Source: Barthelona sp. PCE
Lineage: Eukaryota
Assembly: GCA_040285745.1 (NCBI GenBank)
Contig: JAUFOR010000008.1
Coordinates: 62,001 to 126,000 of the forward strand
Direction: 5' to 3'
DNA length: 64,000 nucleotides
The notes beneath the pieces are model-generated. The model searched no databases. It was not told the origin of the DNA and saw only the letters and a list, made by a program, of their open reading frames with translations. The first letter of the stretch is position 1; each line of letters starts with the position of its first letter. A program made the position numbers and the translations under genes. Of this stretch, positions 1 to 64,000 are shown one piece after another.

Positions 1-50
1 TTCAATTAGTTGAGAAGAAATTCTTTTCTGAAGAATGTCAAATTTCATTT

Positions 51-812
51 TTACAGGGTTGGAATGTATGTATAACCATCTAACTTACTAACTTGATGTG
101 GTTCATCCCATGTATTTGTAGCTGAAGGTTCCAAGTCCACCTTCACAACAGCAGTTTGTTGATTCAGTTGAGCTTGTAGTTCTAAAATTTGTGCTTGCAA
201 TGTTTTCTCACTTTCATTTATGTACACTTCATCTTCTGTTGTATCCGGCTCATAATCAGAAGGTGGGTTGAATCTGTATGTTTTCTCCATCGAAACAATA
301 TATTCTGAAGAAGAAGAATTAAGCAGTGTATAGTACCATGAGTGATACGGCGAAAAGAGGATAAAAAAGTAGTAAAATATGGGGTTGAACCATAAAATCA
401 TTTTGTCAGTGAAGATAACTGCAGTATCACTTAGATTAGGATCTTTAATTCGCTGGCTTACTGTAAAAATGGAAGCATCTTGTAAGTTCTTTTCTAATTC
501 ATAAATATGCTCCCATGTATAATCATCAGCAGCCTCACATACAGATGATGGTTGAACAAGACAGATTGGAGCTGTTTTTGGCATGTCAAACTCTGTATCA
601 TCAAAAAATTCAGGTTTAATTGATTTAATAACATGAAAATAATAGCTATAGTCTTCATCTCGATAATCGTGCGTGAAAAAGGTAAAAAAACTGAACAAAG
701 AATTTGAACAAAACCATTCATAATTCAGCCCCCAGATATTGAAATACCCTGAAACACCCCTGAAAGCTGTTTGAAAGGTGGAGTGAAATTTAATCTTGTT
801 CCAATATTTCAA
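51..812 (-). CDS. Hypothetical protein (no ATG at ORF start; 5' end uncertain or degraded)
   Basis: 253-codon ORF starting at TTG and bounded upstream by an in-frame TGA; no recognisable motif. Confidence 0.35.
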   Translation of the reverse strand: MKYWNKIKFHSTFQTAFRGVSGYFNIWGLNYEWFCSNSLFSFFTFFTHDYRDEDYSYYFHVIKSIKPEFFDDTEFDMPKTAPICLVQPSSVCEAADDYTWEHIYELEKNLQDASIFTVSQRIKDPNLSDTAVIFTDKMILWFNPIFYYFFILFSPYHSWYYTLLNSSSSEYIVSMEKTYRFNPPSDYEPDTTEDEVYINESEKTLQAQILELQAQLNQQTAVVKVDLEPSATNTWDEPHQVSKLDGYTYIPTL

Positions 813-1118
813 TACCTTATCCGTGGTTGTAGCCTCATTTCAAAATAGCACGAGTATTTAAAAGCAAAAAAAAGGCTTGCTAGCATTACACGCTTCAATA
901 ATGAAACAGTAGCTGTAGAAAACATTGTTCTTCATCGTAACTGTATAGAGGCACATTCTGGGTGTCAAGAAACGGTGGCATGGTGGCCACAGTGCATTAT
1001 GCTTGTATCAAAGTATCTTCAATCCGAGGAGAATAAATGATAAATTTTGAACCAATTGTGAATTTGGAGAATTTGTTTCAAATTTAATATCAAATGATCG
1101 TTTTACTACTAAACTGAA

Positions 1119-1713
1119 ATGTTTCAAAGGTAAGAAAATGTTTTTACATTCCTACATTGTTTTCAATTTTATAACTTCTTTCATGCTAATTAAAAGAAGA
1201 GCTTTTGAGCTGCTGCAAAAAGCAGCTGTTTGTGTTCAGTCAGTAGCTACTAAAGTTGGTCAAAGTGCAGCAGCAAAAACAGTTAGCGCAGCAACTACTG
1301 CTTCAAAGGCAGCCAAGGCAGCCAAGGCATCGAAAGCGGCTAGTCTTCTACAATCAACCACAGCTAAAGCAATGGGATACGTTCCTAAGGGAAGTCTTGC
1401 GGCAGTTGCTCAAAGTGCTGCAGCCACTGTTTCACAAACTGCAAGCGCTGTCAAGGCATCGAAAGCGGCTAGTCTTCTACAATCAGCAACAGCTAAAGCA
1501 ATAGGATACGTTCCTAAAGGAAGCGCTGCAGCACTCGCTCAAAGTGCTGCAGCAAAAGCTGCCAACGCCGCATCCAAGGTAACAAAAGTATCAAAGGCAG
1601 GGAGGATACTTGGCATTGGCGGTAAAGCTTTAGGGATTTGTGGTCATATTTCAACAGCAATTTTGGTTTATGATGGAATCAAATTGGTCTATAATGTCAC
1701 TTTAGCACAATAA
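1119..1713 (+). CDS. Ala/Lys/Ser-rich protein with duplicated ISG12 (IFI6/IFI27)-like motif; two exons, 1119-1129 and 1197-1713
   Basis: Spliced N-terminus MFQRRAFELLQK; two copies of SKAASLLQSxTAKAxGYVPKGSxAAxAQSAAA resembling the ISG12 motif (SxAAxxxSxxAxxxGGVxAGSxxAxLQSxGA); hydrophobic C-terminal segment. Confidence 0.55.
1130..1196 (+). other. Putative spliceosomal intron, 67 nt
   Basis: GTAAGA...GCTAAT-TAAAAG; removal joins ATG TTT CAA AG|A AGA GCT in frame. Confidence 0.65.
1323..1553 (+). repeat. Intragenic direct repeat, period 129 bp (1323-1424 / 1452-1553)
   Basis: caaggcatcgaaagcggctagtcttctacaatca...ggatacgttcctaa.ggaag...gctcaaagtgctgcagc present twice with few substitutions. 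Confidence 0.9.
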
Positions 1714-1754
1714 AAAAAGAAAATATTTTTTGAGGATAGTTTGAACATTCTAGA

Positions 1755-2720
1755 TTACTCCTTACAAATAGCTGTTAACATTCCACATTCAATATCCAAA
1801 TCTGGTTCGTATATTGTGTGCAAAAGTCGAATGCCTTTTGATGAAATGATATCCACAATGTCCATACAACTCACAGGTGTAAAAGAAACTGATTTGGCCT
1901 CTAAATTTATACCCTCAACAATATAGATAATGTCTTCCACGATGAGTAAACGGCAAGAACATAATATGAATGGGAAGAATTCAGGTTCTTCAGGTTCTTC
2001 AGATATCTTGATACCAGTTTCTATAATAATATATGTCATATCTCTCTGCATGATTAAGCACTTATACTCATCATTACCACTAAAGAAGAACACAAAACAA
2101 TTCAGTTCGAAGCTATAGAGTTCTTCAACAACTAAAGGCGTGTATTCAACCATGTCAATGTACACTTGATCACTGCTTTGAACATTGATGATGCACAATT
2201 GCTTGTGACCAAACACAAATAGCATGTCTTTCTCTGCATAAATATCTTGAATATCATCGTCAGACCTATAAATCATTTGTTGGTTTCTTCCTTGTAAGTC
2301 TGTAACCAAAACCTCACATGAATCATTGCTGTCAACCAAATGATAGATCAATCCATTGTCAACGGCAATACACTGTGATTGAAAACTGAGCTCAATGAAT
2401 TCCTGCTCTTGCATCCTGAATTCAGCATTTAGACTGATTTTGTAGAAACCTAAATCTTCAAAGACAAGTACAGTGTTTGAAGTGTTATCCTTATGAATAA
2501 AATACTCACAATTCTCTGGTAATGTCAGTCGATCGATTGTAGTTTCATCAGTGAAGCGATAAATAACAAGATCAGGCCCACTTACCTCATCCTCTTCAAT
2601 GAAAACAATGTGAAAATCACCTAAAAAAGATATTTGCTTGGCTTTTAGAATAAGAGTATGACTAAACGTGTATGTTTCCAATTGCCCCACATTAACATGC
2701 CCGCCAGTGATTTGTGACAT
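1755..2720 (-). CDS. Hypothetical acidic, beta-strand-rich protein (possibly beta-propeller)
   Basis: 321-aa ATG-initiated ORF with repeated short hydrophobic strands; no diagnostic motif. Confidence 0.55.
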   Translation of the reverse strand: MSQITGGHVNVGQLETYTFSHTLILKAKQISFLGDFHIVFIEEDEVSGPDLVIYRFTDETTIDRLTLPENCEYFIHKDNTSNTVLVFEDLGFYKISLNAEFRMQEQEFIELSFQSQCIAVDNGLIYHLVDSNDSCEVLVTDLQGRNQQMIYRSDDDIQDIYAEKDMLFVFGHKQLCIINVQSSDQVYIDMVEYTPLVVEELYSFELNCFVFFFSGNDEYKCLIMQRDMTYIIIETGIKISEEPEEPEFFPFILCSCRLLIVEDIIYIVEGINLEAKSVSFTPVSCMDIVDIISSKGIRLLHTIYEPDLDIECGMLTAICKE

Positions 2721-2789
2721 TCTTTGTAAAGGTGAAAAATGTTTTACTTTTCGTACCTTTGTCCTTTTTATTACAACGTTTCTTTTACT

Positions 2790-4415
2790 ATGTCGAGATC
2801 ATCTAAACTTGAAACACTGCTTCTTGCATGTGTTCTCGGACTTTTGTGCATTAATATGTGGGTTTTTGTCTCTCGTATTTCATTCAAAAAGGAAATGCCA
2901 CAAGATATTGATGCAAACATCCAACATCTGCTGAAACGCAAGTCTTTATTGCCAGAAACATGGAGATTACCTAAAGAATCTATTACACCTGTTAATGATC
3001 AGCATCGTCGTGGAACATGTTATGCTTTTGCAACCTTTGGAGCCCTTGAGAGCGCCTATGCTCTCAATGGTGTGAGAAAGGGATATTTGGAGGTTGGAGA
3101 GTCTGTTAAATTTTCAGAGCAGTCATACGGAATGAGTCTTGTGGAGATTGGTGAGAAAGACCCTGCCAAGTTTCCAATCACCAGACAACCTGAACGATTC
3201 ATTAGTGACGGTTATCTTGTTTGGTTATTTGCATTCGAGGCTGATCTGAAGAAGGCTATCCTCCCGACAAAGGTGTGTCCGTACTATTATTTTGAGGACA
3301 GTGACCCTGAATGGGGTACGGGAACCCTTAAATGTGAAGGTCGTGATGCTGCTCTAAGCACAAACCCTGTTGAGTACGATGTCAAAACTATCAAGAGCGT
3401 TTACACCAAGGACGAGCTCAAGGAAGTACTCATGCAGCGTGAATCAATTATTCCTTTTTCAACACCGCTTTTTGGTGCTGGTGATTACATTCGTTGTGAT
3501 GTCCCAGGTTGGGAAGAAATGTGTCTCATTCGTAATGTTAGTTGCCCTTACCAGTACGGCTTTGGTAAACGCTGCTATCACATGGCTGGTAAATCAGCTC
3601 AGAGCGATGGTGCTTTCTTCTATGAAGAGGATGATTCTGTTGCTGGCATTCACGTAATGGGTATTGCAGGATGGTCGGACGAGTTCGTTATAGACCCTTT
3701 CATGGGCGGTAGAATGCAGAAGGGCCATTTCATTCTCCGTAATAGTTGGAATGCTTCAAGCGGTCACTCCATTCAGTACCTCTCCGGCGAGATCAGTTTT
3801 TGGGATGAGCTCGAGCTCTGCCCTATGTGGTCTTCCCCTCGTAACTGGATCAAGTGTACTCGTGGTGCTGAGCATCATGAGGGCTTTGAGACTATTGCCG
3901 GTGCTTCATACCCCTGGTACTGGAACGCCACCGATATGCACCCCGCTATGCTCAAGGCTAAGTCGGTTGGTAACGTCACTGCTCTCGGCTTCAACCCCGA
4001 TATCAACTACTGTGTCGAGTCTGCTGAGAAGGACAGCCCCAAGCGTTTTGAGGTTTGTTTCGCTGAGACCGAGGATGGTTCCAAGAAAGAGGGCGGTGAG
4101 ACGTTATGTATTAGTTCTGTCAATGTGGATTACCTTACACGTTTAGTTGATCGAATTGATGAGTACCCCCTGAACGATCCCGACAACTGTGGTTACTGGA
4201 GCTACCCTTATGAGGTATTTGATGCTTCAGCCTCATCCGGTGCCGGTTTCTGGTTTGCTGACTTGGATATTGGATTCACAAAGTGCTCATATGCAAAGAA
4301 CGCCCATCTTTCAGAGTGTCACAAATTTGATTATACGCTTTTGAGACAGTCAACCCATAAAATGAAGTATGCTACGTTCGAGTCGCCCTTACCTTGGGAA
4401 CACTTCAATACGTAG
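2790..4415 (+). CDS. Papain-family (C1A) cysteine protease with N-terminal signal/anchor
   Basis: DQHRRGTCYAFA (Gln/Cys), GIHVMGIAGW (His), ILRNSW (Asn); hydrophobic N-terminus after ATG 2790. Confidence 0.85.
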   Translation: MSRSSKLETLLLACVLGLLCINMWVFVSRISFKKEMPQDIDANIQHLLKRKSLLPETWRLPKESITPVNDQHRRGTCYAFATFGALESAYALNGVRKGYLEVGESVKFSEQSYGMSLVEIGEKDPAKFPITRQPERFISDGYLVWLFAFEADLKKAILPTKVCPYYYFEDSDPEWGTGTLKCEGRDAALSTNPVEYDVKTIKSVYTKDELKEVLMQRESIIPFSTPLFGAGDYIRCDVPGWEEMCLIRNVSCPYQYGFGKRCYHMAGKSAQSDGAFFYEEDDSVAGIHVMGIAGWSDEFVIDPFMGGRMQKGHFILRNSWNASSGHSIQYLSGEISFWDELELCPMWSSPRNWIKCTRGAEHHEGFETIAGASYPWYWNATDMHPAMLKAKSVGNVTALGFNPDINYCVESAEKDSPKRFEVCFAETEDGSKKEGGETLCISSVNVDYLTRLVDRIDEYPLNDPDNCGYWSYPYEVFDASASSGAGFWFADLDIGFTKCSYAKNAHLSECHKFDYTLLRQSTHKMKYATFESPLPWEHFNT

Positions 4416-4445
4416 CTGTTTTTTATAGTCTGACTTCGTAAATTT

Positions 4446-6098
4446 TTAGTTTTTATTTGCTACGAACTTGTGTGAATGGATCTTCTGATCGTGGACACCT
4501 TGTGTTAGTTTCTTTGCCTTATAAAGTGCCTTGGCAACACGTTTGACTTTTTTGCTACCACATTTTGAGCATTCACCGTGTGATATAACGGTACTTTCAG
4601 GAAATGATATCTTTTTGATAACAAGACAGTCCTGGCATTCCCACCACGTCACTCGGAAAGTCATTTTTGATATTTTATGACCAGCTTCTCTACACTTTTT
4701 CAGCTCACGACCCTTTACGATACAATCGCACGACATACAGACAGTTTTTTGTGTCTCATCCACCATAATATCGCCCATTTGATCCATGACTCGATTGTAG
4801 TCCTCAGCATCTTTCCTGATGCCCGCTCTGACAGCAGCTTCGCGTTGCTGGTGTCCTTTTCCAATAAACTGCTGTATAAGATCACTGCTGAGATCAATAT
4901 TGGTCAGATCAAGTGACCTTGTTTTTTTCACGCTTGGCATTTTGTTCAACGTCTTTATGCTGTTAATTCGGTGTTTCTGGTCAAGAGAGTTGATCTTTCT
5001 ACTCTCAAGCGTTTTTTGCAACTTTGATTGCGGTAAATTTGCAATGAATGGTGATTTGCGTTTTCCCCGATCCATCTTTGTGTTTTGTTTAATAAATGTA
5101 CCCATAAGTGCATCTGCATGTTGCTGCTCAAATGTTTGCAGTTTCTTCACCTCTTCTTGTCCACGCTTAGATATCGGATTCAATCGTCCTTGGTTGTCGG
5201 GCGTGGTTGGCTGTTTTGTGTTGAGAAATATGTCAGGTCTGATAACCTTCGACTTCTTCGTCTCCCGGATGTCGCGGAGGCTCTTGCGCCTGAGCCGGGT
5301 CGACTGGAAATCTAATGGATCAACTGTTTGCTGCATAACAACAGTTCCTGCATTGTTACCACTCGCTTTTTTCTTCTTCTTTGCTGCATCGTAGTTACAG
5401 TGTGTATAGCAGAGCGCCCTACCCATTGCAGGCTTGCGTGCAGCATTCTTACACTGCCTCCCTGCCTGAGTCTTTGCACTGCACCTTGTCAATTCTTCGC
5501 TCTCACCCAGTATAATAGCTGTCTTTTTTGACAAAAGCAAGCCGATCTCCTGCGAATTTGAACGATTAAATATATTAGGATACACAATACACAGTACAAG
5601 CCCCATTTTTATCCTTAAATCTTCTGTAACAGCATAAATAGCATCTGTATTTAGTGTTCTATCACTTTGACACACATAATTTGATCGTTTTGGGTCCTGC
5701 ATCGCAGGCATGACCAAGTCTGTTATGCGTCCCAATCGCACTGCGTTAAAATTTGTTAAGAGAAAAGATATTTTGCTTCCATCTTGCCGGATCACCCGTG
5801 ACACTACACCAACCGAAAAATATGCATCAATAGGCTTCTTTCCCTTCTGATGGTGACACTGTAGGTGATGTAGTTTAATAAAATGATGTGTTTTGCCGAG
5901 TTGATTAAGACGAGCTGATTCGTGGCTGAGACGAAGAATTTTTAAGCCACTCCATCTCTCGCTAAATACGTGCCCCTCGCTCTTTTGTGGAGTATTTATC
6001 CGATTAGAGGTCATTTTACGATTATTAACAAGGGTTTCGGAAACTTCCTCCTCAATTTTTCCAAATTCAGCATCAATGTTTGCGAAAAGATCGTCCAT
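4446..6098 (-). CDS. MCM10: Mcm10-like DNA replication factor
   Basis: ERWSGLKI motif, OB-fold-like region, CCCH zinc finger (CSAKTQAGRQC...CYTH), C-terminal Cys clusters (CMSC...C...H, CQDC...CSKC); likely ATG at 6098. Confidence 0.72.
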   Translation of the reverse strand: MDDLFANIDAEFGKIEEEVSETLVNNRKMTSNRINTPQKSEGHVFSERWSGLKILRLSHESARLNQLGKTHHFIKLHHLQCHHQKGKKPIDAYFSVGVVSRVIRQDGSKISFLLTNFNAVRLGRITDLVMPAMQDPKRSNYVCQSDRTLNTDAIYAVTEDLRIKMGLVLCIVYPNIFNRSNSQEIGLLLSKKTAIILGESEELTRCSAKTQAGRQCKNAARKPAMGRALCYTHCNYDAAKKKKKASGNNAGTVVMQQTVDPLDFQSTRLRRKSLRDIRETKKSKVIRPDIFLNTKQPTTPDNQGRLNPISKRGQEEVKKLQTFEQQHADALMGTFIKQNTKMDRGKRKSPFIANLPQSKLQKTLESRKINSLDQKHRINSIKTLNKMPSVKKTRSLDLTNIDLSSDLIQQFIGKGHQQREAAVRAGIRKDAEDYNRVMDQMGDIMVDETQKTVCMSCDCIVKGRELKKCREAGHKISKMTFRVTWWECQDCLVIKKISFPESTVISHGECSKCGSKKVKRVAKALYKAKKLTQGVHDQKIHSHKFVANKN

Positions 6099-6564
6099 GT
6101 GGTGCCTATGGTCAAAAAAAAAGACCAATTGTTTGAAAAGGAGTTGAATAGAGAAATGAAACATAACTAATTCTTTACACATATTTACTGGTTACTGGTA
6201 AGCTCAGTTATTCGACGACTGTTCAATAATTTCGAAGGGGATTATCCATTGATGTTGAACCTTATAAAGAAAGAAATGAGCTGCAGGCACCTCTCTGTTT
6301 CATAACATGACAGTTTAGATATTGGAGAGGGGTTAATTAACCTCAGCTAGTGTGTTACATGTGAGAAAAACTTGGTGTAACAAGTCAAATTATTTCACGA
6401 ATTCGTTTTTGAAGGATATTAAAGTCAAAATTTGAGTGTAAAAATGCCTTGTACGTATTAATGAACCGGATTCGCAAACAGAACTTGCTTGATTCTTCAA
6501 ACGTATACATTTTCTCTTTTTACTCCTTTTTCTTTTTGCATTATCTTCTATAACTCATCATTAG

Positions 6565-7932
6565 ATGTTTAAGAGCGCATTAATTGTCTTTTTCTTGCTC
6601 AGCATGGCCTTAGGACACAACTATTTCGATATTATTCCAAAATATATGGGAACGGTCTTTGCTGGCAAAGAAATATCTTTCAAAGGCACTTGCTTCCGCA
6701 AGGTTAATGTTAGACTCTCCTCACACGGAGACGTGGTATTCACCTCACACAAGGCAAAAGATTTGGTTTGCAAAGAGGTCTATGTCGTATTGACACCCTT
6801 CGATTATCATTTGGCATGGACACAGTTCCACGGAAAGCACACGGTCGATATAGACTGGAAACCGAACGAATACGAGGCTGCAAAGCGTGAGGGCGTGAGA
6901 ATCTTCATGGTTCACGAAGGATTCATTGATACGGTCAAAGATGCCTTTCATTTATACAAATCACTGGCCAAGGCAGATCCCTCCGAGCTTAGAACGCTCC
7001 AACAGTCTAATCTAGGCTTCACATACAAGGTCCGTGACTCACCCATCACACCAATTCCAATTGACGAGATCCGCAGTGGTGATTCTGTTACTTTCCAGAA
7101 GAGCAACTTCGAGGAGACCATGATTGCAATCGGATGTCAGTCACGTGCAGGTCACAGTGGTATTGCCGTCTGGAACAAGGACAAGACAACTCTTTATATT
7201 CTTGAGTCCACACCTGAGCTTGGTTACCACAAGACTGAGTACAATGACTGGGTTAGGTTCCACACTAATGGTGAGCGCTGCCACTCATCATGGTGCATGG
7301 CATCCATCCTCCACCTGAAGGACGAGCTTGCTGATGTTATCGAGAGAAATATTGACACCGTTTGGGAGCACATCGACGCCCATATGGGAAGTGAATATAC
7401 TTACTTCACGAATTTCTTTTCTCTTCTCGATAGCTCAGTTAATGCACTTCCCGATCCATTCTACCCTGAGATGCTTTTGTTTGCATTCCACATGCTCAAC
7501 GAAAAGTCTCCTGAGGTCATGGAACAATATTTCTTACCTGGTTTCCGTCATCGTCTTGGTGATGAATCCCTTAAAACGTTCAACGACGTACTTCAGGTTG
7601 TTATTAACCGTGGTATGACTGTTGAGGAATTATGGGCTATCCCCGAACGCGATGAATGGCTGTATAATGGTAAGCATGCCACACACTGCACATCTCTTGT
7701 GTACAAGGTTTGGAAGGCTGGTGGTCTTTTCGACTATCTTGGCATTGATATTGAGACCAACGAGCAACATCCTCGTGATATGTATGAAATTGATATCTAT
7801 AAGAAGCATCAGCAGGTGTTTGGAGATTATTATCTTGTACTCCCTACATTCTCCTCTGTACCCCCTTATAGCCATATGAATGAGCAATGTCAGCTCATTA
7901 AGGGTAAAACACACTATCCTGCTATGTGTTAG
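6565..7932 (+). CDS. Secreted protein of permuted papain-like (NlpC/P60-type) family
   Basis: Signal peptide; GHSGIAVW (His) precedes THCTSLVYKVWKAGGLF (Cys); IPERDEWLY motif as in uncharacterised plant/protist homologues. Confidence 0.6.
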   Translation: MFKSALIVFFLLSMALGHNYFDIIPKYMGTVFAGKEISFKGTCFRKVNVRLSSHGDVVFTSHKAKDLVCKEVYVVLTPFDYHLAWTQFHGKHTVDIDWKPNEYEAAKREGVRIFMVHEGFIDTVKDAFHLYKSLAKADPSELRTLQQSNLGFTYKVRDSPITPIPIDEIRSGDSVTFQKSNFEETMIAIGCQSRAGHSGIAVWNKDKTTLYILESTPELGYHKTEYNDWVRFHTNGERCHSSWCMASILHLKDELADVIERNIDTVWEHIDAHMGSEYTYFTNFFSLLDSSVNALPDPFYPEMLLFAFHMLNEKSPEVMEQYFLPGFRHRLGDESLKTFNDVLQVVINRGMTVEELWAIPERDEWLYNGKHATHCTSLVYKVWKAGGLFDYLGIDIETNEQHPRDMYEIDIYKKHQQVFGDYYLVLPTFSSVPPYSHMNEQCQLIKGKTHYPAMC

Positions 7933-8168
7933 CTTCATTAATTGAATAATAAAAAGATATACGCTTGACATTTGTTCCGTGTGCAGCCCCACAAAGAACT
8001 TCACAATATTGATTATTTTGGCAAAAACTCGATTTCCAAAAAAATCCTTATTTAAAGATATTTTTCATATTTCAGAGATAATAACTACTTTAAAATTGAT
8101 TTTTTATCAAGTTGCAACACTAAAAATACTAGTAAACATTCATTCCGATTTTTTTACCCTAATCGAAC

Positions 8169-9506
8169 ATGTCAGACACACACGTTGAGCCTGTTGATGA
8201 AGTTTTAGACGACGTTATCGAGGAAACCACCTTCGAAGATTACGAGGCTGCTCCTATCGAGCAAGTTGAAGAAGAAGTTGAAGAAGAAGATTCTCGCTTT
8301 CCTTTGAAGAACACTCCTGATCTTGCAGTCATCAGCTCCTTCCAGGATGCTTTAATGAACGCTCCTAACTTGCTTAGAAATCTTTCTTCTGCTGGTTTTG
8401 AAGCTCCTTCTGAGATTCAATCCAAGGCACTGTGCCCCTCCATGTTCGGCGATGACCTCATTGGTCAAGCCAAGTCTGGTATGGGTAAGACGGCTGTCTT
8501 TGTTTTGGGTATTCTTTACTCATTAACCGTCAACACTGAGAAGTATGTTGATGCTGAGGATAAGATCAAGGCTGTTGTTATCGCTCCCACACGTGAGCTC
8601 GTCATCCAAATCGGTAAGGAGTTCGAACGTTTCGCTCCTGGCACCCGTGTCCGTACTACCTCTATTATTGGTGGTCGTGCTGAGCGTTTTGATCTTCGTG
8701 AACTCGAGTACGGTAAGCCCGACATCGTTGTATCAACTCCCGGTCGTATTCTTGGTTTCATTCGTGATAAGAAGATCGATCTTGGTCATGTTAGACATTT
8801 TGTCCTTGATGAGTTCGATAAGATGCTTATTGAGCCTTCCATGCGCCAGGACGTTCAGGATATCTTCATTAGCACTCCTCAGGAGAAGCAAACTATGATG
8901 TTCTCTGCTACACTTCCCGAAGAAATCGAGGAACTCGCTGTACAGTTCTTCCCTGCACTTCCCAGTGTTGTCAAGATCGAAGACTCCCGTCAGCTCACCC
9001 TTAACGAGTTGTCTCAGTACTCTATCACTGTCGCAAAGGAGCAGAAGGTCGATCGCCTTCTCGATCTGCTCGATGCCCTTGATTTCAACCAGGTTGTTAT
9101 CTTCGTAGGTGCTACTTCACAGTCGCACAAGCTGAAGCGCCTCTTGCGTGAGAAGAATATACCGGCAACCTGCGTCAATGGCTCGATGAGTCAAAAGGCC
9201 AGAGCTAGTATCTTTAAGAAGTTCAAGGCATTCGAGGAGCGTGTCCTTGTTTCAACTGACCTTTACTCTCGTGGTGTTGATATTGAGTACGTTACTCTTG
9301 TCATTAACTTTGATATGCCGAAGGATTGCGAGTGTTACATGCACCGTGTTGGTCGTGCTGGTCGTTTCGGAACCCGTGGTCTTGCTATCAGTTTTGTCGA
9401 ACCTGGAGAGCAAGAAGAGATGCTTCAAACCATCAGAACCACTTTTGGAATAGAAATTCCTGAGTTGGTTGATGAGATTGACTCTTCTATCTTCCTTAAG
9501 AAGTAA
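8169..9506 (+). CDS. SUB2: DEAD-box RNA helicase UAP56/Sub2 (DDX39)
   Basis: QAKSGMGKTAVFVL, PTREL, DEFD, MMFSATL, HRVGRAGRFGTRGLAISFV. Confidence 0.9.
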   Translation: MSDTHVEPVDEVLDDVIEETTFEDYEAAPIEQVEEEVEEEDSRFPLKNTPDLAVISSFQDALMNAPNLLRNLSSAGFEAPSEIQSKALCPSMFGDDLIGQAKSGMGKTAVFVLGILYSLTVNTEKYVDAEDKIKAVVIAPTRELVIQIGKEFERFAPGTRVRTTSIIGGRAERFDLRELEYGKPDIVVSTPGRILGFIRDKKIDLGHVRHFVLDEFDKMLIEPSMRQDVQDIFISTPQEKQTMMFSATLPEEIEELAVQFFPALPSVVKIEDSRQLTLNELSQYSITVAKEQKVDRLLDLLDALDFNQVVIFVGATSQSHKLKRLLREKNIPATCVNGSMSQKARASIFKKFKAFEERVLVSTDLYSRGVDIEYVTLVINFDMPKDCECYMHRVGRAGRFGTRGLAISFVEPGEQEEMLQTIRTTFGIEIPELVDEIDSSIFLKK

Positions 9507-9659
9507 ACATCTGTATTTTCATACGATATTCATTGGTTTCTTGCCAATTTGTACCTGTAAAAGTAAGCAAAATATTCTAGCGCAATCCAAAAATGCTGTT
9601 TTCGTTAATTTTCTCTCTTTCTAATCTTTTGTGTATAATTTTGTATAATTTCGTTATAA

Positions 9660-11258
9660 ATGACAGGAAATAGCGATAATTCATCTATAAATATTCCTGA
9701 ATCCATACCAGAATCGCAATCTATTACAATAACTTCCCCTTTAGATATACAGGAAACGCCTTCAACATTAGGCTCACCAAATACGGAGGATAAGGTGAAA
9801 AAGGAAGGTGAAGGTTTGAAACCACGAATATCTGAGATTTTAGCATTTGCCGGTCTTGACGTGGCATCAAGTTCTTACATTACAGTTATTGTGACTGTTG
9901 TTTATTCTTCTGTTTTTGTTGATCAGATTGCAAGCACAAGTAGTGCTGCAAACACATTGTGGAGTGTTTTCAGGGTATTGGCAATGATTATTAGTTTAAT
10001 TGTAATGCCTGTTGTTGGTGCTATTACCGATCTTCGTCCTTCACGTTCTAAGAAACCGTTCCTTGTTCTTGCATCACTCCTGATGGCTGTCTGTACAATG
10101 CTTCTTTTCTTTGTTGATATTGGAGATATTGTCCAAGCCATCATTCTTTTAACACTTGCCCAGGTAGGGTTCAATCTCTTTGAATCAGTTGCATCATCAT
10201 TCCTCATGTCTGTTGCACGTATCGACAAACATACACCTTTTGTAAGTGGTCTGGGTTTCGCACTTGGTTATATTGGAGCTCTGGTTGTTCTCGTGTTTTA
10301 TACGCTTTATGTTGGTGATGCAGAGGGTCTTGATCTGGTTGAAAAGGTACAGTATTCAGTTATTGGTATTGGTATATGGGTCATTGTGTTTACTCTCCCA
10401 GGTATCACAAGTTTAAAGGTTCGTGAGCCTCCAAAGCCTGGCAGCGAGAGCATGACAAGGAAAGCAATGATGAAAGAGGGATTTGTTCGACTTGCAACAA
10501 GTTGGAAAACACTAAAGAATCTTCCAGTATTACGTTCATTTTTGGTATCATTCTTCTTCTATTATGCCGGTCTTGACGTTGTTATTGGATTCACAGCAAT
10601 CATTGCAGTTGATGAAGAACTTATAGGCATGACGAACAGCCAACTCGCAGTTCTTTTTATCGTGCTGCAGGTTTCGGCTTTCGTCGGTGCGCTCCTGTTC
10701 GGCCTCATGGAGGGTAAATATGGCTCCAAGAACATGATTGTGTATCTTTGTTGTCAGTGGGTGCTTGGAATCTTCTTTGTTATCCTCATTCCTACAGTGG
10801 CTGATTGGACAGGTATCTCCCGTGTCTCTCTAATGGTGGGCGTATCTATATTTATCGGAACTGGTATCGGAAGTCTTCAGTCTGCAAGTAGAGCGATTGT
10901 AGGTCTCCTTAGCCCCGTTAACGCAAGAACTGAGCTTATGTCTCTATACCTGTGTTTCAGCAAGGCAGGTGCTCTAGCATCACTTGCTCTTGGTATTATT
11001 GCTGATGTAATCAATATGCGTGTCGCTCTTTTGGTCCCTGTTTTGCTCTTTGCAATTGGTGGTATGTTAATTGCAAGGATCAACTTAAAAGATGAGTTTA
11101 CCCGTATCAAGGAACTTAATGTCCGTATCGAGAACGGTTATGATATTGAAGAACCTGTTGATCTCGATCCCAGTGTGTTTGGAATGGTGCCAAAGGAAAT
11201 ATCTCCAACAAAGGTTACTGGAACTCAAGAGCGTAGAAATTCATACACAGTACAATAA
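9660..11258 (+). CDS. MFS transporter, UMF1/Atg22-like
   Basis: About 12 TM segments; PVVGAITD, VSGLGFALGYIG, QSASRAIVGLLSP motifs. Confidence 0.8.
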   Translation: MTGNSDNSSINIPESIPESQSITITSPLDIQETPSTLGSPNTEDKVKKEGEGLKPRISEILAFAGLDVASSSYITVIVTVVYSSVFVDQIASTSSAANTLWSVFRVLAMIISLIVMPVVGAITDLRPSRSKKPFLVLASLLMAVCTMLLFFVDIGDIVQAIILLTLAQVGFNLFESVASSFLMSVARIDKHTPFVSGLGFALGYIGALVVLVFYTLYVGDAEGLDLVEKVQYSVIGIGIWVIVFTLPGITSLKVREPPKPGSESMTRKAMMKEGFVRLATSWKTLKNLPVLRSFLVSFFFYYAGLDVVIGFTAIIAVDEELIGMTNSQLAVLFIVLQVSAFVGALLFGLMEGKYGSKNMIVYLCCQWVLGIFFVILIPTVADWTGISRVSLMVGVSIFIGTGIGSLQSASRAIVGLLSPVNARTELMSLYLCFSKAGALASLALGIIADVINMRVALLVPVLLFAIGGMLIARINLKDEFTRIKELNVRIENGYDIEEPVDLDPSVFGMVPKEISPTKVTGTQERRNSYTVQ

Positions 11259-11274
11259 ACAACTTTACATAATG

Positions 11275-11793
11275 TTACTTGGTAACGGCTTGATGCATAC
11301 TGTGAAGGCTTCTTAACTTTTGTCGTGCATCTTTAAGTTCAAGTATCAGCCTTTCATTTTCTAATGACTTCTCATTGTTTTCAAGGGATAAAAGATCAAG
11401 ATCGGCCTGTAACTTTGATTTTTCATTCTTTTTTCGCTGAAGAATTACTTCAAATCTCTGTGTCATTTCATCTTTCTGCTTTTGAAGCGCAGTATTAATC
11501 CTAAAGACAACCTCGTCCTCAGGGATGCCAGCAGATTCCTCTCTGTGTGGGTTTCTCTGCAATGATACATCATCCAAATCAAGTTCTTCAAAAACTTCCC
11601 TCTCTTTTTGTAACACATCATTTAATTCTGTTACGCTTGTTAATTCGTTGCGGGTGGCCTGTAATACTGTCCTAAACTTTGAAAGAGTTTTTGTGAGTTG
11701 GTCAGTACGTGCGCCCATTAGCCTAAGCTGCATTTCATATGTTTCAACCTTGTTTCTGAGCGCTTCGTTTTCGTCTATCAGTTCCATTGACAT
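11275..11793 (-). CDS. Small coiled-coil protein
   Basis: 172-aa ATG ORF with heptad-like E/K/L pattern. Confidence 0.6.
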   Translation of the reverse strand: MSMELIDENEALRNKVETYEMQLRLMGARTDQLTKTLSKFRTVLQATRNELTSVTELNDVLQKEREVFEELDLDDVSLQRNPHREESAGIPEDEVVFRINTALQKQKDEMTQRFEVILQRKKNEKSKLQADLDLLSLENNEKSLENERLILELKDARQKLRSLHSMHQAVTK

Positions 11794-11974
11794 TTTTTTA
11801 TGTAAAATTAGCCCAAGAAGAAGGGAGAAAAAGTTGAATCATCGTATCTTTCAACTATTCGTTGAAAGAATGATTGTTAACAGACCAAATAATTATGACT
11901 TATCTCATTTACACGTTAAAGTTGTGGAAATATTCCAGATTTGAATAGAAAAAGAAGAGCAGGTAGTGAATACT

Positions 11975-12688
11975 TTACTGAATGTTGGAGAAGAAGGTAC
12001 GCAAGACAGGGATCAACTCACCAGTGTGGTCATTCTTGATCTCTTCAAAGCTGGATACTTGGTTAGAATCACCGAGGACATCACTAACATAACGGATTAC
12101 GACACAGCGGGTTTTGAACATATGACAAGCTTGGGCTACAGCACCACCTTCCATCTCGATAGCCATGGGCTTCTCAGGACCCCACTCAGTCTCATCTATT
12201 AATCTGAGGAGTTCGTCAGCCTTGCCACCATGGACAAATTGGTCTCCTGTAAGGACAAGACCGGTACGGGAACGCTCAGGGTACATCTCTTCAGCGATCT
12301 TTGCGAGGGTACGGGCATCATTTTCGGAGACAGGAATGACAAGCTTGTTTACGACACATACGTGCATAGGAGGATCAAAAGGAGCAGTGTTGAAGTCGTG
12401 TTGGACAGCACCAGTGCTGAAAACAATGTCTCTACAGTTAAGAGGTTTGACACCACCACTTACACCGATATTAATAACTAAATCGACACTGAAGTGAGAG
12501 CACAGGATTGCTGCGGCAATACCAGCACAAACCTTACCAACTCCTGAGCAGCAAATGACCATTTCGTGATCGAAAAGCATGCCAGCGTGATAATCAACGC
12601 TTCCAATGTTTGTAACAGTAACGTCCTGGAAAAGCTCCAAAAGCTCTGTCATTTCACAGTCCATCGCACAGATAAAGCCCACTTTCAT
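11975..12688 (-). CDS. mtnN: 5'-methylthioadenosine/S-adenosylhomocysteine nucleosidase (bacterial Pfs type)
   Basis: GFICAMDCE, SGVGKV, INIGVSGG, TGDQF, EMEGGAVAQAC, IRYVSD. Confidence 0.88.
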   Translation of the reverse strand: MKVGFICAMDCEMTELLELFQDVTVTNIGSVDYHAGMLFDHEMVICCSGVGKVCAGIAAAILCSHFSVDLVINIGVSGGVKPLNCRDIVFSTGAVQHDFNTAPFDPPMHVCVVNKLVIPVSENDARTLAKIAEEMYPERSRTGLVLTGDQFVHGGKADELLRLIDETEWGPEKPMAIEMEGGAVAQACHMFKTRCVVIRYVSDVLGDSNQVSSFEEIKNDHTGELIPVLRTFFSNIQ

Positions 12689-12985
12689 TGCAGAGTTTTG
12701 ATAAGGAATGTAATTATGCAATAAGGTTAAATTCAATTTTGTGAGCGGTTGGGGATTCTAACCGAGACAAAATTTGCAACATGAGATATTTAAGTCCATG
12801 TTTTTAAGCTTTTTGAGGTTTTGTTACTTGAGAAAGTCAAACACAGTCAAAATAATACTTGCTTAGGAAAAAAGATGTTATTTATCTGTTTTACTGACTC
12901 TTAGCAACAAAAATTTTTGAATGAAGGGGTTTTGCATTGTATTCCTTTTTTTACCTCACCTCTTCTCAGCATTTCTTTTTAAAAA

Positions 12986-13654
12986 ATGGTTGTGGTTAAA
13001 ATAGAGATGAAAGACCATAACGAGGTTGTTGAAATTATCGTAGAATCTATTAAAGAATCACTCAAAGATAATGAGTGTATCCTGCTTGGTCTTGGTGGAG
13101 GATCAACAGCAAATATCTATCCCGATATAGCAGCCCATTTAACACCAGAGGAATGGAAAAGGATAGCTGTATACTTGATTGATGAGCGTTTTGTTCCTAA
13201 AGGACATTTTGACGCCAATCTTAAACTTATTGAAGAGAAACTTCTCGCTCACTGTTCTCCAATGATGGTTATTGCTCCAGAAATTCATCTGGGAATTTCT
13301 GTGAAGATTGCAATTGAGAGGTACAGTGAGGCTGTCCAGGGATTCATTCGTCAGCATTCTCCCTCAATATTGAATATTTATGGTATGGGTCCTGATGGTC
13401 ATATCGGATCTCTGTTCCCAGGTTCATTTGACGTTAATTCTGAAGATATATTTGTGTATACTTACACTTCCCGTTTCCACATCCAACGTCGTATTACTGT
13501 AGGACCTCAATGGTGTCGTAATCATGAATCAATTTTAGTGCTTAATACGCCTGAAAAGCATGCAGTTTTTCAAGAGCACATGACTCATCGAAATGACACT
13601 TCTAACCACCCTGTGAACCTTCTAAGAAAATTAAAAGTCCTTGTGTATGAATAA
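12986..13654 (+). CDS. PGL: 6-phosphogluconolactonase
   Basis: LGGGST, DERFVP, GMGPDGHIGSLFPG, RIT motifs. Confidence 0.85.
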   Translation: MVVVKIEMKDHNEVVEIIVESIKESLKDNECILLGLGGGSTANIYPDIAAHLTPEEWKRIAVYLIDERFVPKGHFDANLKLIEEKLLAHCSPMMVIAPEIHLGISVKIAIERYSEAVQGFIRQHSPSILNIYGMGPDGHIGSLFPGSFDVNSEDIFVYTYTSRFHIQRRITVGPQWCRNHESILVLNTPEKHAVFQEHMTHRNDTSNHPVNLLRKLKVLVYE

Positions 13655-13662
13655 AATAGCAT

Positions 13663-15159
13663 TTACAACAAACTTGCGAATTTATCTTCACTTCTCTCTT
13701 TCTTTGTTAATAACTCATCTGATTGTGTGATTCCCTCAAGTATATCATTGATGGAAAGCAGACGTTCCATTAAAAGTTCAACATCTTCATCATCATGAAC
13801 TGTTGAAATTTGTTGACCAACGTCTCGCTTTTTCTTCTTCGAATCATTCTTCTGCGTTGATACATTGCGTACAGCAGTTGCTTCCTTTCGTTTGAGTACG
13901 GAGAACATTTTGGTGTTCTCATCCTTTGCTCTCTTATATTTCTCCTTGACCGAGCGTGCGTATCCACCTAAACTCAGTAATGCTGATACGAGGAATTGGT
14001 TGGAGACAGTTAAGAGCTCTGAGCCCGCGGCTTCAACATCTGCTGACATGGCAAGCGCTACGAGATCTTTAAGAACAGGAAGAGTAGCAGTTTTCGTAGG
14101 TAACACGTCCTCCGGCTCCACCTTTGGATTTTCGAGGTTTCGCTCTGCTTGTTGTCTCTGAATATCCTCGAGTATCACTGGGTCTACATCACATTCATCG
14201 ATGATCAAGTTGCGAAACTCATATGTGCGCATAAGATCAATCGTCTCTTCGTTCAACTCACACCCGCTTAAGTCGAGCGTCTTGAACCACTGATCATTTT
14301 TCACTGCCGAAAATATCTTATAAACTGCATTCGGAGTGAAGCCGTTGTGACCACATGCACATCTTGTGAGGTACAAATGTTCTGGATCGGTCATTTCTTC
14401 TTGGCGAAGACCTCCAACCCACGATGAGAAGCTGCGCAGCTCAGAAAACTTGAACAATATGCCAGAAATAGCACTTGCACTCACATCTGTCAGATTACAG
14501 TTGACAACACTAATGTCTGTCAGGGTATCAATTTTCTCAGCTAATTCACGGACATGCTCAAATCCCTCATCACCAATCGGTGTGTGTGAAAGGGAGAGCA
14601 CAGAAAGTCTTGTTTGTTGAGAAAGAGCATGACAAATTTGGGCCAGGTTCTTCACTGGTAGTTGAATTCCTATGAGCTCAAGAGTAAGCAGCCTACGATT
14701 AACAGAAAGGAATTGTATCAGCCCTCGAATAAACGCGCTGCGGAATGATGAACTCAGAATTGGTAGGTCATTCGCAGTTTGACGAAGGCGCCTACGCTTT
14801 GTTGTAGCATCTTCACTGCTTTTTCCAGTTGCATGTTTCCCAATAGAAAGAGAAACATGTTCTAATGACGTGTCGCCCTTCAGTGAGTTAAAAAATGGAC
14901 CCAACTCCTCGAAGCGGAATATATCAAGAGCAACTTCAAGTGTATGTTCACCAAGCTTTGCAAGTACTTGACTTCTTGGTGGAACGTTTCCATTCGAGCA
15001 TTCTTTCTGGTACACTGTCCTGAAATTCTGTTTTGAAGCAGACTTCACCTTCTTCATTTTCTTCCGAGGTGTGTTTTGCTTTTCTGTGTGCTTTCGTGTC
15101 TTGTTCTGTGAATTCAATCTGCCCTTTGCCCTTACAGATCCCACTTTTTTCTCCCGCAT
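13663..15159 (-). CDS. CEP78: CEP78-like leucine-rich-repeat centrosomal/ciliary protein
   Basis: F..VYQKEC..NVPP N-terminus, RNI-type LRRs, W..GLR and KNDQWFKTLDL motifs. Confidence 0.65.
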   Translation of the reverse strand: MREKKVGSVRAKGRLNSQNKTRKHTEKQNTPRKKMKKVKSASKQNFRTVYQKECSNGNVPPRSQVLAKLGEHTLEVALDIFRFEELGPFFNSLKGDTSLEHVSLSIGKHATGKSSEDATTKRRRLRQTANDLPILSSSFRSAFIRGLIQFLSVNRRLLTLELIGIQLPVKNLAQICHALSQQTRLSVLSLSHTPIGDEGFEHVRELAEKIDTLTDISVVNCNLTDVSASAISGILFKFSELRSFSSWVGGLRQEEMTDPEHLYLTRCACGHNGFTPNAVYKIFSAVKNDQWFKTLDLSGCELNEETIDLMRTYEFRNLIIDECDVDPVILEDIQRQQAERNLENPKVEPEDVLPTKTATLPVLKDLVALAMSADVEAAGSELLTVSNQFLVSALLSLGGYARSVKEKYKRAKDENTKMFSVLKRKEATAVRNVSTQKNDSKKKKRDVGQQISTVHDDEDVELLMERLLSINDILEGITQSDELLTKKERSEDKFASLL

Positions 15160-15437
15160 ATGACTGTTATAGAATTACAAACAAAAAACAGTTAAGTCGT
15201 ATTATATCAGGCTATAAATTCAATTTAAAGGCTCCAAATTGAAATATAACATGCATTTATCAATGTAAAACCACATTAACAGACTTGAAAGTATGCCACC
15301 ATTGCAATGCAGGAAAATTTGAACATATGTGGATTTCAGGCGGCTAAGCACCTCTTAAAATTGTAATCAGACATGGGTGGATAACAGCCACGCAGCAAAT
15401 TCTTTTAACTGAATATCTTACCTTTTCTTCTATTCAA

Positions 15438-16547
15438 ATGTCAAATATTGCATTACAAAGTCAGGCTGTATTGGTTGAATCCGATCCCATGCCAAAATAT
15501 TCAGTCGAAATTAAGGGATATTCTTGGGAGGGAGCTGAGAACGGTTTCGTTGACTACGAAAAGATGCTTGATAGTTATATCACTACTGGTTTCCAGGCCC
15601 AGCATCTCGGTCAAGCCATGGTTGAGGTGAACAGAATGTTGGAATGCCGTAAACAACCTATGGATCAAGAAAAGCTTGCTGAGATGGATATTAGTCCTGA
15701 TCATAGATGCTATCCCCGTACAAACTGCACGATTTTTATGGGATACACATCAAATCTTATTTCAAGCGGTCTAAGAGAGACCCTGTGTTTTCTTGTCAAG
15801 CATAATCTTGTTGATTGTGTTGTAGCAACGGCCGGTGGTGTGGAAGAGGACATTATCAAGTGCCTTGCCCCTACATACAGTGCCAGTTTTGCTCTTGATG
15901 GTGTTACATTACGCTCAAAGGGTCACAATCGTATTGGTAACATGATTGTTCCCAATGAGAACTATTGTAAGTTCCAGGACTGGCTCGAACCCATCATGGA
16001 CGAGATGTTGGAGAAGCAGAAGAACGAAGGTGTGTGGTGGACTCCTAGTAAGATGATTAAGCTTATGGGAGAGCGTATTGATGATGAATCAAGCGTTTTA
16101 TACTGGTGTGCAAAGAACAATATTCCTATTTTCTCACCTGCAATCACTGACGGTTCTCTTGGTGATAACCTCTATTTTAATTCTTACAACCACCCTGAAC
16201 TCCGTATGGATATTATTGATGATATTCGTTACATTAACGACATCTCTGCATTCTCTCTTAACACTGGTATGCTTATTTTAGGTGGTGGTCTTATTAAACA
16301 CCATATTTGTAATGCTAACTTGATGCGAGACGGTGCGGATTTTTCCGTCTACATCAACACTTCTGGTGAATATGATGGCAGCGATGCTGGTGCTAAGCCT
16401 GATGAGGCAAAGAGCTGGGGTAAGATCAGACAGACAGCTAGACCTGTTAAAGTTACTGCTGAAGTCACCCTTGTTTTACCACTACTTGTGGCTAGGACAT
16501 TCGTCCCTTACTTGGCAGAAATGACAAGATTAAAGGAACTTGAGTAA
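15438..16547 (+). CDS. DHPS: Deoxyhypusine synthase
   Basis: TTGFQA, GYTSNLISSGLRE, TAGGVEED, NRIGN, GGGLIKHHI, PDEAKSWGKI (active Lys). Confidence 0.95.
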   Translation: MSNIALQSQAVLVESDPMPKYSVEIKGYSWEGAENGFVDYEKMLDSYITTGFQAQHLGQAMVEVNRMLECRKQPMDQEKLAEMDISPDHRCYPRTNCTIFMGYTSNLISSGLRETLCFLVKHNLVDCVVATAGGVEEDIIKCLAPTYSASFALDGVTLRSKGHNRIGNMIVPNENYCKFQDWLEPIMDEMLEKQKNEGVWWTPSKMIKLMGERIDDESSVLYWCAKNNIPIFSPAITDGSLGDNLYFNSYNHPELRMDIIDDIRYINDISAFSLNTGMLILGGGLIKHHICNANLMRDGADFSVYINTSGEYDGSDAGAKPDEAKSWGKIRQTARPVKVTAEVTLVLPLLVARTFVPYLAEMTRLKELE

Positions 16548-16588
16548 ACAATTGATTGCTTCATTTTTATTCTACCTTTTCAATAACA

Positions 16589-16984
16589 ATGGTCAATCAT
16601 CGTCTTCAAGGAATGAACTCGCCCAAACGTCTTGGTGCGTTTGGTGTATGTATTCTTCTTGGTCTCATTTCATACTTAACTCTAATTTTGTCACAGAGTG
16701 GTAATGTAGCTGCCCTTGTTCTATTTGTGAGCACAATTTTTTCATCTCTAGCTGTTGCAGATGTTAATCAACATATTAAAGAGTTAAAGGCAGAAAAAGG
16801 TAGCCTTATTGCATTTATTGTGTATTTATTTGGATTTTTTGTCTCATTTTTCATGTCCTATAAGATCAGTACCATTCTTCTTGTGACTGTAGGTCTTTTC
16901 GGTTATTGTGCATATCTCTTCATCATTCTTTTTTTGCAAGGTTTGACAAATACAAATGAAGAATCACCTTATGCAGAGGTCTAG
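16589..16984 (+). CDS. Small 4-TM membrane protein, possibly SFT2/Got1-like
   Basis: Four hydrophobic segments; KRLGAFGVCILLG start. Confidence 0.5.
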   Translation: MVNHRLQGMNSPKRLGAFGVCILLGLISYLTLILSQSGNVAALVLFVSTIFSSLAVADVNQHIKELKAEKGSLIAFIVYLFGFFVSFFMSYKISTILLVTVGLFGYCAYLFIILFLQGLTNTNEESPYAEV

Positions 16985-17892
16985 GCGTTTCCTGCTTGCT
17001 CTTGCAATAGTAAATTGTGTATGTTATATCTCCACAACGGGGCACGAATATTCCCAGCTTGTCCTTCCAAAAACCGTACGATTCGCATTTTAGGATACTT
17101 ATGGCGCCATATATCGTACAAAATGTACGCGAGAACTACAATAAGCACTGCATAAATTACATCGATGGTGTAATGATTTCGGAATAGAGGTATGCTAATA
17201 CAACCTATAATAGTCCAGAAATACACAAATAAACGCGCATTTCGATGCTTAACATGCTCAAGTACAAATACACAAAGAATTGTAATCATGATTGTGTGCC
17301 CACTTATCAGCAGATCACCACACTGCGGCTGACTGAGTCCACCAATTCCAGCTGCTGCGGTGTAGTTGATGACAATGTCCAGGCGGCTTGTTGACGCTCC
17401 AAAGTCCATGAACCGGAAGTCTGAACAGGGACAGTTTGGCATACCTTCACATGGGGAGCTCAGTACTGTCACAGAAAAACTCAGTGTGCGGAAGATCAGT
17501 ACACCAGAATATACGAAAAACACACTCCTCCAGTGTTTCGGTCGGTAAGAAATAAGAATAACAAAAAACATAATGGTTAGACAGATATTCGCAACGTTGC
17601 TCGGTATCCACTGCAGCGCAAACGCGTTGCTTCGGGCAAGACCAACACTGGGAAACATCTCAAACATAATATCGTAAAGCGCCGGTCGGGGGAGCTGTTT
17701 TTCAAACGCACGTGTGTTGAATAGGTTCATAAATAAAATTGTCCCGTACATCCACACAATGGGGAGCCATGTGTAAGGATGTAATGCTTTAAGAATAAAG
17801 TGACGATTGAAACGATATGGACTGTACACAACATTCTCTTGATCACTTTTTGACTCTTCCCCTAGTATTTCTAAATCATTTAAATCGCCCAT
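16981..17892 (-). CDS. Sphingomyelin/IPC synthase-like protein (PAP2_C)
   Basis: CGDLLISGHT and RNHYTIDV catalytic motifs; multiple TMs; likely ATG at 17892. Confidence 0.85.
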   Translation of the reverse strand: MGDLNDLEILGEESKSDQENVVYSPYRFNRHFILKALHPYTWLPIVWMYGTILFMNLFNTRAFEKQLPRPALYDIMFEMFPSVGLARSNAFALQWIPSNVANICLTIMFFVILISYRPKHWRSVFFVYSGVLIFRTLSFSVTVLSSPCEGMPNCPCSDFRFMDFGASTSRLDIVINYTAAAGIGGLSQPQCGDLLISGHTIMITILCVFVLEHVKHRNARLFVYFWTIIGCISIPLFRNHYTIDVIYAVLIVVLAYILYDIWRHKYPKMRIVRFLEGQAGNIRAPLWRYNIHNLLLQEQAGNA

Positions 17893-17932
17893 GTTAAAAA
17901 AATAAGCCTGTGAAAAGGGAGAAAAAATATTT

Positions 17933-18835
17933 TTATTCAGTGATCTTCTGCACCTTTTGACCATCCTCAACAATAGTACGTTTCCTCAACGCCTTGTTCT
18001 TATATCTGGGAATCTGTCTTAAGTTTTGCTTTTTGAAACGGAGTTGACCAACAGTCTCACCCATATCATTAGTTGACACATTCTTCGTCTTACCCGGACG
18101 TGTTCTAGGCTTCTTCAGAGCCATTTTCAGAATCTCAGGATCAGCATAGCTTACCCTTCTGAACTCCATATCGATGTTAGCACCAACGTTCTCCAGTTCA
18201 ATTCGTGGCTCCTTTCTACCTGACTTACGCATCCTCACTTGGTAGTGACGCATGCATACGGTACCGTTAGGTCCTGCAACGAAGTATATAACGTGTTGCA
18301 TATCGAGCAGGTTCATTTGTGTGTCTTGTGCAAAATGGAAGATATCCATAAAAATGGATTGAAGGCGTACATAACGTTCATCATTAGACCAATGATCACC
18401 GTGAAAGACAAGGAATGGGCGCACACTTGCCGTATAACGACGCTGTACCTCAAAAAACTCTGCGGGATCATATCCAATGAGGCCAAGCTCCAAAAATTCA
18501 AGCATCTCATAGTTGAAGAGACGGCCAAATACAAGGTTCTGTGGTCTTTTCTTGGAGTGTGACGCGTACATAAACAGTGATGCATCGAATTTAGCACTCC
18601 AATGCTCAATCGAAGAGAAGTCTTCGAAAGGGTTAAAGTCATTAGATTTTTTGAACAGTTTGACACTGGCGTGTGGTTTGAGGGCAAGGAATTCCTTCAA
18701 AACCATCTGTGAGATTTCATCTGCTGTGGAAGCACGAATAAGAAGAAGTTTTTTCTCATTCTCAATAATTAGTGGCTCTCTACCCTCAAGGATACGTTTG
18801 CCCTTTCTTGTTTTAGCTACCTGTGCAACACTCAT
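17933..18835 (-). CDS. RPF2: Ribosome biogenesis Brix-domain protein Rpf2
   Basis: KTRKGKRILEGREP, NPFED, SHSKKRPQNLVFGRLFN, RIELENVG, KNVSTNDMGETVG. Confidence 0.9.
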   Translation of the reverse strand: MSVAQVAKTRKGKRILEGREPLIIENEKKLLLIRASTADEISQMVLKEFLALKPHASVKLFKKSNDFNPFEDFSSIEHWSAKFDASLFMYASHSKKRPQNLVFGRLFNYEMLEFLELGLIGYDPAEFFEVQRRYTASVRPFLVFHGDHWSNDERYVRLQSIFMDIFHFAQDTQMNLLDMQHVIYFVAGPNGTVCMRHYQVRMRKSGRKEPRIELENVGANIDMEFRRVSYADPEILKMALKKPRTRPGKTKNVSTNDMGETVGQLRFKKQNLRQIPRYKNKALRKRTIVEDGQKVQKITE

Positions 18836-19024
18836 ATGTATGAAAAAAGTTGTGAATGGTGAGATTTCTAAAACCATCTTTGTGGTGGTTTAAGGAAGTA
18901 CTGTGTTGTTATAGGGCAAGTATTTCGGATGAAACTCCCTCACAAACCAAATATGTAGTGTTGCACTGGTCTGGTGATATTGTTAGTTCGTTTTCGACGT
19001 TTATTCACGGGTTTTTGTATCAAT

Positions 19025-20524
19025 ATGTCAAACGTGCCTAGAAACATTCAGGGGCGCCGCCAATTCGAGGACAATGCTCGCTTTTTTAACTCTGTTAACG
19101 CAGAGGACAGAAACTTGAGGTTTGTTGCTGATTGGGAAAACAAAGGTATTGAGCTTGAAAAGCGCGCCGCAGTCCAGCGCGAATACAACAGATTGAAGGA
19201 GCAAGAAGAAATGAATCTCGAACTCCGCAGAAAGAAACTCGCAAATCTCATTGAGCAGGAGAAGAACACCTGGATGGAGGCAATTTCTGCCCAGCAAACA
19301 TCTCCCGAAGAGCGCTTTGAAGAATTGAAACATAGAGCAGAAATTCTTAAACGTGAGAATATTGAGCATGATCGTAGAGAGGCAGAGAAATTGCGTTATG
19401 TCGCTTGGAAGGATGGCTGCGACGAGTTCCGTCAAGACCGTTCGAAGGTTATGGCACTTGAAATCGATGCCATGAGAAGATTACAAGAGGTTGAGAAGCA
19501 GGTTGATGATGTTCACCGTGCCCAACTTGAGTCATACTTAGAGCAGGTCATGGAGGAGGATTACCGTCGTAAGGTTGAGCGTGATGAAGCCGATCACAGA
19601 CGTCAAGTTGAACTCCGTGACGAACTCCGCCACAATCTTTTAAAACAGCAGCATGATAATAATGCACGCCGTCAGGAAGAGAAGAGGCTTGAGATGGAGA
19701 TTGAACGTCGTGTTGCTGAGCACCAACAGCGTAAATGGGACGAACAGGATGCCAGGGACATAGCAAATCTCAGGGCTGAACTTGAGGCTTACTATGACAC
19801 TGATCGATACGCACGCGCGCTTGCCGAGTACCGTAAGGCAGAGGCAGAGAAGGAGCGCCAACAGGATTTGGCTTATGTACAGCAACAAACACAGGAATAC
19901 GAGGAGCATCTTGAAAATGAGCGCCGTCAGAAGGAGTTTAAGCGCCGTTTTGCAATGTGGAACCATGAGCAGAACGCTCTTCTTCGTCAGAGAGAGAAGG
20001 AGAATGACGAGGAGATGGAATCCTTGCTCAAAGCATTTAATGATGAAGAAGATCGCAAACAACAGCTTAAGAAGCAGCGTGAAGAAGATGCACGTCGTCA
20101 ACTCCAACGCGAGTGCCTGGATTGGTGCGGAGAGCGTTTGGAGCAAGAATATCAGCACAAGCAATACGAGAAGCAACGTGAATATGATTATTACATGCAC
20201 ATTAAGCAGCAAGAGCAAGAGTTCAAGGACCAACAGAACCAAGAACATATGCAACGTCAGGAACAGGAACGTCTGTATAAAATCGATCTTCAAAAACAGG
20301 TTGATGAGAAGAACAGAATTAAAGCATTTGAAAAGGAACAAGAGCAGTTGGAGTACCAACTTGAGCAGCAAAAACGTCAGCTTGAGGAAAGGAAGCTCCA
20401 ATTTGAGCGTGATCTTCAACAACAGCGTTTACAACAAGCACAGCAAACTGTGATTAATGCAGACCGCGAAGCACAGATGCTCACACAACAGAACAAGAAC
20501 CTGCTCAGCACCAGACCTTGGTGA
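19025..20524 (+). CDS. CFAP53: Cilia/flagella-associated protein 53-like (TPH coiled coil)
   Basis: E/R/Q coiled coil; RRKKLANLIEQE and W..GCDEFR motifs. Confidence 0.7.
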   Translation: MSNVPRNIQGRRQFEDNARFFNSVNAEDRNLRFVADWENKGIELEKRAAVQREYNRLKEQEEMNLELRRKKLANLIEQEKNTWMEAISAQQTSPEERFEELKHRAEILKRENIEHDRREAEKLRYVAWKDGCDEFRQDRSKVMALEIDAMRRLQEVEKQVDDVHRAQLESYLEQVMEEDYRRKVERDEADHRRQVELRDELRHNLLKQQHDNNARRQEEKRLEMEIERRVAEHQQRKWDEQDARDIANLRAELEAYYDTDRYARALAEYRKAEAEKERQQDLAYVQQQTQEYEEHLENERRQKEFKRRFAMWNHEQNALLRQREKENDEEMESLLKAFNDEEDRKQQLKKQREEDARRQLQRECLDWCGERLEQEYQHKQYEKQREYDYYMHIKQQEQEFKDQQNQEHMQRQEQERLYKIDLQKQVDEKNRIKAFEKEQEQLEYQLEQQKRQLEERKLQFERDLQQQRLQQAQQTVINADREAQMLTQQNKNLLSTRPW

Positions 20525-20570
20525 TTAATTGTAAATTAAAGTTTTGATTCATATTTATTGACAGGTGCAT

Positions 20571-21544
20571 TTAAATGTTGTACATGACCGGTACGTTTTC
20601 TCCGGCGAAGACTTGTGCAGTCTTATGCTTGCGAATCATCTCCAATTCAAGGAAATCAACCATTTCCGTGCTTGTGAAATTAAGACGATCTTTTAGATCA
20701 TTAAATGCCTCAACACGAGCTAAATTCACTGTTTCAATTGCTGTAGCTTCAGCCTCTCTGGTAATCTTAAGTGACTCAGCATTGGCCTCAGCCTGAATAA
20801 CTTGAATTTCGGCAGTTGCATTTGCGTACTTCTCGCGAGTCTCGGCTTCAATAGCGGCAACCTGAAGTTCGTACAGACGTTTTTCAGCAACCTGTGCTGC
20901 GACTTGAGTAGCAACGATTTGGTCCTCAAATGAAGACTCGATATCGACATCACGCAACTGGAAATACAGAATCTCAATATAACCAGGATTGGCAAAGTGT
21001 TCTTGCAGTTCCTGCAGCATTACCTGTCCCACACCTGTTCTGTTGTTGAAAAACTGCGGAATTTCAAATGTATTTGAAACGGATTTGACGATAGTTTGGG
21101 CTTCACCTGCAATAACAGAGGCATAACCTTCTTTGTGGATCTTGTACATGTCTCCAATGGTGTTCTTGTTATACCTGTACTGGAAAGACACGTCCAGGAA
21201 TACAGTATTGATTGTATCACCGGAAAGAGCAGTTGTGGAAAGCCTATCAAGTTGAATAGTCTTTAAAGTTGAAGGGAAGGAGATGAAACTGACAAAGAAG
21301 CCAACAAAGTGGTTTCCAGCCTCATAAATACCATCCTCAGGAGAGATAGTTCCAGACAATGAGTTGTATCTAAGTGTGAGTTTATATAAAGTCAAATATG
21401 GGAACAATGCTTCGTACAATGTCCCTTTGATACATACTTGAAACAATATAGACCAAGTCCGCATATTTCGAGTGCAACAATGAAGTAGATAAGAACTAAC
21501 GCAACCAAAATCAAGCTGTAGATAACAATCTTTCGTGCAGCCAT
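20571..21544 (-). CDS. SPFH/Band 7 (prohibitin-like) membrane protein; two exons, 21544-21438 and 21369-20571
   Basis: Spliced N-terminal TM (MAARKIVIYSLILVALVLIYFIVAL) joined to SPFH domain (GNHFVG, LDVSFQYR, FQLRDV, AEA repeats). Confidence 0.82.
21370..21437 (-). other. Spliceosomal intron, 68 nt
   Basis: GTATGT...ACTCAC-ACTTAG; exon-1 frame reaches a TGA inside the intron, and splicing restores the frame (TTC AA|A TAC AAC). Confidence 0.85.
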
Positions 21545-21786
21545 TTAGAAGGGTTGAAAAAGGTGAAAAGGGTGAAAAATGAGATAACAAAATTTAATTT
21601 CATCGTATTTATTGAAGAGATACTTTATATTTGGTTAAGATGCGTATAGTTGAAAATAAAATGTATTAAACGGGACCAAATAGAGGAATAGCGTAGAGTA
21701 CATTCACCACCATTCTTCAGTTGAAATTCATTTCATTATGTTATGTATTCAAATAAAAATGATTCAAATTTACATAGTTAACCGTA

Positions 21787-22269
21787 CTAACTTTCGACTA
21801 CACCTTGCACTAAACGCATAAATAAATTATGAATATTTTGCTTTTCTTCATCGTTATTAAGGGATGTTGTGAGATTTTGAAATCGCTGTAGTTCTCCGGG
21901 CAACATAATCTGTATTGTATCTTCTTCTCTCTTGTGAACCATTACAACTACACATTTTCTATCTAAATGCTGGAAAGCGTTTAAATACTTTGTGTAACTC
22001 TCCTCTGGTCTTGAAGGGTCAAATACTATGATCAAACCCTCACAATCTCTTGAAAAACCAGGAAGAAGATGTTCGTTTGTATCGTTTGAGTCCCAGAGGG
22101 ATACTTTCAGCTGACCTGTACGCATAGGAACGGAAAATGACATAATGCGCACAATCTCTGTTGGTACATACTCATCTAACGATAGTGCGCTTTCATGTTT
22201 TGCTAAAAAGTTTGCGATGGTTGATTTCCCCGATTTCTCCAGGCCCACAATCACAATTTTTGTTGCCAT
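21787..22269 (-). CDS. IFT22: Intraflagellar transport small GTPase IFT22/RABL5
   Basis: KIVIVG..KSGKSTIANFL, YVPTEIVRI, SLWD; lacks canonical G4/G5. Confidence 0.78.
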   Translation of the reverse strand: MATKIVIVGLEKSGKSTIANFLAKHESALSLDEYVPTEIVRIMSFSVPMRTGQLKVSLWDSNDTNEHLLPGFSRDCEGLIIVFDPSRPEESYTKYLNAFQHLDRKCVVVMVHKREEDTIQIMLPGELQRFQNLTTSLNNDEEKQNIHNLFMRLVQGVVES

Positions 22270-22809
22270 CTCTGCAAAGAATGAATAAGTTGCTGTGTAA
22301 GGGTGCAATATTGAAAAACATTCAGTTTTAGCATTTGATGCATAACTACTTTTTGGTGGTTGTTTTGATGTGCTAACATGTTTAACATTTATTAACTGCG
22401 ACTAATTTGATATTTAAGGATTATATATACTGTTACAATTGTTTTTTTTTTATGGAATTAGTTTAAATCATGTAAAACCGATACAAATAGAAAATTTAAA
22501 TTCTAAAAGTCTCAGAAAATCGTAATATACGTCTGTTCAATTAAAGTAATGTAAGCAGGTTTTCTTCTTTACAATTTTTTAACACTTTTAAAGGAGAATT
22601 TGGTTTCATTATGAATATTATTCCTCTGGGAATTGTATTTATGTGATAATAAACTTTATAGTATTTGATTTATGAAATTTCACTGATTGTGGATTGTTTT
22701 ACTCAGATAATAACCAAATAGTTCCCCCGACCCTCTAAAGCGAACTAGATAACAAAGAATCTATATTTCTTATGTTATCACATTTATAACACATTTGTTC
22801 TCATTTGTG

Positions 22810-23787
22810 ATGGCATTATCAGTGGATGCTGTCGTACACCTAGCATCTGTAAGCAAAACATGGCTCAACAGACTGCAACCGACGTCAACCGACACGTCAT
22901 CTTCAAAAAAATCCCGCCATTCATTTTTTGCAGATCTTATTGTGGTTGAACAACAAGATGGATCACTCAAGTGCTCCGATTTCATTGCTAGATTTAGCAA
23001 AAAGCAAAGCAAACGATTAGCTCGCGGTAAAGTTGGAATCTTAGCCAAGATTAACGGCTATCTTGTGGATTGGAAACTACAGATAGATAAAGACGGGTAC
23101 ATAACGTTTGATGGACGTCCAGGTCCATCACAGGAAGAGCTTCAATCCTTGCATCTCACTCGCACCGTCAACGAGATCAGTTTGGGCACATCCATTCGCA
23201 ATTACATAGTAAGGGGTTACATATTCAAATATAATCATGATGCCAAAATTTTTATTAGTGACTTTGATGGTACAATCACAAAAGGTGATATATCTGGTTT
23301 TATTTTACCTAACCTGGGATTTAAGTGGTGTTACACACATGTTATTGATACGTTGCGGAATTTGGAAGAGAAGGGATATCAGATTTTTTATTTGAGCAGT
23401 CGAAGCGTTCACTTGATTAGTGGCACTCGAAGATATCTCAATAATATAGAAGCACCCATGGGGCCCATTATGCTCCAACAGCATTCTTTTCTGCGTTGTG
23501 TACGTTTTGAACTTGAGAAACAAGCTCTTTTTTATAAAATAAGCAGGTTGCTGGATTTAAGCAAGTTGTTCAATAACAACCCTTTTGCTGGCGGTGTAGG
23601 CAACAAAGAAAGCGATAGGTATGCGTATCAGGTCGTTGGAGTTCCAGAAGATCATATAGCGCTTGTTGATGAAGATTTTGAGTGCTTTCATAATATGAAT
23701 GTACTAGACTTATCTAAGATGGAGATTGAGGATTCGGTAGACCTCTGTATGGAAGATGTCATTGATTTAGAGTTCTATAATGAGTAG
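22810..23787 (+). CDS. Compact lipin/Pah1 phosphatidate phosphatase (N-LIP + LNS2)
   Basis: DLIVVEQQDGSLKCS..RF (N-LIP), ISDFDGTITK (HAD DxDxT), YLSSR, GNKESD. Confidence 0.85.
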   Translation: MALSVDAVVHLASVSKTWLNRLQPTSTDTSSSKKSRHSFFADLIVVEQQDGSLKCSDFIARFSKKQSKRLARGKVGILAKINGYLVDWKLQIDKDGYITFDGRPGPSQEELQSLHLTRTVNEISLGTSIRNYIVRGYIFKYNHDAKIFISDFDGTITKGDISGFILPNLGFKWCYTHVIDTLRNLEEKGYQIFYLSSRSVHLISGTRRYLNNIEAPMGPIMLQQHSFLRCVRFELEKQALFYKISRLLDLSKLFNNNPFAGGVGNKESDRYAYQVVGVPEDHIALVDEDFECFHNMNVLDLSKMEIEDSVDLCMEDVIDLEFYNE

Positions 23788-24050
23788 TTGAGAATAAATA
23801 AGCATTGTTTGACATTTTTCAATTTTCTTCCTTTTCTTATTCTAATCAAGCCCAAATGTGTATAATTAATAGGGCTACTGTGTTAATTTTGCTATACGTA
23901 ATGTTTTCATGTTCATTCGCTGCACTACCCTTCTATTCAGCAAGTTCTGTTCATCGTAATGCCTGTGGTTTTGGTGCTATCCTTGATCTGAACGGTGGAT
24001 CCGGTGATATCCAGCCAATCAGTAAGCTAATGGTTAATCTTACTTGTCAT

Positions 24051-24167
24051 TAGACTTTGCACAAACAGAATTTAAATGTCGGTCGAAGATAACTCGCGAT
24101 TAGCGAGTTGTCCAATCTTTACTAATAATAGTAAATATAAAGATGTTTACAAGTGAATGAGAAAACT
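24051..24167 (+). repeat. Left terminal inverted repeat (117 bp)
   Basis: tagactttgcacaaacag...gtgaatgagaaaact is the exact reverse complement of 28041-28157. Confidence 0.95.
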
Positions 24168-24227
24168 TCTATCAAAATTCTAAAGGGAGTTTCGCTTTTA
24201 TTACCCGTATTAGTCTTCTACAATTAC

Positions 24228-27200
24228 ATGATTGGTCTCAAACATAGTCAGGTGTGCATACAGAGGGAATCGATAGTTGAGGTTGAAAGAAAACCTAGAG
24301 ATTATAAAAACTCTTTGTATTTCACTATCCAGTACAGAACAAGAGATGGAACAGATGCAACTGAGCGTTTCATCATCAGCGACTGCTGTTTTGCAAGCAG
24401 GAAAAGCTTCACTTCCGAAAAATTTGGAGTTTTTGCACATTCATCCTCATGTGAGTTATTCAACTCCCATGCTAAGGGCAAAAGTCGGGTTAAGATGGAA
24501 ATAGGCAAATCACTGACCAAGAATCAAGCCCATATGGTTGGACTTTTCATTTTCACGGGAAAACCCTTCACTGATCATTTACCATTAGATGTTCAGGGAA
24601 AAATATTAGCCACTGCTCTTAATCACAAGTTGATACAAGAGTCATTCATTTCTAAGCAAGAAATTCGAGAGAAACTGAACATAAATGGATTTGATTACTC
24701 CACTATAAGAAAATGTTTAAAAGGCTTGCAAACAAAAGCCGGTGATAGAGATTTTATCACCAGCAAACAGTTTAGTGGAATGATGAACGAACAATTGTTT
24801 GAGTGGAACGATGATCATAGATACTGGGAATGTATAGATCCTAATGTCTTTCGTAATTCACTTTATCCAGGATATTTTGGAATTGACCATAGAAATATTC
24901 GAAATATAAGGGTGCATTTTCCAATGAATATCGATAACAGTGATATATTTGCTTACCATGGTCTTCGTTTGAAAGATAAAAGTTTGAATAGTATTAGCAA
25001 TCGATATGGTCGGAAATGGGCTTCATCTTTCACGCTTTTTCTGAGACACAACGCGTCTATGGTACATTCATTCGTTTTGAAGACATTAGTACATTCTCTT
25101 AAAAAACAAGCAGAGCTACAGGGTGGTGCCTGTTGCAGCTTTGAATATGACGTTTCCAGTGACAGTTACAGCGCTGCTCTCATTGTAATGAAGGTCCCAG
25201 AGCAATTAGTTATTGATTATATTGATGATCCTATTTATAACAGAGATACCAAAATGTTCTTTAATGACACACGCTCTACTAAAACAATGAATGACTACAT
25301 TATTAGTTTAAAAGGAAGGTTTGTGGTCTTTGACATTTTTGATGTGGAGTACAAAGATCTTAACGACCTTACAATTTACTCTGATGCATTAGATGAGGGA
25401 TACCGTAACCTCACAATGCCTTCAAGTATGAACAAGTATGGAAAACGGTCTCAAGACGTTGCATATCATATATTATCATCTTTTAAGCGAAAAGGAGTAA
25501 TTGAAGAATTTTCCATCATTGAGAAGGAATCTAGAGATGGTTGGGGTTTACACGAATGTATTGTTGACATGGGAGACTCCAACATCAAGATCGTTATTGG
25601 TACAGATAACGGTACGCCTGAACAGACAGCATGTCAGAAAATTGTTGATGCATGTACGTCAATATCACGTATGCCATGTGCCTGCCATGTGCTCAACAAG
25701 CTAATGAGCAAGACAGTTGGATTTGAAGTCTTTGAAAATGAAGGTTTATGTGATGGTGTAATAGAGGATATAAATTTGCTTAGTAGAGTAGATACTGAGA
25801 TAAATGTTGATATTTTCAATAATATTACAAGTACTGTTCCCTTCAGGAGGCTTCGCAAGAAACTTGAGTCAAGAACACTGTTCACTAACCGTTTACCAAC
25901 ACGTTCTCCTGCTGTTAGACTTTCATCAGTCGTGGATCTTGAGAAGACTAACATGAGATTCACCGGTTCTGTCAACACAATAGAGGATATTGATGATGAA
26001 ACTATTGAATCCGTTTGTATTCATGACAACTCTGATAACCCTGGGTTTAGGGATGAAGCACTTCTCTTTATCTTCGCGTACGTTTCATATTATGAGACGC
26101 AGTGCATCGAGTTTTTAGAGGGTAAAAACAAACCGAATTATTTGATGAATTTTGATATTTATCTTAACAACAAAGCGAATTTTGAGTCAAGAGGAGGAAG
26201 TCAACGTGAGCGTCCCACTGTTCAACAGGAGATACCCTTCTATGATGGGTTCACTCGTCATCTGAATTTGATGCCGTTGTATGAGTACTCCAATCTTATT
26301 AAAGAGCAGAAAAAATGTGTGCAAAAGTTCGCCAGCATTCAGTCTGTTATTGCAGTTGAGATCATGAGTGTCTTCTTTAAATACAATTCATTGTGGTGTA
26401 CGTATACAGGTAAAAGCTGTGTTCTTAAGCAAGTTCGTTGGAGCTCTTTGGAAACTATATATGAAGTGTTGTGTAGTGGACTCTATGTTGACATCCCCTT
26501 AACAGCCATGCCAGGCTTAAAAATAGCGATGAATTCAGATAATGTAGTAGTTGACATGTCGCATTTGGAAATCACTGAGGCTTTTTTAAATAGTGAATAT
26601 TTTCAAGATTTTGAGTTTAAGTTGCCGATTAAACGTATTTTTAAATCAACGAATAACCAATACGATGCCTCAACTCACTATCGACATTTTTTGTGTCCTT
26701 TCTATGAAGCCTTGAATAACGCAGACAATCAACCGCATGCGTTTTCTCTGGGAACTGATATGTGGAGCTTAAGCAAAGCTTACTTAACCGTTTTAAGACA
26801 ACTCATGCACATTCAAAAGCTTTGCAGCGATAATTCCACTTCTGCTTTACATGCTTATCATCAGATTGCAATGTTGTTGTTTTGCCTTCTTAGATATAAA
26901 TCCGAAGCTATTTATACGAAGAATTTATTGAAAATAGCATACTTTAAAGGGCTATTTGAGTACAATAGGCATTACTTGTGTAAGTTTTTTGTTATGCCGG
27001 AACCCTTGGTAGCATATCTCCTCTGCGGACATGAGCACGTGAAGATGAAAGATATTGTCTACCCCGAAGAACAAAGCAGAAAACCTCCCAAGAAGGGTAC
27101 TTTAAGTGAGGAATTGAGAGACTTGTGTCAAGACTTTAGCTATATAAGCGAGTTACTACCTAACATAAGGAAAGAGTATGTGTTTGTACGTTTAAAAGGT

Positions 27201-27893
27201 GTGATGATATATTCGTTTCTGCAAACAAAATTTAAAAAGCATTTTGTTGATGATCATTCACATGCACTTGTTGCTAATGAAATATCTGTATATAGAGAAA
27301 TAAGTAATCAGTTTATGCATCCTAAGTACTACAAAGGTTTAGTTGCTCACATTATTTCACTTCTTTGTACTAATTTTTACTCTGATTTTTCTTCCTGTAA
27401 TGAAGAACGTCAAAATTTGCAGGATGTGTTGAATGCTCAGAATAATGATAATCGTATTACACAATCCCCTTTAAGATCTCAAAATGAAGGAATTTTGGCT
27501 GAAATACTATCCCCTTACGATATCCCACCACCTTATGCAAATGAACCGCCTGTTTCAGCCGCAAGATCATCATCATATGAGTTCAATTTTGATGATCAGA
27601 GTTTGCGTGAGAGGGATATTCGCTCGGCGCTGATTTATGGTTGCCAACATGAAGATGTGGTTGGTTTGAGTGTGATTCAAGAGATTGTCAACAAGTACAA
27701 GACGGTTCCTGCAAGCAACGCATGTGTTGAGCGTGGATTTTCGGTGTTAAAGACTGCACATACATGCAAACAAAAATTGCTTACCACCCAATTGCGATTT
27801 GACTGGTTTTTATACCATGAAGTAGGTGCAGTTGCAGCACTAACAATTGAGGATATTGAGAAAGCCATGAATATAGAAAGGGAAGCTGAATAA
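24228..27893 (+). CDS. Large hAT-family DDE transposase (~1,220 aa from first ATG)
   Basis: IGTDNG (second catalytic Asp), PCACHVLN (CxxH), VRWSS, and VPASNACVERGFS (catalytic Glu, hATC domain); the ORF track starts at a GTG inside the TIR. Confidence 0.88.
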   Translation: MIGLKHSQVCIQRESIVEVERKPRDYKNSLYFTIQYRTRDGTDATERFIISDCCFASRKSFTSEKFGVFAHSSSCELFNSHAKGKSRVKMEIGKSLTKNQAHMVGLFIFTGKPFTDHLPLDVQGKILATALNHKLIQESFISKQEIREKLNINGFDYSTIRKCLKGLQTKAGDRDFITSKQFSGMMNEQLFEWNDDHRYWECIDPNVFRNSLYPGYFGIDHRNIRNIRVHFPMNIDNSDIFAYHGLRLKDKSLNSISNRYGRKWASSFTLFLRHNASMVHSFVLKTLVHSLKKQAELQGGACCSFEYDVSSDSYSAALIVMKVPEQLVIDYIDDPIYNRDTKMFFNDTRSTKTMNDYIISLKGRFVVFDIFDVEYKDLNDLTIYSDALDEGYRNLTMPSSMNKYGKRSQDVAYHILSSFKRKGVIEEFSIIEKESRDGWGLHECIVDMGDSNIKIVIGTDNGTPEQTACQKIVDACTSISRMPCACHVLNKLMSKTVGFEVFENEGLCDGVIEDINLLSRVDTEINVDIFNNITSTVPFRRLRKKLESRTLFTNRLPTRSPAVRLSSVVDLEKTNMRFTGSVNTIEDIDDETIESVCIHDNSDNPGFRDEALLFIFAYVSYYETQCIEFLEGKNKPNYLMNFDIYLNNKANFESRGGSQRERPTVQQEIPFYDGFTRHLNLMPLYEYSNLIKEQKKCVQKFASIQSVIAVEIMSVFFKYNSLWCTYTGKSCVLKQVRWSSLETIYEVLCSGLYVDIPLTAMPGLKIAMNSDNVVVDMSHLEITEAFLNSEYFQDFEFKLPIKRIFKSTNNQYDASTHYRHFLCPFYEALNNADNQPHAFSLGTDMWSLSKAYLTVLRQLMHIQKLCSDNSTSALHAYHQIAMLLFCLLRYKSEAIYTKNLLKIAYFKGLFEYNRHYLCKFFVMPEPLVAYLLCGHEHVKMKDIVYPEEQSRKPPKKGTLSEELRDLCQDFSYISELLPNIRKEYVFVRLKGVMIYSFLQTKFKKHFVDDHSHALVANEISVYREISNQFMHPKYYKGLVAHIISLLCTNFYSDFSSCNEERQNLQDVLNAQNNDNRITQSPLRSQNEGILAEILSPYDIPPPYANEPPVSAARSSSYEFNFDDQSLRERDIRSALIYGCQHEDVVGLSVIQEIVNKYKTVPASNACVERGFSVLKTAHTCKQKLLTTQLRFDWFLYHEVGAVAALTIEDIEKAMNIEREAE

Positions 27894-28040
27894 GTAGTAT
27901 GAGGAAAACTTCATTGTTTCACAGAATAAGTATGATTGTTCACCTCAATGTTGACTGTTCTTGTTCGTTATGAGGTTTATTTAATAAAAAAAAGAAGTTT
28001 GTTAAACTAATGTTGGGGAAAAATTCACAAAAAAGTTGGT

Positions 28041-28157
28041 AGTTTTCTCATTCACTTGTAAACATCTTTATATTTACTATTATTAGTAAAGATTGGACAA
28101 CTCGCTAATCGCGAGTTATCTTCGACCGACATTTAAATTCTGTTTGTGCAAAGTCTA
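28041..28157 (-). repeat. Right terminal inverted repeat (117 bp)
   Basis: Perfect reverse complement of 24051-24167. Confidence 0.95.
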
Positions 28158-30467
28158 CTTGTCATGGTTCCTCAATGTTTTCTGTCAAGTATACCGATGC
28201 TTCTTCGTCGAGGTGGGAAGTTCCTAGAATGTATGAGTCAGAAGCCGCCGAGGCAGACTCTCATATTACAATCGACATTACTGATTCTCCTTTTTGTTTT
28301 GTTGTTAAGAATGGCCATAATAGGGTTCTTGACACGTGTTACAACACTGTTGAGGATTCCCTTTTGTTCTATGATGAGCATATCCGCTTAACAACGCATC
28401 TCACCGATGAAGAAACACTGTATGGTCTTGGTCAACGTAATTTTGATCTTGCTCTTGAGAAGGGCATTGCATATCGCCTTCTTGCATCTGATGCCGATGG
28501 ATGTACCTTTAACCCACAGAGGAGTTGTTACGGTACTCATCCTATTGCTTTTGTTGCTTCCAACAGCCAGCATCGTGCTATTCTCTTCCGCAACTCAAAT
28601 GCTGCCCAAGCAAACTACACTGATGATGATCGTCTCATCTGGGAAAGCAGCGGTGGCATTTTACACTTTGATGTGTTTTTTGCTAATTCGTTCTTTGAAG
28701 TCACTGAACTTTACCGTAACAAAGTTTCAACCGGAAAGACCCCCGATGCCCTTCCATTCTGGTTGCTTGGCTGGCAGCAATCCCGATGGGGTTACAACTC
28801 GTTGGATGATGTCAAGCGTATGGTGAACACGTACAAGAAGTTGAGAATGCCACTTGACGTTGTTTACTTCGATATTGATCTGTTTGACGAGTATAAAGAC
28901 TTCACATTAGGCCCTTCATTCCCCCGTGAAGCAACCCAGGCCTTCATTGCCGATCTTCAAAGCCGTAACATCAAGATTGCAGTTATTGTCGACCCGGGAT
29001 TGGCAATCAATAATACTTATTCTCCTTACACAGAGTTGAAGGATTCAGGTCTGTACTTGAAGAAGCCTGACGGTTCCCCGTTCATTGGGTCTGTTTGGCC
29101 TGGTGATGTTCTCTTCCCTTCATTTTCAGGTGATACCAGTATTATTGATGTGTGGGCCAAGATGCTTGATGATTGGCATAAGCTTTTCGCTTATGACCTA
29201 TTGTGGACCGATATGAACGAAGTTTCAAGTCGTACTCATATGGACAAGACATGCCCTGCTGTTTACAAGCCAGGTGATCGTGATTGCCCGATGTTTATTC
29301 CCGAAAATACTCCGTCTCTCGCGCAACACACTGTGAGCATGAACGTTACTGATACCGATGGTACAACGATGTTCAATCTGCGCAACTTGTATGGTCGTGA
29401 AGAAAACCGAGTTACACGTGCTGCTCTTAACAAGATCTTACCTGATCAGCGTGTGCCAACAATTACTCGCTCTTCGTTCCCTGGAAGTGGTCGATCGACT
29501 TACGCATGGTTAGGCGACAATTTCGCAAGCGAGCTCTCGCTCAGAGCAACTATTGGTCAGCATCAGGCACATCAGCTTTTCGGAATTGACGTCACAGGTG
29601 CCGATCTTTCAGGATATCACGGCTTGTCTTCTGTTGATCTCAACTGTCGTTGGATGGAGCTTGGTACATTCCTCACTTTCTCACGCAACCATAAGGCAAA
29701 AGCCTTCCCTTTCCAGCCCCCGTATTACAACGGTCTTGTTAAGGATGTTTCTATCGCCGCAATTAACCTTAAGTATGAATTATCGCGTGTCATGTATTCA
29801 CACTTAATGTTGCGCAAGGGTCTTACTATGCAACCTCTTGTATACCACTGGGATTCTATTGCTGATTACCGTCGCGTCAGCGATCAGTTTGTTTTCTGTG
29901 ATTCCATCATGGTATGCCCTGTCGTTGTTGAGAATGCAACGACAAAGGAATGTCTACTTCCCAAGGAGGAGAGCTGGTTTGAATTCCGTACCGGTTTCGC
30001 AGTCGCTTCTGGTCGTAACACATACCCTGCTCCTCATGGATATGTTAACATGTTCTTGCGTGATGGTGCCATTATGCCCCTTCACTCTCCACGTTTGACA
30101 ATAACCGAAGCTGGTGAGACTGATGTTACACTCGTTGTTGTTCGTCCAGTCATGCGAGATAATGTTCGTTTCGAAGCCTTCTTCGATGATGGTCTTTCCC
30201 GTGATCTGAACGCTAACATCACTAGTACTTTTATTAACACTCCTAAGGGATTCTCTTATGAAGTTACGAATAAGAATTACGAACTGAACACTCACGTAGC
30301 TACTGTTCGTGTTACCAATGTGAGGGATAATACATATTTGTGTATTGGAACCAACACAATCCACCCTACTTCTAGTATCCATGGTGGATTCCTTGAATAT
30401 CAGCTTGACATGCCTCTCACAGAGGATTTCGAGGTGTTATACTGCTAATAAAATTGTTTTCTTGTAC

Positions 30468-31544
30468 TCAGTTGAAATTTATGGAATGAGAACGAGATCT
30501 GGATGTGGGTGGGAGACCTGCACGTGAAGGACCTCCGAAGAGGGACACAGGAGAGTCTGTTGGAGTGGGAATCAATTCCTCAAAGATGAGCACTTCTTCT
30601 TCAACCTCGATCTCTATGAAATCATGAATCTCAATCGCATCATTCATTCCAATCGTCGAAGCCTCACTGGGACTATATACACTGAATTCTTCATTTTCAA
30701 ATGACAGCGATGGTGTCACAGCAATCCGCTCATGAATGTGTGGTGTTGATGCTGCAATCAATTGATCTATAACCAGCGTGGACTCAGATGCGTCCGCTGT
30801 TGGTGTTGGTGGAGGCGTATACATACGTCTAAACGTGGAAGAGGTTAGCGCTGGGGGTTTAACCGCTGGTGTTTCGATTCTTGGCTTCTCGAACACCGGT
30901 TCATCTTCAAAAAACGTTGCCTCACCCTCAGAAATTGTAAATATCTCTCCTTTATCGCGTCTTTGAACTGCCCAAGGTGAGAAAAAAAAAACTAAAACTA
31001 AGAACCAAATGCACAAGGGCAATAGGTACCATGGCACAGTCGATTCCACACGAGTTACCACATATGTCATTATCAATAGTACATTGATAATAACGAAAAC
31101 AATTATATTAACCCATAAAATCCGCGGTTCTCTTTTTTTCTCACGCTCGTACGTCCAAAATACAAGGTAAAGTATTAAAAACACACCAATCGGATACATG
31201 ATCCATGGGAATCCACCCGTTAGTCCGTAAACAACACTTACTATTGTGACTGCTAATATGAAAAGTACAGTTACAACTGCTATTCTCTCTGTTGTGCGTT
31301 CTCCATCCCAGAATCCAAGCACAAGTTCTTCATTCATCTGTGGAGATGCTGACATTGATTCTGTAATTGGAACAGAAAAATGAAGAGAGGATCCGTGAAT
31401 ACCTGGCGTGCCTGGTGGAGGAGTTGTAAGCAATATAACACTTGCAGGCACGTTTTCAGGTGTTGCAGCCTCATTTTCAAAGCTTGATATCGATGCATCA
31501 GACGCAGATGAGTATATCTCGACACTCGCTTGTGAATAAGACAT
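30468..31544 (-). CDS. Membrane protein with tandem 2TM-like hairpins and S/T/E-rich tails
   Basis: Two TM pairs ending FPWIMYP and VPWYLLP..W. Confidence 0.55.
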   Translation of the reverse strand: MSYSQASVEIYSSASDASISSFENEAATPENVPASVILLTTPPPGTPGIHGSSLHFSVPITESMSASPQMNEELVLGFWDGERTTERIAVVTVLFILAVTIVSVVYGLTGGFPWIMYPIGVFLILYLVFWTYEREKKREPRILWVNIIVFVIINVLLIMTYVVTRVESTVPWYLLPLCIWFLVLVFFFSPWAVQRRDKGEIFTISEGEATFFEDEPVFEKPRIETPAVKPPALTSSTFRRMYTPPPTPTADASESTLVIDQLIAASTPHIHERIAVTPSLSFENEEFSVYSPSEASTIGMNDAIEIHDFIEIEVEEEVLIFEELIPTPTDSPVSLFGGPSRAGLPPTSRSRSHSINFN

Positions 31545-31677
31545 TTATGGAAGAAAAAGAAGCCCTACAAAGTAAATAAACCCCACAAAATGCATTTTCA
31601 CGTGCATTTATTGTGAAAAAGGAAGAAATTAGTATTGTAAACTCAATTTTCACCCGTTTCGAATTTTTTTCTAAGCA

Positions 31678-32355
31678 ATGACTGAAGAGGCAGTACAGAT
31701 GCATCGTTTGAACACTCCCATCAATCAGAGGGATCCAGGATCATATGTTGTGCGCATTTTATTGCAGGAACTTCGTTCTTACTATTCAGCGCCAATTTCA
31801 GGCGTTTATTTGTTGCCAAACAAAGATGATGTACTTCAGTGGGATGGATTAATGGTCTGTCGTGAAGGACTTTATTCTGGAGGTTTTTTCTGTTTCACAA
31901 TAACGTTTCCTGTGGAATATCCGTCGACAACATTCACTGTTCACTTCAAAACGCGCGTTTTCCATCCGCTTGTTGATACAGATGATGGTCGCTTCAATTT
32001 CCTAGGTTGTGAAAGTTTCCGCAACTGGAACCCCGATACTTTTCATGTTTTTGACCTTTGCAGGCACATGAAGGAAGCATTTGCAGACGTCTCTATTGTT
32101 GACGATAACTTTGTGGCGAACAAGGCATCTTTTTCATTGTTTCAAGACGATCGTCCATCATTTTCTTCAATAGCACGAACAACAAGTGATGAGTCGAAGG
32201 ACCAGATGTACGACGTTGATAGTCTCTTTGCGTTTAAGATGATCCCACAAAAAGATGTGTCCAAGCTTCGTCGTGTTCTTCGTCGTGGTTGCAATCCTGA
32301 CTCGACATTGCAAGTTCAAGACACACTTACCACATTATTCAACACATTTAAGTAA
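31678..32355 (+). CDS. AKTIP/Ft1-like inactive ubiquitin-conjugating enzyme variant
   Basis: GVYLLP, WDGLMVCREGLYSGGFF.FTI.FP..YP, VFHPLVD; no Cys at the usual E2 position. Confidence 0.75.
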   Translation: MTEEAVQMHRLNTPINQRDPGSYVVRILLQELRSYYSAPISGVYLLPNKDDVLQWDGLMVCREGLYSGGFFCFTITFPVEYPSTTFTVHFKTRVFHPLVDTDDGRFNFLGCESFRNWNPDTFHVFDLCRHMKEAFADVSIVDDNFVANKASFSLFQDDRPSFSSIARTTSDESKDQMYDVDSLFAFKMIPQKDVSKLRRVLRRGCNPDSTLQVQDTLTTLFNTFK

Positions 32356-32360
32356 TTTAC

Positions 32361-33401
32361 TTACAGCTTTTCCCACTTCTTAGGGGTCATAGGGGGTGTT
32401 TCTCCAATAACAACATGTTCACTGGGTGGAGCAAAGTTTCGTCTTTGAGTCCTCTCTGGCGTGAACATCAGAACTGTATTGTTACTGCACGTTACGACAC
32501 ATCTATTGGGTGTCCAATGTAAACTGTACGCGGCACCATCAAGTAAATGGTGCCATATGCTCTCTCCCTTTGTATCCACAATTTGCAATGTTTTGTTCGA
32601 TGACCCGGCAATCATGACCGCCCCGCTGATCGAAGGGCTCACCTGACAACAATAAAGTTGATGGGCTGGGGGTTCGTTGGGAATGGGAATATTCGTGGGT
32701 GACTCGTTGGCAAGGTTCCACGCTTGAAGCTGATTACGGGTACGCCACGATCCGGTGACGACTACGTCTGCTGATAGGAAGTCGATGGAATCACCGCAGA
32801 TATGGGCACCAAACATACCGTGAACAACTTCACCGCTTTCAATGTCCCACACATACAAACAGTCATCCCAACCACCAGAAACAATAGTATTCGGGTCATA
32901 GGGGCTGAATCGTAAGGAGAAAATGCGGTTAGAATGCCCTGGCGTATCAGTAAGAAACCCTCTAGTTAGCTCTATCATCTTCTCCTTTGTGCGTTCGTTA
33001 TAAACTCTAATAACATGATCCTTACCAGCAGTTGCGAAACGGGTGCCGTCGGCAGTGTAATCAATCGCAAAAATCTGATTGTCCTTCTCATTATGCTGAT
33101 AAATAGCTTGACGAGATGTGGTGTGCCACTGACATACAGTTCCGTCAGCATAACCTGCTGTGAGAATGGATTTTGTGCGGAAATTCTCATTGTCAGGGCG
33201 CCACCGGATCGCAGTACACGGAACGCCAAGACCCAAATCAAGAGTGCTTAATAAGGTCCCTGATTGTGTTCTGAAGATGAGGATGTTGCCATTCTCAATA
33301 CCCACTGCAAGTTGTTCATTGTCAGGTGAAAAGCGGGCAACATAGGGAGTTGCGGGTGTATCAATCGTTCGTTGAAGTTTAAGGTTGAATGCAAGTGTCA
33401 T
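32361..33401 (-). CDS. WD40-repeat protein
   Basis: FATAGKDHVIRVY, GHSNRIFSLRF, VSGGWDDCLYVWD. Confidence 0.85.
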   Translation of the reverse strand: MTLAFNLKLQRTIDTPATPYVARFSPDNEQLAVGIENGNILIFRTQSGTLLSTLDLGLGVPCTAIRWRPDNENFRTKSILTAGYADGTVCQWHTTSRQAIYQHNEKDNQIFAIDYTADGTRFATAGKDHVIRVYNERTKEKMIELTRGFLTDTPGHSNRIFSLRFSPYDPNTIVSGGWDDCLYVWDIESGEVVHGMFGAHICGDSIDFLSADVVVTGSWRTRNQLQAWNLANESPTNIPIPNEPPAHQLYCCQVSPSISGAVMIAGSSNKTLQIVDTKGESIWHHLLDGAAYSLHWTPNRCVVTCSNNTVLMFTPERTQRRNFAPPSEHVVIGETPPMTPKKWEKL

Positions 33402-33429
33402 TTTAATTGCAGGATTAGTTTTGGTAAAG

Positions 33430-33724
33430 TAAACTGCTGCACTGGGGTGAAAGAGGTTATTATATGGAAATCAACAGTACTGTTGGAAAAAGTTTCAATT
33501 CATTGATTTTGTTGCTAATGGTCTTTGTTGTGGCATCTATTTTTGATTGCAACCTCCTAAAATCAATAAAAAAGGTTAAAAAAAGCATTTCTATTACAAA
33601 ACAGCATAAATGGTTAAATCAAGCCTTCTGTGGTATGTAAAGTGAACAGAATCATCATAGAGGAGGACTTCAACATTCTAAAACTGCATAATGTGACCAA
33701 TTCTTCCATCGTAGCAGCAGTTTA
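33430..33724. ncRNA. Candidate structured ncRNA (~295 nt) closed by a long terminal helix
   Basis: taaactgctgc (33430-33440) pairs with gcagcagttta (33714-33724) and the helix extends inward; internal hairpins; family not identified. Confidence 0.4.
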
Positions 33725-33846
33725 TAAAAACTGTTTTGTATGACTCAAAGTACAAATTTCATTGCAAAAACCAGTAAAGATCCAGTTTAACCGTATCAAT
33801 ATCAAAAAATACTTGATAAACGATTTTTGCTCTTTTCCAACTCGAT

Positions 33847-35475
33847 ATGAACGATGTCGTAAGGTTATTTATTGTGGTAGCGGCCTTACTAGGGACATGT
33901 GTCGCAGGAGTCCCATCATGGAGCTCCCAAATGCGTGGGGAATGGGATAAGATTTCTCTTGTTAACGATACTTTCAAACATAGCACATTTAAGACCAGCA
34001 CAGAAAGGATACCAAAAGGTTGGGGTGTGGGTGTATTATCAGACTGGAAGTGGAAGAATATGACAGCGTTTTCTCCAGATTTGATCTACTCAGATCTTTC
34101 AATAACATTGAGAAACGGCAAATATGTCGGTAGCGAAAGCACGTCGCTCATTGTGTCGGGTCTTGTGAATGTATCCACAGGGTTGGGTGTTTATATCTCA
34201 GCAACATCAGGTATCGGTCTCCCCTTTATTAATTACAACCGAATGACCGAAAAACTTAACACATCTGGCCTCGAACCAAGCTTATTTAACGAATTCTTCT
34301 TTAATATGAGTACATCAGTACAGTTTGGGTATTCAAGTCTTTCTTTTAGTGACATGTGTCCTGGAGTTATAGTCATTCAGTTTAACAAAACCGCATTGCA
34401 ACTTCCACTGACAGATTTGGCTTACGGAGACGTGGTTGGAGATGGTTACATTATGCCTTTCGCATGCGGAGAGCTTTCTTTGAACTTTACATTGGCTCGC
34501 TTCAATAGACAACCGCTATTAGATGAGGTTAGGCGGTTCTCTCTCATTGACGGCGCGTTTCTCATAATATACGGCTTTCTAATGGCTTCTTACTTGGACA
34601 AACTAGACGATATTCCAGGCGGTTTTCGACTCATTCCATTTTCGACTTTCTTCATGCTAGGGGTTCTTGATTTGTTTTATGCGATCGCAAACGTTCTGAC
34701 AAGTATATATTTTGTTAGGCCCCTTTCAAACTCACTTTTTGTAGGTGGATTGATTGGAATAATGACTGTATATATGATGTATAGACCAGTGATGCGTGCA
34801 GATCAGTATATAGAACGTAGAAACAGGCGGAATAGACAGCAGACTACACGCAGAGACGGAGGATTACTGATTCTTTATGATGAAGATACTCCAGGCAATA
34901 ATGTTCAAAATCTTCGTGCTGTAGCACCCAGATCTTCAGTAACAATGCTGCGAAACATTTTCTTTTTCCTTGTTTTCATCGCTGTGCCGATAATGAATCT
35001 TTTTGATTTAGGTTTTGTGCTTGCCCAGCTCTTTTGGGTACCACTTGTTTATTACAAGATTAAGAAGCAGAGTTTTTTCATTTTTCGCTCATTCATGGTT
35101 CTGGTATCTATATTCAAATCAAGTATTTCAGCATATTTTTTCTTATATGAAGGTAACGTACTTGAATTAGAAAGGAACTCATTGTACGGTTACAGTTGCA
35201 TAATTTTCATTTGGATTCCATGTATTCTTGTTCTTGCGTGGGATAAGATGTTTGGTGAGAGGAAATCAAAGACAAAATCAGATTTCCTGGATATTCACGA
35301 ACACATTGAGAAGGAGAGCAAATGTCCCATTTGTTTCTTGGAGTTAAACCCCGAACAAGGCGACGTGGTGGTCACAGTTTGTAATCATGTGTTCCATAGA
35401 CGTTGTCTACATAGTTGGATTGAAAAGAAACCAGAATGTCCAATTTGTCGCGAAGAAATCGACTTTAGAATATGA
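33847..35475 (+). CDS. Multi-pass membrane RING-H2 E3 ligase (Tul1-like architecture)
   Basis: Signal peptide, lumenal domain, about 7 TMs, C-terminal CPIC...CNHVFH..CL..W.....CPICR. Confidence 0.8.
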   Translation: MNDVVRLFIVVAALLGTCVAGVPSWSSQMRGEWDKISLVNDTFKHSTFKTSTERIPKGWGVGVLSDWKWKNMTAFSPDLIYSDLSITLRNGKYVGSESTSLIVSGLVNVSTGLGVYISATSGIGLPFINYNRMTEKLNTSGLEPSLFNEFFFNMSTSVQFGYSSLSFSDMCPGVIVIQFNKTALQLPLTDLAYGDVVGDGYIMPFACGELSLNFTLARFNRQPLLDEVRRFSLIDGAFLIIYGFLMASYLDKLDDIPGGFRLIPFSTFFMLGVLDLFYAIANVLTSIYFVRPLSNSLFVGGLIGIMTVYMMYRPVMRADQYIERRNRRNRQQTTRRDGGLLILYDEDTPGNNVQNLRAVAPRSSVTMLRNIFFFLVFIAVPIMNLFDLGFVLAQLFWVPLVYYKIKKQSFFIFRSFMVLVSIFKSSISAYFFLYEGNVLELERNSLYGYSCIIFIWIPCILVLAWDKMFGERKSKTKSDFLDIHEHIEKESKCPICFLELNPEQGDVVVTVCNHVFHRRCLHSWIEKKPECPICREEIDFRI

Positions 35476-35691
35476 TAGTTTTTGTTATTGTATATAGTTT
35501 GCACACAATTGTGATTTAATAAATGTTATTCATGTTGGAATTGCAGAATAGTGATATGGCATTTACTTCATAATTATGGTATTTTTTTCTCATAATAGAT
35601 CATACAATGGTTCTAACGTGTTGTTGTACACTATAATTGAACTTTTGTTTTGTTTATCCTTATTTACACTCTTCCAAACATTTAATTTTAA

Positions 35692-35898
35692 ATGAATACC
35701 TCAGTACAGGACATATTGGAGCAAAAAGCGTTCGTTGAGCGAACAGAAGATTTCGAAAATGAACATGAGGGTTATCTTAACAGGCATCCAGAATTACAAA
35801 CGATTGTAAGCGATTTTATATGTGAAATCCTTATTCACAAGCCCGAGGATGTCTTTGCATTTGCTTCTTCATATTATAGCAAGTTCGAATCGCGATAA
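35692..35898 (+). CDS. Small RIIa/Dpy-30-type docking-domain protein (RIIAD1/CATIP-C-like)
   Basis: YLNRHPEL..IVSDF...IL..KPEDVFAFA..YY. Confidence 0.7.
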   Translation: MNTSVQDILEQKAFVERTEDFENEHEGYLNRHPELQTIVSDFICEILIHKPEDVFAFASSYYSKFESR

Positions 35899-35919
35899 AT
35901 ATGTTTGGTCATTCATTTT

Positions 35920-36753
35920 TTATTCAGTTTCTGCCTCTGAATCAGTCTCTGCCTCAAAGTCATCCTTGAATATGTCTAAGTCTGCGTTCTCAATATACTG
36001 TATCTCGTTTGCAATATTAGCTATGTGTTCATCAATGGATTCAACGCAAGCTCGCACGTTTTCCTCTGAATTTAAAATGTACTTAACAAGATCAAAATCC
36101 TCCCTGGGATCCAAACCAACAAGGAAGCTGAGCAATGGTTCGGCATATAAATATTCTTTCTCACCATCATTATTCTCTTCGTATTCCCAAAAATTGATCT
36201 TTTTTGGATACACATTTTTCCATGCGTTGTCCTCAATGTTGTACGTGTCAAAGGTGAGCCCGTCCCTTACAGTCCTGAAGCGCATATCGTTGACAGCATA
36301 ATCTTCAGTGCCATTTGAAGGAGTAAAAGGATTTGTCTTAAGATAGTCACAATCTTGTACAACAAGAATTTGTTTTAGCTCACCGGTCTTAACGTACTCA
36401 ACATTTGGTCTAGTATGTGCGCCAAGTATAGTACTCTTTTCATTTAGTGTTGTAGCCATCATATCCACATGCGTAGGCAAGTAAAGTATTTTTGCACTGT
36501 ATGAAGTACCCAAAATGTCAACATCTGCTTCTGTTTTTGAGTTAAATTTGATCTGTACTGGTGCCTTGTTCGGTTCTTCTTCCAAAGCTTGGTTAATCCT
36601 TTTTGCATTTTCTGAAGAGCATCGAAAAACAAACTGAGACTCTGCTTTCTCGAAGGGAGGATCATTGACTGTATTGTTATGACGCCCATTACCCCCTAGT
36701 AAATCGTTTGTTAAAAAATCATCGCTGTAGTCTGAAAATAAGGCTTCCTCCAT
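35920..36753 (-). CDS. TAF7: TFIID subunit TAF7-like (TAFII55 N-terminal domain)
   Basis: ESQFVFR, YSAKILYLPT.V, YVKTGELKQILVV, DGLT. Confidence 0.7.
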   Translation of the reverse strand: MEEALFSDYSDDFLTNDLLGGNGRHNNTVNDPPFEKAESQFVFRCSSENAKRINQALEEEPNKAPVQIKFNSKTEADVDILGTSYSAKILYLPTHVDMMATTLNEKSTILGAHTRPNVEYVKTGELKQILVVQDCDYLKTNPFTPSNGTEDYAVNDMRFRTVRDGLTFDTYNIEDNAWKNVYPKKINFWEYEENNDGEKEYLYAEPLLSFLVGLDPREDFDLVKYILNSEENVRACVESIDEHIANIANEIQYIENADLDIFKDDFEAETDSEAETE

Positions 36754-37213
36754 GACTTGCCCCGATTTGCCCGTTTGCTTTTAGCTATTAAAGTACTTAA
36801 ATAAGCGGAAAGGGATATGATCCAGAAAGCAGTACCATATTTATGTTTCTGTGATTTGGATCTTCCTATTATGTCTCATCGCATGTGATATGCGACAAGG
36901 TGAGATAAAAAAATCATTTCTTTTTGACTTTAACGTAAACCTGCACTTATGTTTATGACAAAGGCATTTGAACATACATGTTGGTAAAAACCCTTAAATT
37001 ATAATATTGGATCGGTTTTAAATAACAAATGTAGCATATTTGGCATTTTGGCAGCAGGTCACAAGATATGTTAGCTTTTAAGGGATAATAATTATTTAGA
37101 CCCAAAATTTCTTTTAAAGGTTCATATAAGTGAACAAAAGCCCAAAGGAAAGTATCTTCAAGAATGGGATGTGTTTTCAGATTTTCTCCCGTTCTACTGT
37201 CTGTTATTCTATA

Positions 37214-39697
37214 ATGTCGACATCAACATTCGCACTGGACGAGAATCGTGTGCTTATTGAGGCCAAACAGTCTGTAATGGAAGCTACAAGCAAGATGAAG
37301 CGAGCTATTGAAGATGCAAAGCTTTTAGAGGCTGTTAAGTTTGCCACCATGATGACCAGTGAACTTCGAGTCAATACACTATCACCTTCAAAGTATTCTG
37401 AGCTTTATTACATGATTACTCAGGAACTTTGGCACTTGATTCTTTTTTTCAAGACTCTTACCGAAAGAGAGATGTTTAGCGCCCTTGAAATTTACGAATT
37501 CGTACAGCAAGTTGGCAGTGCTGTTCCACGTATGTATCTGCTTACTGCAGCAGCTTCATGCCTCTGTAATTCAGGTGAAGAACCCATTAAAAACGTCGTG
37601 CGCGATCTTTTAGAGATGATTAAATGTGTTCAGCACCCAACAAAGGCTCTATTCTTACGTTATTGGTTCGTTCAAGCTATCAAGGCACATTTACCAACTA
37701 ACAACGAAGAGGACCATCGTCACGGAAGTCTCAACGACTCCCTCGACTTTGTCCTAGAGAATTTCCATGAGATGAATATGTTATGGGTTAGAATGGGTGT
37801 TAAGCTACGCACACATAACTACTATGGTGGAAATAACCAGGAGGACCGTCGTATGAAGGAGGAGAAGATGCAGTTGCGCTCTCTTATTGGGCAGAACGTG
37901 TCATTCATAGCTTCTATTGATGGTCTATCTTTTGAGCTGTACAACGAACGCGTTCTCCCAGCTTTTTCTAAGACTATTGCTAAGACAAGCGATGAAATGA
38001 ATCAATTTTATTTGCTTGATTACCTCCTCCACAGTTTCCCTGCTGAATATCACATTAACGCTCTTTCAAAGACTTTGGAAATTTTTGAAGTTCTTTTCCC
38101 ATCTGTGAAGGTGAACGATCTCTTCCTCCCCTTTATTGATTTGCTTAACACAGTGATGAGCACCTCTCCCGAGTCATATCCTCTCGATGTATGTGTCAGT
38201 CACTTTAGACTGTTGCAAGATGCACTGAATGGATTTGTCTCTCACTTTGAAATCAATGTTACTGAGAAGCTTGAACTCTACCAGGCTCTCCTCAGCTTCT
38301 GCGTCAACTTCTGCCTAGATCATGAGGATGGTGCTCTCATCGAAGAGATCTTTGCTGATGTGCTTTCGATGGTGGAGAAGGAGGTCTCTGTGTTGCGCAA
38401 GAACAACCGTGCTATCAGAGTCGCAATCAACATCCTCAAGGTCGTCTTCCAGTCCTTCAACAACATCAAGTTGTTATCCTTCGTTAACGTATTTGAATTG
38501 TTCCGTCTCCTCGACATTCATCAACAGCGTGTCCTCTTTGACGATCTCGTAGCCATGTTTGTTGGTTTGCCAGCCGATCAGCGTGTTAACACTCCAGAGC
38601 TCCTTGAGAAATACCTCAGGGTATTCAGGAATTTGTTGAAACCCAGCGCAACTGATGCAAAGGAGCTAACAGCTGGTGAGATCCGTGTGGATACTAAGCT
38701 GTTCTGCTGTCTCACATTTGCGGTACACAACGATGATGTTATTGTGGAGCGGGAACTCATTGAGCAGTTGTATGAGAATGTTAGGGATGAGATCCCTGAG
38801 CGTGCTCAGCCTATCCTCATCAGATTGAGCCAAATGGTTCTTATCTTGTTGGGTCGCACCCATGCCTTCATTGAGGCGAATCCAGATGCTATCGAATACA
38901 CACAGTCGAATACTAAGGCGGTGGATTTTTCAGATGATGAGAACGAGGAAGAAACAGCAGTCGAAGAGGAGGAGCAAGTTCCACTTCAACTCCTTTCCCT
39001 TTACAAGTTGGGTATGTCAATTGCGAAAGCATTATGTGGTGACATCAAGCGCAAGCCAGTTGCTATTAACTTGTTCAACGCACTTGCGTACACAGCCCAT
39101 TCCCACGGTAATTTGTCAGCGGCATACAACTTCCAGACCGAGGCAGTTGCCGTTCTCGATAGCGGTGTCGATAAGGATCTCATTGTGAATTGTTTCAAGC
39201 GTATCGTAAACAGCGTGCGTGCTCTCGATGACTTACCTTTTGCAAAGAGGAAAAATGTCAACAGTATGCTCAGAAAAATGGCTGAAACGATGCTCAACAA
39301 GGTGCATCAGATTGCAGCACTCATGGAATGCGTTAACTTGTACGCTGAGTGTGTTGAGAAGCACGTGTTCAAGGTTTTGTTATTAACCAATAACAAGGTT
39401 GATGAGTACGAACAGTTTAACAGTGCAGCAGACATCAACGGATATATTATCTCACTATTCAGTATGGCACTCTACCACTTTGAGCGTCAGCAATCTTTGG
39501 AATCTTCAGCTTGTGCACCAAATAAGCGTGTTTCAGCTGAATACATTGAGCAACAGTACGAGATCATTGTTGAAAAGAGCGTATTCTTCAGTGAGGCAGA
39601 GTCAGACCAGTTTGAAGAAATCAGGCACTTTATTCATAACAAGAGAAACACGGTGCCTGAGATTTTTGGATTGTTGAGCATCCCCGAATTCGAGTAG
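37214..39697 (+). CDS. VPS35: Retromer subunit Vps35
   Basis: ELR...LSPSKYSELY, VPRMYL, CVQHPTKALFLRY, NFHEMNMLWVRM. Confidence 0.92.
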   Translation: MSTSTFALDENRVLIEAKQSVMEATSKMKRAIEDAKLLEAVKFATMMTSELRVNTLSPSKYSELYYMITQELWHLILFFKTLTEREMFSALEIYEFVQQVGSAVPRMYLLTAAASCLCNSGEEPIKNVVRDLLEMIKCVQHPTKALFLRYWFVQAIKAHLPTNNEEDHRHGSLNDSLDFVLENFHEMNMLWVRMGVKLRTHNYYGGNNQEDRRMKEEKMQLRSLIGQNVSFIASIDGLSFELYNERVLPAFSKTIAKTSDEMNQFYLLDYLLHSFPAEYHINALSKTLEIFEVLFPSVKVNDLFLPFIDLLNTVMSTSPESYPLDVCVSHFRLLQDALNGFVSHFEINVTEKLELYQALLSFCVNFCLDHEDGALIEEIFADVLSMVEKEVSVLRKNNRAIRVAINILKVVFQSFNNIKLLSFVNVFELFRLLDIHQQRVLFDDLVAMFVGLPADQRVNTPELLEKYLRVFRNLLKPSATDAKELTAGEIRVDTKLFCCLTFAVHNDDVIVERELIEQLYENVRDEIPERAQPILIRLSQMVLILLGRTHAFIEANPDAIEYTQSNTKAVDFSDDENEEETAVEEEEQVPLQLLSLYKLGMSIAKALCGDIKRKPVAINLFNALAYTAHSHGNLSAAYNFQTEAVAVLDSGVDKDLIVNCFKRIVNSVRALDDLPFAKRKNVNSMLRKMAETMLNKVHQIAALMECVNLYAECVEKHVFKVLLLTNNKVDEYEQFNSAADINGYIISLFSMALYHFERQQSLESSACAPNKRVSAEYIEQQYEIIVEKSVFFSEAESDQFEEIRHFIHNKRNTVPEIFGLLSIPEFE

Positions 39698-39937
39698 TAC
39701 ATAAGTATAAGTAAAAGATAGTGTTATATAAAAAACATTTACTAAAGCTATGCACAAAGGCAACTAGGGAGATTTGTCTTGTTGTAGATCATCGTTGCGA
39801 TGACAAGAATAACAAAACCGATTAATTGAAGAGAAAGAAACACATTAACATGATTTTTGTTTAATATTATTCATAGTCTTGAGCTAAACCTATCTTTTCT
39901 ACCTATTGTAGAATATAAAAAAAAAACATATTGTTTA

Positions 39938-42379
39938 CTAACGAAGTGCTGTTGCTGCACTGTGAATTACTTCTGAAACACGCATAAAAATTGCGTTTAT
40001 AGACTCTTCTATGAGGTTTTGAATGTAATCATAAGCTTCTAAATCACTAATATCGAGCCTAAACTTCTCAATGACGGTTGCTAGTGCTTTGTGAATCTCG
40101 GCATCGGAATCACCAAAAGATTGATAGCCTGCACTTTTCATATTTGATACAATAGCCCATATCAACTGAGCATGTTTACGTAACACAAGAAATGCCTCGC
40201 AACACAATTCTCTAAACTTCCGGAACGGAAAACTCTTCTTACCGCCCATAGCATCGATCATCTCTCTTGTCAGTTTCATCGGCGCAGGGAATGGCTTGGG
40301 ATCCTTTCCCAATATGAAACCAAAGTCGATGTGCATAACCCGGCCGTCTTCGAAAACCATAACGTTGTCGTTATGACGATCACCAATGCCCAACAAGTAT
40401 GTTGCAACTGAGTACCCAGCAAGGCTTTTGATATAGTTCTCTATGACAGTAGAATCGACATAGCCGTATTCACGTGAAGTGGAAGGATGCAGGGTCTGAA
40501 AATATCCAGTGAGCCCATTTTTGTTCTCCTTAAGGATATCCGAAAGCCCCTGCACTCCAGGGACGCGATACACACACCCCGAATCCGTACCTGTTGCTAA
40601 GGACGGGTAGCATGTGAACAGTAAATTCATTCCATGGCGCTTAAGAATGTAGTCGAAGAGCTCAAACATCGCAATGACGAATTGATCTTGTCTCACATCA
40701 TCGCCTACCTTATAAATAACACGATATCTTTCCCGTTCACCCTTGGCGTCTTTTGTTTGCATAAACGTGAGTGTATATGGTCTCTGAGCAGACCCAAAAA
40801 TGCCAGCCTTCTCCGCTACATATGCGTCGATTTTAATCGATGGGTCAACATGCCACGGAAGAGGATCATCAAGCAATGGACTTATATGCTTGGCACTGTT
40901 TTCCCGTAACCATTCAATTCCAACGCTTCGCTTCATATTTGTAGTTATGCTCTTTAAATGCTTGATGGTTGCATCAAACTCATGATGTCTATCGAGTAGT
41001 GCTCGAATGTCCGGTGACAGAACAGAAAGGAGTAAGCTAAGAGTGTCCTCCAGAAACTCCCGCTCAACATCACGGTTGATAACATGCTCAATTTCGCTTT
41101 GCAACCCCCAATATAAATATGTGAGCATGCGTAGATTATCAGACGATCCTACGCACACGTCAATGATAAAGTCACGCAGTGAAGTGTGGCCCACCAGACT
41201 ATCAAGCTTCAGTGACTGAACAAGCGGGAGGAGTACGAATGAAATGTGTGCAGGTGGACAGAGTCTCAACTTATCAACTGCAAATGAACGAATATGGCCA
41301 GATCCCTTGGTTCTTATGAAATCCTCGCTTAAAAGACATACACAGACACCAAGAAGTCCAAAACTGGTTAATACATCATCATCTACACTGATTGGATGTG
41401 TTGGCAGATTCCATTTGTGCATTGTAGCCAGGCCCTGCTCTGTCTGGGCTTCATCTGTCCAGTCAACGCTGTACATAAAGTGCGGGAGAGCATGTGGATC
41501 ACGACTGAGAGCGTACTGATATACCCAGATGAGATCGGTCTGTTCCGTCGTCAAGTTGGAAAACTGGAGAACAGAGAGGGCTGTCTTCAACTTTCTACGG
41601 GTGGCTTCATCAGGTTTGATATTATCAAGGTGCTTTTTGCTACGTACAAGTCTTGAGCATATGTGCTGTTGTGGCAAGGTGACGTTAAACGGGAGATCAA
41701 GTTGCTGGCTCACGTGGCACTCACCTATAACAATGGAGTCAGGTGCAAACCGGACTGGCTTACTAAATTCTGGGAAACTGAGCGATATATATGACGTGTC
41801 TGTCTGAACCGGTTGCTTTTTGTTCAGTCGCCCAATCTCCAGTAGTACATGTCTGTCCAAGTAGTCATCGCTCGGAAGTGTGCCCGTTGTCATCATATTC
41901 AATAGTGAAATGAGCCTGGTGAGTTCCGGATTATTAACATCATGCTGCGTCACACAATCTTCGCCACTGTACAGATCTTCACCAGGCGTAATGACCATAG
42001 AGAGGTATCGGCCTGCACGAAGGTATCCCCCATGAAAAACATTGATATGCGTAACTCCAAGAACAGTTTCCATATCTTTAAGAAGCACAATGACGAGTTG
42101 TGAGTCCTTATTGAGCGTCTTGATGTTGATAGGAAGTTTCATCCACTCATCCCAGCGACACAACATGGGATCTGGAAAGTGTCGGAAGGGAAACGGTATC
42201 GGGTCAAACAACGGCACTCCGTTTGTAGTTATTGTACAGAGACATGTAATTTCAAACACATCATCGATGGTTTCATCGTAGCTGGGGTTTGTGTATGTGT
42301 CAAGCTTGAATGCACAATCAAGCTCGATACCATTATGAAATAAAATATCGTCGTTATATTCTTCTTCGTTTTTATCCAT
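39938..42379 (-). CDS. VPS34: Class III phosphatidylinositol 3-kinase Vps34
   Basis: C2-like (WDEWMKLP), helical and kinase domains: KVGDDVRQDQ, GIGDRHNDN, HIDFGFILGKDPKPFPAPMKL. Confidence 0.93.
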   Translation of the reverse strand: MDKNEEEYNDDILFHNGIELDCAFKLDTYTNPSYDETIDDVFEITCLCTITTNGVPLFDPIPFPFRHFPDPMLCRWDEWMKLPINIKTLNKDSQLVIVLLKDMETVLGVTHINVFHGGYLRAGRYLSMVITPGEDLYSGEDCVTQHDVNNPELTRLISLLNMMTTGTLPSDDYLDRHVLLEIGRLNKKQPVQTDTSYISLSFPEFSKPVRFAPDSIVIGECHVSQQLDLPFNVTLPQQHICSRLVRSKKHLDNIKPDEATRRKLKTALSVLQFSNLTTEQTDLIWVYQYALSRDPHALPHFMYSVDWTDEAQTEQGLATMHKWNLPTHPISVDDDVLTSFGLLGVCVCLLSEDFIRTKGSGHIRSFAVDKLRLCPPAHISFVLLPLVQSLKLDSLVGHTSLRDFIIDVCVGSSDNLRMLTYLYWGLQSEIEHVINRDVEREFLEDTLSLLLSVLSPDIRALLDRHHEFDATIKHLKSITTNMKRSVGIEWLRENSAKHISPLLDDPLPWHVDPSIKIDAYVAEKAGIFGSAQRPYTLTFMQTKDAKGERERYRVIYKVGDDVRQDQFVIAMFELFDYILKRHGMNLLFTCYPSLATGTDSGCVYRVPGVQGLSDILKENKNGLTGYFQTLHPSTSREYGYVDSTVIENYIKSLAGYSVATYLLGIGDRHNDNVMVFEDGRVMHIDFGFILGKDPKPFPAPMKLTREMIDAMGGKKSFPFRKFRELCCEAFLVLRKHAQLIWAIVSNMKSAGYQSFGDSDAEIHKALATVIEKFRLDISDLEAYDYIQNLIEESINAIFMRVSEVIHSAATALR

Positions 42380-42497
42380 TCTTATTTGCTGAAATGTGCA
42401 TGTTTGCCCTCAAAAATTGTTGATAAAAGGATAAAAGTGTTAAACAGCTGAATTAAATTTTCTCTTCCTTTCAAAACGTTTTTAACGTTTCTGGGTA

Positions 42498-43469
42498 ATG
42501 AGCGGGGAAAATAGAACTGTTACAGCCAGCAAAGATCAGAATGTAGCCCAGTTTAATGAACAGCTTATTACAGCTGCAGGATACTCAACGCACGAGGGAA
42601 CCTGCCTTTTATGGGCTTACAGTGATGCAGTTATCATTGAGATATCTGGAAGTGATAAGGCGATATCCTTAAGTCCTCTTGATATGGTTGTTTCTGCATA
42701 TGTAACACGTTTTGACAATGAATGGCATTGTTTATTAGGCTGTCGACAGGGAAGCATCCTTCACTGGTGCTCTCAGAAGAATGAGACCACAACCGTTGTT
42801 GAAATGGACAAACAGCTGCCGATCACCAAAATCTGCATGGGATTTGGTCTTGTTGGATTTGTACATGATTCTAAAGCATACATAACATCACTGTTTAACG
42901 ATCTTCAATACTATCCCCTCACTAATGCGGGCACGTATGATGTTGTTATACAGTCTGATCAGGACGGATATTTTGCGTGTGTAGCTGGAGATTTTGGTGT
43001 TCAAATATTCTCAGTGAACCCGTACGAGCACACAGTTCAGTCTGATGTATATGTGGTTCGAGATGCCATGTCGGAAGTTGCATTTCGTGCACATAACGGG
43101 CATCTTGTTGGAGCTGCAACGGGATACAACACGTTACACGTGTTTAGCATAGCTAAAGCAGCAGATCTAGCAGGAAATGTTTTCTCACATTGTGTGTCTG
43201 AGCGGCAGTCAGTTATGTTCACAAAACCCAGCATTGTATATAATCCGCTGAGGACAACAGATGAGCTGTGTATTTTCTGCTGCTCATCAAGCGGATTTAT
43301 ATATCGAATGGTATGGGTTTTTGAGACAAGTTTCATAACTCCGCTTGAACAACTCCCATCAACTTTTCTGAATGCGTTCTGTGTCGGATCAGTTCGTAGT
43401 GGGCATGAAATGCACTTTTTTGATGTTGAAAATACAATTGCAGTATTCCCCTTTTCGGAATTACAATAA
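42498..43469 (+). CDS. Hypothetical protein, possibly divergent beta-propeller
   Basis: 323-aa ATG ORF with WD-like segments (LLGCRQGSILHW, VAGDFGVQIF). Confidence 0.55.
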   Translation: MSGENRTVTASKDQNVAQFNEQLITAAGYSTHEGTCLLWAYSDAVIIEISGSDKAISLSPLDMVVSAYVTRFDNEWHCLLGCRQGSILHWCSQKNETTTVVEMDKQLPITKICMGFGLVGFVHDSKAYITSLFNDLQYYPLTNAGTYDVVIQSDQDGYFACVAGDFGVQIFSVNPYEHTVQSDVYVVRDAMSEVAFRAHNGHLVGAATGYNTLHVFSIAKAADLAGNVFSHCVSERQSVMFTKPSIVYNPLRTTDELCIFCCSSSGFIYRMVWVFETSFITPLEQLPSTFLNAFCVGSVRSGHEMHFFDVENTIAVFPFSELQ

Positions 43470-43496
43470 ATCGCAGTAATAAGTTATAATTTACAT

Positions 43497-44456
43497 CTAG
43501 ATCGATTCGCATTGGTATAGATAAGGGAGCGTGTGTACATTGAGCTTCTTCTCTGTCCTTACACTGTTGGCATTAGTTGTTACTATGGTTGGGTTAATGG
43601 TGGCCTTCTTTGACAAAACAAACGCGCGAATCTGATCTAATGATCGCGCAGAGTGCACCTTTGTGTGTTTATGCTTGGAGCTTGGGCGATATCGAGTATT
43701 AAACGATGGATCAACACGGGTGTTGTTATCCCACCCATTTTCTAACTCTTCTTTCTTCTCCTCCGTCATCTCAGTTGTGTCGTACGTGACAGGGACACCG
43801 TCTTCGACCTCATGCGCCATGATGCGAGGCTTTAAATCCTCTTCAACCATAACGACTTCAGCAACTTCTGTAGCCATCTCTGTGACCATTGACTCTTGCT
43901 CAGCCTTCATGTTCTCCAGTCGCTCTTCGCCCTTTTCCTTGACAGTTTGAAGCAATTCCTTCATATTATCATCCTCAAGAATGGTCAAATCAAGACTTTC
44001 AGTAAATTCCAACAATGCCTCGATTTGCTGCTTTTCTTTTGACTCCTCTGCCTGCTTGATCTCATCCTCTGTCTTGGCCCAATCAGGTTTTCTTCTCCTA
44101 CGACTTCTTTTTTTACGATTCCTTTTTTTCTCGGCTTCTTCCTCATCTATTCGCTTTTGTTTCATTTGAGCACCATATTCCTTCAACCACCGCCTGTGCT
44201 TTTGAATATATGAAGTCATATGAGCTTTCTTACGTCGTTCGTCAATTTCTTTGTGGAGTTCTGAATCCTTGCTTCGAACTGTATCAGATGTGTACGTAAG
44301 ATAATTTTGTGTTCTTGAAGTTGAAATAAATGGTCGAACAAAAGGCTTAGTCTCGGGTTGATAACTTTGTGAGTCTTGTGTGTAAGAAACAACGTTATTG
44401 GGAACCTCCGGTGGCTCACTTATTAATAAGTTTTTGGCATCACTCGAAAAACTCAT
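43497..44456 (-). CDS. Uncharacterised charged/coiled-coil protein
   Basis: KPDWAKTE...LLEFTESLD, KVHSARS and C-terminal LPYLY motifs; likely ATG at 44456. Confidence 0.6.
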   Translation of the reverse strand: MSFSSDAKNLLISEPPEVPNNVVSYTQDSQSYQPETKPFVRPFISTSRTQNYLTYTSDTVRSKDSELHKEIDERRKKAHMTSYIQKHRRWLKEYGAQMKQKRIDEEEAEKKRNRKKRSRRRRKPDWAKTEDEIKQAEESKEKQQIEALLEFTESLDLTILEDDNMKELLQTVKEKGEERLENMKAEQESMVTEMATEVAEVVMVEEDLKPRIMAHEVEDGVPVTYDTTEMTEEKKEELENGWDNNTRVDPSFNTRYRPSSKHKHTKVHSARSLDQIRAFVLSKKATINPTIVTTNANSVRTEKKLNVHTLPYLYQCESI

Positions 44457-44559
44457 GCTAAACGATGGAAAAGGAAAAACTTTTAAAAACAAATGTTTCG
44501 TGTTTTATAACCAATTTCAATTCGTTGCACAATCTCATTTAATCGTGTGCTGAGCGTGT

Positions 44560-46509
44560 ATGAAGTTTACTAGCACATATTCCGTTTTAAAAGGGGATTT
44601 AGCGACTTTAGTATTTCAGTTTTGGCCTCCTCATCATGACACATGGGATACCGCATCATTCGAAGCTTCAGTCCTCAACGTGCCTGATACGCCAAAAGGT
44701 TGCGTCCTTGTGCGGCCAGATTCTCGTTTGCGACCGTGCAAATTGTCAATAGAGTTTGAAGGTACAATTCCATGTGTGAGGGGTGTGTGTATTATTTCAA
44801 CTGCTCGCAGATGTACACTTAATGATGTTACTACAATCACTGGAACGAACAACGGTAAGCGTTGGCAGAAATTATTTTTGAGTTCTCGAGATCTAGTTGA
44901 AAATAATCAGCTGACTGTGCGGTTCCCGCTTAGTAACGCGAGGGGCGGCATCGAGGTGTACTCTATCTGTTTATTTTGTGAGAATGAGAATGTTGGAAAC
45001 AAGAACATTGTCAGTCCTACATCGTTGGATTCGGACTTTCCGGTCATCAAGTCACAACAGTTTGAACTGCAGCCGTCGCCCATCTCAGACATTTCTCCCA
45101 TCAAAAGCTCGCGTTTACCTCAACCGCACTCACCCTTTGATTCTAGCACTCTTCCTGAGCGATTGTTGATGCCCACAAGTGAAGTGAGGGTAGTGGTTGA
45201 GGAACAGGTGACGCCCAAACCAGTGCCAAAAGATGATACGATTGATTTGGTTAAAGCTTTTTCGAGCATTATGAACACTGAGATTGACGAGACACCACCC
45301 TCTTTTTCAGCACAGCTTGTTTTCCCAGCTATTTTATCCGAACCCTCTATACCATCTGAGGTCATACAACCCTCCTCAAAGGAGGATAAGATTGAGGTTA
45401 AGGAAGAAGAGGTTGAGAAAAATCAAATTGTGGATGAGATAGATGAATACATGACGCCTGATCGTATCGATATCGTGAAAGAAAAGGAGCCCAGCGTATC
45501 TCCGCTCAGATACACAGAACTGGCAAGTACAGCTAGTTCAATGGCTTCACCCACGCAAGATATGATAGATCGTCAAGCAAATGCCATTGCGGATGTTCTG
45601 GCATCCCGATTGTTTTTGACCCAGACCAATTCGACCTCGCACGTCGAGGAGTTGGTCATTGAATGCCTGAGGAATAACAATGTTAGTGAAACAATTGTTC
45701 AGGCCGTAAAGGAAATTTTTGCATCCGATAAGACGGGTATCAGTCCAGTTCGTAAGCATGTTCCAATAATACAAACAGAGACGATCGATACATCACCAAA
45801 TCACACCACACAGGCACCAGTGGAAGCAGAAGAGGTAGACAGCTTCCTAGGCCTGAGCGGGTTGAGCATGGGCAGTGTTGGCAGTAGATTCTCTGTTGAT
45901 GACTTCAACGTGGCACAGCAGAGAATTGAGGATGACATTGAGAAGCGGAAAAGCGGTTTTGTGACTTCTCCACTTGCAAGTGTTGCAACAGTGGTTGACA
46001 ACGCCAGCGATATATCACTCACAGAAGTTGTTAACTTGTCAGACCTATCCATGGGAGAGGATGAAGTTGTTGAACCAGAACTTGAGGCAGAACTTATTGA
46101 GGCAGATGTCATGGTTAAACCTGTACAAGCCGTGGAGGAGCCACGCAGTTATGTTGATGAGTATCGTAAATCTCTTGCGTTTGAACTGGACTCGTTACTG
46201 GAGCGACAGTCGCAGCGTATCAACCAGCCATTGGACGAGGTAGTGGATGAAGAAAAAATAGATAAAGAACTACAGGAGCAGAAACGTGTTTCAGATAGCA
46301 TCATGAACGATCTTGAAGTGAAGGATGTACCTGTTCCTGATGTTTCAGTGGAGAAGGAGGTGAAGGATGTCGAACCTGCAAGATTTATGAGTGAAACCAG
46401 GGAATTCGGGATTCAGTCTGTTGTTTTTGTGGAGAAAATGCCAGTTACACCACCCCCGCGCATAATAGCACCTCGTTTGCGTGAAAGAATGAGGAGAAGA
46501 AAAAAGTAA
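44560..46509 (+). CDS. Hypothetical protein: globular N-terminal domain plus long acidic S/P/E-rich region
   Basis: 649-aa ORF; PCKL...CIISTAR weakly recalls PAAT/C10orf88. Confidence 0.55.
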   Translation: MKFTSTYSVLKGDLATLVFQFWPPHHDTWDTASFEASVLNVPDTPKGCVLVRPDSRLRPCKLSIEFEGTIPCVRGVCIISTARRCTLNDVTTITGTNNGKRWQKLFLSSRDLVENNQLTVRFPLSNARGGIEVYSICLFCENENVGNKNIVSPTSLDSDFPVIKSQQFELQPSPISDISPIKSSRLPQPHSPFDSSTLPERLLMPTSEVRVVVEEQVTPKPVPKDDTIDLVKAFSSIMNTEIDETPPSFSAQLVFPAILSEPSIPSEVIQPSSKEDKIEVKEEEVEKNQIVDEIDEYMTPDRIDIVKEKEPSVSPLRYTELASTASSMASPTQDMIDRQANAIADVLASRLFLTQTNSTSHVEELVIECLRNNNVSETIVQAVKEIFASDKTGISPVRKHVPIIQTETIDTSPNHTTQAPVEAEEVDSFLGLSGLSMGSVGSRFSVDDFNVAQQRIEDDIEKRKSGFVTSPLASVATVVDNASDISLTEVVNLSDLSMGEDEVVEPELEAELIEADVMVKPVQAVEEPRSYVDEYRKSLAFELDSLLERQSQRINQPLDEVVDEEKIDKELQEQKRVSDSIMNDLEVKDVPVPDVSVEKEVKDVEPARFMSETREFGIQSVVFVEKMPVTPPPRIIAPRLRERMRRRKK

Positions 46510-46629
46510 ATAGTGTTTATGTGATTTTAGAGATTATTTGTCTGGCTTTTGTGGTTTTTTATTGTAGAAAAATACATTTCTTAATGTTGAAATAGTAAAA
46601 AACTTACTTTAAAAAGAATACACTATATC

Positions 46630-48564
46630 ATGAACGTAACAACGGATAATTTTATTGATGCGTTGCCAGTGATCAAGGATTCTATTGACAACAGCATTGC
46701 TATTGCAATTGATTTTGAGTTTTGTGGAGGTATGTCCAATAGCAGTTCATCTTTCGCTGATGCGCCTTTTTTGCGTTATGAGAATGAGCTGAAGGGGACC
46801 AAGAAGCCAATTATTAGTCAAGTGGGTCTTGCAATGGTCAACAGCAGTATGGAATGTGATGTTTATAACATTTTCCACATGCCAGAACGTTCAAACAGGA
46901 GATCAGACATGACACTGTCAAAGGGATCCTTGCAATTCCTCGCTGATAACCACTTTGATTTTAACCAATGGGTCAAGAAGGGAGTTTCTTCCTTGAGAAA
47001 GAGAAGTGCAGATAAATTTATGAATAATAAGCGCTCTAAGTACGAGGTCAGCGATAAGTACAAGGTTAGTGAAAGTGATTTAGCAGTTTTACAGCCTTTC
47101 CTTGATGCTTTTGAGGAACTTGATTTCTTTGCTGGAGAATTTCCTGAAGATATGTTCCAGAAGAGAATTGTTGATCGCCCCGACGGCTGGAGAGATGATA
47201 TGTCTTCTTTTAGCGTTGTGAAATTGGAAGAAGGTGTTCTTCATTTGACGGCTCCTTCATGGATTCTCGAGAAAGCTGCTCGAAAATATTTGCTAAACAG
47301 CGGATTCCGTTATGAGGAAACTGTTCACCAAAAGAATGGATTCATCGACTTTGTCGTGTACAAGTTGGAGGATGATCGTGATGCAGAATTTATGGAGTTG
47401 CGCACTGCTCATGTTGAAGGAGAAATCATTATGGGAGTTGGTGTCACTCTGATTTTTGAGCACTTGATCAAGGCAGGTAAGCCCATCATTGGTCACAACT
47501 GTATGACAGATCTCATCTTCGCAATGAACACTTTCTGGGATCCTGAGAATAATCCTCAAACACTTGTTGAGTTCGGACACTTCCTTGTACAGAATAATAT
47601 CACACTATTGGACTCCAAGGTACTGGCCAAGGGTATGGATCTTCAAGAAACCTATCTAGGCGGTCTTTACACAAATATCAGAAAACTTGAGAACGATGAT
47701 GAAGCTCTGCTTGAGGGTATGTTCCGCCCCGACCGTTTTGTCAAGTTGCGTGATTGTGCCATTAATGAGGACTACAAGGTAATAGAAATGCTCGCCAAGG
47801 ATGATGTTAAAGAGTTTGTTGAAAACAACGCACATGAGGCCGGATATGACGCTTACTTCACCGCGTACAGCTTTTTCGCTCTTCTTCAGAACTACCTTCC
47901 GCTTTTTGACCTTGACATCGAAGGAATTCCAGATGGTTTCGTTGCAGCAATGAGCGATAGCATGACAAATAGCATTTGTGCATACGGTTCAATGTACCCT
48001 TCGCTCTCTCTCGTTGGTCCTCAGGAGTTTGTAGACTTGTCTTACTCATACGCAATTATTATTGATAAAGATTATCCCTTGTTCAAGTGGCGTGTAGGTG
48101 ATGAACTCGCTAAGATTATCCCTGAGCTCAAGCCTTTTGTTGAGAACCGCTCAATCAGAGTTGATAAGGGAACGGGTTTCAACACTTATTATGTACGTTG
48201 GGATAATAACAAGAAACAACAGCAGTTTGATAAGGCTGTCGCCGAGTGGAAGAATTTCGAGTGCGATGAGAATGATGAAGAATCCATGAAGAAATACACA
48301 GAGTTGGGAGAGCGAATTGCCAAGCTTTCAAGTGAGATTGAGATTCTTAAGCCAAAGAAGATTGCATTCCTCAAGGCTATGATTGGACTCAACACTTCTA
48401 AGAAGATGAGAAAGCGTAACATCATAGTTCAGCCTCTTGCTGATTACTTTGACAGAATTTATAGTGTTCAGCTGACCAAGGCCAATTTGCGCATTGGTTA
48501 CAATAGAGAGCGTGCTATATCAATGAAACGTCAATGTTTGGCTGAAGATGTGCTTGAAGAATGA
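46630..48564 (+). CDS. PARN: Poly(A)-specific ribonuclease (CAF1/DEDD family, PARN-like)
   Basis: AIDFEF.G, SLQFL..HFDFN, IIGHNC..DL, AHEAGYDAY.T. Confidence 0.85.
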   Translation: MNVTTDNFIDALPVIKDSIDNSIAIAIDFEFCGGMSNSSSSFADAPFLRYENELKGTKKPIISQVGLAMVNSSMECDVYNIFHMPERSNRRSDMTLSKGSLQFLADNHFDFNQWVKKGVSSLRKRSADKFMNNKRSKYEVSDKYKVSESDLAVLQPFLDAFEELDFFAGEFPEDMFQKRIVDRPDGWRDDMSSFSVVKLEEGVLHLTAPSWILEKAARKYLLNSGFRYEETVHQKNGFIDFVVYKLEDDRDAEFMELRTAHVEGEIIMGVGVTLIFEHLIKAGKPIIGHNCMTDLIFAMNTFWDPENNPQTLVEFGHFLVQNNITLLDSKVLAKGMDLQETYLGGLYTNIRKLENDDEALLEGMFRPDRFVKLRDCAINEDYKVIEMLAKDDVKEFVENNAHEAGYDAYFTAYSFFALLQNYLPLFDLDIEGIPDGFVAAMSDSMTNSICAYGSMYPSLSLVGPQEFVDLSYSYAIIIDKDYPLFKWRVGDELAKIIPELKPFVENRSIRVDKGTGFNTYYVRWDNNKKQQQFDKAVAEWKNFECDENDEESMKKYTELGERIAKLSSEIEILKPKKIAFLKAMIGLNTSKKMRKRNIIVQPLADYFDRIYSVQLTKANLRIGYNRERAISMKRQCLAEDVLEE

Positions 48565-48660
48565 TCATTCGTATCAGAAAGGGAAAATTTCTGATTTATT
48601 AAAGAAATTTAGAGATGTATAAGAGTAAACAATAATGTATAATGTAGCAATTTACTAACC

Positions 48661-50271
48661 TTACTGATCATAATGGAACCAATTCTTCAATGTTGTCTGT
48701 TTTTTTTTTTTTGGTGCCTTTCTGTTTAATCTTGAATTCTTTGACATATTTGATATCTCAGTGTAGCTTCTTTTTTTCCTCTGTTTTCGAGATTCTGAAT
48801 CTAAACGGCGCTGAATTTCAAAAGCAAAATGCCAGTCCTTGTGTTCTTCCCATTTCTCAAATTCAATTATTTTACCACACTTGTCGCACTTTTTTCCTTT
48901 CGGCTCTGGCTCTTTGACAACCTTCCTCATTGACACAAGTGGGGGAGATAACATTGTTTGTGGTTTTTGAATTACTGGTTCATAAACCACTTTGGCAACA
49001 GGTTCTTCAGCAGGCTTCTGAAAAAAATCTGTTATTGCCCGACGACCTGCCTCAATAAAGTTTAGAGTGCACATTGAAAATATACCAATAGAAAATGAAG
49101 ACTGACCAAAATTCTCCAAGAAAAGCTTAAAAACAACATCTTCAATTGCACTTGCTCGAAGATCACCGTTGGAAGGGGGTATTCCCGTTGAACGAGATAC
49201 AATACGGCCTGTTCTTTGTATACGAAGACGCAAGGCCAAAGTTGAAGGACACCTATTATATAAAGCATAATCAAGGTTGATTCGATCACATAGCTCTGTC
49301 AAAAGGGGCCACATCTCGGACTTGAACCTGGAATGTGTTGTTATAGGATTACCAGCAAAACTGCGTGAAACACCAATTGACTTTGGTGGTCCTTTCTCAA
49401 CGACAGGACTGTGGTCGTGTCCCAACATGACGTTCCAGAGCCATCCCGCGCGGTCTCCAACCAGTTCCTCAAGTTTTTCATGTCCCAAAGATCGTATTTT
49501 CGCAAAGCTTGTTATATGACAATCTTCAAGCAGCTGAAAAAACACGCCACCGATACCTGGTATCTTTCTCAACGACTTAATGCTGTCCAAGAACGGTGTT
49601 ACCTGCTCAGGCATCAATAGGGTCTGATTAAATGGCTTGCGGTGATCAGCAACTGCTTTGGCAAAAAGTTTGTTGTTAAAAATACCGCAGGAACTCGTAT
49701 AGTCTAGTGTCTCTTTCAAATACATGCGAAGCTTTTCCGCAATGGACGATCCTGCCAACAGACGTATGTGAGAAGATAGAGAAGACTCATCCCCCCTCAA
49801 CAACATCATGCGCTCCTTCTCTAGTGCTTCCACCGAAATTTCAGGCAACCCATGCTCCAACAAGAAGCGGCGCTGGTCAACAACAGTCTCGAATGACTTG
49901 CGAATTTCATCCATAATGAGACAACTTACGTCGAAGTACATCTCATCGATCGAAGCTCTCTCAACAACTACTGCTGGATTCCATTCGGTCACATATCCCA
50001 CAAGGCAGTTGAGAATCTCACGTGACGCCTCTCTGTAACGACGAAGATCGGTTTTTACCACAACAAGTGAAGGACAAATCTTCTTAAGCTTCTTTAGCGG
50101 TCCCATCTTGGGAACATTCATCTTTCTTGCGGAATGGGATGTTGCAATGATCGCTGTGCGTTGAAGGATACCGATAGGTACCTTATCATCCAAGTTTAAT
50201 CGAATTCGTTCAACTTGAGTATAAAATCCATCTAAATCAAGCAGTATAACAACCCTATTATCGCTGTTCAT
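48661..50271 (-). CDS. POLH: Y-family translesion DNA polymerase, eta-like
   Basis: LDLDGFYTQVE, YREAS, ASIDEMYFD, KPFNQT; C-terminal UBZ (CDKC...EHKDWHFA) and PIP-like QTTLKNWF. Confidence 0.8.
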   Translation of the reverse strand: MNSDNRVVILLDLDGFYTQVERIRLNLDDKVPIGILQRTAIIATSHSARKMNVPKMGPLKKLKKICPSLVVVKTDLRRYREASREILNCLVGYVTEWNPAVVVERASIDEMYFDVSCLIMDEIRKSFETVVDQRRFLLEHGLPEISVEALEKERMMLLRGDESSLSSHIRLLAGSSIAEKLRMYLKETLDYTSSCGIFNNKLFAKAVADHRKPFNQTLLMPEQVTPFLDSIKSLRKIPGIGGVFFQLLEDCHITSFAKIRSLGHEKLEELVGDRAGWLWNVMLGHDHSPVVEKGPPKSIGVSRSFAGNPITTHSRFKSEMWPLLTELCDRINLDYALYNRCPSTLALRLRIQRTGRIVSRSTGIPPSNGDLRASAIEDVVFKLFLENFGQSSFSIGIFSMCTLNFIEAGRRAITDFFQKPAEEPVAKVVYEPVIQKPQTMLSPPLVSMRKVVKEPEPKGKKCDKCGKIIEFEKWEEHKDWHFAFEIQRRLDSESRKQRKKRSYTEISNMSKNSRLNRKAPKKKKQTTLKNWFHYDQ

Positions 50272-50472
50272 GCATTAAAAACCCAAAACAATAGAAATAA
50301 GTGAGAAAATGTTCTTTACTGATTGATGTTCTCTGTGATTATGCTCACAAGCCACTTATTGTGTTGGTCTTGCGCGTCGATTTGAGTTGTTGGAATATCA
50401 AATAATTAGTGAAATCACTGTGCTGAATGGTATCAACACATAACTAGAGTGAATGCAGTGTTGAAGGAATAT

Positions 50473-51297
50473 CTACTGAAGCAAAACAGTAACAGTTGAT
50501 CCAATAACAATTGTTAATGTTATGTACCACACGCCATACCATTGAGGTATTGTGACTGCTTCATTTATGAATGAAGAAACAGTTGTGAGACACCCACAAA
50601 AGGCACCAGTCCATATTGTTATCCATGTCTTACTGTCAATATATTTCACAACACATGCATAAATTATTGATCCAAGAATGTTTGCTGCAAATGTTCCATA
50701 TTTCCAGTTTTTTTGGTTTAATTTACCCATGACCTTGCGTAGAAAACACCCAAAAATGGCTAGGATGAGGAAAATGATGAAATAAAATTTTTCAGAAACA
50801 ATAAAAAAACCAAAAACATTCAACACAATCAATAAGGTGAAAAGAAGTAAATAGAAAGGAGATGCGTTGATATTTGACGTATTTTCTGTTTTGGCAGATG
50901 TCTGAGGTTCCTCTATGTCGGAAATCTGCCTCTCATGAAGTGAATTAAAAAATCTCACAAGTACAACAAAGAAGGATACTTGTAAAGTGCCTACAACGAT
51001 GCTATCGCCAAGATCGTTCTTATGAGATGTGCCTAGAGCAAAAGCAAAGCCAGAAAAAGTTGTGTATGATCCACTTAACCCAGTTTTAAGTGATTTAACC
51101 CATTGTTCAGTGGCCCCAAAGCGCGTTAAATTGTACATGGTTGCAATAGTGATACATCCCACCACATTAGATAAGAAATTAATGTCAACAACTGCAATAT
51201 CAAATTTTTCGAACAAATAATTCGTAATTACTCGCAAATTCACGCCTAAAAGACACGAAATAGCCAGTTGTACATACTCAAAATTGAGCCAATTCAT
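50473..51297 (-). CDS. FEX: Fluoride exporter FEX (tandem CrcB/Fluc domains)
   Basis: NVVGC...TGLSGSYTTFSGF and GTFAANILGS...GAFCGCLTTVSSF. Confidence 0.88.
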   Translation of the reverse strand: MNWLNFEYVQLAISCLLGVNLRVITNYLFEKFDIAVVDINFLSNVVGCITIATMYNLTRFGATEQWVKSLKTGLSGSYTTFSGFAFALGTSHKNDLGDSIVVGTLQVSFFVVLVRFFNSLHERQISDIEEPQTSAKTENTSNINASPFYLLLFTLLIVLNVFGFFIVSEKFYFIIFLILAIFGCFLRKVMGKLNQKNWKYGTFAANILGSIIYACVVKYIDSKTWITIWTGAFCGCLTTVSSFINEAVTIPQWYGVWYITLTIVIGSTVTVLLQ

Positions 51298-51344
51298 TGA
51301 AAAGGGTAATTTTCGAAAAACAAGGATTGAATTTACTTTCTTGC

Positions 51345-52265
51345 TTACTTATAGCCGTTCTTCTGATTAAATAATGTCTTTGCTTCAAGAAATGCATGTG
51401 ATACAGGAAAAAGAGTTTCAATAAGAGGACCTCTTTGGTTCAAGTTACGTGCAATGTTGTTTTTCTTTTGAAATCGTTGCTCGTTAAGAAAGGGGCGTGG
51501 AATTGCAACCATTTCATTTGATGAACGCTCTTCAGATTCTTGTTGGTCCTTCTCACCCTCATCTTCCTCATTCTTCTCTTCTATTTTATGAGCAGTTGTT
51601 TTAGAAAGACGTAGATAGTGCTGCACTTGGTTTTGTGTTACTTGTTGTGTCTCATTCGTCAATGAGGCACCAGTAAAAGCCATTCTGGCAATGATATCTG
51701 CATCTGAACAGAACTTGCTGAGTGATTCTGCCAATGCAAACTGATCGTTGTACCCTTTAAACAGACGGCTGACTTCAAATCGAATAAAAGAATGGAATTT
51801 TTTTGGAAATTGAGTAGACATAACCTTGATGACAAAGTCCTCCAAGTGGATGAAGAATACAACCTCGTCGAAGTCACTCTTCTTCTTTCCCTTCATCAGA
51901 AACAAAAGTATTTGTGTGTATGAATTCGCTATGGGAACTACAAGATTTTCAGATTCGCGAAGAACCATAACTTGATCTGATGAGATATTGTTCCTGCACA
52001 GCTGTCTGAAATAGCCGCGAATTGCAACTAAGAATTCTTGAACACTCGAAACCTCGCCTACCCACTTAAGGAATAGAGGATTTTTAGCATCCATCTTGCG
52101 CAGGCTTGCTTCTCTTGCAACACTAAGCGGTGGTGTTTGTCCCACGTATCGCCGCCTGCTTGATTTCCTATTACGTGTTGCTCGATCAGAAAATGTTAAG
52201 TCTTGCGAAGAAAGCGATGCATGTTCGCTTTTAAATGTTTTTATGCTATTTTTTCTAGATTTCAT
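51345..52265 (-). CDS. Hypothetical protein
   Basis: 306-aa ATG ORF; no recognised motif. Confidence 0.55.
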   Translation of the reverse strand: MKSRKNSIKTFKSEHASLSSQDLTFSDRATRNRKSSRRRYVGQTPPLSVAREASLRKMDAKNPLFLKWVGEVSSVQEFLVAIRGYFRQLCRNNISSDQVMVLRESENLVVPIANSYTQILLFLMKGKKKSDFDEVVFFIHLEDFVIKVMSTQFPKKFHSFIRFEVSRLFKGYNDQFALAESLSKFCSDADIIARMAFTGASLTNETQQVTQNQVQHYLRLSKTTAHKIEEKNEEDEGEKDQQESEERSSNEMVAIPRPFLNEQRFQKKNNIARNLNQRGPLIETLFPVSHAFLEAKTLFNQKNGYK

Positions 52266-52613
52266 CGTTTTTAAGGAATGTTTAAAATGTTAAAATAATT
52301 TAAAAATTAAGAATTAAGGATTATATAATAGAAAAATGTACAATGATATGATTCTATAAACTGTGTTGTGAAAAGATGCCTAAAACCCCAAGAAAAAACT
52401 GCTTAAGGATAAAAAGAATAGTACAAAGGCTGATATGGGTTGTAAATAGAATAACAACAATTTCATCTCTGCTACATTATGTCACAAGTGTTACACCACT
52501 ATCCAGGAAGAATTAAGTAGTTTGGCAGACAAAAATTCACAGTAATTCATATTGAGTGTGTATTTCCATTTATCATCCCCTTCTCTCATTTTTTGAGTTG
52601 TACAGAAGAAAAA

Positions 52614-53681
52614 ATGGTCAAGTTGTTCATTCTTCTCGCGATTTTGTTTTGTTTGACAAGCGCTGAAGTGAGATATCTCACTCCTGATGATTTCGATCAT
52701 GTTGTTAACGGTGATAAGTCCGTTTTAATCGCCTTCAAGGCCCCATGGTGCGGCCACTGTCAGCGTTTAGCTCCTCATTGGAGCGAAGCTGCAAAATTGT
52801 ACGCTAACAAGAAAGATACCGTAATTGCCGAAGTTAACTGTGACGATCACCGCGCTCTGTGTCAGAAGTATGGCATCCGTGGTTATCCTACAATCAAGTT
52901 CTTCAAGAAGGGCACTACTGAACCTGAAGACTACACGGCAGGTCGTTCAACAGAGGATATTGTCAAATTCCTTAACGATAAGACAGGTCACAAGATCCGT
53001 AGCGTTGCTGCTGCATCTGAGGTGTTGGTCTTAAACGGTCAGACCTTCGATAAGATCCTCGAGAAAGACTGCGCTTTTGTTAAATTCTTCGCACCTTGGT
53101 GTGGCCACTGCAAATCTTTGGCTCCCAAGTTTGAAGAGGTCGCTGCAGCATTTGCTGGTTCCCCCGAGGTTAAGATTGCTGAGATCGATTGTGACAATGA
53201 GGCCAACAAGCCCGTTTGTCAAGCTCAAGGCGTTCGTGGATATCCCACTATTAAGCTTTTCTGTGCTGGTGAAAAGACCAAGGATTACTCAGGCGCTCGT
53301 GAAGCACTCAATATCGTTAATTACATTAACAAGAACACCGGTGCCGATCGTAATCTTGATGGTAGCATTGGTGATCAGTATATTATTCTGGAAGAAATCG
53401 GTGATAATCTCATTGACCGCTTTGTTGAGGATGCTGCTGGTGTTGTTGATGAAGTCGAAGTAGCTGCCGCTAAAGAAGAAGGTGTTCACCGTCGTCACAT
53501 TGCTTCTTTCTATGTTCGTGCTGTTAAAAAGCTCATTGATAACCCTGAGTGGGCCACCAAGGAGTACAACCGTCTCGGTCGTATTCTTGACTCCGCTAAT
53601 CTCAACGCTGACAGACGCTTCAACATGCTTCTCCGTCGCAAGTTGCTAGCTCGTATGGCTCACATCTATGATGAAGAGTAA
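52614..53681 (+). CDS. Protein disulfide isomerase (two thioredoxin domains plus ERp29-like C-terminal domain)
   Basis: Signal peptide; two APWCGHC and GYPTIK motifs; KEYNRLGRIL helical tail. Confidence 0.92.
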   Translation: MVKLFILLAILFCLTSAEVRYLTPDDFDHVVNGDKSVLIAFKAPWCGHCQRLAPHWSEAAKLYANKKDTVIAEVNCDDHRALCQKYGIRGYPTIKFFKKGTTEPEDYTAGRSTEDIVKFLNDKTGHKIRSVAAASEVLVLNGQTFDKILEKDCAFVKFFAPWCGHCKSLAPKFEEVAAAFAGSPEVKIAEIDCDNEANKPVCQAQGVRGYPTIKLFCAGEKTKDYSGAREALNIVNYINKNTGADRNLDGSIGDQYIILEEIGDNLIDRFVEDAAGVVDEVEVAAAKEEGVHRRHIASFYVRAVKKLIDNPEWATKEYNRLGRILDSANLNADRRFNMLLRRKLLARMAHIYDEE

Positions 53682-53701
53682 TAGTAGAATGTAAACAGTG
53701 T

Positions 53702-55516
53702 TTATTCATCAAATTCAAGATTAGGGATAGCTCCTTCCAACATTGGAACAACCTGGAGCTTACGTGAGAGAACACCAGGCATGTTGAAGTAGTTCTTATA
53801 TAAGTTATGCATCTGATAACCAATCAAATGACGCATGTTAGGCGCGCCAACGACAAGCATGATACTTGATGCAATCATGATATCAGTGATAATCACACAT
53901 AATAGATCAAGGTTCTGCTGGGAACGTACACGCTTGGCACCTGAAGGAAGGCGGGTGTCAATGATTGTCGTGGCATCGCTGAAGCTACTCACCTCAATCT
54001 GTGAGACACCATACTTGATTTGACCGCTGAGAGACAAAGCATCATATGTCTTGAAGTCAGTGGTGATGAGCTCCTCCATATTAGTAATCTCGCCAATAGC
54101 GCTTCCTGCTCTAAACATCTCCTGTCCAAGCTCAAAATATGAGTAGCCACTGATACGGCTCAATGTTGTGGCGAGATCTCTGTCAAAAGGGGTGCAAGTT
54201 GGGCTTCGGAGAATAAGTGTATCACTTAGTAAACCGCATAATAGGGCGCCAGCAACTGCTGGATGCAGCTTGATGATTGGATTCGCAAGGAACTTCTGCG
54301 CAATCATAGAGCAGGTTGATCCAACAACAGCAGTTTTGATAAATATAGGTCGGGTAGTCTGTAGTGTGTTCAGCTTGTGGTGATCAATAATCTCATACAC
54401 TTCTGCAGTTTCAATGCCTGGGACAGCCTGGGACATTTCATTATGATCGACTAGATGTACCTTGTATGGAGACTGCTTGAACAAATCGCTCTTGGTAAGA
54501 ACACCAACGCAGCTACCTTGAGAATTGATGACAGCACATCCATTAAATGTACTGTTTTCTTCATTCAGGAACCGAACCTTAACCTCGCTGATCTTAGTAT
54601 CTTCGTGTACCAAAAACGTCTCATCAACAGGGCAATCCAGGAGGGGATCCGATTCATCAGTTTCGTCATCGCTAGAGATGAGCTCATAACTATTGTGCAC
54701 CGGACCGTTGACGTCCTCAATTCGCTTACGGATCAGAACACCACATGGCGTTGACTGTCTGCTTAAAATAATTGATGCGGTACCACCATACGATGAGCGC
54801 AAAACTGTGGTGTTAGATTCAGCCGCGAGGTCAAAGATTTCAGGGGTAAGAGGTGTGTCCGCTGTTAGGACAAGGACACCGATACCTAGCTTGATTGCAT
54901 ACTCGTGAACATCGTCCAGATCACCAACAATCATTATAACGTTGGCTAACTCCTCCTTCGGAATTGTGTCCAGTCTTTCTTGAATGATTTCGGGAGAATA
55001 CGCGCCTGTGAAGACGTAGTATACATCCAATCTGTTGTAATTCTCAGCTTTGTTAATAACTTCAGTCTTCAATGTGTTTTTGATAGCATGCGGTGTTGTA
55101 ACCACCTTCCTTAGTTCTGTCTCTTGGTGTGGTGACAGAAAAAGCGTCAGGATATCCTCAATGAATACGCAACCGACGCAAACTTTATCGCGTGGTCGCA
55201 AAACAGGCAGAATTCGGAATCCATACAGATGGAATAGTTCCAGAGCACGTGAAACAGGTGTAGTTGTCTCGATTGTGATCGGTCCTTCAGCACATATCTC
55301 TTTTACCCGTGGGTATATGTCCAAGTAGAGCTTTGGAGCAGGCAAAGCAAAAGTATCAAGGATCCATTGGGACTGTCTGTTAGGTGGATTACAACCACCA
55401 GCCACAACGTTCCAATCGGGATTCTTCTGTTTCAAATACTTTGCATAACAGACTGCTGAGATACAGCTGTCAGAATCCATATTTCTATGACCAATAACCA
55501 AATGAATTGTACGCAT
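53702..55516 (-). CDS. ppaC: Family II (DHH) Mn-dependent inorganic pyrophosphatase with CBS-DRTGG-CBS insert
   Basis: GHRNMDSDS, LVDHNE, IIDHH, VGSTCS, LSDT, DFK, GVLSRK.QVVP; CBS and DRTGG-like regions lie between the DHH halves. Confidence 0.88.
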   Translation of the reverse strand: MRTIHLVIGHRNMDSDSCISAVCYAKYLKQKNPDWNVVAGGCNPPNRQSQWILDTFALPAPKLYLDIYPRVKEICAEGPITIETTTPVSRALELFHLYGFRILPVLRPRDKVCVGCVFIEDILTLFLSPHQETELRKVVTTPHAIKNTLKTEVINKAENYNRLDVYYVFTGAYSPEIIQERLDTIPKEELANVIMIVGDLDDVHEYAIKLGIGVLVLTADTPLTPEIFDLAAESNTTVLRSSYGGTASIILSRQSTPCGVLIRKRIEDVNGPVHNSYELISSDDETDESDPLLDCPVDETFLVHEDTKISEVKVRFLNEENSTFNGCAVINSQGSCVGVLTKSDLFKQSPYKVHLVDHNEMSQAVPGIETAEVYEIIDHHKLNTLQTTRPIFIKTAVVGSTCSMIAQKFLANPIIKLHPAVAGALLCGLLSDTLILRSPTCTPFDRDLATTLSRISGYSYFELGQEMFRAGSAIGEITNMEELITTDFKTYDALSLSGQIKYGVSQIEVSSFSDATTIIDTRLPSGAKRVRSQQNLDLLCVIITDIMIASSIMLVVGAPNMRHLIGYQMHNLYKNYFNMPGVLSRKLQVVPMLEGAIPNLEFDE

Positions 55517-55842
55517 CAAAAACAGGTGTGACTATATAATATTTAGGTAAAAAAACGGAAAAAAATGGTATCCAAAAGTAGGATAGAAAGAAAAAAAAGG
55601 TAACAGTTTCTAAACCTAGTAAATTAACAAAATGCCCATGATTCGGGACATTCCTTCACATTTAAGCCTAAAAAGCAGGCGTCTTTACCACAAATAAGGT
55701 TTAACTAAACAGTAGAATGTCATTGACGTTTTTAAACACGGTTTTCTGTTACAATTTCAGGATATCTTGCATAAAATATGATATTTACACTTGTTAATGC
55801 TGACTAAATTATCTTAATTCGATAATAATATGGAGATTACAC

Positions 55843-58449
55843 TTACGCTTTCCTAACATACATTTTGACGAACTTTCCTCCATTTTCAAAGGAAAATGTG
55901 TACGTAAACGGTGTGACATGGGAAAAATAATGTGAAATTCGATTATTGATATTACACAAATCCAAGAGCAGGCGTTCGACCTTCTTTGTAACAAAAAACC
56001 CTCTTGCTGTTGATTTATCCATCAGAATGTCAAGAATAAACTTACGCATTACATATTTATCTAACATCAATGGAAATACAGTCTCTTTGAACAAGAAAAA
56101 TGATGCTTGCTTATTAAAAATCAATCCAATAACCCCAAATTGTTGTAGGAAGCACGCGAGATCAATGAAACGCACAACTTTCTTCTTGAATTCATCGAAT
56201 TCATTTAACTCTCGAGGTATAGAGAAAAATGGAAAAACAACACTGATGTAACAATTACTAATTGTTGTGAAGAAGAATGAATCGGTGACGTACTGTTCTG
56301 TCTCGTGTACAAGGTCTTCAATAGATAGCTCATTGTGCAAGTTAAATGTGCCCACTAAAACTAAAACATCTGTCATCTTAATCAATGGAGTTGTCCGTGG
56401 TACTGAAGTTAGAACTTTGTTGATGAATGAATCTGAGATGAATCGACCGAAAGTTTCATCAGCTGTGTTGAGCGTATTCACTAATCTACGATACTTCTCC
56501 TGACCAATATTAACACGAGCAATCATTAGAACGACTCTGTAAACAAGGGTGATGCAGATGATTAACGGGGTTCCCCTTTCAAAAAAACTGTGAATTAGGC
56601 AGATCACAAGAACAAGTAGTTCAAACAAGGTTGAGAATAAAAATTGACCAACAAAAGGCTCAAATATACACAAAATCAGTATTAAATGTATTGCATGTTC
56701 AAAGAAATATGCATATAGTATGAAAAATGTAAAAACAGTGCTGACAAAGAAGTACACAATGTGGTTCCTAGCTAGAGCAACTGGACTATCTCTCCAAACG
56801 AATAGCAACTGCAAGAACTCTAACAACACTCTACATATACCCAAAAAAAACATTATGTAATATGAAGGAGATGATGTGCCTGTTGTGAAAGAGATAATAT
56901 ACAGACAGATCATTGCACATTGAGAAAACAGCTGCATCATGAAGAACACGATTGAAGAAAACCGGACAAAGCACTTCTGTGATAAATGAATAATTGACTG
57001 TTCTTTAAAGAATGGAAAGCTTTTAGAAAAAACAATGTCGCGTTCAATCATTTTTGATAAGCTTTCGTGTTTATGATTCAAATTGAAAAATGCAATGTCC
57101 TGATTAATAGCTTTGCTCATGACTGAGGTTTGAATTATTATCCTGAATATCTTTTTTAACAAGACATTTTCAGGATCCAGGCGCACTAATCGCATACGAA
57201 ACGTCTCTGAAGTAACCACTGAAGCTTCAAACGTACTATTAGAGAGCATGAATCCTGAAGCAAAAGCATGTGAAACAGGTTGCACATTTTGAAATTCAAC
57301 ATTTTCATTTGTTAACTCCAATAAATAACAGTTCTCAAAGCTGTGTTTCTTATTTTGGGATCGAAAAAACCCCTTTAAGTCATTATCAACCAGCAAAGTT
57401 ATCGAGTCTGATGAAACACACTTTCTCATTTCCTTACGGAAGTCTACAAATTTCTTCAACAAATGGCGCTCATCCATGATAGACACTCTCCCTGCAACTT
57501 TGGTTACAGCCAGGTCGCCACGCAAAACAGAGAAAAGGACATTAAGGTCACGGTAATCAGTGTGTAAGAATTTCAGTTGCTCGATCATAAGAACAAACTG
57601 TAATATCTCATTAGAGACGCGTTCAACTGCCACAGGATCGTCCTCGAGTATGTATCGCAATCCCAGACGATTATTGGACTCAAATGAAACAACTAAACAG
57701 TACGTAATGCAGCTTCGGTGAACAAATTGAAAGTCATATTTTTCCAAGATGTTTGTGAATTGGCCCCAAAAGCGAAACATTCCACTCTCATCAGTGGTTC
57801 CAGACGGTGTGTTCATTAGTAAAAATACGCTTGGTACCAAGGTATGTCCAATATCAACACATCGATATATTATGGGACTCTGGTACTCCTTAATGCGTTG
57901 GTCAAGAACTTGTTGAGTGCTTGCCAGTTCATGCATGCAAGAATCAACAATTGGGAAGTACCAAGAACGAACGACAAACTTTGCTACTTGGATTGTCAGT
58001 GCGAGAAAGATCAAAACCAACTGGTATCTTGTATTATTTTCCAGCAAATTCTGCTTAACAATTAATGTGAAGACGGTGAATGGAACTCCTATGAAAGTAA
58101 GAAAGTGGTTTTGATCCATTAGCGGCAAGAATAATATCAGAAAGCGCATTGATATTATGTATGCGTTTCTTGTTTGTCCAAATCCCAGAGTAAACACATC
58201 TGAAAGAACTAATGTATAAACTGTAAGTATAAGAACAGCAATGTTGCGTTCTTCTTTCCCCCTTAAGTTACTCCATACCATGTATATGCACCATAAAAAC
58301 AACAAAGACCAAACTTTAACTGAATACAAAGGTAGATAACTAAAATAAAGTAATGTAAACAGTAATTGGAGCAGTATATACCCAAAAAAAGTCCCCGGGA
58401 TAATAGATCTCAACTTTGAAAACGCTAACCTACTTAATATTTGCCTCAT
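55843..58449 (-). CDS. Polytopic membrane protein with two TM blocks alternating with soluble domains (degenerate adenylyl-cyclase-like layout)
   Basis: About 6 TM, cytosolic domain, about 6 TM, cytosolic domain; cyclase catalytic motifs not conserved. Confidence 0.5.
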   Translation of the reverse strand: MRQILSRLAFSKLRSIIPGTFFGYILLQLLFTLLYFSYLPLYSVKVWSLLFLWCIYMVWSNLRGKEERNIAVLILTVYTLVLSDVFTLGFGQTRNAYIISMRFLILFLPLMDQNHFLTFIGVPFTVFTLIVKQNLLENNTRYQLVLIFLALTIQVAKFVVRSWYFPIVDSCMHELASTQQVLDQRIKEYQSPIIYRCVDIGHTLVPSVFLLMNTPSGTTDESGMFRFWGQFTNILEKYDFQFVHRSCITYCLVVSFESNNRLGLRYILEDDPVAVERVSNEILQFVLMIEQLKFLHTDYRDLNVLFSVLRGDLAVTKVAGRVSIMDERHLLKKFVDFRKEMRKCVSSDSITLLVDNDLKGFFRSQNKKHSFENCYLLELTNENVEFQNVQPVSHAFASGFMLSNSTFEASVVTSETFRMRLVRLDPENVLLKKIFRIIIQTSVMSKAINQDIAFFNLNHKHESLSKMIERDIVFSKSFPFFKEQSIIHLSQKCFVRFSSIVFFMMQLFSQCAMICLYIISFTTGTSSPSYYIMFFLGICRVLLEFLQLLFVWRDSPVALARNHIVYFFVSTVFTFFILYAYFFEHAIHLILILCIFEPFVGQFLFSTLFELLVLVICLIHSFFERGTPLIICITLVYRVVLMIARVNIGQEKYRRLVNTLNTADETFGRFISDSFINKVLTSVPRTTPLIKMTDVLVLVGTFNLHNELSIEDLVHETEQYVTDSFFFTTISNCYISVVFPFFSIPRELNEFDEFKKKVVRFIDLACFLQQFGVIGLIFNKQASFFLFKETVFPLMLDKYVMRKFILDILMDKSTARGFFVTKKVERLLLDLCNINNRISHYFSHVTPFTYTFSFENGGKFVKMYVRKA

Positions 58450-58487
58450 AAAAAAAAAAAAAACTAATGCAATTTACATAGAGGAAT

Positions 58488-59564
58488 CTAGCTCGTGAAT
58501 GCAGCCTTCAGCTCTTTTGCTGCAGCTTCTCTGTCAAAAGTGAACATATCAAGTTTGATCGACGAACTCTGTAACTTATTCGGCTGTTTTTGCACCTTCT
58601 CCAAACGATCATAGTATGGTGTTGCCTCTAGCTTGTGCCACATTTTCAGGGGGAGCATTGGGCGTACACCATCAATATCCTCCTCCTCAGCATCAGCGAC
58701 AAATGTTCTGGGGGTTTCCAAATCAAGCGGATCTTTTTGTGTTGTGGAACTGGGACGCGTTTTCTTCCTCTTCTTCTTCTTCTTGAGGAGTCTTTCATCA
58801 GAATCTCGAGTAAGAGGATCGTCTAGATCAACGCAAGTCTTGATACCATCGAATTTGAAGGGATTATATTCGGCTTCAAGAACAATGTCTCTAAACACCT
58901 GTCCGTCCTTTGCCTGCTTCTTTTCAACAAGGTCAAGATATTCTTGGAACAGCTGATATCTGGTCTCTCTCAAACCGTCAAAATTTTCTTCGACTTGTTG
59001 ACAAATATCTCGTTGAAGTCTTCCAAAGACTTTTTCTTGCCATTCTTCAAACAAAGCCAATCTCTTTGCATCGTATTTATCTTGTTCATCCTGTAATTTC
59101 CGTTCTGTGTCAGGAATAACTGTTTGATTACCCAATTCAATAGAATTTAACAAATTCTTCACTTTACGCTCATGTTCGAACTTCTTGCGCTCTAAGTTTT
59201 CTGCCAAAAGTCTAGCAGCCTCTTTTCGTTCTTTTTCAACTTGCTTCTGTAAGAGCTCCAATCTAATCTCAGCCTTCGTCTTCCTCTTCTCAGCGAGGGG
59301 CTCTTTCATGCTCTTCTGTGTTACATTAGCTCCGAATTGTGTAAAATAACTACTTGTTGAATCAGGACGGTCAGTAGCTGATTTTGGACCTCCTGTTGGT
59401 GCCCTCTGTGTATACATGGGGACTTCCAAGTCACCCAGCTTTGAAAAAACATCATTGTTCTCAACAACAATGCCTATTTGATTCTTTGATGCGTAAGGAT
59501 CAATTCGGACTCCTGATAATGAGTCTCGCTTGTCGAACTCAAGGAATGATGCTGGGTCTGCCAT
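58488..59564 (-). CDS. FAM228-like protein
   Basis: LFEEWQEKVF..LQ..I, FQEYL, VFRD....EYNPF, DPL motifs. Confidence 0.6.
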   Translation of the reverse strand: MADPASFLEFDKRDSLSGVRIDPYASKNQIGIVVENNDVFSKLGDLEVPMYTQRAPTGGPKSATDRPDSTSSYFTQFGANVTQKSMKEPLAEKRKTKAEIRLELLQKQVEKERKEAARLLAENLERKKFEHERKVKNLLNSIELGNQTVIPDTERKLQDEQDKYDAKRLALFEEWQEKVFGRLQRDICQQVEENFDGLRETRYQLFQEYLDLVEKKQAKDGQVFRDIVLEAEYNPFKFDGIKTCVDLDDPLTRDSDERLLKKKKKRKKTRPSSTTQKDPLDLETPRTFVADAEEEDIDGVRPMLPLKMWHKLEATPYYDRLEKVQKQPNKLQSSSIKLDMFTFDREAAAKELKAAFTS

Positions 59565-59880
59565 GTAAAATTACGTAAAACGAGCAGAAAAGGTTGAAAT
59601 ATACAAAACAACAAATACTCTATTCAGCAATATCTGTCACGTATAAGATGTTCAATTCTGTTTTAAATATCATTTCCATACTCAATTATTCGGAAATACG
59701 TACTCGCTCGGAATAAGTTTTTTCACCCTTTTAACGGTAATTTATCATGTTTTTTTGTTGGCAAATTTAACCTATAAACACTTTTATACCATTGAATTTG
59801 ATTGTGATTTGTTGTATTTCACTGATATTCTATTTTTTTGCAATATTTTTATCTACTGTTTTAATTTTGCATATTTTTTT

Positions 59881-60030
59881 GGTCTATGTTGGTTAAAATG
59901 TGATAAAGAACACCCACAACATAGATAATAATTGGTAATCATATATAGTACATCTACTTAAATGCAGGCTATTTCAGTTCTTGAACTATTAATGTTTTAA
60001 GCAATGAAAACCGCAAGATTCCAAACAATA
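59881..60030 (+). ncRNA. Candidate box H/ACA snoRNA
   Basis: Hairpin tctatgttg/caacataga, ANANNA hinge (AGATAA/ATAATA, 59923-59930), second hairpin ttggtaatc...gattccaa immediately followed by ACA (60025-60027). Confidence 0.45.
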
Positions 60031-60120
60031 TCGCGATTATGACTCCATAATTTCATTCAAAGTAAACAATTCACACGTTTTGAACATTATTTCCATTGCA
60101 AAACGATATTTTTATAAAAT

Positions 60121-61020
60121 ATGTCCCAGGTCACTCCCAAAGATCGTTTAAAGGAAGCTGTGTTGTCAAAGAACTTTGTTTCAGCTTGTTTTGGGCTTGT
60201 GCCATTTCTTTCTGCAACTTTATCGATAATTGCAGTACCAGTAACTCCATTTGGGATGTTCAGGGAACTGGCATGGTATTCTCATAATGTAGCGCTCAAA
60301 TTTATTATGTATTACTATGCTTTACTCATAATTCTCAAGGTTAAGTTCGGATTCAACAGAAAATTTCTTGTAGAATTGATTTCTAACGGTTCTTTCGTAT
60401 ACTTAGTAATCACTCACATTATGAGAAAGTTTGCAGTGTACAACTTTGCGTGGATGTTGGTTGTTGTAATTACTACCATATTTCATGTAACCATGCAGAC
60501 CGCTGTCTTGCTTAGCATACTGTCTCCCAGTCTTCTTCATAAGATGGAGAACAGTTTAAAGTACATCATGATGCATAAAAAAAAGTATGACAGAATTGCA
60601 ACATTTTTTGAAGTTTTGACTCTGTTTTACACATTCTGCTGTATTTTTTACAAGTTAAAATGCATCATTTTGTTCATTTTTGTATATCAAATTATAATTT
60701 TACGTTCAACTTTGCATCCAAATGTAGAATACTGGCTTCAATACTTCAAAAAGAAGAGTGATACTTTATTCTTGCGTCCTGGGTTACCGAAGTGGGTCCA
60801 TGTATCATACAACCGTGTATTTGAATGGATGGAACTGTTAGATATTAGAAAACAAGCCGAACGTCAATTGTCAAGAGGTAATCTTCCAGTAGTACCCGTT
60901 CAACCTGTTCAACCAGTAGCAACAACACAAGATCAAGAAGATGTTCTCTCAGGTGAAGAAGAAGAATCAGAATATATGAAGGCTGTTCCAGAAAGCGACA
61001 GTGAAGACAAGTGTGAATAA
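60121..61020 (+). CDS. TMEM33/Pom33-like membrane protein
   Basis: Multi-TM protein; S..YL, IFH..., 'F....D.LF..P.LP.W' tail pattern. Confidence 0.55.
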   Translation: MSQVTPKDRLKEAVLSKNFVSACFGLVPFLSATLSIIAVPVTPFGMFRELAWYSHNVALKFIMYYYALLIILKVKFGFNRKFLVELISNGSFVYLVITHIMRKFAVYNFAWMLVVVITTIFHVTMQTAVLLSILSPSLLHKMENSLKYIMMHKKKYDRIATFFEVLTLFYTFCCIFYKLKCIILFIFVYQIIILRSTLHPNVEYWLQYFKKKSDTLFLRPGLPKWVHVSYNRVFEWMELLDIRKQAERQLSRGNLPVVPVQPVQPVATTQDQEDVLSGEEEESEYMKAVPESDSEDKCE

Positions 61021-61022
61021 AA

Positions 61023-61787
61023 TTATTTTAATTTAATTCTACGTGGAAAAACAAAGTCACAATGTGTTTTCTCAGCCTTGAAACTTGATTTTGAAGGTGT
61101 CATACACTCTCTTTGCAATAAAAGTTTGTAATCGGAACGAAGTTTGTGATCAAAATGTCTCTTCTCGGCTGCATTCCAAGATTGATACTCTCTGTACATT
61201 TTATCTGTGATATATGCAGTAAAATGAAGATTACTTGCTTTTGAACCGACTGGAATAAGATCTATGGAGATTGTATTTGCATAACCAGGTGTTTCAGAAA
61301 ATACATATGCTGTAGCTCTGTCTCTGGTCGAAACAGCCAATACAACCCCAAAAAGTACACCTAATAATAGTAATATATAAAAATTAGGAGCAAACATAAC
61401 TCCCTTATTACTATTTCTCTCACGTTGCTCCGCCAAGCTGCGCATATATTCATGCTCCAGACCAAATTTCTTCAGGAGATCTTCCATACTACTGAATTCC
61501 ATAGTAGTATGATGGTAAACAAAGCCATGAAGAGGGTTTGAAGGAATATCCATTGAATGATTGTATTTCTCTCGTTCTTCTTTATCTGAAAGAGTTTTGT
61601 AAGCATCATTGATGATGAAGCACGCTTTCTTTGCGTTTTCTGCTCTATTTCGATCAGGATGAACTGTTCTTACCAATTTAACAAATGCTGAACGAATTTC
61701 ACCCTCTGTACAACCTCTCTCAAGTCCTAGTGCATCGTAAAAGTTACTAGACTCCACAATTCGATCACAAATATTGCAAGTTGTCAT
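61023..61787 (-). CDS. Membrane-anchored J-domain protein (DNAJB12/14-like)
   Basis: FYDALG, VHPDRN (HPD), AYKTLSD..R..Y; single TM; C-terminal Cys pair. Confidence 0.85.
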   Translation of the reverse strand: MTTCNICDRIVESSNFYDALGLERGCTEGEIRSAFVKLVRTVHPDRNRAENAKKACFIINDAYKTLSDKEEREKYNHSMDIPSNPLHGFVYHHTTMEFSSMEDLLKKFGLEHEYMRSLAEQRERNSNKGVMFAPNFYILLLLGVLFGVVLAVSTRDRATAYVFSETPGYANTISIDLIPVGSKASNLHFTAYITDKMYREYQSWNAAEKRHFDHKLRSDYKLLLQRECMTPSKSSFKAEKTHCDFVFPRRIKLK

Positions 61788-61814
61788 GAAAAAGGATTAA
61801 AAATTTCTAACGTT

Positions 61815-64000
61815 TTATTGTTTGGGTAACCTACTTGTTACTGCGATTGGAACTGAGCTGTTTGTGTCTCTGAGTGCAAGTCCTAATGTCCTAACCACAC
61901 TCTGACCTCTTAACAACTGATTCTTCACAAATTCTTTTTGCCGTTCAATTCTATGTTTGTTTGCATAAAAAGGAATATCAAGAGCACTTATTTCGTCTGT
62001 GTTACAGAAACAAGTGAGTTTTTCATCTGATAAGCACTGTTCATGTGTGAGATGACCACATTTTCTGAACAAATAGACAAAATTATCCTTTTTAACATGT
62101 TCAGAACATAAATCGCATGTCTTTCTACCATCTACAACCGTTGCTGATGTGAATCTCCTTATCTTATATAAGTTTTTAGCCATTTCATCATTCAACATCG
62201 TTCTTGAAGTTTGAATAATGCTGAGATCTTGTTCTTGCTCTGCAATCAATCCACCAATGAGGGGTGATATCATATAAGCAGGCATAGATGAACAGACACT
62301 AAAAACAAGCTCGGTAGCTTTCTTTCGACCAATGTACATACAGCTTGATTGCAACAGCATTTTTGTCAGGTTGAGAGAAACTGTGATATCGTCTCCTTTC
62401 TCATACACTTCTAATACAAGGCGTAGGAAATGTGAGAGTGCCTCAAACCACATTACATACGTAGCATGGCCAGCTGTGGATGCGAAAGAGCGCATTTGTT
62501 GAGTGTGCTCAGTCAAGAAATGTATAGTTACGTTACATAGCTGAGTACAACGGCATTTGGTCTCCACTTCAATTATAATTCCTTGATTGTTACGGTATGA
62601 TTCAATCTTAGCGAGCAAGACTTCTGCAAAATTCTTGAGAATATATTTGAGACCTTCCATAGGATCACCGCGACGTGCCATAATCAAAGCACTCGCTTTA
62701 ACAGCATTGTTATCGACCGCAATCGCAATAATCTCAGCATAATCCAATCCAATTGAGTTGATAACAACATCAAACGTTTGTACCAATTCGTAAGCCAAGT
62801 CTTTATCGTTGACAGCGGCCAGACCAAAGAGATGGAGGAATCCCTTATGTGAAACAATATATTTAGCAATAGGACATGGTATGGGAGCACCTTCAGCAAT
62901 TCTAAACACTATATCTGTATATTTCACAAGGTAACCGCGGAAAATACCAAAAATAACAAAATTAACATTATCATCCGTGCATTCAGACTTGTCAATGATG
63001 AGATCAGCCACCATCTGAGGATGTAAACCAATTATATCTTTACCGATGTTAATGGGGTCCAAGCGTATCACATCATAAAAGTGTGCCTTAATGAATGAAA
63101 TCACAGGCTTGTATCTTTCTTCAATAGCAGCTAAAATGTTATTGACTAGACTAAATTTCGATGGAAATATGAGCTCCTTGGTTCCTGATATAATCTCAAG
63201 GAATGAAGGACACTGCATAAGTTTGAAGAGATAATCATAGAAACCAAGCTGATACGACAAACGAGTCGCAATATCAATGAGCGTACACTTGATTATTTCC
63301 AGAGAATCTACTGATTCGTTCGCCTCGATCAGATGGAACAAGCAGTCAAAAACTTTAGATATATCACAATCAGTGAGCAGTGTGTGGTCAACATAGTACA
63401 AAAGACATATTGCACAAACTGCGAGATTGCCATCTGTTAGACACTTGTTTAGAAGACGTGTTATAACGTTGGGCTTCACAAAACTGGCAATGTTCTCAGT
63501 AGTAAGTACATCGTGCAACAACAAACGACACATTATCACAGCGGCAAGAGGAACGGTCCTTTCCACGTTGGAGAGTGACGCAATAAAGTCGATTGTCTCG
63601 ATAATTGGGGAGTTAGCAATGTGGTAACATGCAAGTGATGAGATAAGTGATTCTGGCAATATAGAAAGCGCTTGTGGTGCAAGTAATACACTTGCTGAAG
63701 CGTCGAAATGTCCACGAACAATACTTTCGAGAACACGACCATAATGCAGAGAATTTTCAACCAACTTACCGGTGAGAACATTCACCAAGAAATTCAACTT
63801 TGAAGGTACATCTGGATCAATCTCTAATGAATCCAACGTTATGATAAAATTGTATGCCTCTCTGAAAAGGCTGTTTTCAACTAATATCGTCAATAAAGAC
63901 AGTAATTGAAGCTTTTCAATATCAGCAAAGTGTGTCAGATCAATGAAATCGATGAGCCAGTGCATTTGAGCAGGCTGCAACATGGAGAATAACTTTAACA
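61815..64000 (-). CDS. Vps8-like (CORVET/HOPS-type) subunit, C-terminal part; 5' end probably outside the window
   Basis: Alpha-solenoid followed by RING (CDLC...CGHLTHEQC...C.C); frame is open to the window edge. Confidence 0.6.
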   Translation of the reverse strand, partial: LKLFSMLQPAQMHWLIDFIDLTHFADIEKLQLLSLLTILVENSLFREAYNFIITLDSLEIDPDVPSKLNFLVNVLTGKLVENSLHYGRVLESIVRGHFDASASVLLAPQALSILPESLISSLACYHIANSPIIETIDFIASLSNVERTVPLAAVIMCRLLLHDVLTTENIASFVKPNVITRLLNKCLTDGNLAVCAICLLYYVDHTLLTDCDISKVFDCLFHLIEANESVDSLEIIKCTLIDIATRLSYQLGFYDYLFKLMQCPSFLEIISGTKELIFPSKFSLVNNILAAIEERYKPVISFIKAHFYDVIRLDPINIGKDIIGLHPQMVADLIIDKSECTDDNVNFVIFGIFRGYLVKYTDIVFRIAEGAPIPCPIAKYIVSHKGFLHLFGLAAVNDKDLAYELVQTFDVVINSIGLDYAEIIAIAVDNNAVKASALIMARRGDPMEGLKYILKNFAEVLLAKIESYRNNQGIIIEVETKCRCTQLCNVTIHFLTEHTQQMRSFASTAGHATYVMWFEALSHFLRLVLEVYEKGDDITVSLNLTKMLLQSSCMYIGRKKATELVFSVCSSMPAYMISPLIGGLIAEQEQDLSIIQTSRTMLNDEMAKNLYKIRRFTSATVVDGRKTCDLCSEHVKKDNFVYLFRKCGHLTHEQCLSDEKLTCFCNTDEISALDIPFYANKHRIERQKEFVKNQLLRGQSVVRTLGLALRDTNSSVPIAVTSRLPKQ

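Follow-up and report, generated by a model that had tools for sequence, protein, structure and literature searches.

A highly divergent, probable hAT transposon with an oversized transposase and symmetric palindromic ends in the metamonad Barthelona sp. PCE

The window, a 64-kb stretch of the Barthelona sp. PCE genome, contains what is very likely an autonomous cut-and-paste transposon of the hAT group in the broad sense, one of a highly divergent lineage whose radiation in this metamonad genome has produced no fewer than four families. The element is 4,107 bp long and carries 117-bp terminal inverted repeats (TIRs) at both ends, a single 1,221-aa ORF and a flanking 8-bp target site duplication (TSD) (Table 1). 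The structural features first described in the earlier note, namely the 8-bp TSD, the TAG...CTA termini, the mismatch-free TIRs and the one uninterrupted ORF, were all confirmed from the sequence.

Table 1 Features of the element and of the interrupted host gene (positions in the window)
Feature	Position	Strand	Remark
5' piece of interrupted host GH31 alpha-glucosidase gene, 65 codons	23856..24050	+	hydrophobic N-terminus; no database match alone
Left TSD CTTGTCAT	24043..24050		T at position 2, A at 7
Left TIR, 117 bp, begins TAG	24051..24167	+	inverted-repeat comparison
Palindrome 1 in left TIR (perfect 7-bp stem, 5-nt spacer)	24091..24109		mirror copy 28099-28117
Palindrome 2 in left TIR (perfect 7-bp stem, 4-nt spacer)	24118..24135		mirror copy 28073-28090
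Transposase ORF, 1,221 aa, intact, 89% of element	24228..27893	+	no BED finger found
D308 codon, predicted first catalytic Asp	25149..25151	+	invariant in representatives of all four families
D460 codon, predicted second catalytic Asp (GTDN)	25605..25607	+	motif comparison; sub-threshold DUF659 match over the stretch
CxxH motif, C484-H487	25677..25688	+	24 aa past second Asp
R737-W738, putative counterpart of Hermes R318-W319	26436..26441	+	motif comparison
E1168 codon, predicted catalytic Glu	27729..27731	+	sits in hAT C-terminal-like region
Right TIR, 117 bp, exact reverse complement of left TIR	28041..28157	-	
Right TSD CTTGTCAT	28158..28165		
3' piece of host GH31 gene, stop-free, whole catalytic domain	28166..30448	+	profile and alignment match

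The TIRs are 100% complementary over 117 nt, and in the list of 23 inverted pairs between 22 and 30 kb the second-best one spans 31 nt at 71%. The full ends read TAGACTT...AAGTCTA. The TSD, seen at a single insertion site, has the T and A at positions 2 and 7 preferred by Ac-type elements (PMC4316626). The dinucleotide TA forms the last two bases of the TIR and also stands just before the left TSD, and a 10-bp TSD with asymmetric ends would therefore remove the same length; we favour the 8-bp reading because it leaves the ends symmetric. Each of the symmetric TIRs contains two palindromes, the first of which is a candidate transposase-binding site; two perfect 7-bp stems occurred at once in 4 of 2,000 shuffles. 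The TIR has no tandem subterminal repeats. Neither a second copy of the element nor a TIR fragment was found within the 64-kb window, and an Rfam search of the window gave no match. A 140-bp self-match at 1285-1553, considered as a second TIR element, was rejected as a direct repeat in Ala-rich coding-like DNA.

The element splits a host GH31 alpha-glucosidase gene, for which the TAG at the start of the left TIR is an in-frame stop. When the element and one TSD are removed in silico, a single open GH31 frame is restored, and the 3' piece aligns to maltase-glucoamylase from the TSD residues onward, in mid-domain. The N-terminus of the 5' piece, read by eye, looks like a signal peptide. Because the GH31 halves remain in frame, the insertion is almost certainly recent, as had been proposed earlier; the perfect TIRs and TSD and the intact ORF support the reading as an autonomous transposon. 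Judged from its sequence, the element is slightly more probably active at present than inactive. That an intact copy has disabled a host glycosidase gene points to mutagenic activity of recent date in this compact metamonad genome; until activity is demonstrated, any value of the element as a genetic tool is a matter of speculation.

The transposase lies in a stop-free frame (24153-27893) whose first ATG, at 24228, is the start Met also used by P0003, a 91%-identical copy. The TDN, CxxH, RW and ERxFS motifs pointed out earlier are present in the protein, and D, D, CxxH, R, W and E, with roles predicted from sequence, follow in hAT order, with the CxxH spacing within the stated range of 15-45 aa after the second Asp (PMC5499845). 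An ordered-motif pattern, composed after the transposase sequence had been seen, matched one of 43 long ORFs in the window (the transposase itself) and 1 of 20,000 shuffles. Spacings are large: 278 aa from the second Asp to W, 430 aa from W to Glu, and 708 aa from the second Asp to Glu. No CxxC that could belong to a BED finger is present within the first 330 aa of any of eight family proteins, and there is no Pfam match to one either; both long canonical hAT controls possess a BED-like motif. The less ordinary features of the element are protein size, the missing BED finger and the symmetric TIRs with two palindromes. Long TIRs have precedents, whereas the unusual size of the transposase marks a very divergent hAT branch.

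All 19 named relatives of the transposase are from Barthelona sp. PCE, where they are dispersed over contigs of six different lengths. They fall into four families with 35-39% identity, one family being more distant, and seven proteins, including the one studied here, reach at least 1,200 aa. Across the four family representatives 94 positions are invariant, and these include D308, D460, C484, H487, R737, W738 and E1168. Two more protein records are identical to the transposase over 511 and 192 aa, pointing to a probable near-identical second copy in the genome. The reading frame of this near-identical copy is shifted within an A-run, a sign that the assembly may contain indel errors. P0012 and P0013 may represent internal deletions or else artefacts of the gene models. 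A search with C-terminal words found only the paralog P0002. Elsewhere, none of 78 pattern matches in metagenome contigs and none of 54 and 46 in viral contigs was confirmed as a relative, the TIR start was also absent from the viral contigs, and the seven matches of a plasmid search were at chance level. Since the family stays below the Pfam cut-offs and its named proteins carry the annotation 'hypothetical', the transposon content of under-sampled protists is being missed.

Kinship to hAT is argued from the conserved D308/D460/CxxH/RW/E1168 residues, a C-terminal match in the Atlas and a weak fold ranking of Hermes. The earlier proposal of a hAT-type element from a divergent protist lineage, for which we found no description in the literature, is supported. 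In the Atlas, residues 1125-1221 match clusters of the hAT dimerisation family PF05699 (23 of 30 hits, 180 of 256 features) with a score of 0.93, which is uncalibrated for protein parts; the whole transposase gave no usable match there. VIA-align ranked Hermes (8EDG) first of 48,161 folds, a weak match (Z 5.5, rmsd 5.5, 195 residues aligned, model pLDDT 44) whose Z is tied with those of unrelated helical bundles and lies below 8, where the tool warns of chance. The Hermes alignment is the longest among the best 50 fold matches, and it stops at residue 1163 against Hermes 567, so that E1168 falls on E572. The two AlphaFold models are of low quality (pLDDT 44 and 45), and neither Foldseek on the two models nor VIA-align on a core-domain model gave an informative match.

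No Pfam family reached its cut-off in 11 proteins, with DUF659 at E 0.013-0.11 in three and PF05699 in none, and no hAT was matched among 1.84 billion representative sequences or the PDB sequences. Against the motif-bearing ORFs, the family profile scored best on two hAT C-termini positive for PF05699 (E 0.0087 and 0.12). Profile-profile comparison with seven canonical hATs was weak (probability 0.6% for the whole protein, P 0.009-0.018 for the C-terminus, about 44 columns aligned) and is partly circular, since the motif used to choose the references was itself similar to the Glu region. Scanning viral sequences for reference transposases yielded 0, 0 and 13 loci, and on inspection by eye none of them looked like a hAT. 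The element end fits the TAG of the hAT consensus, (T/C)A(A/G)NG / (T/C)AGNGNNG (PMC6027215), but has C, not G, at position 5. Its TIR lies outside the classical hAT range of 5-27 bp (PMC4316626), a criterion that is not strict, hATm elements with TIRs of 417 and 575 bp being filed under hAT (PMC6004678). The TIR had been thought unusually long for a hAT; it has precedent in those elements, which also rule out a 'longest hAT TIR known'. A long TIR is by itself no discovery.

The distance from known hATs could instead mean that the family is an unnamed superfamily-level group in the CxxH clan (hAT, MULE, P, Kolobok), with hAT chemistry and a divergence like that between clan groups. This would account for the lack of any significant sequence or profile match to a hAT, the BED motif missing from all eight N-termini and present in both long canonical controls, and motif spacings about twice those of Hermes. 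Metamonad host proteins may evolve fast, which is a possible reason for the divergence from hATs. The 8-bp TSD, YAG ends, RW and a C-terminus mapping to PF05699 are hAT traits, and large spacings have precedent in Kat1 (518 aa from the second Asp to Glu) and in the canonical hAT L137 (161 aa from the first to the second Asp), making a separate group decidedly improbable. It is also unlikely that a new CxxH/DDE group at superfamily level, so far confined to an early-branching metamonad, is represented here by its first members, with a BED-less transposase of about 1,220 aa reading two identical palindromic ends via its N-terminal domain and with the elements still mobile in a compact genome.

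Two known types of long-TIR element were weighed against a divergent hAT, and we consider either assignment very unlikely. The first is a highly diverged hATm, in which case the element would simply add one member to a long-TIR family already known. Besides their long TIRs, hATm elements have 8-9-bp TSDs and TAG ends, three of those listed, a minority, beginning TAGAC (PMC6004678), and at L089, a hATm-type locus, there is an inverted repeat of 107 bp or more (95%). We compared the transposase with 14 near-full hATm-type proteins, a set of our own, gathered with a motif and identified by their ends (TAGGGTG plus an 8-bp TSD in L060 and L073). Run in both directions, hmmsearch gave no match (best E 0.41 and 0.52); the hhalign probability was 0.14%. 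The possibility raised earlier, that the transposase nests in a known long-TIR family, thus found no support at the protein level, in a comparison of low power where canonical hATs barely matched too. The hATm-type proteins have 315-356 aa from the second Asp to Glu and different motif contexts, the hATm termini TAGGGTG...CACCCTA are not present in the element, and for its C-terminus the canonical hATs give a better score (P 0.009) than the hATm-type proteins do (P 0.18). PF05699 was found in none of six hATm-type proteins tested, though it is published for hATm-6 (PMC6004678).

The second is a Mutator-like element (MULE), for which TIRs above 100 bp and 8-10-bp TSDs (or up to 11 bp) are typical and C/D(2)H and W are present (PMC5499845, PMC6446971). 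Our element has such TIRs and TSD, shares CxxH and W, and would arithmetically accommodate a 10-bp TSD. Its C-terminus maps to PF05699 in the Atlas, its best fold match is Hermes, a Pfam scan relaxed to E 1 brings up no MULE family, and its 708-aa stretch from the second Asp to Glu contrasts with a Muta1 of 504 aa (PMC5499845). The idea of an artefact of assembly, or of a host gene that is domesticated and immobile, for which the A-run frameshift in the near-identical copy and possible indel errors might speak, can practically be dismissed, as an exact 8-bp duplication splitting a continuous host frame is a product of transposition and the relatives are dispersed over several contigs.

For the preferred reading, a divergent hAT, a mechanism may be proposed by analogy with Hermes and Kat1. 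D308, D460 and E1168 would form an RNase H-like active site, and the enzyme would cut at both TAG ends, leaving hairpins on the flanking DNA with the assistance of CxxH and W738. The ends would then be joined to target DNA 8 bp apart, generating the CTTGTCAT duplication. The approximately 600 aa additional to Hermes-sized enzymes would be insertions around a normal core. In the place of a BED finger, the N-terminal 300 aa or so may bind the TIR palindromes, with both ends read alike and the 117-bp TIR being the whole cis-acting end, a proposal to which we give even chances; alternatively, a recent conversion may have homogenised the ends. A hAT enzyme of about twice the usual size, BED-less and with symmetric palindromic ends, offers a natural way of testing the Hermes model, where BED domains read asymmetric ends.

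Among known systems, Hermes and the Ac group have in common with the element an 8-bp TSD with T2 and A7, YAG ends, a single ORF, the D-D-CxxH-RW-E order, a C-terminal hAT-like region and a weak insertion-domain fold match. They differ in TIR length (5-27 bp, and 28 bp in Roamer; PMC4316626), and the Hermes ends are asymmetric and BED-bound (PMC10368747), whereas here the ends are symmetric and there is no BED finger. In Hermes, the distances from the second Asp to W, W to Glu and second Asp to Glu are 71, 253 and 324 aa, compared with 278, 430 and 708 aa here. The hATm elements likewise combine long TIRs, TAG ends including TAGAC and an 8-9-bp TSD (PMC6004678), whereas the hATm-type proteins (n=14) are 588-816 aa long, with other motif contexts and no detectable similarity to the 1,221-aa transposase, and the element lacks a TAGGGTG end. 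MULEs such as Muta1 and Spectre share long near-perfect TIRs, a possible 8-bp TSD, CxxH and W; the element is set apart from them by a hAT-type C-terminus, a far longer insertion domain and the lack of tandem subterminal repeats. By description, the yeast Kat1/Roamer system already shows a hAT enzyme that is enlarged and can hardly be aligned. Kat1 (958 aa; D310/D377/E895, CxxH, W576; PMC4763223) has a BED domain and is domesticated, whereas the transposase described here is about 260 aa longer and BED-less, with 708 rather than 518 aa from the second Asp to Glu.

The hAT-type element is genuine, recently inserted and probably autonomous. All of the sequence features listed in the earlier note (the TSD, the perfect 117-bp TIRs and the single ORF) are present, with the two TIRs complementary at 117 of 117 positions. 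The TIR contains two separate perfect 7-bp-stem palindromes, matched by 4 of 2,000 dinucleotide shuffles. The GC3 of the transposase ORF is 0.35, compared with 0.42 ± 0.05 in 19 host ORFs, and falls within the range of those ORFs.

Coordinates of the element and its transposase ORF in the window
Feature	Position	Length	Remark
Element	24051-28157	4,107 bp	flanked by two CTTGTCAT copies
Transposase ORF	ATG 24228 to 27893	1,221 aa	start 60 bp inside the inner edge of the left TIR

A GH31 alpha-glucosidase gene is interrupted by the element, the first three bases of which form an in-frame stop for the host gene. The 3' piece contains three GH31 Pfam domains over the cut-off, and its alignment with maltase-glucoamylase begins at the TSD residues, midway through the N-terminal domain; the 65-codon 5' piece alone gave no database match. 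When the element and one TSD were deleted in silico, the two pieces formed one open frame. Neither half of the gene has decayed, which argues that the insertion is recent. The 3' part (window 28175-30448) has its own ATG 17 bp past the element and an entire catalytic domain; speculatively, a truncated GH31 enzyme without a signal peptide could be produced if the TIR drives outward transcription. The window is very gene-dense eukaryotic DNA with few introns: its 64 kb contain 40 ORFs that start with ATG and span 200 aa or more, and the neighbors of the element encode a lipin-like protein and a small GTPase. A direct repeat of about 129 bp with 83% identity lies at 1285-1553 in Ala/Ser/Lys-rich coding-like sequence, and no Rfam match was found in the window.

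The transposase is very probably a hAT in the broad sense, a reading that includes hATm as a rival placement, and the element belongs to a divergent hAT lineage. One representative per family shares 94 invariant positions, including D308, D460, C484, H487, R737, W738, and E1168; the catalytic triad was assigned from motif context because the invariant set holds five further acidic residues. The catalytic residues of Hermes are D180, D248, R318, W319, and E572 (available text of PMC6027215). Three weak lines pointing to hAT are the grouping of residues 1125-1221 with clusters of PF05699, the hAT C-terminal dimerisation family, in an Atlas search; a sub-threshold DUF659 match spanning the second Asp and CxxH in three of 11 proteins; and the full predicted model, for which Hermes ranked top of 48,161 chains with the catalytic Glu in register, at a Z of 5.5 that equals that of helical bundles and from low-confidence models. 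The core-domain model gave no informative fold match. Profile comparison of the C-terminus with seven PF05699-positive hATs recovered from genome contigs gave P 0.009 at best. PF05699-positive eukaryote-type hAT pieces were found in seven of nine loci from records titled bacterial MAGs (L134-L142), probably as eukaryotic contamination of those bins.

The earlier note had taken 117-bp TIRs as unusual for hATs, a premise matching the range given by Sarilar et al. (5-27 bp typical, longest reported in 2014 28 bp; excerpts of PMC4316626), but long TIRs have a precedent in hATm elements with TAG ends, described later with TIRs of 417 and 575 bp (Zhang et al., excerpts of PMC6004678). MULE features were taken from PMC5499845, PMC6446971 and PMC12973397, and Buster TIR lengths from PMC12637253. 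As an hATm reference set, at least 120 metagenome loci were fetched by motif. Candidate ends were found in 16, of which two showed TAGGGTG together with an 8-bp TSD; by ungapped extension the end pairs measured 13-17 bp in 15 of the 16. One hATm-type locus, L089, has a 95%-identical inverted repeat at least 107 bp long (1-107 and 2806-2912), cut by the contig start. Near-full proteins were obtained from 14 hATm-type loci, and none showed profile similarity to the Barthelona family in this low-power comparison.

Protein database searches and cluster look-ups identified 19 named related proteins, all from Barthelona sp. PCE (Metamonada), and two further records encoded letter for letter by the window; among 1.84 billion representative proteins (seven matches), no relative was found beyond this host. 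Seven of the 21 proteins have at least 1,200 aa, and the full ordered motif set is present in nine of 10 long proteins, P0018 lacking RW. The related proteins fall into four families. Family 1, that of the window element, includes P0003 (91% identity) and P0002 (90%); P0005 and P0006, identical to the window protein across 511 and 192 aa, point to a second, near-identical copy that is frameshifted at an A-run, whether really or through a sequencing error. Identity to the window protein is 35% for family 2, 39% for family 3, and 21-30% in patches for family 4. In predicted proteins P0012 and P0013, an N-terminal piece is fused to the C-terminus; they look like internal-deletion derivatives, although false-intron models could explain both.

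Family-1 copies P0004, P0003, and P0002 appear to differ in mosaic fashion: the window copy agrees with P0003 at about 237-254 and 760-797, as patches, whereas P0003 agrees with P0002 through most of 509-1200. This suggests recombination or conversion between copies. In family 2 (P0010 and P0025 versus P0022 and P0023), two copies have variant stretches in common, located directly behind the first catalytic Asp and again behind the catalytic Glu, which could reflect other end or target specificity.

No account of the family was found by full-text searches of mainly open-access papers, and the family is not described in the searchable text and supplements of the single paper containing the genus name and 'transpos'. 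We provisionally regard it as undescribed. Its real interest lies in an oversized, BED-less transposase and a host-restricted radiation of four families.

The spacings from first to second Asp, second Asp to W, and W to Glu are 152, 278, and 430, compared with 68, 71, and 253 in Hermes and 67, 199, and 319 in Kat1 (available text of PMC4763223). Second Asp to Glu is 346-347 aa in two canonical hAT controls, and the first-second Asp spacing is not unique to the element, because it is 161 aa in one of them. A motif like the BED zinc finger usual at hAT N-termini is absent from all eight N-termini of the transposase and its relatives. The identical ends of the element could equally well be the product of recent homogenisation or, since both are also palindromic, reflect symmetric recognition by an N-terminal domain other than BED; in Hermes, by contrast, the subterminal repeats recognised by BED domains form a palindromic pair, and this recognition occurs at the left end alone (available text of PMC10368747).
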